From: Eledone cirrhosa
Lineage: Eukaryota
Reading direction: 5' to 3'
Length of the DNA stretch: 64,000 nucleotides
Assembly (NCBI GenBank): GCA_964016885.1
Contig: OZ024741.1
Span: 290,718,001-290,782,000 of the forward strand
Shown: piece by piece, positions 1 through 64,000 of the stretch
Numbering within the stretch: position 1 is the stretch's first letter
How the letters are laid out: every line of letters begins with the position of its first letter
Position numbers and translations under genes: made by a program
Notes under the pieces: model-generated
Databases searched by the model: none
What the model was told of the DNA's origin: nothing
Seen by the model: the letters and a program-made list of their open reading frames with translations, nothing else

Positions 1-1237
1 CTCAATCTACAGGCACATGTTCAGAGCAAACCCATTCACTCCAGCCATTCTCGCCTCTTTCACCCACCACTCAAATTGCTTTGAAGGCAGCACTTCCTTC
101 TCCACCCTGATTTTCGCCCTCAAGTGAAACCTGAAGAAGTTAATCAAGGGGTCGTCGAAAAGGAAAGTGCCCGCCTTGAACCCTTTTAGACGCGTCCACC
201 ATACGACCTTTTTCGTCATGACCCCCAGACATACACACACAGCCTGCACTTCCTGGCTAAAAAAGGACGGCGCGGCGAATTTGATGATGACTCAGTTGAC
301 AGCCAGATCTGTTCTACAAGTGACATTAGGTGTCCGAGTTAAAACCACAAGCCAGCGATAATTAGACAATGTAAGAGTCCACGCAGGACGGTTTCGTCGC
401 CCTGCGTACATTCGGACATGCCCGACTGACGGCAAATTCCATGCTTGTAGAGCTTATCTCGAACCGGCAATGCTCCCCGGTAGCATTGTCAGGCCAGGAA
501 TTTCTGGAAGTTGTCTTTAAGCGGCTGACCCAAACTCCTTTGGACAAGAGTGACTAGTTGATTTTCGTAGCCGCCCAGAGTTTCTTCAAGAACGTCGTCG
601 CTTTTACCTATCACTAACTCTCTATAGAACGCCAAATGAAATTTTTACCGAACGTAGTACCCGATTGGCTGAGGGCTGTGAGAGCGTGAAGACATTCCAG
701 CTTCTAATCCCTTCCCTTAGATCTCCGCTTGACCCAGTATTGCAGCAACGTCAAAGAGACGAACTGGGGGAAAAGTGCCTAGCGAATTGACCACACCTGT
801 TAACCGTTCAAGAAAAAACTGGAGATGTCGTAGCCTTAGCGCATGTCTTCGCAACATCAGCTTCGGCATGCCCAGTCCTCCAAGCAACAAGTATTGGCAA
901 CATATGGACCACCCGACTATCGGAGCGCGTCCCTTCCACAAAAAGCGAAAGAGCAAACGCTGCAGCCCAGTGAGACGAGGCTTTGGACAAGGCACGATGT
1001 ACGCGTTCGCCACCACCAGTCGAACCTTCAGGGATAGCTTCCTCTTGGCCCATTTCCGGGTGAGAGTGGCCACCTTGATCTTTACCATGTCCCAGCTTTT
1101 GTCCTTCTGGAGGTCCGGACCAAACCAGACCCCGAGAAATTTAACCGGTTCGTCCCTTCAGCGCTCGACAACGCTGTTAGACGGTATGGACCTGCCTCTC
1201 CAAGTGCCGAGTCGCAGGCTCATCAATTTTCCCTGGT
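1..1237 (-). mobile_element. Tx1/L1-clade LINE, degraded 3' half of ORF2 (RT C-terminus to end)
   Basis: Minus-strand peptides KWAKRKLSLKVRLVVANAYI, RLLFRFLWKG, GGLGMP, VWWTRLKG...LINFFRFHL match the + strand copies at 51.5-52.6 kb and 55.3-56.5 kb; multiple frameshifts. Confidence 0.9.
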
Positions 1238-1697
1238 TAATTAGAATAATTAATAATAATGATTTCTTTATTAGTCACGCAGGGCTCACATAAAGTAAAC
1301 ATTGAATACGACACCAGACGGTACAGTGTGGTTTCTAGCGTATAACAAATTTTTAACAAAAACAGGGAGACTAAAAAAAAAATTAAATTCCCTAACAGAT
1401 GGTGGGGAGACCTACGATGGTCACATTTGCGGGAAGCCCACAAACATCAAAGGTCACCCTGACCGCTAGGGCAAGTGCACTCTCCCAGTCTTCTTTGGCA
1501 AATCTACTGGTGAGTAGTCAGAGCAGGCCCATTCACTCGTCATGCTCACCTCTCATACCCACCTTTGAACGAACTGCTTGGAAGGCAGCATTTCCCTCTC
1601 CATCCTGATTTTCCTCTTCAAGTGAAATCTGAAAAAGTCAATCTGAGCTTTCCTGAGAGGAAAGTTCTTGTCTTCAACCCCTTCAGATATGTCCACG
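1238..1697 (-). mobile_element. Tx1-like LINE 3' end (last ORF2 codons, 3' UTR, degenerate (ATT)n tail)
   Basis: Reverse complement aligns to 56340-56830 (gagtgcacttgccc, aataaagaaatcattattatt). Confidence 0.8.
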
Positions 1698-2250
1698 TAA
1701 AATTACGAAAAATGGAAGATCAGTTTAACATGGATCCAATTGAAATCAGGAGAGGCATATTTCAGGAAGTTAATTTATCTTCATTGTTGATTGTACTGTG
1801 CCTGGTGCCTCTGATGGTGGTTTTGAGAAGATCTAAAGCATGATATCAGCTTAGGGGATAACAGCAACTCATGGATGATCTGAAATTATATGAAAAAGAT
1901 GAATCTCAAATGAGTTCCCTTACAGACACAGTGAATGGCTTTAGTTTGGATATCCGAATGATAGTTGGCTGACAGAAATGTGGGATACTTATTCTGAGGC
2001 GAGGCAAGATCAAACACGTGGACGGAATATCAATGACTTCAGGATAGGTCATGAATCATATAGATGATAACGGCTACATATATATGGGAATTTTGGAAAA
2101 GGAAATAAAAACTAAATTTACCGAAGAATATTTTAAGAGAATGAGATTTATTCTATAAACAGTGGAATGACAGAAATAAATATGAAGCGTTTAATACTTG
2201 GGCAGTAACATTGCTAAGATATGGTGTTTGAATGAATGGGTGGACAGTAT
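1698..2250 (+). mobile_element. R4/Dong-type non-LTR RT fragment (decayed)
   Basis: Translates as IEIRRGIFQEVNLSSLL...LMDDLKLYEK...GYIYMGILE...AFNTWAVTLLRYG, with stops; GIFQGD and MDDLKL motifs are typical of R4/Dong RTs. Confidence 0.75.
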
Positions 2251-2593
2251 TTTCATCATATAGACAGACAACACCAACAATCACTGATCACGCCTGGCCA
2301 CCGTATAAACATTTTGGCAAACGGCGCAAACTGAACGCTCAAAAACCATGCACTATATGACTAGAGAAATCATCACAGTTCACAAGAAACAAGAGAAAAG
2401 ACACTCCAAACTGCTTGAGGACAAAATACAGCAACAAGGTTATAATAAATCAAGGAAACCATGTAAGCAATAAAAAAGAAAACTCTGTCCGACCTTTAGG
2501 GGCAGCTTACATTTCAGGTCATTTCTGAATGAGATTGTCAAACTAAGGCGTATTATTGCTATTCCTGTTGATGTTGATGCTGTCGTTAAGCAA

Positions 2594-2604
2594 CACTACT
2601 ACTA

Positions 2605-2688
<84 letters not shown>

Positions 2689-2750
2689 ATAATAATAATA
2701 ATAATAATAATAATACAAATACGGGTGATGATGATGATGATGATGATAAG
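2594..2750. repeat. Compound trinucleotide microsatellite (ACT)n(GCT)n(ACT)n(AAT)n...(GAT)n
   Basis: Directly visible. Confidence 0.95.
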
Positions 2751-3004
2751 GATAATAGAGTTACCCGTCATCACCGCGTCCACCACCACTGGTTCAACAA
2801 TCAATTGACAAAATGATGTGAGAAGTGTTAAGCCCTACTATTTCAACATATACATCTATTGTTATCCAAACAATTGTCTCTTCTCTCACACAGGGTGGAG
2901 TTCTTAACACCCATCTTTCGTTTTTATTGTTAATATTGTTACTACTGTTATTATCTTAGTGTTTTAGTTGTTACTTCTGTTATTGTTTTTATTTGGTGGG
3001 TTTA

Positions 3005-3043
<39 letters not shown>

Positions 3044-3164
3044 GGCTCCTTCTTGTATACCTCAGTTTGTGTGTTTGTATGGACTTCTATATTTCTCTCT
3101 CTGAGTGTGTGCGCGCGCGTGTGTGTGTGTGTTGTGTGTGTGAATATATAGTCAGCTCGTATGC

Positions 3165-3208
<44 letters not shown>

Positions 3209-3611
3209 ATATTCAAAATAGAGGCGCACAGGACAAAGACAATGGGAAAACAAACCAGATAGACGGACAGTCCCACCTCCTGAGTCAACCTCTGGAAATT
3301 TCTACAGTTTCGGTACATTAAGGTCGAAACCTTTCATTCCAGTGCACATTGGAATATATATATATATATATGTATGTATATATATATGTGTGTGTAAGTG
3401 GTGTGTGTGTGTGTGGGGGGAGGGGGGGGGAGTGTGTGTGTGTGTGTGGGGGGGGGGGAGTGTGTGTGGGGGGGGGGGGGGGGGCGTGTAAAGTAGAAAA
3501 TGAACTATCGTATCCGGGGTATAAATTGCTAAGGTATTTTGACACATTTAGAAATTAAGTTTTAAACTAGATTGTTAATAAATCGAAAAAATCTATTAAA
3601 CCGATTAAATG

Positions 3612-3810
3612 ATAATAATAATTATTTCTACTTTTGGCACAAAGACCAATTATCCCAGTGCATTACTGGTACTTTATTTTATCGACCCCGTAAAGATGAA
3701 AGGCAAAGGTAACCTCGGCGGGATTTGAACTCAGACCATAAAGGGCCGTAACTCTTTGCTGCAAAGCCTGGAATCCGACCCTCTACCGATACTGCCAATC
3801 CACCGCCCTT
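3612..3810 (-). mobile_element. tRNA-derived SINE, family A
   Basis: Minus strand: A-box-like tggcagtatcggtag, B-box gagttcaaatccc, central gcctttcatc-tttacggggtcgataaa-ataaagtaccag, tail agtagaaa(taat)n; at least 15 copies or fragments in this window. The central block resembles, from memory, the Meta/MESC SINE domain (inference). Confidence 0.9.
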
Positions 3811-3824
3811 AAATGATAATAATA

Positions 3825-4000
3825 ATGTCGTCCCCAATGTCACAGGAGCACTAAGTACTATCTCTGAGATCTTCCAAGGCTGGTTAAAGAACATTAGCCC
3901 AGCCTCCTTATTCGGAAAACCTGCAGAATGCAAGCCTACTTGGAACAGCAAGAAAGCTCCGATACGCCCTGGACATCTGAGGCTGCAAGTAGCGGCTTCA
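3825..4000 (+). mobile_element. R4/Dong-type LINE C-terminal fragment
   Basis: VVPNVTGALSTI...LLGTARKLRYALDI* resembles the C-terminus of the restriction-like endonuclease domain of R4/Dong elements. Confidence 0.6.
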
Positions 4001-4079
4001 TGTTCATTAGGGCAAATTCCCGGTTAAATAACAATAAAAACTGAGATATCAATGTCATAACAATATAATTAATAGTAAA

Positions 4080-4905
4080 AATATACATCATACCCACATA
4101 TGTACGGTATTGACTTTAAGAAAGCATATAATACGGTGCCTATTTCTTGGGTTGTTGAATGTTTACAGATGTTTTGTATTCCTGACAGCATAACAGATTT
4201 TCTCCTGAATAGTTAGTTAGAGTGGAAGACCAAGTTGTACACAAGCAATGTCTTCCTTGGAGAAGCAGAAATTAAAAAGGAGTATTTTCCAAGATGACTC
4301 ATTTTCAACATTACTATTTATCATTGCCCTTATATCTATGACACTGATACATAGAAAGGTTAACATGGTTTACCAATGAGGAAAGAAATGATCATCGATA
4401 AACCATCTTCTGTTTATGGATGACCTAAAACTGTTTGGGAAGTCCGAAAACCAGACAGGTTCTTTGGTTAAAACAGACTAGATATGTAGCAGTGATATCG
4501 GTATGAAATTTTGGATCTCCAAATGATCCGTGCTCATTATGAAAAGAGAGGAAATACCAACCTGTAGTGGACTAAGGTTGCCAACGGGAGAAACCATGGG
4601 GGAACCGGTAGATGGTGGATACAAGTATCTGGGGGATTTTAGAACTGGTTGATATTTTACATGCAGAAATGAAAAAAAGGTTAGAAGGACATATTTAAAA
4701 AGATCCAACTCGAATGAAAGAAATCTAGCCACAGTAATGAATATCTGGACAGTTGTAGTGGTTAGATATAGAGTGTCCATTTTTGGTTGGACTGAACAAG
4801 AAATAACAAAGTTGGATATAAAGAAAAGAAAGTTAATGATATTGTACTGAGCTTTACACCCTGAAGCAAATAATAAATATATAGAGATTTACTCGAAGAG
4901 AAATA
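4080..4905 (+). mobile_element. R4/Dong-type non-LTR RT fragment (decayed)
   Basis: IDFKKAYNTVPISWVVECL...FQDDSFSTLLF...NHLLFMDDLKLFG...YKYLG with stops and frameshifts. Confidence 0.8.
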
Positions 4906-5490
4906 ATGACCACCAGGGCAAGTGCCCTCTCCCAGTTGTCCTACAATCTACAGGCTTATACTCAGGACAGGCCCATTCACCCGGACCATGCTTGCCACCC
5001 TCATTCACCTTTCAACAAACTGGTTGAAAGGCTGTACTTTCCTCTCCACCCTCAATTTCTTATTCAAGCTTAACCAGGTAGTCAGGGCTTCGGCAAAGAG
5101 GAAAGTGCTAGTCTTCACTCTTTTCAAAAGAGTCAACCACCCGACCTCTTTCTCCATGGCCACAAAGCAAATAAAAATTGCCTGTCCTTCTCCACTAAAG
5201 GATGGCGGTGGCGTGATTTTCACAATGGACTTAGTCGATAGTCGGATCCGTCCCACACGTGACAACATGTGTTCAACAACCTTCGAGTCGGATACATGAT
5301 GAGTTCGTGCAGGACTGTTTCGTCACAGTGAGTGCATCAAGGACAGGCCCGGGTGATGGCACTTCCATGCCTCTCTAATTGAAAAGCTCCTTGGTAGCAC
5401 TGCCACGACAGGAATTTCTAGTAGTTATCCATGGGCCCTGGGTGAAAATCCTCTCGAAAAGAGAGAGGAGGTAACTCTAATTGTCAACAC
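4906..5490 (-). mobile_element. Tx1-like LINE ORF2 3' fragment
   Basis: RIRLSTKSIVKITPPPSFSGEGQAIFICFVAMEKEVGW matches the C-terminal region of the 52 kb and 56 kb copies. Confidence 0.85.
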
Positions 5491-5750
5491 ACCGTGATAT
5501 GACCTTAGTAAACTGTGCAAGAGTATCTACAAGTGAACAGAAGAAACCGTAGTACAATATAACACACATACCCGTACGAGAGAACTTGTTTCGAAGCCAA
5601 CAATACCAATAGGTTTGTTCATTCGAACACCACCACGAATGAAATAACACATCACTCTCATAGCACATCAAGCAAACTGAGATATAATTGAGTCTACCAA
5701 CACTGCAGAGTCTATTTTCACCTTTGAACACCATTTATATTATAAATACA

Positions 5751-5943
5751 ATAATTGTTTCTACTTTTGGCTCAAGGCCAGCAATCACCCCAGTGCATTA
5801 TGGTGCATTATTTTATCGTCCCCGTAAGAATAAAAGGCAAAGTTGACCTCAGCGGAATTTGAACTCAGACCGTAAAAGGCCATAACTCCATGCTGCAGCG
5901 CATAATGTCCGACCCTCTACCGATACTGCCAATCCATCGCCCT
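5751..5943 (-). mobile_element. tRNA-derived SINE, family A
   Basis: Aligns to 3612-3810. Confidence 0.9.
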
Positions 5944-6264
5944 AAATATCGTAAATATAATAATAGTTGATAACACTGGCATTTATGTTTAACAGCGAAG
6001 AACCATATCATGATCGACACCGTTTCAATAAGAAAACAGAAAGACAGAACTCACCTCAACTAGCAGGTGCAGCATGATATTTCTGCAATATCTTTCCACA
6101 GAAAAATAAAAAGAGCCGCTGACATCAGTAATCAGGGAGCTGGCCACCATATTGTCTGTTACTACAGCAACAACACAAACATGCATTGAAGATCATTGTG
6201 TCGAAATGTTTGGAAACTAGCGTGAAACCATGGTACAGAAATAACTAAAGAGAGTAGATATCTC

Positions 6265-6366
<102 letters not shown>

Positions 6367-6458
6367 TCTCTCTCTCGTCTCTCGTATATATATATAAATA
6401 TATATGTGTGTGTATAAAGACACTCGTAACCACCCCTATATATAAATATATATATTAT

Positions 6459-6493
<35 letters not shown>

Positions 6494-6524
6494 AATATAT
6501 ATATATACATGTACATATATATGT

Positions 6525-6594
<70 letters not shown>

Positions 6595-6667
6595 GTCCAT
6601 GTATGTACATAATTGTGTATATACGTATGCATATATCTATCTATCAATTTCTCTCTCTCGCTCTCTA

Positions 6668-6709
<42 letters not shown>

Positions 6710-9180
6710 CATTTATATATATACATATATATATACATATATACATATATATGTGTCTGTGTATACTAGTGTGTGTGTGTATGTGTGTGTGTATACTAGT
6801 GTGTGTGTATGTGTGTGTGACAGAATGTCAGAAAGTATAGAAACGAAGGTCTAATGGACGGAGGGGGTGGTGTGTGGAACTAGTAGGATAGATTGTTAGA
6901 TAAACTGACTGGGAGAGAGAGAGAGAGAGAGGGGGGGGGGGGAAGTAACGGTATGGGTGAGAATGGGAGAGAGGTGAAAGTGATATAAATGTCAACAATA
7001 ACCTCCAATCCACCACCTCTCAACTTGATAAACCTGTTATGATAGAGTCGTTCAGTTATTAAAAATAGATCATTTATAATCTTTTGTTTCTAATGGCCCC
7101 TTTTCTGCACTCTCGAGGAATATAACCCAACTATGCCTTATTGTAGTATTCCTGCAAATGAACAGTGTGATGTATAGTACGGTTGTTCAGGTCACATACA
7201 GTGTTATATCAGTGCTTTTTGTTGTTGCTGTTGTGTAGCTTCAGGTCTACCTTTATTGAGTAGACCTATGATCAAATACGTTATGAAATGTGCTCTTTTC
7301 CTATTGAAAATAATATTATAGTGTGTGGCTCCCAATTCTAATTGATAGAGCGTTCACATGAAAGGTGTCTCTTTGGTTCATTCGTAGAGACATATTTCAT
7401 TCGGGCATAACACACACACATATATCTGCGTGGTGTTTGTGGGGTGGTGGTAGCTGTAAGCACGTTTAGTTTACAAAGACAAGAATAAGAAATTTATACA
7501 TTGAGTAGAATATTTTAATCGTTAAGAATGTATAAAGAGATATAAGATCGGATAGGACTTTAACTTACAACCGTAGGCGAATGCAAAATTGATTATAAAT
7601 GCAACGTCATTCAGCCACATTTCGAGCGTTTTTCCATAGGCTATACGATGAAAACAATGACCCGAAGAAGCAACATTAATGTGGTCGACCAAACTGCTAG
7701 AAATACCATTGAAATCCTCCTCAAATCATATCATGCTCCCTTTAAAAAAATAGCTACATTCGATAATGTAACAGTTTTGCCTGAAAAAAAAAAAAAAAGA
7801 ATACAAAGATTTTCATGACTAGAACTAGTTTGCTCATAGGTCGGATGCAATATGGCTGATCTGAGACAAACAATAGCTATATTTTAAAAAATATTTTGGA
7901 CTGGCAGTAGGCAGCTACTGCAGCTTCGTTAACATTAGCACAGCACCAAGTCAGAAATTGGTGGCGAGGAGGGACTCCATTATATTGACCTAGTCTTACT
8001 AGTACTTTATTTTATTCAGATGAAAGGAAAAATTGACCTTGGCGAAATTTGATCTCAGAACGAAAAGAACCCAAACGAATGCCATAAAACATTCTATTCG
8101 ATGCTATCACGACTCTGCCAGTCCTCAACGTATGGTCCGATGCTCAAACGATTCTGATAAACCACAACCCTTTATCCAGCTAATAATCTTAACTATAATA
8201 AAGAAAGGAGTGCGGGACTGCGTCCAGAATATATATTTTTTACCCCGTTTGTAAAATAAGTTGGATTACTTTAAATAAATAATAAATGAATATTACATAA
8301 TGTATGTGCTAAATTTCGTGGCTGTTGATTAAATATATTTTATAGCTTATTTAAAGATTCACTTCTTTAAAATGTTCAAATGTCAACACTTCCGGTTAGC
8401 GGCCGTTATATTATAACACTTGTAAAAATATCGCTAATATTTCCGTCGCTAATTTTCTCCTAATACAGTTTATATATAATATCGTCTTTTTTTAATGTAT
8501 CATGGATTACTTTACTGATTACATAAGACAGTGTAACAGACTTCGTTCAATTCTGTGTATATTGTCAATTATTTGATGTATCATATCTACATGCATATAT
8601 ACTTGCGTATAATATCAATATACACATGCTAGCAGAAAACCACCCGAAGGGTGGTTTTTGTGCTAGTGATTTCTAACAAAGGCACACGACTACAATTTGT
8701 TGTTAGTAGGAAACAGTATTTTTTGAAAAACAAACAAATTGGCAAATGAAACGACGACAACCATAAAAAAAACATCTGAAAAAAAAACAGGATTTAGAAA
8801 ATGGCCTATGACAACGATATTTATACAAAAAAAAAATTAAACCAACTGCAATATATATAAAACCAGCCAGCTTAAAATACTGAAAAGAAAACAGTTCTGT
8901 TAAAGATTGCAGTAGCGTAAGATTCAAGTAGTGAGAAATATAATCCAGTATAAATAACTATATACAGAGTGAGTCATAGGTAACCGGGAAGTCCAGCATT
9001 TATAATTCCAAATGATAATATTTACTAAAATTCTGCTCATACAGTACGAAATTATAAATACATCAAACAAAAGTAGTTAAAAATATATGATTAATGTAAC
9101 TGTTCGAAAAGTTGACCCAGTTCCTCAATATATTGTGAACCTTGCCCGGTTACTTATGACCTGCTTATATATATATGACC

Positions 9181-9239
<59 letters not shown>

Positions 9240-9337
9240 CCACAACGAGATTATATATATAAATGTTTGCATCTGTGTGTGTGCGTGTGAGTGTGTGTGT
9301 GCGTGTATGTGTGTGTGCGTATGTGTGTGTGTTTGTA

Positions 9338-9405
<68 letters not shown>

Positions 9406-9624
9406 CGTGTGTGTGTGTGTGTGCGTGCGTGTGTGTGTGCGTAAACACGTCTGAAATTTCTTCATAGCTACCAGTAAATACATAATTACATATTTCAATC
9501 TCTGCAGCTATACACCAGCACCAGGCACTTATTCAACCTAAAATACTTACTAACAACATGCAAAGTTTAGGCAAAACCTACAATTGAATTCTTCTCTCAG
9601 ATTTAGGTGATGTTATAATATATA

Positions 9625-9842
9625 AAGGTGTATTGGCAGTATCGGTAGGAGTCACACACCATGCTTTGCAGCATAGAATTATGGCCCTTTAAGTTCTGAG
9701 TTTCATTCCCACCGAGGTTAGGCTTGTCTTTTATCCTTACGGGGTCAATAAAATCAAGTACCAGTAACTACTGGGGTCGATTTAATCGACTTTCCCCTTC
9801 CCTTCAAATTGCTGGTCTTCTGCCTAAAGTAGAAACAATTAT
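9625..9842 (+). mobile_element. tRNA-derived SINE, family A (long variant)
   Basis: Same head and centre plus an extra gtcgatttaatcgactttccccttccc block. Confidence 0.85.
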
Positions 9843-10681
9843 ATATAAAAACACTGTTGACTTACATCCATCAATGAACTTCTAGGTAAAAATGGACACG
9901 AAGAGAATTCCAGATGTCTGAAGTACGGTAGAGTATGAATTTGAAAAATTGTTGATGCTGGGACCTGAATAGAAGAAATATTTTATTCAGCTGGTTGAGT
10001 TGAGGTAGGACCAGGTCAGTCACAGTAAAGTTACATCCTAACAAGGGATTATTTGTTTGAGTGTGTATGTGTGCCACATCGGTCATGGGGATACAAGTAA
10101 TGACATTCTGTGACTTTCACAAGCGGCAGATTGCTACCAAGACTTCGTCTGGGTTGGGCGTGGTTAGGAAGTTATCTTGTGCTGATTCTGTGTCAACCCG
10201 TGCCTCCGGATCGACCTGTGGACTCGGGGGCAATAAGCATTCCGGGCAGTGCCTACGATGCAGAGATTCCGATGGATATTGAGTAAGTTTGACTTATACA
10301 CGTATCTAATGATTAATTGTTTCTACTTATGGCACAAGGCCAGCCGTTATCCCAGTGTATTACTGGTAATGATTAATGAAGATTAGCATACTGACGAGAG
10401 TCCTAATCTTATGATTAATAATTATCCATTTAATTGAGGTTATTATTCTATTTCTTCATGACCAGAAACAACACTGTATGGGCTTTTATTAGAATTATAT
10501 ATTGCTGATATAGTGTAAAATTTCATTGTTCTAATTCAGATTGTTTTATATGGTTTTTGTGCAAGGTGTGAACATTCTTGTACATTTAACAAAATCTATG
10601 GGAGTACTCTCTGATTGTACTCTTTTTAGCGCATACTTTTTATCATGAGGTAATTGGTCAATATGTCGATATATTTATATT

Positions 10682-10779
<98 letters not shown>

Positions 10780-10979
10780 CGATGCTGTAGGGAGTGAGCA
10801 AGAGAGAAGGGAATATAAAAGTAAAACAATTCAGGTGAATCACAAAACACACACCTGATGTGTTTTCGACCATTACCTAGGAAATGGCGTTGTTACCACA
10901 AATACATCATAGGTCTATATGTATATATATATATTATTAATTCTGGCAATATTACGCAAATATGACCCTCCCCAAATAT

Positions 10980-11212
<233 letters not shown>

Positions 11213-11551
11213 TGTTTGTGTGTGTGTGTGTTTGAAATGTAATCGATGTTGGCAAACGAAAACAAAATCAACATTACAACCATTCACACCAGCAATATTC
11301 CTCTCCCCGTCACCACGACAATGAACACCAACACCACCATAAGCAACAACAACAACATTACAACACACTAAAAACATGTCATTGGCATTATAAAGAAATA
11401 AAACAAACCAATAAAATAATCTCACACATCATCTTTCAGTGGCTACGGGGTGGTGGCGCTGTATTCGTCTTTCTTGATACGGTTTCCCGCCTTGCTCAGA
11501 GTGACACTTCAGATCTGATTCGTTGACGTTGAACCAGACTATTGAGCGTAG

Positions 11552-11702
<151 letters not shown>

Positions 11703-12126
11703 TTTAGCGTGGTTTTTTATATGAAATCGTGTGTCGAAACAGATATTGTTATACTTGGGGAGGGTCATATTTGCGTAATATTGCCAGAATTAATAACAGA
11801 ACACACTCACTGTTTGGTTGGTTTTCGCTTCTCGCTGTCTTTTATATCTGCGATCTAACTTACTCGGTCCTCAATGTTGCCATTGACTGACCGACGGTCA
11901 AAAATAATACAGATACAATATAGACACAAACACATATATATAGTTTACATAATTTACATAAATCTTTCGTTGCACATCTGCAACATCGTCAGTGGTGTTA
12001 TATTTTTTTTTTCCTCCTGTTGTGTTGTATATCTACGCCATTTTTTATTCAGTCTGTCTATATATATAAATATATATATATATATTTATATATATATATA
12101 TAAATATATATATATAAATATATATG

Positions 12127-12169
<43 letters not shown>

Positions 12170-12170
12170 C

Positions 12171-12383
12171 AATCGATCGACTTTCGTCAAATCGGACCGA
12201 GGAAACAATGTTTCCGTTGGTCTTTCCAGTTGCTAGTACTATCTATCGGTCGCAACTCCAGGTAGAAGGAGCAACGTGAGATAAAGTGTCTTGCTCAAGG
12301 ACATAACGCATCGCCTGGTCCAGGAATCGAACTCACAACCTCAAGATTGTGAATCCAATTCTCTAACCACTCAGCCACACGCC

Positions 12384-12385
<2 letters not shown>
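12171..12385 (-). mobile_element. tRNA-derived SINE, family B (CORE-like)
   Basis: Minus strand: A box tggctgagtggt, B box gagttcgattcc, CORE-like tgtccttgagcaagacacttt; second copy at 62974-63156 (+), older relatives near 25025-25330 and 44716-44990. Confidence 0.85.
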
Positions 12386-12446
<61 letters not shown>

Positions 12447-12464
12447 GTATGTGTGTGTGTGTGT

Positions 12465-12510
<46 letters not shown>

Positions 12511-12591
12511 GGTAAACAGAAATAACCACACAATCAGTACAGTATATGGAAGGGATATATTAGGTTAACGCTTGATATAGCAGGAAGAGGG

Positions 12592-12627
12592 TCTTAACGT
12601 TTCGGACGCTAGTCCTTCATCAGAAAA
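12592..12627 (-). ncRNA. Minimal type I hammerhead ribozyme motif (Penelope-like pLTR remnant)
   Basis: Minus strand tttt-CTGATGA-A-GGAC(tagc)GTCC-GAAAC-GTT-aaga; palindromic AACGTT stem III. Confidence 0.7.
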
Positions 12628-12887
12628 ATGAATGAGTAATAAGATAGATTTAGGGGACGGGCGGGTTGGAATTGGTGAAAAAAGATATATATACCTTGCT
12701 CTTTCTCTGCTCCGCCCACCATCTCTATCGCTCTCTTTATCCCTCTCTCTCTCTTCTCATTCCTCTTTCTCAATCAATACCATCCTTGTCACTCTGTCTC
12801 CCTCTCCACGTCTCATTTAATCTCACCACACATTACCTTAAATATCTATCAAGCTATTTCTATCTCTTCACGTCTCTCTCTCTCTCC

Positions 12888-12966
<79 letters not shown>

Positions 12967-13247
12967 TTCATATATATGTATATATTATATGAAACGGGTC
13001 ATATATATATATGTATATATATAAATATATATATATGAATCCGGTTATATTTTACATATTTTTATATTTTATATATTTTGAATACATCACAAAACTCCTT
13101 TTTTGAAAAGAAATTTATTTTTAATAATGTCACTTTGACGGATCAAGGAAGAAAAAAGAAAAAAACACATCCTTTAAATATATTTTCCGTGCCGTTTCCA
13201 ATTCCACTTTTTCTCTATAACCTCTGATTTGTATAGGACCTTACTCC

Positions 13248-13313
<66 letters not shown>

Positions 13314-13315
<2 letters not shown>

Positions 13316-13515
13316 CGCAGGAAATGTGGTAAGGAACCAGGTGGACCATAACGCACCAAAGTACTCAATACTTAGGGTAGTAGAGTGGGTAATAGGAACA
13401 AGTAAGACCCCGACGGCTGAGCTCAAGCCGTTTCGACGGCTAATTCTGGACGCAATTAGCCGTCCAGAATTAGCCGTCGAAACGGCTTAAGCTCAGCCGT
13501 CGGGGTTTATTTGTT

Positions 13516-13520
<5 letters not shown>
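13314..13520 (-). mobile_element. Palindromic (TA)n-inserted non-autonomous element with a hammerhead 3' half (family P1, copy 1)
   Basis: ~60-bp inverted arms 13392-13452 and 13461-13520 plus an unpaired tail 13314-13391; (TA)n on both sides. Confidence 0.8.
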
Positions 13521-13574
<54 letters not shown>

Positions 13575-13661
13575 TATATATAATGATTTCATACGAATGA
13601 AACAGATCTAGTCCTGTAGAAGCAATTTCTATATGCAATTTTCGTTACATATATATTTGTG

Positions 13662-13701
<40 letters not shown>

Positions 13702-13922
13702 TCTCTCTCTATATGTATGTCTATATATATCTATATCTTGCAAAGAGGTGTTGCTGATGTCTGTCATAGATAGTGGCTCACAGTGTGAAATGTTGCCCTT
13801 GTTTCGGCTCGTCTCTTCTCGTCTGACACGGTGGAGAGGGATTTGGGGCTTTTGTGTAGTGAGTATCTTTTTTCTCCATTGTATATACATATATACAGAC
13901 ATATATATATATACATACATAG

Positions 13923-13953
<31 letters not shown>

Positions 13954-14671
13954 CATATATATGTGTATGTGTATATATATATATGTGTGTGTGTGTGAGT
14001 GATTCTGGTAGTAGGTGTGTTTCATAACCCCCTGATATTTATTTTCTTTAGTACTATACATTTTTTATGTTCTTTAATACGGGTGGACATCCATCATGAT
14101 GGGTATTTGTATTTAAGATTTTATAGGTGTGTACGCACGTATCTTTCCCGATACGTTTGTCTTCTAATGAGAAGAGGTGGACACATAGACATATGAATGT
14201 TAGCGCATAATAGAGAGATGGGGCAATGAGAGAGAGAAAATGTGTGATTTCGCATGTGTGTGAATATATATATTAACATGTACATGTATGTATGTTATAT
14301 ATATATACACACAGATCGCTGTGTCGTTAAGAAATACGTTACGCGAGAAATTGTTTCTGGATTCAGTCATATTGAGCTGAGAGATTTCTGGCAAATTTCT
14401 TCTACCATAGCCTCGAGTTCACCAATGCTTTGTTTTTTAAAGCAAGAAAGAATGAAAGGTTCATGAAACGTGGGTGCGTGGGGTTGAACATCAGCAAGAA
14501 AACTTTGTATGTATGTATGTTTGTATATACTTACGTACTTATGTACACACACAGTTTTACTATTCCCTTGTAGAAGCTATTAAACTTTACGCCGTTAGGT
14601 GGTATGGCATTATAGAAAGTCCCCGATAATATATTCTCTAGTCGACAGGTCATGAACAGAATGTCTTACAG

Positions 14672-14941
<270 letters not shown>

Positions 14942-17114
14942 GTTTGTACGTATGTATGTATAATTATTTGCTCACATACATATACATGTATATTTCTCAT
15001 CACAATCACACACATATATGTGCGTGTGTGTGCGTGCGTATGTATGTTTATTTAGGTAACGTCCAAATGCTCATAAATACCGTTGCTGCATACCATTTCA
15101 TGTCCTTAAACGGGTGAAGTATGAAATATTTCCTTCATTCCCGTATAACCGTAACCTAATATATAATAAACGTTTACTATAACACAAAAATATATTGAAA
15201 GGCTGGCGTTTATCTCCGATTTCAGGTGCTATAAAACAACGTTGACTCAACGTGAAGTTAATTCTGGAGGAGTGGGTTTAACAGTAAACCCTATAAAAGG
15301 ATGTTCCTGTTTCTAATTGAAATGCGGCATTGTAAAGAATATCACTATAGATTCATGCAAGTCCCTCCACATGAACTTCATCCCTCGAACGACCGGAGGT
15401 ATATTCTTCATGGTCACCTAACCTTCGAGAAATCAACAAGAATAACAACACAAACAAAACCAATGACAAATAATAAGAACACCACGCCATTTTCAGTAAA
15501 GTGTGGTACAAGTTTGTCTTTAATATTTCGAATATATATTTTAAAGTTCATATCAGATGAAGGTCTTTCAAATATAAATTTCTAAATTCCTTAAACGTTA
15601 TTAGGACAATTCTGAGTTCAATCTTGCTGAAGTCAGTTTTGTTTGTTATCCTTTCGGATTTGATAAATAAAATCCAAATCAGTAGAAGGGCAGAATTGTT
15701 AGAGCTTTGAATGGAATGCCTTTCACTATCTGTTTAGTCTATGTGTGTACTGAGTCCAAATCTCAACTTGAATCACCAAACAAATGATAAGTTAGGAACG
15801 GTACCTATATCATTAACCTTGTTGATACAAAACCACCTTCAGTTTTACGATACGAAGCTGTTTACGTTAATAAAGACTTGTATGAACATATTCATTAAAC
15901 TTGTATGAACATATTTGTTACGTTATGCCCCAAACATCAGCTTACAAATAATATATTTATTTATATTACTAAATCCCTACAAATGCATGATGATTTTCAA
16001 CATTATTTGAAGACTAACACAGTTAGGTGTATTTAAATTATAGCAATGAAAGTATTAAAGCAACCACGAAACTTCCAATGAATTGCAGCCTCATGGGAAG
16101 CCGGCGGAACCTGTGCAGGCATAAAACTTAGAAACAACATTTGCTTAGATCAATCTTAGCTTCAGACTTGTCAAGAATTTGACATCTTCAGATCACGGAT
16201 TATAGTTTTTCTGTGGGCCCAGTTATCATTTCTAGAGTTCTATTGGTACGGTGTTTTACTTTGTTTTATCTTTCATAAGTTAGTAAATTTCATTGCTAGC
16301 CCCAAAACTGGGGCGGTGGATAGTATATTCCACCATTTCTCGCAAAATCGTAGCCTTTAACCAATGTTAGAAATCATTAATATTGTTAATATCAATGTAT
16401 GGATGTCAATTTTCTGATACGGGTACAATGAATATAGTTGTTGATGCCATTGTAATTTTCGTTGTTGTCGGAGTTGGTTTGTCGTTTTTTTTAATTATTG
16501 CTGTTCTTATTGTTGCTGTAACAATTTCAAAGCGATCATAACACCGGACATTTGCTTCACCAGACACCACATTAAATAATAAAATCAGACAGGAAAAAGA
16601 GACAATACAAAACAAATTCCATATCATATATCTTATAAAAAAAATGGCCGCCATAAAACTAGTGCTTAGTTCCATATTCCGTTCCCAGGGGTTTTGTATT
16701 TTCATGAGAATTTGTAATCCTATTGTGATAGAATACTATAAAACATGCCTTTCATGCATTTCCTATTTATTCTATTCTATTTGCTGTCTTTTTATCTTAT
16801 TATTATTACATTTTTTTGCCATTTTGAGCTTATATTTTATATCATATTATTTATTCATTTATTTATATTTCTCATTCGTCCCCATTCTTCTCTATACCAG
16901 GAGCAAAAGAATAAAATGCATCCTTTCTCCAACAATTCAATGTTTAAAGAAACAAGAGTTAATAGAAAATATTAATCTAACAGTTTTCCATAACATATCT
17001 GAAAGTTTATTATATTTTATATGTAACAAAGTATACAAAAGGATATTTACTATACACAAACTTCCTGTCTTATGCGTATTTTCTTTCATTAAGATTATTA
17101 TTGTTATTAATCGA

Positions 17115-17330
17115 TTATCAGAGTCGTTAGAGCATCGGGCAACATGTTTTGCGGCATACGGTTTCGTCCCTTTACGTTTTGGGTTTAAATCCTGCCGACA
17201 TAAGCTTTGCCTTTCCTCCTTACAGGATCGATAAAGTAAAGTACAAGTAATGCACTAGGGTCGATAAATTCAACTTTCTCCTTCCCCAAATTATAGGCGC
17301 TGTGTCTAATACAGAAGTCATTATTGTATT
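17115..17330 (+). mobile_element. tRNA-derived SINE, family A, diverged
   Basis: gcctttcctccttacaggatcgataaagtaaagtac central block. Confidence 0.65.
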
Positions 17331-17501
17331 GATAGAGCGCCGGACAACATGTTTTGCGGCATAGAGTTACGGTTCTTTATGTTCTGAGTTCAAAACGTAT
17401 ATATTTTACAGTACTTCCTTATTGAGCAACTTGAATGTCTTTCGAAAGTTACACACAAATATATATATGTATGTGTGTGTGTTTGTGTATGTGAATATAT
17501 G

Positions 17502-17532
<31 letters not shown>

Positions 17533-17537
17533 TTGTG

Positions 17538-17570
<33 letters not shown>

Positions 17571-17586
17571 GAACAAATATATATAT

Positions 17587-17790
17587 ATAGGAACAAATAA
17601 GACCCCGACGGCTGAGCTCAAGCCGTTTCGACGGTTAATTCTGTACTGTATTGAGTACAGAATTAGCCGTCGAAACGGCTTGAGCTCAGCCGTCGGGGTC
17701 TTACTTGTTCCTATTACCCACTCTACTACCCTAAGTATGGAGTACTTTGGTGCGTTATGGTCCACCTGGTTCCTTACCACATTTCCTTCG

Positions 17791-17792
<2 letters not shown>
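17587..17792 (+). mobile_element. Palindromic element family P1, copy 2
   Basis: Arms 17587-17647 and 17654-17714, tail to 17792, (TA)n flanks. Confidence 0.8.
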
Positions 17793-17884
<92 letters not shown>

Positions 17885-17914
17885 CTATGTATTTATCTAT
17901 CTATCTATTTCTCT

Positions 17915-18170
17915 CTCCCTGTAGGTTGTGGAAAAAGAGGAAGAGAGGAAAGGGGTACAAACCCTTCGTACTGCTGGAGATGAGGGTTGTACATTTTTTC
18001 GGAAGTATGTGTTACCCATATGTAATATCTCCCCCTATTGGGGAAAATCGATTAATTTTTAAATTACATTTGTGATAGCATTTTACACGTTTTTATTGTA
18101 TGTGAACTTCCCCCTTTGTATTTGTCCCCTTCTTTTGTGTCCCTGACGCTAATAAATAAACATATCTATT
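17915..18170 (+). mobile_element. Tx1-like 3' UTR remnant
   Basis: ccctattggggaa motif and aataaa end are shared with the 3' UTRs at 52700 and 56640. Confidence 0.5.
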
Positions 18171-18199
18171 TCTCTCTCTCTCTCTCTCCCACTCTCTCT

Positions 18200-18324
<125 letters not shown>

Positions 18325-18617
18325 TATATACAATAATTGTTTCTACTTTAGGCACAAGGCCAGCAATTACCCAGTGCATTACAGGTACTTTATTCTATCG
18401 ACCCCGTAAGGATGAAAGGCAAAGTCAACCTCGGCGGGATATATACAATAATGAGAGGTATACAGATATATGTGCATACATACATATACATGTATATATA
18501 AACATATTTTTAACAAGTATGTGAGATTGTATGTTGTCGACCTTAACCATTGTTGCTTCATGATTACGAGAGACAAGATAATCGAAATAATTAAATTGAC
18601 ACAATATCAGAGCTATG

Positions 18618-18905
18618 TAAAATATTATAAAATAAGAAGGAATAATAGACACAATATACCTATTTTTTTGTATCACGGTGTATCACGTGATAGAGTCTCC
18701 CTCCGCCTTTTTGAGATTTTCTCGCTTGCTACGGACGTATGTAGTTAGGGCTCTTCCCTGAGGTGGTCCCTTGATAAGCTGGCTTACCTCACAACAATGT
18801 TACATATCTATGATATAACATTTTGGCATAGTGACTAGCGAAACTGTACAGTCGGGACGAAGAAAAAATAGGTATATTGTGTCTATTATTCCTTCTTATT
18901 TTATA

Positions 18906-18913
<8 letters not shown>
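18618..18913 (+). mobile_element. Small element with ~50-bp terminal inverted repeat enclosing a degenerate type I hammerhead
   Basis: IR 18618-18668 and 18863-18913; gtccc-TTGATAA-GCTGG..CTAGC-GAAAC-TGTACA-GTC-gggac at 18766-18858; ends in (TA)n. Confidence 0.65.
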
Positions 18914-18937
<24 letters not shown>

Positions 18938-19287
18938 CGATTACAAAGCGTATTATTAAGTTAAGGAAAAAATAAAGCTTTCAGCATGGCGGACGTTAGA
19001 CCTTCATCGGCAAAGAGAATATAATTGTTTCTACTTTTGGCACAAGGCCAGCAATTACCCAGTACATTACTGGTACTTTATTTTATCGACCCCGTAAGGA
19101 TGAAAGGCAAAATTAACATTGACCAAAGAGAATATAATGAAGTTAAGATATAGAAGTTTCAAGAGAAAAATAAGGGGATTATATAAGTTGATATATGAGC
19201 TGATCGATTCCGAAACGCACATCACACGTGAATAAACGTAATGATGCTATTTTGATGCTTCGTTCCTACTCATTATTTTTATTGCTT

Positions 19288-19495
19288 TGGTGCATTGGCA
19301 GTATAGGTAGAACCTCATACACCATGCTTTGCAGCATAGAGTTATGGCGCTTTATGTTCTGAGTTCAAATCTCGCAGAGGTTAGCTTTGTCATTCATCCT
19401 TACGGGGTCGATAAAATGAAGCAACAGTAATACACTGGGTTTGATTTAATCGACTTTCCTCTACCCTTCAAAATGTCTAAAGTAGAAACAACTAT
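19288..19495 (+). mobile_element. tRNA-derived SINE, family A (long variant)
   Basis: Aligns to 9625-9842. Confidence 0.85.
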
Positions 19496-19716
19496 TTTAG
19501 TTTTAACGCCTATGTGCATGCATTTATATGAGGTACTTGTAAAAAATGCATTTGTATCTCTCATGTCACTACCACCTGATTTTCTAACCAGAAAATTTAC
19601 CCATCTGCATTGTTGAGGCTTTCAAAACGGCTATTTATATACATTAGCTCTGTTCTATACATAGAGCACTCTTTTTTCCTTTGCTTTTCTTTTGGAATTA
19701 CATAGCATATATACAC

Positions 19717-19747
<31 letters not shown>

Positions 19748-19878
19748 CATATATATATATAGTAATAATAATAAATTTGAAGACTAAAATCCGAAAAGGG
19801 CTCCATAAGGATAATAGCTGTCGAAACGGCCGCAGCTCAGCCATCGGGGTCCTGACTCTTTTCATATTACCCACTCTA

Positions 19879-19936
<58 letters not shown>

Positions 19937-20285
19937 TGTGTGTGCGTGCGTGTGTGTGTATGTGTGTGTGCGTGTGTGTGTGCGTGTGTGTGGGTATGCG
20001 CGCGTGAGTGTGTGTATGTGTGTGTGGGTGTGTGTGTGTGTGCGTGTGTGTGTGTGGGTATGTGCGCGTCAGTATGTGTATGTGTGTGTGGGTATGCGCG
20101 CGTCAGTGTTTGGGTGTGTGTGTGTGGGTATGCGCACGTGAGTGTGTGTATGGGTGTGTGTGTGTGTGTGTGTGTGTGGATGTGTGAGTGTATCGAATTG
20201 TACGTTTTCTATCCAATAACATCATCGTCAACAACCATTGCTTTTCAAGGTTTACGATTAAATGAGAAGAACGGGTGAATAAAGT

Positions 20286-22392
20286 CAACAGCCACCAAAG
20301 CAGCTTACCCGTGAGGGGCCTCAACAGCCACCAAAACAGCTCACCCGTGAGGGGCCTCAACAGCTACCAAAACAGCTCACCCGTGAGGAGCCTCAACAGC
20401 CACCAAAACAGCTCACCCGTGAGAGGGCCTCAACAGCCACCAAAACAGCTCACCCGTGAGAGGGCCTCAACAGCCACCAAAGCAGCTCACCCGTGAGAGG
20501 GCCTCAACAGCGACCAAAGCAGCTCACCCGTGAGGGGGCCTCAACAGCCACCAAAACAGCTCACCCGTGAGAGGGCCTCAACAGCCACCAAAGCAGCTCA
20601 CCCGTGAGAGGGCCTCAACAGCCACCAAAGCAGCTCACCCGTGAGGGGGCCTCAACAGCCACGAAAACAGCTCACCCGTGAGAGGGCCTCAACAGCCACC
20701 AAAACAGCTCACCCGTGAGAGGGCCTCAACAGCCACCAAAACAGCTCACCCGTGAGAGGGCCTCAACAGCCACCAAAGCAGCTCACCCGTGAGAGGGCCT
20801 CAACAGCCACCAAAACAGCTCACCCGTGAGAGGGCCTCAACAGCCACCAAAACAGCTCACCCGTGAGAGGGCCTCAACAGCCACCAAAGCAGCTCACCCG
20901 TGAGAGGGCCTCAACAGCCACCAAAGCAGCTCACCCGTGAGGGGGCCTCAACAGCCACGAAAACAGCTCACCCGTGAGAGGGCCTCAACAGCCACCAAAA
21001 CAGCTCACCCGTGAGAGGGCCTCAACAGCCACCAAAGCAGCTCACCCGTGAGAGGGCCTCAACAGCCACCAAAGCAGCTCACCCGTGAGGGGGCCTCAAC
21101 AGCCACCAAAACAGCTCACCCGTTAGAGGGCCTCAACAGCCACCAAAGCAGCTCACCCGTGAGAGGGCCTCAACAGCCACCAAAACAGCTCACCCGTGAG
21201 AGGGCCTCAACAGCCACCAAAGCAGCTCACCCGTGAGAGGGCCTCAACAGCCACCAAAGCAGCTCACCCGTGAGGGGGCCTCAACAGCCACCAAAACAGC
21301 TCACCCGTTAGAGGGCCTCAACAGCCACCAAAGCAGCTCACCCGTGAGAGGGCCTCAACAGCCACCAAAACAGCTCACCCGTGAGAGGGCCTCAACAGCC
21401 ACCAAAGCAGCTCACCCGTGAGAGGGCCTCAACAGCCACCAAAGCAGCTCACCCGTGAGAGGGCCTCAACAGCCACCAAAGCAGCTCACCCGTGAGAGGG
21501 CCTCAACAGCCACCAAAACAGCTCACCCGTGAGAGGGCCTCAACAGCCACCAAAACAGCTCACCCGTGAGAGGGCCTCAACAGCCACCAAAGCAGCTCAC
21601 CCGTGAGAGGGCCTCAACAGCCACCAAAGCAGCTCACCCGTGAGGGGGCCTCAACAGCCACCAAAACAGCTCACCCGTGAGAGGGCCTCAACAGCCACCA
21701 AAACAGCTCACCCGTGAGAGGGCCTCAACAGCCACCAAAACAGCTCACCCGTGAGAGGGCCTCAACAGCCACCAAAACAGCTCACCCGTGAGGGGCCTCA
21801 ACAGCCACCAAAACAGCTCACCCGTGAGAGGGCCTCAACAGCCACCAAAACAGCTCACCCGTGAGAGGGCCTCAACAGCCACCAAAGAAGCTCACCCGTG
21901 AGAGGGCCTCAACAGCCACCAAAACAGCTCACCCGTGAGAGGGCCTCAACAGCCACCAAAGCTGCTTACCCGTGAGGGGCCTCAACAGCCACCAAAGCAG
22001 CTCACCCGTGAGGGGGCCTCAACAGCCACCAAAGCAGCTCACCCGTGAGGGGGCCTCAACAGCCACCAAAGCAGCTCACCCGTGAGAGGGCCTCAACAGC
22101 CACCAAAGCAGCTCACCCGTGAGGGGGCCTCAACAGCCACCAAAGCAGCTCACCCGTGAGGGGGCCTCAACAGCCACCAAAGCAGCTCACCCGTGAGAGG
22201 GCCTCAACAGCCACCAAAGCAGCTCACCCGTGAGAGCGCCTCAACAGCCACCAAAGCAGCTCACCCGTGAGGGGCCTCAACAGCCACCAAAGCAGCTCAC
22301 CCGTGAGAGGGCCTCAACAGCCACCAAAGCAGCTCACCCGTGAGAGGGCCTCAACAGCCACCAAAGCAGCTCACCCGTGAGAGGGCCTCAAC
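20286..22392. repeat. 37-bp minisatellite, about 57 copies
   Basis: Unit GGGCCTCAACAGCCACCAAA(A/G)CAGCTCACCCGTGAG(A/G), highly homogeneous. Confidence 0.97.
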
Positions 22393-22474
22393 GTCTCCTA
22401 TATAGGAGAGGATAGAGAAGATATGGTGAGCTACATAAACACACATCACTTGCGCCTCTTGGTTGGTTGACTGA

Positions 22475-23375
22475 ATGGGTGGCTGGGTGGCTGGGTGGCT
22501 GGGTGGCTGGGTGGCTGGGTGGCTGGGTGGTTGGTGGCTGGGTAAATGGGTGGCTGGGTGACTGGGTAGCTGGGTAGCTGGTGGACTGGGTGGCTGGGTG
22601 GCTGGGAGACTCGCTGGCTGGGTTGCTGGGTAGCTGGGTGGCTGGGGGACTAGGTGGCTGGGTGGATGGGTGGCTGGTGGCTGGGTGACTGGGTGGCTGG
22701 ATGGCTGGGTATTTGGGTAGCTGGTGGACTGGGTGACTGGGTAGCTGGGGGACTGGGTGGATGTGTAGGTGGGTAGCTGGGTAGCTGTGACTGGGTGGCT
22801 GGGTGGCTGGGTATGTGGGTAGGTGGGTAGCTGTGGGACTGGGTGACTGGGTGGCTGGGTGGCTGGGTAGCTGGGGGACTGGGGGGGATTGGTAGGTGGG
22901 TAGCTGGGTAGCTGTTGGACTGGGTGGCTGGGTGGCTGGGTGGCTGTGTGGATGGGTGGCTGGGTTGCTGGGTAGCTGGGTGGCTGGGGGACTGGGTAGC
23001 TGGGTTGCTGGGTAGCTGGGTGGCTGGGTGGCTGGTGGCTGGGTGACTGGGTGGCTGGGCGGCTGAGTAGCTGGGTAGCTGGTGGACTGGGTGACTGGGT
23101 GGCTGGGTATGTGGGTAGGTGGGTAGCTGTGGGACTGCGTGACTGGGTGGCTGGGTGGCTAGGTAGCTGGGTGGCTGGTTAGCTGGGTAGCTGGTGGACT
23201 GGGTGGCTGGTAGTTGGGTGCTTGGGTGACTGGGTAGGTGGGGGAATGTGTGACTGGGTAGTTGGGTTCCTGGGTGGATGGGAGCCGGGTAGCTGGCGGA
23301 CTGGGTGGCTGCGTGGCTGGGTGGCTTGGAGGTTGGGAGGCTGTGTGGCTGGCAGGTTGGATGGCTGGGTTGATG
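22475..23375. repeat. Degenerate G-rich octamer array (GGGTGGCT/GGGTAGCT)n
   Basis: Directly visible; dense GGG runs. Confidence 0.95.
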
Positions 23376-23714
23376 GTTGGAAGGGTAGAAGCTTTAATAT
23401 CAATATTGATTCGATATCATTTTATCACATCTACCCGTAAGATAGATAACAGGAAATGCTACGTAGTGAAATATAAAAGAAAAAAAGGAAAGAAATATAT
23501 ATTATATGAAATATAAGTTGCTGTCACGATTCCAAAGAAAGTTTCATTGTTTCACACACACACACACACACATATACACTCACCTAAACATACACATATA
23601 CGTGTGAGCGCACGAACACACACCCATACAGTTTTTTTTTTTTTTTTTTACACATGTGTGCGCATGAATTTATGAATGGGCTCAAAGACTTGACTGAAAT
23701 CACGCACACACACA

Positions 23715-23869
<155 letters not shown>

Positions 23870-23920
23870 ATATATATATATATATGTATGTATATATATA
23901 TATGTATGTATATATATGTA

Positions 23921-23991
<71 letters not shown>

Positions 23992-24076
23992 ATATATATC
24001 TATATATATATATATATATATGTGTATATATATGTATATATACGTATATATATATGTATATATATGTATATATATG

Positions 24077-24152
<76 letters not shown>

Positions 24153-24290
24153 TATGTGAGTGTATCAATACTCCATCGGAATGTAGGCATTTTGTTGAGA
24201 GTTACTTATTTCCGTAAGTAAATAGGATGGTTGAATGGTTGGTTGGTAGGTAGGTGGATGAATAAGTAACTTTATCGGTAAGTGTGTGTA

Positions 24291-24347
<57 letters not shown>

Positions 24348-26014
24348 GTTTTATATGTATAACCATCCACACATATACATACCTACACACATACAAAAAC
24401 ACACGCACACACACACACACACACACTCATACATACACACACACTCACGTAAGTATATATAATATGTAAATGACTTCTCTAGGACTAGTCATTTTTTAAA
24501 TTCCAATAAGAGAACCCGATGAATATAAGCATATATGAACTTACATATACATTTGAATGTATATGGGGCATAACCTTTCCAAATTCTTTTTTTAATACCA
24601 TTAAATGTTCAATGATCTCTGTCAAATGTCGACACAATACGCACACACATACGTACAAACATACGTACACACATACGCCCGCATGCGTTTGTGGAGGGTA
24701 TATTTCATTGGAGCCCTGGGGAATATGTTAACAATTATGTCGAAATCCTTCTCGAACAATGGTTATCTATATCATCCATGTGTATAACTTGGTTTATGGC
24801 CTGCAAATTATCAGATGTTAAACAGCAATATCTGAACCCTAATTTTTACCTTCATCGTCCTACATCTCAGACAATATTTATTGGTCGGAAATCTAACGTT
24901 GGACGAGTCATAAAAGATAGACAAGGGACTGTTTATAGAGTAGAATTTATACTCAATCAAGAAACATTTACTTTTAGTCGATGGCAATGGAAATATCAGC
25001 CATAATATGGGAGGTGAAATACCAGAAAGCGTGTAGTTTAGTGGTTCGGGTGTTGGGTTCACGTTTGTAACGTCATTAGCTTGATACTTTAACCTTGCAG
25101 CACTCTCTATCCTTATCTAAGGTATTTTATTGTCTATTCAGCTGGCAAACATGAATTGCGACGTCAGTGGTGCCTAGTGATATCGTCTTTTGTGTTTCAC
25201 TTAGACCAGAACGGTGGCGTGTCGGAGTAACAGTGGCATGTGTGGGCAAATACTGGTCTTGTACTAAACACCATGTTTAGGCTTGTATTTCGCAGGATCA
25301 GTCAATCAGTTATTCATAAGGCATGGCCAGTTATAAACGACAGAGGCTCTTTTCTTTTATTTGTATCCCCCTTATAATAATTCAATCAGGCAACTAATCT
25401 TTCTTACTCTCTTAATATCCATCTATATTTAAAACATAATTTTATTGAAATTACATTTGATAATTATGCCGCTAATTGTTCATTAGACGTAGGAAGAATC
25501 AATACCAGTAGTTCCAATTATGTCAGCATCCTCCCACCTTGTAATAGATTAGAAGTTCATTGGAAAATATTGAAATCGTAACGGTGCCATATGAAGATGA
25601 ATTTCTCGTGGAAATCGTTAAAGTAAAAGGATAGATCTCAGTTTGTTGGCAATTAGCAGATCTCCTCACAAAAGGCATCAAATTAAATGAAATTACCAGC
25701 AGCTGGAACAATACCATCCCTCCTAACATTTTTATACATCAAAAGTAGTATTACAAATCTTAAAACTATGAAGTAAGAACCTCCTGTCTAAATTCTACAA
25801 ATACAGTTCATCTTTATTGAAAATCAATGATAAACATATTCATAGTAAGAACGATAAAATGTTAGATAACAGAAATAAAAGAAAGGGTGAAGTAGAGCCA
25901 GACACAACATCCCTGATTAGGTGGGGTAACTCACTTGTGCTTAACGGAGTAGATGGCAAAAGCATTGTCACAAAGAACGGTCAGCGACTTTTGCATATCT
26001 TCATTAAGTGGGAT

Positions 26015-26195
26015 ACTCTTCTCCTCCTTCGCCCATATTCCTGAGAGGGTCTCATAGGGACAGACTCCCCAAACACTCTTTCCGGCGGGTCATATCAGAA
26101 GCAAGCGTCTCCAAATAATCCGGCTGGATCCCCATGCGAGACCAGCCGAGCACATTGATGTTCTCCAGCCATCTTGCACAGACGAGGTCACAGTC
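26015..26195 (-). mobile_element. Probable RTE-type LINE 3' end fragment
   Basis: Minus strand ARWLENINVLGWSRMG...LETLASD resembles the post-RT C-terminus of RTE-group LINEs. Confidence 0.45.
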
Positions 26196-26343
26196 TATTG
26201 ACAGTTTTCTGTAAAAGAGTTATATAATACACATTCATGTATACCAAACACACGTACACATGCAAATACATGTGTGTATGTGTGTGGGGGTATGCGTGTG
26301 TATCTGTGTGCGTGCGTGTGTGTATGTGTCTGTTTGCGTGTGT

Positions 26344-26381
<38 letters not shown>

Positions 26382-26852
26382 ATTTGTGTGTGTGCGTGTG
26401 TTTGTGTCAGTGTCTGTGTTTGTGTGTGTGTGTGTATTTGAAAAGCCAACATTTACCTTGCATTTCCGGTGAATTACTGCAGACAATCGCACAGAAACTC
26501 TCTCTCTTCCCCCCCACCCCCTTGCTCTCTCACACACACACAGAATAGAGGGTGCGCACACAAATATGCACACACTCATATATATATATATATATGCATA
26601 TGAATGGGTTCTGTATGAATATGTATGTCTCCATGTGTGTATGTATATGTGTGTGTTTTATAGAAGTGTCTTTAGTTGGTAGCTAACATATTTTATATTG
26701 TTGATCTTTGAATATAACATAACTTCCTCTGTATACGTTTCAATAATGACAGCTTACTCTCACAACCACCACATATTACGCCACAAACAAAATTCTATAT
26801 ACGGTCATAAGCATACACTTATCAAATACACACAAATCCACATATACGTGCA

Positions 26853-26908
<56 letters not shown>

Positions 26909-27170
26909 TTACACATAAACACCCACGCATGGTGCCATATTAAGGGATATACATTCATTCAAGGACAATGCTCTTTCTCTCGTCTACACACACTCACACT
27001 TATACACCATAAACACTCACAATATACACATTCACATCCATAGACACACACACACATACTCTCACAAAGTTAAACATACAGAAACACAGGGTCATGCAGA
27101 CATATTTCCCCATGTTTACGAATGCAAGCACACGTGCAATTGCGTACGGTGATTGCTTAGTATGCGATAC

Positions 27171-27212
<42 letters not shown>

Positions 27213-27342
27213 CGTGTGTGTGTGTGTGTGCGTGTGTGTGTGTGTGTCGGTGCAACCTTACAGTTGTGCATACCTGTAGTTATGAACAGATATACGATTT
27301 AAAAAAGGAAATCTATACACACACGCTCGCGTGCGCGCGTAC

Positions 27343-27444
<102 letters not shown>

Positions 27445-28011
27445 GCAGTAAGAAACACAGTAAACCGTGTGTCTAATATTACAAGGGTTGAAAAACCACA
27501 TTTGTTTGAAATATTTAACCAAGAAGCAGACAGAATGATAAAATAAAAATATATTATTATACAAACCGCCTCAATAACCATTTTATCTCTCGGACAGATT
27601 ATCCCTAATCTGTTTCGTCCTGAGTGTGTTTGTAACAGATAATCCTTAGGCATCATCAGCGAGAGAATCTGATTAAATGTAACAAACACTATGTACCAAC
27701 GTTCACACAGAAAGATGAAATGTATCACCTCGTGCGCCGCTAGTCAAACGTGGTAAGCGTGTATTGAATAGAAACAACAGTCCAACACACACAACTTAAT
27801 AAGCTCGACTTGTGAGGTATGTATTCGTACGAATAACCATTTTATGATAATTGTTCGATAGGAATTGGATATCTGTGCCCTTCCTGTTGATGTTCTATGT
27901 GAAACATTTGCTGTCCCATAAAAGCATAAAGGGCTCAAACATTATCCACCTTAAATTATAATATATCATTACTCACTAAATGACTATATATTTATATATA
28001 TTTATATATAT

Positions 28012-28087
28012 ACTGTTGGAGACGCAGGACATGGCAGCGATAATGAGAGAACTCGTCCATGGATCTCGGGAATTTTACCCGCCTTAG

Positions 28088-28088
<1 letters not shown>
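28012..28088 (+). mobile_element. RTE-X-like LINE extreme 3' end in (TA)n
   Basis: Reverse complement of 31733-31830 with an internal deletion. Confidence 0.75.
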
Positions 28089-28165
<77 letters not shown>

Positions 28166-28185
28166 CGTTCGTGAGTGAATAATAA

Positions 28186-28380
28186 TGATTGTTTGTACTT
28201 ATGGCGCACAAGGCCAGCAATTACCCCAGTGCATTACTGGTGCTTTATTTTATCGACCCCGTAAGGATTAAAGGCAAAGCTAACCTCTCCGGGATTTGAA
28301 CTCAGAACGTAAAGGATCATAACTCTATGCTGCAAAGCGTGGTGTCTGATGATCTACCGATACTACTAATTCAATACCCT
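28186..28380 (-). mobile_element. tRNA-derived SINE, family A
   Basis: Aligns to 3612-3810. Confidence 0.9.
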
Positions 28381-28572
28381 TTGAGTGAATAATGATAGTA
28401 TTATAAAAACGTTGTTAATATTCCATTTGCTTGCAAGCAAACAGCCTCATAACACCATATCTGTACTAGTCGACTAATGTCAACGTTTTGTTCTTGTGGT
28501 GGCAGAGAGAAAAAGAAAAAGAATCTACAATTTATTTCGAGTATTAGAGCTGAAACAAATTTTGTTTATATC

Positions 28573-28626
<54 letters not shown>

Positions 28627-28658
28627 TTTGTATATATATATATATACATATTTATATA

Positions 28659-29368
<710 letters not shown>

Positions 29369-29549
29369 TATATCTGAATAAATTTAGTCCTTCATCAGTG
29401 ATCTTCTAACCTTCATTGGTATTTCATGGCTTTAAAGACCATATACCTCCGGTTGGTGCGAGCAACGGCTAAAGAAAGTCGTTGGGACACGATAATAGGG
29501 AGAACGAGCGAGACAGTAAACAATCAAAGATGGCAATGCAACGAAAAGT

Positions 29550-29820
29550 GAGGAAGAAGGAGTCAAATCCCTGAAATCAATGAACATAGGTTCTCTGAAA
29601 TCGTGGACGAGAGAGAGAATAAAGACCATCAAACCTGGTCGAAATGTGAGTAAGGAAAGAATTTCGCACAGTTCAAACGGGAGGAAGAAGGAGTCAAGTC
29701 CCTGAAATCGATGAACATAAGTTCTGTGAAATCGTAGACGAGAGAGAATAAAGACCATACGACCTGGTCGAAGTGTGCGTGGGGGAAGAATCTCGCACAG
29801 GTCAAACGGGAGGAAGTAGG
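29550..29820. repeat. ~130-bp direct tandem repeat, about 2.1 copies
   Basis: gaggaagaaggagtcaa..ccctgaaatc recurs at about 29550, 29681 and 29810. Confidence 0.85.
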
Positions 29821-29959
29821 AGAGGGAGTAGCAGAGAATATATATATATATATATGAAAAAGGCAAACAGAAATAACAAACCAAAAGACACAGTACAACG
29901 AAGAAATATATTATTAGTTTTACGCTTGATATAGTAGGAAAATGTGCATGTGTGAGTGT

Positions 29960-30003
<44 letters not shown>

Positions 30004-30685
30004 TGGGAGGAGAATCTAACGCCGTTTAAACGATTCCCCATTGAATTTGTCCATTATAGATAGACACAAGCGAAATTTTTGATCACACACACATAACTCA
30101 TTGAACCTCTAATCCAACCTCGTTTATGTGAAACACTTGGAAACGTTTATCGTTTTGCCAAGTAACCCCGGCATGTAGAGATAAAGTAACCGTGTACTGA
30201 GAAACCAGTGAAGTGCTGTGGTGGGGGAGGGATGAAGTTATAAAGACCTTTGTTTGTAAATGATCAACACTGGATTTGTTAATGTACTCTTTAAATAGTT
30301 AGAAAAATAGACGTGTTAGAGAAAACGATAGAATAATTTGGAGAAATAAATAGACAGACGGATTGAATGAACTAGAAATGGAGAAAAGAAAAGAGGCATG
30401 GAAAAGGAGAATGACAGAGTTAGAGAGGTAGAACGAGAGAAAGATTTGGAGAATGTGCTTAAGAAAAACCCAAAATTAAACGCAATACAATTCACAACAT
30501 ATATGTGTTTATGTGTATATATACACTTCGTGAGTATGTGTAAATGTAAATTTAAACAATTTCATATATATATATATTTGCATAAATATATGTTTTTTTT
30601 TTCCTGAAATTTCTCTGAAGATATAGATTGAGTACTATCGAACACAGTAGAATAAATATGGATTATGTAATGAAGTAGATTACAT

Positions 30686-31014
30686 AGACCGATTACATAT
30701 TGCCTTGAAACGCGTCTAAGACTTTGCGGTAATCATCAATCACTGAATATCACAAAAATGTGCCTTATTTTTCTATTAACCTATATACACCCCCCTCCCC
30801 ACATACACACAACCTATACACACACATGCGCGCGCAGGCTCTCTCTCTCACACACACACACACACACTCTCTCACACACACATATATATATATGTGTGTG
30901 TGTATGTGCGTGTGTGTGTGTATATAGGTTAATAGAAAAATAAGGCACATTTGCTGATATTCAGTGATTGATGAATACCGGAAAGTCTTAGACGCGTTTC
31001 AACGCAATATGTAA

Positions 31015-31021
<7 letters not shown>
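30686..31021. repeat. ~105-bp inverted repeat pair enclosing a CA/GT microsatellite spacer
   Basis: 30686-30790 versus reverse complement of 30918-31021, few mismatches. Confidence 0.9.
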
Positions 31022-31103
<82 letters not shown>

Positions 31104-31596
31104 TAGCGAGAATCGCGTTTCGGCGATTGGAAATTAGCGAAAAACAACTTCCGAGATGTATGGCAAGCGCTCCATAGAAACTAGTGAACTAGAGCAACAA
31201 CGTAAGTTAAAAGGCCAAACACACTGAGACGATGGTTAAACCATTATCCGCAAAGCCATAGAAACGACCAAGCTATTCGGGTCAAACAAATACTAAAATA
31301 TGATTGAAAATTATACACGCACCCCTGGAAACGGTGGTAAGATCCAATTTGGGGTTTCTGCAACTCCTAAATCAAGTACTGTGTGCTTAAACAAATAATG
31401 TTAAGCTTTTGGTATGATGATCGAACAAGGAAGTCATTTTTTCAACAGGCATTTAGTTCTATGCAAAACTAAGGACTGACCGTTATCAAAACCCACGTGG
31501 GGTGTGATAAGGGAGACAACCCCTAGTCTTGGCGGATGAATTCAGTATGTGTGTTATTGCAAAATTGCAAAATACCACAAAACGAATTAAGCTCTC

Positions 31597-31673
<77 letters not shown>

Positions 31674-31680
31674 AATTAAG

Positions 31681-32406
<726 letters not shown>

Positions 32407-32575
32407 GTGTGTATATATATATATATTTAGTTACAAAGGGTTAGAGTTCTATATAAAACACAAAGGTTATCGTTAAAATTGAAGCTAAAAATGCACGGAA
32501 GTATATTTAAAGATTATTTTTCCAACAGAATTAATCCAACAGGATGAAAATTTTCATAATTGGTGCATTAAATAT

Positions 32576-32665
32576 AAAAATGTGGAGCGCTTCACAAATT
32601 TTCCTGTCATCCTTGCGCAGATATCCTACTAATCTATTGTTCCAATTTTAGAATCTGTACTGCCG
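32576..32665 (-). pseudogene. U6 snRNA pseudogene (5'-truncated, ACAGAGA box deleted)
   Basis: Minus strand cggcagtaca..ctaaaattggaacaata-gattag..ctgcgcaaggatgaca..aaatttgtgaagcgctccacattttt follows the conserved U6 sequence. Confidence 0.88.
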
Positions 32666-32698
<33 letters not shown>

Positions 32699-32732
32699 AA
32701 GAAGTGGTTACATAACAGTTAGTTCACCATAC

Positions 32733-32770
32733 CGAGAACAATTGTTTCCCCTTAGCGGATCCTCAACTCG
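32733..32770 (-). ncRNA. pLTR hammerhead, mutated copy (C3 to U)
   Basis: cgag-TTGAGGA-tcc(gctaa)ggg-GAAAC-aatt-GTT-ctcg. Confidence 0.65.
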
Positions 32771-32942
32771 TAATGGACATGGTTATACGGCACAGGAAGG
32801 AACACCTGTATGAACGCGCATGCGCAGAAACGGTCACTTCATTCAGACAATACTAAATTGCGTGCGAGAGGTGTAAGGGAGATAACTGCAAAAGTCCGAA
32901 ATTTTCTAGTTGATAAGAAAATTAGGATGTTGTTGTAATGAT

Positions 32943-34865
32943 TCAAACCGGAGATTTGTAGTTATGCAAGAGGTGTTTCGAGACGTGTGAACAACGTGTG
33001 AAAAATTCATTTCTCGTGTTTAGGCAATCACTATTGCATACTCTCTTTAGAATATTTATTCGTTCATCAATACATAGTCCACACGACGGATTTTCCCTTG
33101 CGTATGGCTTGGACTTGGTGATGGCTTTTCATTGAATGGAGTAGTCTATACTTGAGTCCTTGAGAGACCGTGCGTGGCTCGCGAGTTTCGTGGATGAACG
33201 TCTGTCCGGGTACCTAAAGGTCGAGTGGTGGTTCAGGAAGCGTTCCTTAAATCGGCCCTCCGCCATACCCACATATGATTTGACCTCCTGAGGTTGATTT
33301 GGTCGGTTGGAAGTGACCACAGCTTCATAAACTACAGCGGGTGTGTTGCATTGCTGTTGAAGGGGACAAGCTTCGGGCTTACGGCAAGAGTACCCTGGCG
33401 GGGTGTTGCTCTTAGGGCTGTTGGTGATGTGGGCCTTCATGTTCTTAGCGCAGGAGTATCCTAGTTTTACTTTGTGTCGGTTAAAGATGGAGCGGTATTT
33501 ATGACCTATAGGAAAGTGTCTATCTAAGAGGGCTAGAAATTGTTTGCCTACATTGGATTTAACGTTGAGTGAGAGAACCAGATAATTTGTCTATTGTTAC
33601 GCTTTCTTTTCTTATTTCTGTTGTTGTTAGTGGGAGAGTAAATGATAGGTTGCGAGAAGCCGCTGTTAGCTAACGCCGTGTTATATTAGAGTGCCGCTCT
33701 GTCAAAGATAGCCTTACTAGAGGAGAGGTTTGAGATTCTAGTACTGATATTATTTACGATGTTTCTAAAAACAGTGGGAGAGTAGCATGAGTCCTTGTGA
33801 ATGTAATTGAGTTTTTCGTTAAGCTTATGGAAGGGTCTGTAGGTGTGTGTGCGTAGGTCTAAATTAATGTTATAGAAATCTACGCTAGAGAGGTTGGTAG
33901 CTACTGTTATCCTAAGTCCTAACTCATTGAAGGTAGAAGCTAAGTCTTTTTTAAACCGGTCGAGGTCATGACCACTTTTATGGCTCGATAAGATCAGTCC
34001 ATCGTCGCGGTATATTCCCGTGTGGAAGTCCGGGAATCTAACACGTAATATGTCTAAAATAAATAGGCTAACCAAGTCGCATACGTCAGCACTATCAAAT
34101 GATCCCATGGAGACGTCGAACAGGTCTGAATTGTTGACTTCTGTGCCCAGGCTACTCCGTTGTTGAAGAGGAGGGTTTTCCGTCAGTGAGCGATGATTTC
34201 CCTGTCTAAACCATGGATGGTAGTGTAAGTGGTAGCAAAGTCCAACGCTTTGTTTAACAGGGTCTCTGAGATCGATGGGTAAAAATCAACAATGTCAAAC
34301 TGTGTGAACTTCGCTTTTTTTGGATTTGAAGGAGTTGAACCACTTAATTACGGAGTCGCTGTTTTCCCACTGGGACAGGTTGGACTTGGTCCTAATGGCC
34401 TTAACTATGTTTCTAAGTATGGCCTTACTGACTAGGCTCATATCAGTGCGTGCCGGGTTTAGTTGTCTACATGTGGGGTTAGAAGTAAAGTCTACCTTGT
34501 GATCTTTCAGGGTGATGAACGCCTCCCGCTTAGCTAGAGATTGTAGCTTCTTATCTACCTTAAGGGCGGCGGCAAGTTCTTTGGCTTCTGTATTAATGTC
34601 GTGGCAGGCCATAGAGTGAGCTTTCTTATATTTGGAAGTAATAGCGTTATGGGCCAATATTATTAGTTTTGTCTGAAAGAACGAAAGTGTAATTAGAAGA
34701 CCTAAATTTCTTAATATCTTTTCCTAAGTTTAGTTTGAAAGGTGTTAGGGTGTTTGCGAAAGGAAATGTTGGCGACTAAGTCAAGAAGGACCGCCTCGAA
34801 AGGAGCAAGTTCGGTTACCCTAGGAGGGTAGGCTCTCGATTTCAGGTTGAAGGTGTTACTGGTGC
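32943..34865 (-). pseudogene. Disrupted RT + GIY-YIG endonuclease ORF of the Penelope-like element
   Basis: ORF pieces 34711-34865, 34295-34657, 33686-34108 and 33129-33440 plus read-through to the stop at 32943; internal stops, deletions and frameshifts. Confidence 0.88.
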
Positions 34866-35190
34866 CTGTAATTTTGCCGTCGTGTGGACTATGCATTGAT
34901 GAACAAATAAATATTCTAAAGAGATTACGCAATAGCGATTGCCTAAACTCAAGAAATGAATTCTTCACACGTTGTCCACACGTCTGGAAACACATCTTAC
35001 ATAACTACAAAGCTCCGGATTGAATTACAACAACATCCTAATTATCTTATCAACTAGAAACTTGTGCACTTTCGCAGTTATCCCCTTACACCTCTCGCAC
35101 GCAATTTAGTATTGCCTGAGTGAAGTAACCGTTTCTGCGCATGCGCGTTCATACAGGTGTCCTTCCTGTTCCGTATAACCATGTCCATTA

Positions 35191-35228
35191 CGAGCTGAGG
35201 ATCCGCTAAGGTGAAACAATTGTTCTCG
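35191..35228 (+). ncRNA. pLTR type I hammerhead ribozyme
   Basis: cgag-CTGAGGA-tCC(gctaa)GGt-GAAAC-aatt-GTT^ctcg; palindromic ACAATTGT stem/loop III. Confidence 0.8.
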
Positions 35229-35339
35229 GTATGGTGAACTAACTGTTGTGTAACCACTTCTACCTAATTTGTCCCATGCACTGAGTGCTCTACCACTACG
35301 GATATTACCTTCCAGTGTTCTACCACTATATATATATGT

Positions 35340-35375
<36 letters not shown>

Positions 35376-35942
35376 ATAGAAAATTAGAAATTAGAAGTCA
35401 GGATTATCCATAATCAGTTGTCTACTAGGCATCATAGGTATATCTTCGGGTTAGAGACAAGATACCTCAGCCTAGGGCGAAACAATAACTAAAGTAAGTT
35501 ATTGGGATAAAAAGAAGTGGGTGGAGAAAGAGAAAGACATGTAAACAGACACGATGGGTTAAGCAACGTAAAGAGAGGAAAAAATAATTCATTTCGAACA
35601 TTTTGACTTTTCATTGTTAAATTGGTTTCAAGCGTAGTTTTATACATATTTTATACAATTATGGTTAGGAGCTTTTAGATAAATATAAACAATAAAAAGA
35701 GATAAATGGAACAGATGGCTTCTTTTGCATCGAAGAATGAGGCCTTGAGTTTTATGAGTACCAAAGCATAGGGAAGATTTCCGTTTCAATATCAAATTAG
35801 AGACGGTTTCTGCTGCAGCGTATTATGAGGTTACAAAAAACTAAACAACATACGGGTGGTTGTTTTTACATGCATATTTCGTGCATAAGTAAAAGTGCCT
35901 GCACACACACATACAAACACACACACACACTAACACACACTA

Positions 35943-35991
<49 letters not shown>

Positions 35992-36083
35992 CAGACACAC
36001 ACACATACACACACATATATATATACAGACACACGTATATAAACGCACACGCATTATACACGCATACACACACATAATCCCCT

Positions 36084-36128
36084 TTCCTGATGATTTCTAA
36101 AGAATGAAACAGTTCTAGTCCTGTAGAA
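36084..36128 (+). ncRNA. Type I hammerhead, family P2 relative
   Basis: ttc-CTGATGA-tTTC(taaa)GAAt-GAAACAG(ttctagtc)CTGTA^gaa; a core-truncated relative lies at 13583-13622. Confidence 0.7.
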
Positions 36129-36488
36129 TCTGATCTATATTAAAATATATTCTTATACATATATATGTATATATGAAGAGGTCCAATTGGAAGTTTAAAT
36201 TCAGCAACTACCATCAATATTCTCTCTCACACAGTTAGGGACACATCATATAGTTACACTAAAATAAGTGTATGTATGTGTGTGTGTATGCAGTCGTTGT
36301 GTGTGTGTGTGTGGGCTTGTACGTGTTACAATGTTTTAAATGACTGATTGGCATATTTACATAAACAGTTACTCAAACTCCTCTCTTATCCTCGCATCTG
36401 TCTGTTGCCAGTTAGCAGCCGGACAACGGAAGCATTCACAAGGTACCACGAAATGAGTTCGTCGGTATACATGTATGAGTGTCTAAAA

Positions 36489-36568
<80 letters not shown>

Positions 36569-36685
36569 GTATATACATATACACACACACACACACACAT
36601 ATATATACATATATATATATATATATAAACATATATATACATATATATACTTAGAAATACATACATATATATATATATATATATA

Positions 36686-36777
<92 letters not shown>

Positions 36778-37284
36778 CATATTGATATATACATATATAT
36801 TATATATACATATGTGTATTCGCGCAACAAAAAGCGGAGATTAGATTAAATAAATAATTGTTTCTACTATTGGAACAAGGCCAGCAATTACCCAGTGCAT
36901 TACTGGTACTTTATTTTATCGACCCCGTAAATAATGTTACTCCTTTATACTTTCCTGAAAAAACAAAACAAAAAAAAAAACGCAGGAAACCTTGCTGAAG
37001 CTGCTTAAATGATATACCTCACCCACATCTTTATACACTTACTCTGATCTTAAGCTCATAGATTAATTAATGATTATTTGGGGTTATTGGTGTTTCAGGG
37101 GATTAAACTTTAAAATGACGCTGATTATATGAAGATATGGTATTTTACTTTTCCGGATTATATCAAAGACTTGAAAATCCGGCATACGTTGCATATTGAG
37201 AATCTACATTGAATTCAAATTTACAGCTTAACTCTTTATGTACCTTCAGTATATGCATGCATGTACATATATAGGTATATATGA

Positions 37285-37319
<35 letters not shown>

Positions 37320-37558
37320 TAAGTTAAAAATGTACATCCACATATGTATACTGAAATACTAGTATGCATATGAATACACACACGTATACATATGTAGATG
37401 TACCGAGTTTTTCACTGGTCACTTTACTGTGAGTGTCCAGCTATTCTGTATGTAAACACACAGACAAACCGGTTTTTAGAGTCATAACTAATTTTCATAG
37501 AAAAAGCATATAACGATATGTGCTTTTACGATTCTCTAGAGAGGCCGGAAGATGGGTA

Positions 37559-37603
37559 AATATTGCTGATGAGATGTAACAACATCGAAACTAGTTCAAT
37601 ATT
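37559..37603 (+). ncRNA. Minimal type I hammerhead ribozyme, array unit 1
   Basis: aatattg-CTGATGA-GATGT(aaca)ACATC-GAA-AC(ta)GT-T^caatatt; predicted cut after 37596. Confidence 0.9.
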
Positions 37604-38024
37604 CCTTGTCTGGCTTTCTGGAGAATAGAGGAAAGGTGTTTCCTAAAAAACCAGTATGACTCTAAAAACCGGTTTGTCTGTGTGTTTACATACAGAATAG
37701 CTGGACACTCACAGTAAAGTGACCAGTGAAAAACTCGGTACATCTACATATGTATACGTGTGTGTATTCATATGCATACTAGTATTTCAGTATACATATG
37801 TGGATGTACATTTTTAACTTAATTGTTTAAGCGTCAGTCATACAAAAGTGAGTTACAAACGAAACGAAATTTAATTTCGTTTCGTTATTTGTTTTTATCG
37901 TCTCCGTTGAACCGGTACGTACTCACGCTCTATGCAAATTAGTCTGCCCACTACTAATTTTCATAGAAAAAGCATATAACGATATGTGCTTTTACGATTC
38001 TCTAGAGAGGCCGGAAGATGGGTA

Positions 38025-38069
38025 AATATTGCTGATGAGATGTAACAACATCGAAACTAGTTCAATATT
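38025..38069 (+). ncRNA. Hammerhead ribozyme, array unit 2
   Basis: Identical to unit 1. Confidence 0.9.
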
Positions 38070-38490
38070 CCTTGTCTGGCTTTCTGGAGAATAGAGGAAA
38101 GGTGTTTCCTAAAAAACCAGTATGACTCTAAAAACCGGTTTGTCTGTGTGTTTACATACAGAATAGCTGGACACTCACAGTAAAGTGACCAGTGAAAAAC
38201 TCGGTACATCTACATATGTATACGTGTGTGTATTCATATGCATACTAGTATTTCAGTATACATATGTGGATGTACATTTTTAACTTAATTGTTTAAGCGT
38301 CAGTCATACAAAAGTGAGTTACAAACGAAACGAAATTTAATTTCGTTTCGTTATTTGTTTTTATCGTCTCCGTTGAACCGGTACGTACTCACGCTCTATG
38401 CAAATTAGTCTGCCCACTACTAATTTTCATAGAAAAAGCATATAACGATATGTGCTTTTACGATTCTCTAGAGAGGCCGGAAGATGGGTA

Positions 38491-38535
38491 AATATTGCTG
38501 ATGAGATGTAACAACATCGAAACTAGTTCAATATT
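38491..38535 (+). ncRNA. Hammerhead ribozyme, array unit 3
   Basis: Identical to unit 1. Confidence 0.9.
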
Positions 38536-38956
38536 CCTTGTCTGGCTTTCTGGAGAATAGAGGAAAGGTGTTTCCTAAAAAACCAGTATGACTCTAAAAA
38601 CCGGTTTGTCTGTGTGTTTACATACAGAATAGCTGGACACTCACAGTAAAGTGACCAGTGAAAAACTCGGTACATCTACATATGTATACGTGTGTGTATT
38701 CATATGCATACTAGTATTTCAGTATACATATGTGGATGTACATTTTTAACTTAATTGTTTAAGCGTCAGTCATACAAAAGTGAGTTACAAACGAAACGAA
38801 ATTTAATTTCGTTTCGTTATTTGTTTTTATCGTCTCCGTTGAACCGGTACGTACTCACGCTCTATGCAAATTAGTCTGCCCACTACTAATTTTCATAGAA
38901 AAAGCATATAACGATATGTGCTTTTACGATTCTCTAGAGAGGCCGGAAGATGGGTA

Positions 38957-39001
38957 AATATTGCTGATGAGATGTAACAACATCGAAACTAGTTCAATAT
39001 T
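38957..39001 (+). ncRNA. Hammerhead ribozyme, array unit 4
   Basis: Identical to unit 1. Confidence 0.9.
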
Positions 39002-39422
39002 CCTTGTCTGGCTTTCTGGAGAATAGAGGAAAGGTGTTTCCTAAAAAACCAGTATGACTCTAAAAACCGGTTTGTCTGTGTGTTTACATACAGAATAGCT
39101 GGACACTCACAGTAAAGTGACCAGTGAAAAACTCGGTACATCTACATATGTATACGTGTGTGTATTCATATGCATACTAGTATTTCAGTATACATATGTG
39201 GATGTACATTTTTAACTTAATTGTTTAAGCGTCAGTCATACAAAAGTGAGTTACAAACGAAACGAAATTTAATTTCGTTTCGTTATTTGTTTTTATCGTC
39301 TCCGTTGAACCGGTACGTACTCACGCTCTATGCAAATTAGTCTGCCCACTACTAATTTTCATAGAAAAAGCATATAACGATATGTGCTTTTACGATTCTC
39401 TAGAGAGGCCGGAAGATGGGTA

Positions 39423-39467
39423 AATATTGCTGATGAGATGTAACAACATCGAAACTAGTTCAATATT
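39423..39467 (+). ncRNA. Hammerhead ribozyme, array unit 5
   Basis: Identical to unit 1. Confidence 0.9.
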
Positions 39468-39888
39468 CCTTGTCTGGCTTTCTGGAGAATAGAGGAAAGG
39501 TGTTTCCTAAAAAACCAGTATGACTCTAAAAACCGGTTTGTCTGTGTGTTTACATACAGAATAGCTGGACACTCACAGTAAAGTGACCAGTGAAAAACTC
39601 GGTACATCTACATATGTATACGTGTGTGTATTCATATGCATACTAGTATTTCAGTATACATATGTGGATGTACATTTTTAACTTAATTGTTTAAGCGTCA
39701 GTCATACAAAAGTGAGTTACAAACGAAACGAAATTTAATTTCGTTTCGTTATTTGTTTTTATCGTCTCCGTTGAACCGGTACGTACTCACGCTCTATGCA
39801 AATTAGTCTGCCCACTACTAATTTTCATAGAAAAAGCATATAACGATATGTGCTTTTACGATTCTCTAGAGAGGCCGGAAGATGGGTA

Positions 39889-39933
39889 AATATTGCTGAT
39901 GAGATGTAACAACATCGAAACTAGTTCAATATT
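39889..39933 (+). ncRNA. Hammerhead ribozyme, array unit 6
   Basis: Identical to unit 1. Confidence 0.9.
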
Positions 39934-40833
39934 CCTTGTCTGGCTTTCTGGAGAATAGAGGAAAGGTGTTTCCTAAAAAACCAGTATGACTCTAAAAACC
40001 GGTTTGTCTGTGTGTTTACATACAGAATAGCTGGACACTCACAGTAAAGTGACCAGTGAAAAACTCGGTACATCTACATATGTATACGTGTGTGTATTCA
40101 TATGCATACTAGTATTTCAGTATACATATGTGGATGTACATTTTTAACTTAATTGTTTAAGCGTCAGTCATACAAAAGTGAGTTACAAACGAAACGAAAT
40201 TTAATTTCGTTTCGTTATTTGTTTTTATATATATATATATAAATTTGTAATTCCTGTCTGTTTGTTTGTTTGTTTGTTCACGAACTCCTATGGTTTTGGA
40301 GATAGAGCCCCATAACTATATATATTCTGAAACGACATTGCCGAGGGTACTTGGATAAGTATATTTCATCTTCATCAAGGGGTTCCCCGGGGGCACAAAA
40401 CCCCGCTGAAATATTTTTCCCTTTGATTTATATGAAATTTAAACCATAGGTAAATGACAAGATATGATGCCTATTCACAACATTTTTGAATTGATATTCT
40501 GAAAAAACGTATTTACAAGACACAAATAAGAATAAGATTTGATAATGTAATATTGATTTGATATATTACAAAGAATAATGTTTTCCATTTTTCATGCATT
40601 ACATTTTTACATTGAGTAATATTGAAATGCAGAGTTTTTCTCCATAAATTGATTTAAAATCAATCATCATTTTCTTACCAAAAAAAAAAAAAAAATGTGT
40701 GAAACATTTTTTTTTTTTTTTGGTAAGAACAGGAACTGTACGATCGCGTAAGTCTAAATTCCCACATAGAAACCCATACATCAACGCATACATCAACGCA
40801 TAAGAACAAACGCGCACCCACATATACATACAG

Positions 40834-40889
<56 letters not shown>

Positions 40890-40900
40890 CATACATACAT

Positions 40901-41240
40901 GTTGGCTGCCAACTCGTTTTCGAGTACGGCCACTACTTTATATTCATGTACGAGAACCCCTACCGATGCGCTGAACGAGTGTGGCTTTTTAGTCCAGCCA
41001 GCGACTTGAAAACTCTGGTACAAACACTACACTTGTGACAATTATTGACACATAGTGCTGGGCCCATGGTACCATGTGACGACAAGTGCAGAGAGATCTC
41101 CAGATATAAAGCAATGCCTGTGCCGTGAAGCTTTTATAGTGAGCAAAGGCACTGCACAAAGCCAGTCCCACTCTCTTAACCAAGATGATATTTACCAAAA
41201 AGAAGAACAAGTCAACATCATTGGATACCATCAGGGTTGC
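40901..41240 (-). mobile_element. Non-autonomous (ATGT)n-flanked retroposon, copy 1
   Basis: Reverse complement of 48522-48863 at high identity; (ATAC)n on both sides. Confidence 0.85.
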
Positions 41241-42746
41241 ATACATACATACATACATACATACATACATACATACATACATACATACATACATACATAC
41301 ATACATACATACATACATACATACATACATACACACAATCTGTCACACAGTATTTTAGTTTATATTACAGTTCAATTTATTTTGCAGTCTTTGTCTAACG
41401 TCACAACAAAACAACTTTAAACAGGTTATGTACTATATATTTTCATAATTTAGTCGTTCGCCAATTTGACATTTCTCCGAAGAAACTCCTGTACATGGCA
41501 TAAAAATCTCATGAACATTTCTGCATGGGGAAACATCTAGTACGTGTGCTTTTCTTACCTCTCTCTCGTCGCCTAAAACTAACAATGAATTGTACCTCTT
41601 ATTAGATACATTTGGCTCCAAACAGGGGTGTATAATGAGGCATGCTTCATGCATTTGAAGACGTAACGTTGAGAATTATTTCAAATACATTCAAACATAA
41701 AAAAATTGCTCAAACATACATTATTAGGAAAATAATTAATTAATGAATAATTTCCTCCAGTTTGAATTGTCGTATATGCATGTATGTCTATATAGTTTTG
41801 CATGACATATAGCTTGAATTTCTCATGGAGGCGCTTCTTTTCAAGAATATGTTCAAAGGCTGTTTTGTGAATTGTTTCTTTAACTTCTGACAGAAAAAAA
41901 CAAAAAAACATCGCAGTATACAGTGAAAAAGTTCATTGATTATAAAAACATTTCAGTTAAAAGAGCATTGTATTTTGACAAGAAAAAGGGCACTTACCCA
42001 CCCAAAGAAATTAATAATTTTTTAACGTTTTGTTTAGTTTTCCGGAAGTTGAAGCTGAACCATCTTCTGATTAGCTTTTATTCCGGAATTTTAATCCAAT
42101 AAACTTTCCCAAATTATTAGCATTGTTTAAAGCAATTTATACACAATATATTGAATTTATGCGAGTTTATTATTTTAGGTAATATAAAAACTGTACAAGG
42201 CCCAGTACAGTTGGTAGATAATTATATTCATAAGCTACGATATAAAATTATCATTTTTTTTCTAATACATATTGGCTTTATGATTTTTAACCAAACAATT
42301 TGCTCTAAAATGGACCGAGAGCAAATTATAACAAAAAATAAAAATGACAAAAATAAAATAATGTTTGGAAGGACTAGTTAGACACCTCGGTCTGTATTTT
42401 ATTGACATTTTTAGTTTCCAGCACTATTTATATTTACGGACACGTGAGTAGCTCGGGCATGTAAAAAGTTCAATTTTCACGTGAGTTTCATAGGTGAATT
42501 TCACAAACCCAATCCACTTACTTTACAGTTAGTTCACTAGGGTTCAATGCAGAATGTAGCTAGGCGGAAAACAGGAAAGCAAAATTAGTATTTATCGACA
42601 TTGCTCAAATAGATAAGTGGATAAATGTAAATATGACAATGATAAATCTATGAAGAAGATGTGGGAAACGGAAGAGGGGGTGGAAGAATTCCGTTACTAC
42701 AAAGGGAGAAATGTATTCTGTCGACAGGAGTTTAATCACTCGTACT

Positions 42747-42839
<93 letters not shown>

Positions 42840-45559
42840 TAATCAGAGAGTGTATGTGTAAGAAATAGGAAAGGGGTGAGAGAGATGTGCGTGCGGGTAT
42901 ATCAATTTATATATATGCTGACTTGTTATTACTTCTTAATTATATATATATATATTAATATATATATATTAATATATATATATATATATATGAATATATA
43001 TATATATATTGATAGATATAAAACGTATGTATGTGTGTCGATATGTAGGTATGTATGGATACGTGTTTGTGTGGTCGCTCTCGCATGAAAAGCTTCACCA
43101 AACAAAAAACAGATAGGGAAGAATAGAAGAATATAATCCCATCCCTCCCCTCAGCCATAGATTTTGACATATGACCTGTCATTTAAGATGGGTTTCCATG
43201 GAGATAAACTTTGAAACAATGCGAATAACAACAGCAGCCACATACAAACAAAAGAAATAGAAAATCGCAACAACAGCAATAAAATTAAAGAATCAAAAGA
43301 CGAGCCCTTAAGTGGACGTTCTAACTGCTAGAAATGTCCGCTAAATCTCCCTCAATTTGCACCCTACCGTCATAAATATTTTTTTAATAATGGGTAGGGT
43401 AAGCCAAAGCACTCTATATCTGAAAATAAAATTTGATTGTCATGGCTAGATTGTCGTTGACCATATGACAGCTGGGGTCATATATGGCGCAAACATAAAT
43501 GGCGATGGTGACGGCGACGACGGGTGGTTGGATATTTCCTCCTAGTTATATAAAATGGGGGACCAGTTGATGAACCTTAAATCAATAGAATGAATAAAAT
43601 TATTCAAGAATAATTTTAGCTATTAGAAAATATTATGTTAACTAATCTCCAAGAAAATATAACTGAAAGTAGTTGTTTATATATTCAATATTCGTTGAAA
43701 GTTGAAGACCGCTATCTCCTCTTACCATCTTATACCATTCCCGAATCGGATTCGACAATCCTATGGAATTATTCTATTGATAAACAAATATTTTCGCTGA
43801 GTTATTACCTCAAACTACCGCCTCCACAAAATATGGCGAAAATTCATATACCTATAACGAAAATAATTCTTCTTTTATTTTCATTTAAAGGGATGTTATA
43901 GGCGACAAAACATAGGTAAATGACAGTCATGTTATTGTCGGCCATTTTATATATCTGAAAAGATCAAGAGCCGATAGTCATGCAGTTCTGTTTCCATCGT
44001 TAGTGTATAATTTTTAAAAGTTTCCTCTTAAGGAAAATGTTTTTCGTTTTGTTTTCTCTCCATTCGTTGTTTTGTCCTTTCTTTGTTAATATTCTTAAGT
44101 TTATCTACTAATGTGACGAACGTGTTTATCTCTTCTCTCCCGTTTATTGTAAAGGTTTACATTTTTAACACGATATCTTACTTTCTTCTTGCTTTTTTAT
44201 GACCGTTTTTCTTTGTTTCATTCATATCTCGTGCTATGAGGCACCAACCCCACTCTTTCCCTGACGTCACATAAAAATTGTATGTGTTTTGTAACTTAAC
44301 ATCTATAAACTAATGTTTTGTCTCGATTCTCTTACTCATTTGGACAGCGTTTGAATTGTGTCAGAAGCTGTGACCCCGGATCGACCAGCAATGCCGGTGG
44401 TAGGCGTTGCAACTGCCCAATTCCATCTCAACGGACGATGACTATGGAGTTCTGTGTCCTTCATTTGTATATTTATTTGAAAAAATAATATATATATATA
44501 TACATGTGTGTGTGCGGCGTGTGTGTGAATGTGTGGTGTGTGTGTGTGCCCTATTGCAGCTACAACTTCGCTTTATACGATATATATATAATGTATAAAT
44601 CATAGTTGTAGCAGCAGTAGGGAAGACAAATCACACACACACATATACACACACGCGCGCACACACACATCCACAGACACACACACATTTATATATATAT
44701 GCTTATGTGTGTTGGGACATGAGTTCGATTCACAGCGTTGCGTTGTATCCCTTAGCAAGATACTTTATTTGACGTTGTTCCAACCCAATCAGCTTTTAAA
44801 AATGAGGTGCACCCGAATTTCCATCGGCCAGCCTTTTCACACACTGCGTCGCTCTGAAACTCACTGAGGGCTCGGTTAAGTGTACATATCTGGGGAATGC
44901 TCAGCTACCTGCTTTGTAATTTCACAAGCATGATCATCAGTTGATGAAACAAGTGGAGCAATCCTCGTCGGAGACGACGGATGACCTGCCCTCTCCTTAC
45001 AAATATTTATATGATTGTATAGACGTAATGAATAGAATGTCTGTCTGAAAGATTACATTAAAAGTAGGTGGAATCATATTTCATATTTACAATAGCCACA
45101 AATAAGCAGTTAAAGGGGACAGAATTGGAAGAAAATACACAGAACAAATGACGGCGAAGATCAAAGATTTAATAGGTGTTGCCTACATGCAAATTTTGCT
45201 GTAAATTGCTGTCGTTCATTCAGCTATTGTCGTTGCTGTTACTGTTGTTGTTCAACCCGCAGTTGTTGTTCCCCTTGATCATGGGAGCTATGATCAAAAC
45301 TGTGTTCGTAAACATTACTATCCCGTATCCACTTTGTATAGGATAACATTATTTATCATGTATTTATTTTTACATTTTACGTGGGTTTGGGGCTTTTATT
45401 CTTCTATAACCCCAGCTTGTCGTTCAGAAGGTCATAGACTATATAGATTTCACAGAAATTGTTTCTGTTTAGTCCCAGACAGAAAAAGAGGCATATTGAA
45501 TAAGTTCAATCACTGCAAAGCTACTAATTAAAAAAAAATTATTTAGAGGAATTTATCAT

Positions 45560-45700
45560 ATTATTTAGTACAGAATATTTGTTCAGTATTTAGTTCAGTA
45601 TATTAGTACAGTATTTAGTACAGTATTTAGTAGGTACATCAGTTAGTACGGTATGTAGTAAAATATTTTAGAACAGTAGACTAGTAAATTATTTAGAGAA
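45560..45700. repeat. Degenerate ~12-bp tandem repeat (TATTTAGTACAG)
   Basis: Directly visible. Confidence 0.7.
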
Positions 45701-47064
45701 CAATAATATTTGAAGACAAGAATTCCTCTTGGCTGTTCAAAATCTAAATACATGAAAGGGAGATAACTCCAATAATATCATATAATGTAAATTTTAAGAA
45801 ACATAAGTAAAGCCATATTTGATAGTCAAATGGTAATAGCATCTCGTTTATACACCTCATTATGATCGGCATGGAAAGGTAAATATGTGTCTCTCTGTGT
45901 GTGCGTGTGAGTGTATGTGTGTGTATGTGTGTGTATGTGTGTGTGTGTGAGGCATCATTCACATATATATATATATGTTATTATGTAGGGCTTTATATAA
46001 TATTTCACTAGTAACACATTTTTTGTCGCAACATCAGTGAGAAATAATATTGTAAAACAGATCATCGCTAAATAAAAGCAGATGTTTACAAGTGTGGATC
46101 GAAAATGAAAAAATGAAGTTGATGTAGCTTGCATTTTAGAATATGCCTCTCGCTTGTTTTGTTAATCCTGGTTTTCTTAACACCAGGCCACCTTCGATTG
46201 AACAAACGTTCATGCCGTGAGTACTTAGCCTCTGTCCTTTGGTTTGCTGTGCGTTTAGAGAATATATATATGGCCACTTCATCCAATGGTGCTTCCAATT
46301 TTATATTCGATATTATTAGACTTAAGGGAGATTTAGCTGCTATTTCTAGCATGTTAGGCTACTGAGTAAACGCTTCTTCCATGCTGGCTCGTCTCACCTA
46401 TGTTTGTATATGTGTAAGTGTGTAGGTGTCGTGTCTATGCGTGTCTGTGTTCTTTGTGATTCGTGGTTTCCTCCACTTTATATTCAAGAAGATTAAATAA
46501 CTTGTCTATATGACAGAACAACTACTATCAGTACTGTTTTATTAACTTCATTTCCGATTTTATACTATTTTTAAATGACACCTACGGATAAATAAGTGAA
46601 TAAATAATGTTATCAACTTCCTAATTAATTCACCTTTAGCTTATTTTAAATGAGAAGAATCCTGTTCAGAAAGATAAAAAAAGAACATGCCAAAACATAT
46701 AAATGAATAGACAAGTAAAATTAAAAGAAAATCGAAAGGTATAAAGAAAATGGCGGAAGAGTAAAAAATAAATAAATAGAAAAAAAAACCTTTTTACAAT
46801 AAATATAACAAAACGCATTCACAAACAAAATGGCTGATGTATCAAATGAAAGTAAACATGGGAAGAAAAACGAGGAACCTCTTATGTGACGTCATTGGAA
46901 TGTAGAAAACCCACACAGACAGCTCTAAAGTTGTCTTCACATTCTCTTTGTTGTTCTTTGTCTTCCTTTCTTTTTTCGTCTTTTCTTCCTTTCTTTCTGT
47001 CTTGTCTGCCATTCACATCCTTTTATAACAAGTTTTCCCTTCTATTACATTCGTTAATTTCCGA

Positions 47065-47251
47065 TTGGTGAATTGGCAGTATCGGTAGAGGGTTGGACGT
47101 CATGCTGTCTAGCATAGTTACGTCCCTTTACAGTCTGAGTTCAAATCCCGCCGAGGTTAACTTTGCCTTTCATCCTTACGGGGTCGATAAAATAAAGTAC
47201 CAGTAATGTACTGGATAATTGCTGGCCTCGTGCCTAAAGTACAAACAATTA
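47065..47251 (+). mobile_element. tRNA-derived SINE, family A
   Basis: Reverse complement of the 3612-3810 type. Confidence 0.9.
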
Positions 47252-47608
47252 TGTAACAAAGCTGGTGATGTAACAGAGACGTTATAACGTTGGTTAGAAT
47301 GATTTGCCTTATAGGTTCCGATTTTCTGCGTTCTGAGATGAAAAACCACCGAAATATACTTTCTTTTTTATCCTTTACAAGGCGAGAAAAAGTACATCTC
47401 CAGTACTGGTGTCCCCCTGTCTTTCCCTCTCTATATCTCCATCTTTATCTCTCCTACTCTGGAGAAAGAATGGCTTCCCTCGGGGTTTAAAATGCCCAAG
47501 AATTACCGTTTCTCGCGACCATGTTCCTACATTACCATCGGGATTTACGTGTCCATACATACATACATAAATACACACATAATAATACATATGAATATTT
47601 TACATTCA

Positions 47609-47661
<53 letters not shown>

Positions 47662-48379
47662 TAGGTGGCACGCGAGGTTGTAGGATTTTTAGAGCGACGA
47701 ACAAAATATGCTGCGGTAACTTGTTCAGGCTTTTTATAGCCTGTGTATTGTTGTTTGTTCTTCATGGTTGAACTGGATACAAATTCATCTAGCAACATGA
47801 CGGCCTGTTGTGACACGTGTTGAGTGAATGTCCGATCTAGAAGACTGCTCACTGAGTGTTGTTATATGTAGACGTTTCACACTTACCATATTGTTTTGAA
47901 TAATGTTTATGTTATTTTTACGTTCCACAAACGTTGCCTATTGGCGTATAGTTTGATTGTGAAATATTTTAGATATGGGTGAAGTTTGTTTATGTAGCCA
48001 GCTAAGGGATCTTTTTCTGTGATTTTATAACAATAAATTAGGTCATTATTGAGAAAATAAGAAAAATGAGATTCATTGTTTTGGTTCCTTCTGTAACTAT
48101 GAGTAAAACTTTCTTATTACCTCTCTCTTTATTGTTTCTCTTCGATTGATTCTGTTGATGTTGCCATGTTCACCCATTTTGTTTGAAGCAACTCTTAGTA
48201 AAGTGAATTCAACATTTAAACGGATATCTCTACGATTTCGAATAAAAGGTGTCTTCAGAGAATATCATCAGAAGACTATCCAGTTATTTAACAAGGCTGA
48301 TAGTTGTGGTATTACATTTGGGGATAACATTTATCGTAAATTTAATTAATAATTTCTCAAGGCATATAATCTCGAGTCG

Positions 48380-48410
<31 letters not shown>

Positions 48411-48451
48411 TGTATGTATGTATGTATGTATGTATGTATGTATGTATGTAT

Positions 48452-48863
48452 CCAGGAGAGATGACCCCTTGGACATGGTCAAAGCAGAATTCTAGGAGAA
48501 GGAAAACTCTGATATAACACCTGCAACGCTGATGGTATCCAATGATGTTGACTTGTTCTTCTTTTTGGTAAATATCATCTTGGTTAAGAGAGTGGGACTG
48601 GCTTTGTGCAGTGCCTTTGATCACTATAAAAGCTTCACGGCACAGGCATTGCTTTATATCTGGAGATCTCTCTGCACTTGTCATCACATGGTACAATGGG
48701 CCCAGCACTATGTGTCAGTAATTGTCACAAGTGTAGTGTTTGTACCAGAGTTTTCAAGTCGCTGGCTGGACTAAAAAGTCACACTCGTTCAGCGCATCAG
48801 TAGGGGTTCTCCTACATGAATATAAAGTAGTGGCCGTACTCGAAAACGAGTTGGCAGCCACCA
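48452..48863 (+). mobile_element. Non-autonomous (ATGT)n-flanked retroposon, copy 2 (RTE 5'-UTR-like head)
   Basis: Contains ctaggagaaggaaaactctgat, a motif I recall from RTE-clade 5' UTRs; followed by a long (ATGT)n tail; diverged relative at 49155-49430. Confidence 0.75.
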
Positions 48864-49429
48864 TGTATGTATGTATGTATGTATGTATGTATGTATGTAT
48901 GTATGTATGTATGTATGTATGTATGTATGTATGTACGTACGTACGTACGTACGTACGTACGTATGTATGTATGTATGTATGTATGTATGTATGTATGTAT
49001 GTATGTATGTATGTATGTATGTATGTATGTACGTGCGTGCGTACGTACGTATGTATGTATGTATGTATGTATGTATGTATGTATTCATGTATGCATGTAT
49101 GTATGTATGTATGTATGTATGTATGTATGTATGTATGTATGTATTTTTTTTAATGCGCGGGGACATAGAAATAGTCGGGCTGGATACCCGATCACGAAGT
49201 TAAACCACTGGATGTGAAGAACACATAGCCCTTGTCAGGGCATTCTTCTAGGAGAAGGCATCTCAGGAAACTGGGTTAACTCCGACATGAAACCTGCGGC
49301 TCAGTAGTTACCGATGATGTTGATCTTTACTTCTTTTCGGGTTATAGCTACTGTCACTTAGAGAGTGGGATTGGCTCAGTGCACAGTCTTTCCTCACTTC
49401 AAAAATATTCGTCACGCACAGGCATTGCA

Positions 49430-52400
49430 CGATTGCATTTCCTTTTTCGGAGAGGCTTGGATCTCGCGATATGGGCCATCTTCCTAGACCCAGAAGGTAA
49501 GTCGGTGGTGCTGGACGTGACCGGCAGCAAAGGCAATGCTTTCAGGCTAGTAGCCGTCTACGCTCCAACAGGGGAAGGACGGCCAGATTTCTTCAGACGT
49601 CTGGAGACCTTTTTTGGAACGTCCCGCTCTTTAGTGTTAGTGGGCGACTGGAACGGTATCTTGGATGCACGCTGGGATCGTGTGGGGCTAGTGGATAGGG
49701 GAGGAGGGTGCAAGAGCCTCACCAACCTGCTCAGACGTTTTGAACTGTCTGACAGGTATCGACTGGATCACCCGAATGTGCCAATGTGGACATGGACAAA
49801 CCGCATCGAGTCATCCAGATCGTATCTCGATAGGGTATTCTGCAGAGAACTAGATAAGGCTAGTATAAGTTGTCCACAATTTAAAATAGTCGACTACACG
49901 GACCACAAATTTGTGATCTGTGAGATCGACATAGACTAACTTCATAGACAAGGGCCTGGTTACTGGAAGCTGAACGCGTCTTTCCCGGCGCGCAAAGTCT
50001 ACAGAGACCGGATTAGCATATTAGTTAAGCGGGCGTTGACGGGAGCGGTCGTCAACAACAGGTGGTGGTTCGCCCTGAAAAGGGCAATTAAAGTAGAGTC
50101 GATTAGGTTTAGCAAAGGAGTAGTGATAGAGGAAAATAGAGTAGAGGGAGAGCTAGTCAGAAAGCTAGAGGAGGCGTTTAGGACAGGCATCGCAACCGAC
50201 GTGCTTGCGGCGAGATTGGCCCTCGACCAATTCTTCAACGCAAAACACGAAGGCTGCGTTCTCAGAGCTAGAGCGAGTGCTCTGAAACATGAGGGGACAA
50301 AAGCCGTCCAATGGGCCCGGGTGGCAGAATAGCGACGTGGCAACAAAGCCACAATTCGGTCTTTGTCTGACCAAAACGGATGCGTGATGCTCGAACCCGA
50401 GCGGATGTGTGAAGCTTTTCAGCAGCACTTTACTGAACTGTTCGGGAGCGGCGGCCCGGATCGGGACATGGATTTCAGTGCATACTTCGACGGACTTCCT
50501 CGGCCCTCGACGACCGCAGCACAGTGTTGCGAAAAGCCAATAACAGCCGGTGAAATACGGGAAGCGATGGCTAACTGCACAAGGGGTAAATCGCCAGGTT
50601 TGGATGGTCTGCCCTACGAGCTTTATGCATTTATGACAGACTTGTTCGGTGACCTCTTGGCAAACGTCTACTGCAACTGGCAGCAGAACGGGAGCATTCC
50701 CAGTTTCGTGAGCCAGGGAGCAGTGGAGCTGCTGAGAAAAGACCCGAACAAGAGGGATGTTATCGATAATTTCAGGCCCATAACCCTGCTAAACGCAGAG
50801 TTCAAGATTTTGACCAAGGTATTAGCAACGAGGTTGGCGCTTGTCGTCAAGGGTCTGGTGGGAGAGGCGCAGACATGCACCATTCCGGACAGATCCATAC
50901 ACGACAACCTCCACCTCATGCGATACATCATAGAGAGGGTGGTTAAGGAACCTGGCACGAGTGCGGCCCTGATTAACTTGGATCAATCCAAAGCATTCGA
51001 TAGGGTCGACCATCGGTATCTGGCGGCGGTCCTCGAGGCAGCCGGTTTCGGGCCCGTTTTCAGGGGTTGGATGGCAGCAATGTACAGCGACATCTGCTAA
51101 GTTGTGAGGGTGACCGGTCACCTGTCGCAGCCGTTCAGCATCATGCGCTCAGTCCGCCAGGGTTGTCCCCTCTCGTCCCTCTTGTACGTATTAGCTCTCG
51201 AGCCGTTACTGCACAAACTGGGGGCGATGAAGGGCGTCCCACGCAAACTAGGATGCGGGAAATCCGAGTCGGCTTACGCTGACGACGTCACCGTGGTAGT
51301 GTCGAGCACCAGACACGTCCAGATGCTCGGCACCGCTCTCAAGGAATACGAAGCGGTGACAGGAGCAAAGATAAACCAGGAAAAGTCAGTGGACTTGCAG
51401 CTCGGCACCTCGAGAGGCAAGTCCATGCTGTCCGACAACGTCGTGGGGCGTTGGACGGACGGACTGCTTAAATTGCTCGGGGTCTGGTTCGGACCGAACC
51501 TCCAGATGGAGAAAAACTGGAACGAGGTGACGAGCAGGGTGGCCTCCTTCACCCAGGAATGGGCCGAGAGGAAGCTGTCCCTGAAAGGCCGAGCGGAGCT
51601 GGCGAATGCGTACATCACATCCGTCATCTGCTACCGCCTCGCCGTCGTCCCTTGCTCCAGCCCAACTCTCACCAAAATGGAGCGCCTCCTCTTCCGCTTT
51701 TTGTGGAAGGGACGCACTCCCATGGTTCAGACGATCCATCTGCTGTCAACACCCGTTGCGTGGAGGACTGGGCATGCCATGGCTGATGATGCACAAACAT
51801 GCGCTGAGGCTGCGACATCTCTGGTGCTTCCTTGATGGTGAACAGGTGTGGTCGCCGTTCGCCAGGCACGTTTTCCCACAGCTCGTCTCCTTGACGGAGC
51901 TGCAGTCCTGGGTCAGAAAAAGAACGAGGGATAGCGCTTGGAGACTGGAATGTCTCCAGGCGCTCACTGCCCTCTGCCAGTTGGACACCAGTATCGGTGG
52001 AACATCCATCTCGGCGTTCTATAGAGGACTAGTGGAGGGGAAGAGCGACGACATTCTCGGAGAGATCCTGGGCGTCGAAGAAGATCAGCTGTTTGCTCTC
52101 TTCCGGAGAACTTTCAGCTCAGGGCCTATGGATAACTTCCAAAAATTCCTGGCCTGGCAGTGCTACCGGAGAGCGCTGCCGTTTCGAGATAAGCTATACA
52201 GGCACGGAAGTGCCGTCAGCCGAGCCTGTCCGAGATGCGCGCAGAGCGACGAAACCTCGGAGCTATATCGAACAGTTGCTGTCGAGTGTGGGACTGATCC
52301 GGTTATCGACTGAGTCCATTGTGCAGATGGTCTCGCCGTCTTCCTTCGAGGAGGAAGGGCAGGCGGTTTTCATCTGCCTGGTGGCCATGGCGAAAGAGAT

Positions 52401-52950
52401 TGTGTGGTGGACATGTTAAAAGGGTTAAAGACAGACACTTTCTTCTTCGGCGAATCCCTAATTAACTTTTTCAAGTTTCACTTGAAGAAGAAAATCAGGG
52501 TGGAGATGGAAGTGCTGCCTTCTAGCAAGTTTGTTGAAATGTGGGTGAATGTAGCGAGAATGGTCCGAGTGAATGGGACCACTCTGAATATATGTCTGTA
52601 GTTAGAGAGATGGAAAAATTGAGAGAGGGCGCTTGCCCTGGTGATCAGGGTGGCCGTGGTCTTTTGTGTGGTTTTCGCCACGAGTAACCCTCGGAGCCCC
52701 CCCCCCCTCTATTGGGGAATTTTTCATTGTTTCAATTTTCATTTTTATTGTTTATATATATATATGTTTCTATGTCCTTTTTTTTCTTTTCTTATATAAA
52801 TAATAAAAATATTTACACGCACAAAACCCACATCGTACCGTCCTGTGCCGTCTGTAATGTTTTTCTTGATGTCAGTCCTTGTGGCCAATAAAGAAATCAT
52901 TAATTTATAATTATTAATAGTGTATTATTATTATTATTATTATTATTATT
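49430..52950 (+). mobile_element. Tx1/L1-clade LINE, 5'-truncated ORF2 (APE endonuclease, RT, Cys-rich end), 3' UTR and (ATT)n tail; inactive
   Basis: VAVYAP, LVGDWN, SYLDRV, YTDHK (EN); KSPGLDG, FRPITLLN, DQSKAFDRVDH, RQGCPLS, AYADDV (RT); CPRC; in-frame stops at ~49937, 50330 and 51098. Confidence 0.95.
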
Positions 52951-53548
52951 GAATGCCATGGTTGACGGGTTCTCGGCTCTGTAAGGTATTGTAAATTTAA
53001 ACCTCTATAACAATTGTAAATTGTTTAAAACTTTAACCCGATTGTAGACAAAAACACCCACCTCCTCGTGAGAGGGGTCTTTCTGTCTGTTATTTGGCCC
53101 TTCGGGTTTAAATAACCGCTTATTAGGGTTTTGTGCTCAATATTTATTTTAAACCAAAAAAAACATGGCTACAAAAAAGAATTTTCACAAGTCACTCCCA
53201 CTCATTCCGTCTTCTTCTTCCTCAATCGTCGCTACACCAGGGAGAAGATTGTCTCTCCCCCTCCCTTCTCTAAATGTGGCTCTCCCTCCCTTCTCTTTCG
53301 CAAGCGACACCAGTAAAGAAAAATATAGTTTCTGATAGTTTCTAAGACCACGTGCAAACTGAGGAACATTTCTCCATGACGACGACAACGACGAAACATG
53401 TGTGCGGTAAATACGGAAACCCATTTCATTCGTCTGACGTCAAGAATAATAGCAGTAGCAGCCGTAATAACAGCAGCAGCAGCAGCAGCAACAGTGACAA
53501 GGAAAACAATAGTAATAGCCTCAACAGCATCAGCAGCAGCATAAACAA

Positions 53549-53590
<42 letters not shown>

Positions 53591-56500
53591 CAACAACAAC
53601 AGCAGCAGCAACAACAACAACAATCACAGCAACAGCGGCGGCGGCAGTAGTCGTAGTACCAGCAGCAACAACAAAAGTAACAGCAGCTGTGACGACAACA
53701 ACAACAACAACAGCAAAGAAAAACCAATCTCGTTTGCAGGTATCGCAAAGAACCTGGAAACCATCCTCATAACAAATGAGGAAATACAGGAAGCAAAGAA
53801 GATGGTGACGAAAACCGGACACCGAGCAATCTGCAAGGCAGCCGAAAAGTTTTTCGAAATCCAACAGCACTGTACGGTCACGTACCGTACAGTAAGCACA
53901 AAATTCCGTAGGGTTGAAAGAGCCACAGAGGCTCAAATTCAAAAAGCCTTAGGGTCTGTGTGGCAGCGGAAAACGCATATCACCCGAGGCAAGAAATATG
54001 CCACCGTAGACGTGCTTTTTGCCATACCCCAGGAGGAAAATGCTCAATCCTTGGTGACCCTAAGGAGCGAGGAAATGGTGTTGGTGCCCTCCTACTGCGG
54101 GCAAAAAATTGTGAGCGTCAAACTTGACCAATTCTTCAATGCAAAGCACGAAGGCTGCGTTGTCAGAGCTAGGGTGCGTGCTCTCAGACACGAGGGGACG
54201 AAAGCCGTTCAATGGGCCCAAGTGGCGGAGGCGCGTCGTGGCAACAAAGCCACGATCCGATCTTTGGTGGACCACGATGGGCGCATGCTACTCGATCCCG
54301 GGCAAATGTGTGAAGCTTTTCAACGACACTTCGCACAGCTGTTCGGGGGCAGCGGCAGGCCGGATCGAGGGATGGACTTTAGTGTCTACCTCGACGGACT
54401 GCCGCGGCTCTCAGCCACTGAGGCGGAGTGTTGCGAAAAGCCGATAACAGCCGCTGAAGTACGGGAGGCAATGACTGGCTGCACAATGGGTAAATCGCCT
54501 GGTTTGGATGGTCTGCCCTATGAACTTTTCGTACGGATGCCAGACTTGTTCGGAGGCCTTTTGGCGGACGTCTACTGCAACTGGCAAAAGAACGGGAGAA
54601 TTCCCAGCTCTGTGGGCCGAGGAGCTGTGGCACTGCTGAGAAAGGATCCGAACAAGGGGGATAACATAGATAATTTCAGGCCCATAACAATGCTAAACAC
54701 AGAGTTCAAGATTTTGGCCAAGGTGCTAGCAAATAGGTTGACGCTTGTCGTTGGTGGTTTGGTGGGAGAGGCGCAGACATGCGCCATTCCCGATAGATCC
54801 ATCCACGACAACCTCCACCTCATGCGATACATCGTAGAGAGGGTAGCTAGGGAACCTGGCACGGGTGCGTCCTTGATCAATTTAGATCAGTCGAATGCTT
54901 TCGAGAGGGTCGACCATCGTTACCTAGCGGCAGTCCTGAGGGCGGCTGGCTTTTGGCTCGTCTTCAGAGGCTGGATCGCTGCCATGCACAGCGACATCTG
55001 CTCTGTGGTGAGAGTGAACGGTCACCTTTCGGAACCGTTTAACATCATGCGCTCGGTCCGCCAAGAATGTCCCCTCTCGTCCCTCTTGTACGTATTGACT
55101 CTCGAACCATTACTGCACAAACTGGAGACGTTGAGGGGGTCCCGCGCGAACTAGGATGCGGAAGATCCGTGTCAGCATATGCGGACGATGTCACCGTAGT
55201 GGTGTCGAACGCCAAACACATCGAGGCGATCGGCACTACACTAAGAGAATACGAAGCGTGACAGGAGCAATGATCAACCAGGAAATGTCAGTGGGCCTGC
55301 AGCTTGGCACCTGGAGAGGCAGGTCCATGCCATCCAACAGCGTCGTCGGGCGTTGGACGGACGGACCGCTTAAATTGCTTGTTCGGTCCGGACCTCCAGA
55401 CGGACAAAAACCGGGACGAGGTGACGAGCAGGGTGGCTTCTCTCACCCAGAAATGGGCCGAGAGGAAGCTATCCCTGAAAGGTCGAGCGGAGGTGGCTAA
55501 CGCGTATATCGCGTCCGTCATCTTCTACCGCCTGACCGTCGTACCTTGTCCTAAGCCCCGCCTGACTGCGCTGGAGCGTTTGCTCTTTCGCTTTTTGTGG
55601 AAAGGACGCGCTCCGATGATCAGGCGGTCCATCTGCTGTCAACACCCGCTACGTGGAGGACTAGGAATGCCGTGGCTGATGATGCGCAGACACGCGCTCA
55701 GGCTACGACATCTCCACCTCTTCCTCGACGGTGATCAGGTGTGGTCTCCGTTTGCTAGAGGCGTCTTTCCCCAGCTCGTCTCCTTGACGGAGCTGCAGTC
55801 CTGGGTCAAGCGAAGACCGAGAGGGAGCGCTTGGAGACTGGAATGTCTTCAGGCGCTCACAGCCCTCGACCAATCGGGCAATGTGATCGGTGGAAACTCC
55901 ACCTTGGCGTTCTATAGAGGATTAGTGGAGGGGAAGAGCGACGACGTACTTGGGGAAACTCTAGGCGTCGACGAAAATCAACTAGCCAATCTCTTCGGAA
56001 GAACTTTCGGGCCGGGGTCTATGGACAACTTCCAGAAATCCCTGGCCTGGCAGTGCTACCGAGGAGCTTTGCCAGTTCGGGATAAACTCTACAGGCATGG
56101 AGGTGCCGTCAGCCGGGCATGTCCGAGATGCGCGCAGGGCGACGAAACCGTCCTGCACGCACTCGTCCAGTGTCCGAGCATTGCTGACTTGTGGGTTTAT
56201 GTCGAACACCTGTTGTCGTGTGTAGAACGGATCCGACTATCAGCTGAGTCCATCGTGAGGTAGCCCCGCCCTCTTCCTTTAGCCGGGAAGGGCAGGCCGG
56301 TTTTATCTGTCTGGTGGCCATGGCAAAAAAGATAGTATGGTGGACACGTTTGAAAGGGCTGAAGACGAGCACTTACCTCTTCGGTGATGCCCTGATTAAC
56401 TTTTTCAAATTTCATTTGAAAAGGAAAATCAGGGTAGAAAGGGAATTGCTCTCTTCCCAGCATTTTGTTGAAAGATGGGTGAGAGAGGCAAGAATGGCCC

Positions 56501-56785
56501 GAGATGAATGGGCCTACTCTGAGTATGTGTCTGTAAATTAAAGGTGGAAAACTGGGAGAGGGCACTTGCCCTGGTGGTCAGTGTCACTGTGGCTTTTTAA
56601 TGGGCTTTCTCCACGAATGTCCCTCGGAAGTCTTTCCCCTATTGGGGAATTTTTTCATTGTTCTATTATTACATCCTCTGTTTCTTGTTTTTTACACGCA
56701 GAAATGCCCATTTGTACCGCCCTGTATTGTCCTGTACTGTCCTTAATGTCTACTTTATGTAAACCCTTGTGGTTAATAAAGAAAG

Positions 56786-56835
<50 letters not shown>
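52951..56835 (+). mobile_element. Tx1/L1-clade LINE with 5' end and ORF1 start, internally deleted (no endonuclease), 3' UTR and (ATT)n tail
   Basis: ATG at 53165, S/N-rich ORF1-like region, in-frame junction near 54122 to LDQFFNAKHEG of ORF2; RT motifs; CPRC..H..C zinc finger; frameshifts after 55135. Confidence 0.9.
53352..55154 (+). CDS. 600-codon open frame fusing an ORF1-like N-terminus to the RT N-terminal part (probably non-functional)
   Basis: ORF track; the frame ends before YADD, which lies in another frame. Confidence 0.45.
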
Positions 56836-57025
56836 GGCCGGTGGATTGGCAGCCTCGGTAGAGGGTCGGACGCCATGCTTTGACTTATAGTGTTACGGCC
56901 CTTGCCATTCTGAGTTCAAATCCCGCCTAGTTTAAGTTTGCCTTTCATCCTTACGGGGTCGATAAAATAAAATTCCAGTAATACACTGGGTAATTACTGG
57001 CCTTGTGCCAATAGTAGAAACAATT
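56835..57025 (+). mobile_element. tRNA-derived SINE, family A
   Basis: Full head to tail, directly after the Tx1 (ATT)n tail. Confidence 0.9.
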
Positions 57026-57069
57026 ATTATTATTATTGTTACTATTATTATTACTTTTTTTTTCCTTTT

Positions 57070-60000
57070 CCCAATTCAATGATGTTCCAAAACAATATAA
57101 AAGAGACCTTTGGCAATAAAGGTTCTGGAACAAAAGAAATATTTGGCAATAAGGGCAGGGACCCAAGGTTATCACAGCCTGGGCCCGCTCGTCATCGTGC
57201 CACTGTAATAAAGCCAAACAAGGCATTTAGTATTGGCTGCTGGAACGTACGGACGCTGCTTGACAGGGATTCCTTGGAGCGTCCTGAACGAAGGACCGCT
57301 CTTGTTGCAAAGGAGCTTCGACGTTACGATCTTGACATCGTCGCTTTATCTGAGACCAGGTTAGCTGGAGAATGTCATCTTACAGAATTTTGTTAAGACT
57401 GTTCTTGTGAATAAATTAGAAGAATTCCCAGTAGGGATTAGTGAGCGTCTTATGTCCATGACAATTCCGCTGGACAAAGGAAGATATGAGACCCTGGTGA
57501 GTGTGTATGCTCCAACTATGAATTCTGTCGATGAAGAAAAAGTGTCCTTTTACCATGCCTTGAAAGGTGTTTTAAGAAATATCCCTCAGGCAGATAAAGT
57601 CATCGTGCTTGGTGACTTTAATGCTAGAGTGGGTAGGGATTTTAACACATGGAATGTAATCGGAAGGCATGGGGTGGGAAAGTGTAACAACAATGGTATG
57701 CTCCTGCTGCAGATGTGTGAGGAGATGGATCTGTGTGTTACCAACACCATGTTCCAACAAAAGAACACATTTAAGACCACATGGATGCATCCTCCATCTA
57801 AGGAATGGCATCTTTTGGACTACGTCCTAGTCAGGATGCGCGACAGACAGGATGTGCAGTGTGTTCGTGCTCTTCGTGGAGCTGAGTGCTGGACGGACCA
57901 CCGCCTGGTACGCGCAAAAGTGAAACTAATCCCTAAACGTAAAATCCGGGCTCCTGGTGTTGCCCTGCCCAGAAGAATGAATGCTGCTCGTCTTAGGGAT
58001 AAAAATCTGAAGAGGACATTGCAAGAAGAGATGCAGGTTGCAGATCTTGGTGAAGATTGGCCGACCCTTAAAAAGTCGGTTTATGATACAGGCAGGCGTG
58101 TTCTGGGATTGGTGAAGAGAAAACATCAAGACTGGTTTAATGAGAATGATGAACATATAGAAGACTTGTTGGCTGACAAGAGGCGTGCTCTGTCACGCTA
58201 CTTGACGGCAAAACCACAGGAGAAGAATATGTTGCATAAGGAACTCAATGATGTGAAATCACGTGTTAGGCGCAGTCTTTCTCAGATGAAGGATCAGTGG
58301 TGGAGTGAGAAGGCTGATGAGATACAAACTGCGTCAGATTCCAATAATACAAAGCTGTTGTACAGTCTCTTGCGTGAAGTTTATGGACCGTCTTCTTCTC
58401 TGGTGACTCCGCTTCGCAGCAAGGATGGCAAAGAACTTCTTCGTGACTCACAAGGAATTCTACGAAGGTGGCGAGAGCACTTTCATGAGCTTTTGAATCA
58501 ACCGTATCTGTCGTCAATGAAGATTTCCTCAATCTCATCCCAGAAAGTCCTGTGAAAGTAGTTCTCGCAGAACCTCCGACGCTTGTGGAGGTTGCAGTGG
58601 CTATCTCGAAGCTGAACAGTGGAAGGTCTCCAGGTGTGGATGGCATACATGCTGAGCTCCTACAATATGGTGGTGAGAGAGTCTTGCAACATCTTCACTC
58701 TTTGTTTGGCAGGATATGGGCTAATGATTCCATACCTGAGGACTGGAGAGATGCAGTAATGGTGGTCCTGTACAAGAGAAAGTGTAACAGGAATGATTGT
58801 GGGAACTACAGAGGTATATCATTGCTTTCTGTCGTAGGGAAAGTTATATGTAGCGTGCTTCTGGACCGTCTGCTGACACACATTGCAGATTGTGTTCTTC
58901 CTGAAAGTCAATCTGGTTTTTGTGCTGGACGCGGCACTACTGATATGATCTTCTCAGCTAGACAGCTCCAGGAGAAGTGCACGGAACAAGGTTTGGATCT
59001 GTATCAGGTTTTTGTCGATCTGACAAAAGCTTTCGATACTGTTAACAGAAATGCATTATGGAAGGTTCTCCAGAAACTTGGTTGCCCTGATAATTTCCTT
59101 GCTTTAGTTAGGTCTTTCCATGACAACATGAAGGCTTGGGTTAATGTCGGAGGTAACATGTCGGAGCCTATCTCAGTAAAAAATGGAGTGAAACAGGGGG
59201 ATATTCCAGCACCGACCCTGTTTGCCATATACTTTGCAATGGTTTTCTGTATTGCATTCAGGAATTGCGAGCATGGTGTTTACATCCGCTATCGAACCTC
59301 AGGCAGCATATTTAACATCAGGCTCTTTGCTGCAAAAACAAAAGTAGTTACATCAATCATAAGAGACCCCTTGTATGCAGATGATTGCGATCTTGTAACG
59401 CACACAGAGAGTGATATGTAGCACATTTTGAATGCATTTTCTGATGCTTGCACTGCCCTAGGATTGACTGTCAGTCTCAAGAAAACCATCGTCATGTACC
59501 AACCTGCCCCTAGTAAGCAGTACATTGAACCAAATATCTATGTGTATGGTAAACGACTTGGAGTGGTTGATCAGTTTGTCTACCTCGGAAGCACTGTCAA
59601 TCGATACAGCAGCCTTGATAATGAAATCCCACTCAGGATTAGGAAAGCAAGTGATTCTCTCGGAAAGCTAGAAAGGCGACTCTGGGGTCGGCGAGATATA
59701 TGCTAGAAGACAAAGGTAAAGGTGTACAAGGCATGTGTGCTCTCTTCTCTTCTTTATGCCTGCGAGACCTGGGTCACATATCGACACCACCTTAAGCAAT
59801 TGGAGCGTTTCCATCAGATGTGTCTCAGACGGATCCATGGCGTTCACTGGAGGGACCACATCAGTGATGTCGAGATTTTGGAAAGCTCTATGTGTGGCAG
59901 TATAGAAGCTCTTGTGCTTAAGCAACGACTCCGTTGGAGTGGTCACCTTACCAGGATGAAGGATTCTAGAATACCAAAACAACTCTTTTATGGAGAGTTA

Positions 60001-60380
60001 GTTAAAGGAAAACGACCGCCACGTAAACAAAAAAGAGGTATAAAGATTCCTTGAAAGCCTCTTTGAAAGACACTAACATCTCTGCTAATACATGGGAAAA
60101 TGTTGCTGATCGTAATAAATGGAGAAAGACTGTATATGAGGGAAAGGTTGCCTTTGAGGCATCTCGAATCGCATACGAGAAATTAAAGCGGGATGTAAGG
60201 AAGGGCATTGCTGTTGCACTTCCAGACGGCGAAGGTCCTCTATGGTGCTGACATGCAGCGTCTGTGCGAGACTCTGCCTAAGCAAAGCTGGACTTGAAAG
60301 TCATCTTCGCAGTCATAAAGTAAGACCAGTGGTTGACTACCAGGCTGCTGTTAGAGATGATTCCAGTTCCTCAGTGAAAT
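57070..60380 (+). mobile_element. RTE/BovB-type LINE, near full length, inactive
   Basis: IGCWNVRTL, ALSETR, SVYAPT, LGDFNARVG, LLDYVL, WTDHRLV (EN); NYRGISLLS, FVDLTKAFDTV, GVKQG, LYADD, LLYACETW, LRWSGH; terminal CSVC..LESHLRSH zinc finger; deletion near 57400, stops and frameshifts. Confidence 0.95.
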
Positions 60381-60669
60381 AACAACCCATTGAGGAACTG
60401 TGCATATCAGAGTATTGACAAAGTTAAACACCTCAACAACATGTGTACTCGTCTCTACCACACTAATTCGGACTGCCTGAAGAGGTCACAGCCAATGATG
60501 GTTGTCACCGAAATATATATAGCAGTAATAAACGAAGCCAAATTTTTAACATTTGACTTATTTATTTTATTTTATTTTACATTACTCCGGAGTAACAAAA
60601 CCAACCTGCGCACTTCGTCGAGTGTTCCAATCTGCATACTGAGGCGTTGGTATACAACCAACATATACT

Positions 60670-60778
<109 letters not shown>

Positions 60779-60859
60779 CCTGTTACCTACTCTACTACCC
60801 TAAGCATCGAGTACTCTGGTACGTTATAGTCCACCTGGTTCCTTACCATACTTTCTTTG

Positions 60860-60862
<3 letters not shown>
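60779..60862 (+). mobile_element. Family P1 tail-only copy in (TA)n
   Basis: Aligns to 28868-28953. Confidence 0.75.
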
Positions 60863-60899
<37 letters not shown>

Positions 60900-61055
60900 A
60901 TCTGTGTGCATCTCTCCGTGTGGTTTCAATGAAAATCGTGAGAAATAGTAATTGTTGTATGTCTGCATTTAAGTTTCCATATCAGGGTACTTCCTTTGTG
61001 TAGACCATTCATTTTGATTGCGTGGAGCAGTATAAAAGGAAGTGAGAGAGAGAGT

Positions 61056-61148
<93 letters not shown>

Positions 61149-61576
61149 CTCAACTTGCACCGGATATTCTCAATAATAATAAATATCACACCCATGCACA
61201 TATACTCACACACACATACACATGAACACTTATATGGATGTACTTTATTCAATTATCATACGTATTTTGTGTCATAAAAAATACTTGAACTCTACTATAT
61301 ACATACATACATTGATACACACATATATACATATATATATACATACACACACATACACACCCTTATATACACATGCACAAACAGACATACATTCTCATAT
61401 ACACACGCACACGGACTCATACATATACATATGCATTTATATGTATGTTATATAATTGTCTATACTTTAGGCACAAGGCCAATTATCTTAGTACATTACT
61501 GGTGCTTTATTTTATCGACCCCGTAAGGATGAATGGCAAATACACTATATATATCTCATATACAGACATCTACACA

Positions 61577-61757
61577 ATAATTGTTTCTACCTTTGGCACA
61601 AGGCCAGCAATTATCCAGTGTATTACTGGTACTTTATTTTATTACCCCGTAAGGATGAAAGGCAAAGTTAACCTCGGCGGGATTTGAACTCAGACCATAA
61701 AGGGCCGTAACCCTTTGCTGCAAAGAATGGCGTCCGACCCTCTACCGAAACTGCCAA
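61577..61757 (-). mobile_element. tRNA-derived SINE, family A (3' fragment also at 61452-61540)
   Basis: Aligns to 3612-3810. Confidence 0.9.
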
Positions 61758-62973
61758 AATGCTTACATATATATGTAATAATGTAGAATAGCTTTATATA
61801 CCCACCTGTATTGAACTATAGCCATAGGAAGTTATACGGACATGAGTATGCATATATGCTTAGATACATATAATTGTGTGAAAATTGCTTTATCATCATG
61901 CACACTGCTTTTAGTTAATATACTTTTCTTATTGTTGATTTTGTTGAGTTTAATGTTAAATTCTAATAACTGTTGAGGTTATGCTATAAAGTCTGTTGTA
62001 TATAACGCTACTAATGTTAAAGCAGTATACGCTGTTCATGCTGTGTAAAAAATTGTCTTGCATAACGCTGCTGTTTTTATGACTGTGTGAGGGTGTTTGA
62101 AATCACCTACTGTAAAAGGAAATACCGAAAAATTCAAGAGATAAGTTTAAGGAACGTTGCTGTAGAGAAAATATTTTAGTTTGGCACGAAATCTTAGAAT
62201 TTTTAAAGAGAAATGGTCGATACAATTATAGGTCATTAATAGGTCCCTGAGTGCCATACAAAACGCCAGCATCATTTATCATAGGGGAATTGACGGTTGA
62301 AAAAGAGCAATACTTGTATGTGATTTATTTTATCTAGCACAAAAGGATAAAAGACACAGTCAGCTAGGATATGAACTCACTTCGACGAGATACGACTACA
62401 ACATGATCCGAAAAAGTACAAGACCTGCGAAAAATAGTTACTAAACCTTCTTCAAATAACAGACTACCGTCTTATAAAAAGAAAGAAAGCTTTAGTTTAT
62501 GTATTCCTGAGTTCCCTGTGGAATGGCGAGATCAATTTTTTATATGTTAACGTTCTATATTAAAAAAATGTTAGAAAATAATTTTAAAAAGAAATGAATA
62601 TATTGCGAGTAAATTTGACATATTTAATAAAAGTTTCGCTCCGGCTAAGACTTTTCTGTAATATGTATGGTCTCTACCTTTAAAATTCTAACTCTCACAC
62701 TTAGGAAAGAAACACAAAAATATACCCTAATGTCTATAATCTGTTCTTTCAACTTTTAACAGCTTTGAGGATGACTTCAACTAAAGCTTATGCTTTATCA
62801 AACTCCGATAAAATAAAACAGATTTAATATTCATCGATATTGTTTAGGCTGAAACATTTATGAATAAAATACTACATTTAGTTATTTAATACGTATTTTT
62901 GAAATCAATTAAAATTATCATATTGTCACAATGCTTTCAAAAACTACTCAATAATACATATCCACACCATACA

Positions 62974-63156
62974 CTCACACACTCGTGAGGTTGTGAGTTC
63001 GATTCCCAGACCGGGAAATGCGTTATGTCATTGAGCAAGACACTTTATTTCACATTGCTCCTTCTATCTGGAGTTGCGACTGATAGATAGTATTAGCAAT
63101 TGGAAAAACTGATGGAAACATTGTTTCCTCGGTCCGATTTGACGAAAGTCGATCGC
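62974..63156 (+). mobile_element. tRNA-derived SINE, family B, 5'-truncated
   Basis: Reverse complement of 12171-12360. Confidence 0.85.
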
Positions 63157-63230
63157 TCCTTTATATATATATATATATAAACAAATGTATCTTGAATATC
63201 AAGTTTGAAACGCGAGTGTATTAGAATTCA

Positions 63231-63521
63231 TATAGTTATTGGAAGAACTCAGCACAAGGAAGCTGTTAAAACAGCAAAATGCTGTCAATGGCGGCGTCGG
63301 GTTAAATTTACGTCAAAGGATAGAAATCAGTGGCTAGAAGTGTGTTGGCTCGTACAAAACAGACCAGAGAGGTTCTCACAAACATCAAATTTTTTCATCA
63401 GCTTCTACGAGCCAATACACTTCTAGCCGCTGATTTCTATCCTTTAAGGTAAATTTTACTCGATGCCGTCATTGACGGCATTTTGCTATTTTAACAGCTT
63501 CCTGCGTCGAATTATTCAAAT

Positions 63522-63529
<8 letters not shown>
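63231..63529. mobile_element. Foldback/MITE-like element with ~125-bp imperfect TIRs
   Basis: 63231-63357 pairs with ~63403-63529; ends at TA and (TA)n. Confidence 0.75.
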
Positions 63530-63578
<49 letters not shown>

Positions 63579-63586
63579 ACAAAAGG

Positions 63587-63719
63587 AAAAGAATGACTTC
63601 ACTTGTAGTTCTAAACAATTCTAAACTATTTGATTTAATTTTATAATAATATCTACAAAATCATAATATTATAAAATTAAATCAAATTGTTTAGAATTAC
63701 AAGTAAAGTCATTCTTTTC
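63587..63719. repeat. AT-rich imperfect hairpin
   Basis: gaaaagaatgactt..acttgta..ttctaaacaat versus attgtttagaattacaagt..aagtcattcttttc. Confidence 0.7.
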
Positions 63720-64000
63720 ATTTCTTAAAATATACCTAACTGTACCAAGGATTTCACACATTTCCCAATATATATATATCACATAAACAAATCGTATGTG
63801 CCTTTATATACATGTGGCCTCAAATAAGAGAATCGGAATCGTAGCATTCCGTCACCTAAAATAGGGTAACCATGTAACCCTTGGTTCCATGTGCATAGAA
63901 AAACGTCGGTATAATGACAAATGGAATGTGCTTGATCCTACGTTTGACTATGACTGATCTGTGGTTAAACAACCAAAATGAATAATTCAAGTGAGATAAA

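What the first reader, a model, noticed from the sequence alone, without database searches (positions are those of the whole stretch)
37315..40228. Rolling-circle-like array of a 466-nt hammerhead RNA (retrozyme) integrated into (TA)n with a Penelope-style 5' inversion
Seen: six identical minimal type I hammerheads spaced exactly 466 bp apart (predicted cuts after 37596, 38062, 38528, 38994, 39460, 39926); units look identical by eye; no ORF of 60 aa or more; the array starts and ends mid-unit; a 172-bp inverted copy of part of the unit sits at the 5' end; (TA)n lies on both sides. Established: metazoan non-LTR retrozymes are tandem type I HHR repeats that yield circular RNAs and are proposed to be mobilised by Penelope-like elements; HHRs with a 2-bp palindromic stem III (here ACUAGU) typically cleave as dimers. 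Inference: a single integration produced by an RT circling a 466-nt circRNA about six times, with the inversion and TA target being a Penelope-machinery footprint. A multimeric transcript would self-process back to monomers, giving a self-amplifying non-coding RNA replicon.
Basis: partly seen in the sequence, partly recalled or inferred. Interest (0 to 1): 0.92.

Follow-up and report, generated by a model that had tools for sequence, protein, structure and literature searches.

The report
Hammerhead retrozyme copied in both directions
This is one of about two thousand genomic copies of a 466-base non-coding repeat that carries a hammerhead ribozyme motif, and most copies have two back-to-back arms with fixed outer ends in TA repeats, which is the footprint expected if a Penelope-type enzyme likely copied an RNA circle round and round from both ends of a DNA break.

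Summary
Window 37487-40228 is a 100%-identical 466-bp array with six type I hammerheads, preceded by a 172-bp inverted piece and flanked by (TA)n. It belongs to a large family: 1,980 exact ends and 9,235 ribozyme cores in this 3-Gb genome. The '5' inversion' is a second arm. Most loci are two divergent arms whose outer ends are fixed at unit positions 302 and about 230, each abutting (TA)n (41 of 60 loci picked on one end only). Either arm may hold many units. The arms of one locus share a haplotype (0.5% apart, against 5.1% between loci). 35 haplotypes occur among 42 multi-unit loci, and inner ends do not pile up at the ribozyme cut. The same two-end, 70-nt 'tail' pattern marks Hydra-type Penelope elements here and a 59%-identical sister family. 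Best reading: a non-LTR retrozyme, inserted by Penelope-type priming at both ends of a break, likely on a circular monomer. The class and the circle hypothesis are published. No RNA, cleavage or partner enzyme was shown. The ribozyme is canonical, not minimal.

The parts
37267..37314 (.). Left (TA)n target tract
37315..37486 (-). Short inverted arm, unit positions 230 down to 59; its outer end is at the family's first fixed site (about 228-233)
37486..37487 (.). Central junction of the two arms, blunt here and variable among loci
37487..40228 (+). Long arm: 5.9 identical 466-bp units, from unit position 357 to the fixed outer end at 302
37551..37610 (+). First of six canonical type I hammerheads (repeated every 466 bp); predicted cut after GUU at 37596; palindromic CUAG helix III, predicted to work as a dimer
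   Evidence: PMC4209133
37597..38062 (+). One monomer, cut site to cut site: the predicted 466-nt linear or circular RNA, non-coding and strongly self-paired
40157..40228 (+). 'Tail': unit 231-302, the 72 nt between the two fixed ends, with a 13-bp hairpin; present at one outer end only
40229..40241 (.). Right (TA)n target tract (short)

Best explanation
This locus is one insertion of a non-coding, hammerhead-bearing retrozyme family, made of two divergent arms with fixed outer ends in (TA)n, and it was likely written by a Penelope-like element (PLE) enzyme that primed from both ends of a DNA break on a circular 466-nt RNA. Shown: the array, the family, the two fixed ends 72 nt apart, the TA target, and matching haplotypes in both arms. 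Inferred steps: (1) an array is transcribed, and neighbouring hammerheads cut as dimers into 466-nt monomers; (2) a host ligase closes the monomer into a circle, which a dimer-dependent ribozyme would not re-cut; (3) a PLE protein, probably of the Hydra clade, cuts both strands of (TA)n; (4) one DNA end primes at unit position 302 and the other at about 230, and each cDNA runs round the template until it falls off (median about 660 nt); (5) the two cDNA ends are joined in the middle by microhomology or end-joining. Here one cDNA went round almost six times and the other stopped after 172 nt. Some long arrays were later enlarged at the DNA level.
For: Fixed outer ends in TA: 1,980 at 302 and 1,147 at about 230, controls 0. 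Short-read contigs of run X1 show the same two ends. 41 of 60 loci picked only on the 302 end have an inverted ~230 end abutting TA. 62 of 89 loci are two-armed. The arms are symmetric (medians 663 and 659 nt; both exceed one unit in 23 of 50). Arm-to-arm divergence is 0.49% within a locus and 5.1% between loci; the own arm is nearest in 40 of 53. There are 35 haplotypes among 42 multi-unit loci, 0.31% within against 3.8% between, and 8 of 42 loci have alleles fixed in all copies and seen in no other sampled locus (7 on both arms). This requires repeated passage through one unit followed by re-expansion. Inner ends are not enriched at the cut site (5 of 122 within 10 nt, 5.2 expected), so cleaved linear RNA is not the main template. 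Overlap of 3 nt or more at 16 of 61 junctions, 6.7% by chance. Inherited changes hit 0 of 11 ribozyme core positions against 127 of 465 overall (p=0.04); 4 of 4 double changes keep pairing. A PLE family in this genome with Hydra-type motifs has the same two ends about 70 nt apart in (TA)n. A 59%-identical sister family ends at the homologous two sites. A purified PLE protein cuts and extends both strands and starts at two internal sites that define the tail (PMC11167929).
Against: No circle, transcript or cleavage was observed. No partner with shared sequence was found: the unit does not match the PLE loci tested, and none of the 60 loci has an ORF between its arms. In vitro, the PLE used uncleaved linear RNA as its main template (PMC11167929). 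Only 1 of 9 predicted Xenopus retrozyme dimers cleaved (bioRxiv 10.64898/2026.07.22.740005). 43 minority variants recur within a locus (238 are singletons), with periodic patterns in L038, L043, L057, L117 and the ~70-unit C1 array, and a haplotype switch in L044: a monomer circle alone does not explain these. In L109 two variants are shared by the outermost segments of both arms, as a heterogeneous multimer template predicts (4 of 107 tests, one locus). The own arm is not nearest in 13 of 53 loci. The ribozyme as a whole is not significantly more conserved than the rest of the unit (p=0.09). 12 of 60 junctions are near-symmetric (5.3 expected, p=0.005), which also fits fold-back.
Confidence: 0.6

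Rival explanations
1. The same PLE double priming, but the usual template is an uncleaved linear (or circular) multimer transcribed from an existing array; circles are rare or play no part.
For: Uncleaved RNA was the main substrate in vitro (PMC11167929). Arrays long enough to be parents exist (~70 units on C1; about 31 units at C1:5.74 Mb). Outer-mirrored variants in L109, alternating units in L038 and a mosaic in L044. An uncleaved template would also give no pile-up at the cut site.
Against: It cannot by itself fix new alleles in every unit of both arms: 35 haplotypes in 42 loci, several with no internal difference. Template heterogeneity is mirrored between arms in only 1 of 48 loci. Arrays could only shorten from parent to daughter. 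The ribozyme core is conserved among inherited haplotypes.
Confidence: 0.2
2. Only one end primes on RNA; the cDNA then folds back at an internal hairpin and copies itself to make the second arm (self-priming, as proposed for rotifer PLEs).
For: It explains arm identity directly. 12 of 60 junctions are near-symmetric and several sit on the unit's hairpin. Palindromic junctions were read as self-priming in PMC3846280.
Against: 34 of 60 junctions are offset by more than 60 nt. Either arm can be much the longer (L130: 3,188 against 41 nt), yet the other still ends at the opposite fixed site. Centre-mirrored variants occur in only 2 of 128 tests (one locus). Both-strand extension at two sites is shown in vitro (PMC11167929).
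Confidence: 0.1
3. Short insertions of about one unit were expanded and homogenised later at the DNA level (unequal crossover, gene conversion), as satellite DNA is.
For: This route is favoured in bioRxiv 10.64898/2026.07.22.740005. Periodic variants in the longest arrays show that it happens.
Against: Multi-unit arms in both orientations share private alleles. Most internal variants are unshared singletons (238 against 43), so arrays look uniform at birth and decay afterwards. Many loci have no single arm long enough to seed a crossover in register. Arm lengths fall off smoothly and alike on both sides.
Confidence: 0.07
4. The six identical units are an assembly or polishing artefact.
For: The 100% identity; no long reads were laid.
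Against: Unit counts and haplotypes vary from locus to locus. The head-to-tail joint is in independent short-read contigs, and the window's alleles are minority alleles there.
Confidence: 0.03

Closest known systems
Metazoan non-LTR retrozymes (PMC7229834; PMC7761336; bioRxiv 10.64898/2026.07.22.740005)
   Same: Tandem non-coding units with a canonical type I hammerhead, GC below 45% (36% here), dimers to large multimers, a self-paired monomer, co-occurrence with PLEs; proposed circRNA template and PLE mobilisation.
   Different: The unit (466 nt) is at or just above the 150-450 bp range of PMC7229834, though inside the 51-972 bp of the preprint. The parts I read describe no fixed ends, no tail, no divergent multi-unit arms and no (TA)n target. 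PMC7761336 states that metazoan repeats show no motif pointing to their mobiliser; here the two ends do.
EN+ Penelope-like elements, Hydra clade in particular (PMC8557442; PMC3846280; PMC11167929)
   Same: An inverted 5'-truncated copy, a tail on one end only, hammerheads, insertion into (TA)n, and two internal start sites.
   Different: No ORF. The tail is about 72 nt, against 30-40 bp in the papers (about 70 nt in this genome's own Hydra-type family). The hammerhead is canonical rather than minimal. Whole arms are made of identical short units.
Non-autonomous Chlamys elements such as MRC1 (PMC8557442)
   Same: [quoted passage not shown]
   Different: They resemble their autonomous partner at the 3' end and mostly lack canonical hammerheads; here there is a conserved hammerhead and no partner with shared sequence was found.
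L1 twin priming (recalled, no call)
   Same: Both ends of the target prime cDNA, giving an inverted arm.
   Different: In L1 the second primer anneals at a variable site upstream on a linear RNA and the two parts do not overlap. Here both sites are fixed, and both arms cover the same sequence repeatedly.

Membership tests
Non-LTR retrozyme | [quoted passage not shown] | tested here: met
Non-LTR retrozyme | No protein-coding capacity; GC below 45-50% | tested here: met
   Longest frame 57 aa, GC 35.8%
Non-LTR retrozyme | Canonical type I architecture (helix I about 6 bp with bulge, helix II 4 bp, short palindromic helix III) | tested here: met
   against the definition in PMC4209133; compensatory A-U to U-A change in helix II
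Non-LTR retrozyme | Highly self-paired monomer | tested here: met
   z=-10.8, 0 of 100 shuffles fold as well; 4 of 4 double changes keep pairing
Non-LTR retrozyme | Dispersed, mobile copies | tested here: met
   At least 1,980 ends; copies on many contigs
Non-LTR retrozyme | Self-cleavage | not testable with these tools
   Predicted from the motif and core conservation only
Non-LTR retrozyme | Expression as linear and circular monomers | tested here: inconclusive
   No holder on record as RNA was listed; the runs laid were contigs of unrecorded kind
PLE-mobilised element | Inverted truncated copy plus a tail at one end (two start sites) | tested here: met
PLE-mobilised element | AT-rich or (TA)n target | tested here: met
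PLE-mobilised element | Sequence shared with the pLTR of an autonomous partner | tested here: inconclusive
   None in 18 loci of one Hydra-type family or in the hammerheads of other PLE fragments. Only a small part of 32,514 candidate PLE places was examined.
Autonomous PLE | ORF with RT and GIY-YIG endonuclease | tested here: not met
   No ORF in the unit or between the arms of the 60 loci
Minimal PLE-type hammerhead (min-HHR) | No helix III/loop 3, long helix II, short helix I | tested here: not met
   PMC4209133

The most novel reading that the evidence does not exclude
Both ends of one DNA break prime on the same circular RNA molecule, at two fixed sites 72 nt apart, and two reverse transcriptases roll round it in tandem. 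The roughly 2,000 loci are then a genomic record of two-ended rolling-circle retrotransposition of a ribozyme circle by a Hydra-clade PLE enzyme, in a family that evolves as a lineage of circles rather than as satellite DNA.
Probability: 0.4. Interest if true: 0.82.

Novelty: new member of a known kind. Interest (0 to 1): 0.58.

Why it matters
That animal retrozyme circles are reverse-transcribed into tandem DNA by Penelope enzymes has been a hypothesis since 2014-2020. In the papers I read it rests on co-occurrence and sequence kinship, and a 2026 preprint leans to DNA-level amplification. This family supplies insertion-level evidence: defined start sites, a target, a tail that matches PLE biochemistry, and arrays that look uniform at birth. 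It makes the question directly testable with a 466-nt template, a (TA)n target and a candidate enzyme clade. If true, it shows circular RNA writing itself into an animal genome, and an enzyme that integrates concatemers from a circle at both ends of a break.

Tried and rejected
Rfam at gathering scores found no hammerhead; the weak miRNA and sRNA hits reflect hairpins and were dismissed. RNA evidence: no RNA holder listed. Runs X4-X6 hold the unit at low depth in organisms B-D; a 496-nt contig in X6 closes on itself, but a tandem repeat gives the same, so it is not counted. Partner search: Pfam found nothing in the three PLE fragments of the window. The unit had no similarity to 18 loci of that PLE family except separate retrozyme insertions nearby. 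PLE fragments near retrozyme loci were separate insertions with other hammerheads. One pattern for a third family with this ribozyme style gave 0 matches. An apparent excess of arms ending at the cut site vanished when a concatemer query was used. The invariance of the 13 nt before position 302 (0 of 13) is not counted, because 60 loci were chosen on that sequence. Target-site duplications cannot be read inside (TA)n. Earlier-findings look-ups returned nothing. The Lünse 2017 dimer paper was not held. Supplements of the bioRxiv preprint and of the PMC papers (for example Fig. S9 of PMC7229834) were not seen and may show arm structures. The host was not identified; 'octopus' in one search was my guess from genome size and TA richness and comes from no call.

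Full report
Observation. The stretch is as described. Window 37487-40228 repeats with a period of 466 and no mismatch; six hammerhead cores lie at 37566+466n; the predicted cut follows GUU at 37596+466n; 37315-37486 is the exact reverse complement of unit positions 59-230 (position 1 = the base after the cut, 37597); (TA)n flanks both sides; the longest open frame round the unit is 57 aa. Rfam gives the HH9 model E=7.6e-7 but below its gathering score. The monomer folds far better than shuffles (z=-10.8). One correction: helix I of 6-7 bp with a UAA bulge, helix II of 4 bp with a UAACAA loop and a 1-2 bp palindromic helix III match the canonical metazoan type I hammerhead of PMC4209133 (passages read), not the minimal form. 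That paper notes that such ribozymes cut as dimers in multimers and are spared in monomeric circles.

Family. The window lies in a 3.0-Gb assembly. The unit gave 217 matches in 40 scored of 147 candidate places. Exact patterns found 9,235 ribozyme cores, 1,980 ends at unit position 302 running into TA and 1,147 ends at about 228-233 running into TA; each reversed-pattern control gave 0. Short-read contigs of run X1 show loose ends going into ATAT at the same two places, 37898 and 38290.

Architecture. I took 29 loci from the best matches (biased to close, full units) and 60 loci on contig C1 chosen only by the 302 end, in listed order. In 41 of those 60 an inverted end at about 230 abuts TA. 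Four of the 19 others were cut by my 6-kb limit, and for two of these the missing end appears. Over 89 loci (window, 28 and 60; the 70-unit array left out), 62 have two divergent arms. In 50 loci with one end of each kind, the arms have medians of 663 and 659 nt, the 302 arm is longer in 30, both exceed one unit in 23 and both exceed two units in 7 (4 loci skipped for unresolved junctions; L102 and L103 are duplicates). The window is the lopsided case: 2,742 against 172 nt. Read from the target inwards, both arms are antisense to the ribozyme strand, as cDNA primed from each 3' end of a break would be. The central junction is variable: overlap of 3 nt or more in 16 of 61 (6.7% by chance), blunt in 7, extra bases in 24. 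Three of the 61 rows (L037, L074, L105) are hairpin self-matches rather than true second arms.

Link to Penelope-like elements. PLE insertions carry an inverted truncated copy and a 30-40 bp tail on one end (PMC8557442, passages and the Hydra section; PMC3846280, passages). A purified PLE protein cuts and extends both strands of AT-rich DNA and starts at two internal RNA sites that delimit the tail (PMC11167929, parts 1-2 of 4). This genome is rich in PLEs (32,514 candidate places). One family, with a decayed two-armed copy in the window at 32700-35337, has RWR, DKT and CxCX5C motifs, which PMC8557442 gives (as RWK, DKT, CxCX5C) for the (TA)n-targeting Hydra clade; I made no tree. Its copies end at two sites about 70 nt apart, in (TA)n. 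It shares no sequence with the unit, so it shows the mechanism, not the partner. A sister retrozyme family (2,732 candidate places; 303 of 516 aligned columns identical) ends at the homologous two sites: 13 of 20 loci show one, 9 of 20 the other, 5 of 20 a divergent pair within 3.4 kb.

Template. The two arms of a locus differ by 0.49% on average, against 5.1% between loci; the own arm is nearest in 40 of 53 loci with at least 100 shared positions (26 strictly). Among 42 of 88 loci with three or more copies over most of the unit there are 35 haplotypes, 0.31% divergence within and 3.8% between; 8 loci carry alleles fixed in all copies and absent from the other sampled loci, 7 of them on both arms; 238 minority variants are singletons and 43 recur. 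Arrays thus look uniform at birth, and the family must pass repeatedly through one unit and re-expand, which a circle does in one step. Cleaved linear templates would pile inner ends at the cut; 5 of 122 lie within 10 nt, 5.2 expected. Among inherited alleles, 127 of 465 positions vary but 0 of 11 core positions (p=0.04; whole ribozyme p=0.09). 41 of 75 inherited changes at predicted pairs keep pairing, against 61 of 176 within-locus changes, and 4 of 4 double changes are compensatory.

Against. No RNA, circle or cleavage was seen. The in vitro PLE preferred uncleaved RNA, and 8 of 9 predicted Xenopus dimers did not cleave (preprint, parts 1-3 of 5). Long arrays show periodic variants (L043, L057, L117, the ~70-unit C1 array), L038 alternates two unit types and L044 switches haplotype, so multimer templates or DNA-level expansion also occur. 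Across 48 loci, minority variants were mirrored from the outer ends in 4 of 107 tests (L109 only) and from the centre in 2 of 128 (L053 only); 12 of 60 junctions are near-symmetric (p=0.005), compatible with fold-back or with annealing at hairpins. About 90 of at least 2,000 loci were sampled, so unsampled homogeneous parent arrays cannot be excluded.

Comparison and novelty. By the testable criteria this is a non-LTR retrozyme (PMC7229834: Discussion and passages; PMC7761336: passages). The circle-to-tandem model and the PLE link are already proposed there and in the 2026 preprint. In eight literature searches and the parts read, I found no report of retrozyme loci with two fixed ends, two multi-unit arms and matched haplotypes; supplements and subscription journals were not seen. 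The element is a new member of a known kind. What it adds is insertion-level evidence for how the kind moves. Verdict: real, well supported as a PLE-mobilised retrozyme, rolling-circle template likely but unproven; interest 0.58.

Noticed in passing
window 32700-35337: Decayed PLE copy with Hydra-type motifs, ORF remnants on the minus strand (33075-34881). It has the same two-arm, two-end structure (ends about 70 nt apart) and its own small hammerhead.
   Followed up: partly
window 32576-32674 (-): U6 snRNA copy (56.7 bits) lacking its 5' end and with a 7-nt gap. It starts right after the short (CA)/(TA) tract that ends the PLE arm, and may be a retrocopy.
   Followed up: no
L036 4593-5060; L142-L161; L071; L135: Sister retrozyme family, about 485-nt unit with an internal variable (TA)n hairpin, 59% identical, 2,732 candidate places, with homologous fixed ends.
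   Followed up: partly
G000:C1:81846873-81880714 (L059-L062): Two-armed locus whose long arm has about 70 units with periodic variants: a retrozyme turning into satellite DNA.
   Followed up: partly
L038 2938-5539: Units alternate between two variant sets, as a circular dimer template or a two-unit duplication would give.
   Followed up: no
window 60472-60526 (+): Isolated hammerhead of another family, with a palindromic AT-rich helix III. Near-identical copies occur in L080, L089, L119 and L046; a rough scan found several more hammerhead families in the fetched loci.
   Followed up: no
window 20285-22392 and 22476-23370: A 37-bp minisatellite (57 copies, 96% match) next to an 8-bp TGGGTGGC array (113 copies).
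   Followed up: no
window 49280-56263 and 57365-59421: Decayed LINE-type endonuclease and RT frames (two related copies, then a different family); family names not tested.
   Followed up: no
L102 and L103 (G000:C1:55.97 and 55.99 Mb): Identical retrozyme locus with identical flanks 17.7 kb apart: a segmental duplication or an assembly duplicate.
   Followed up: no
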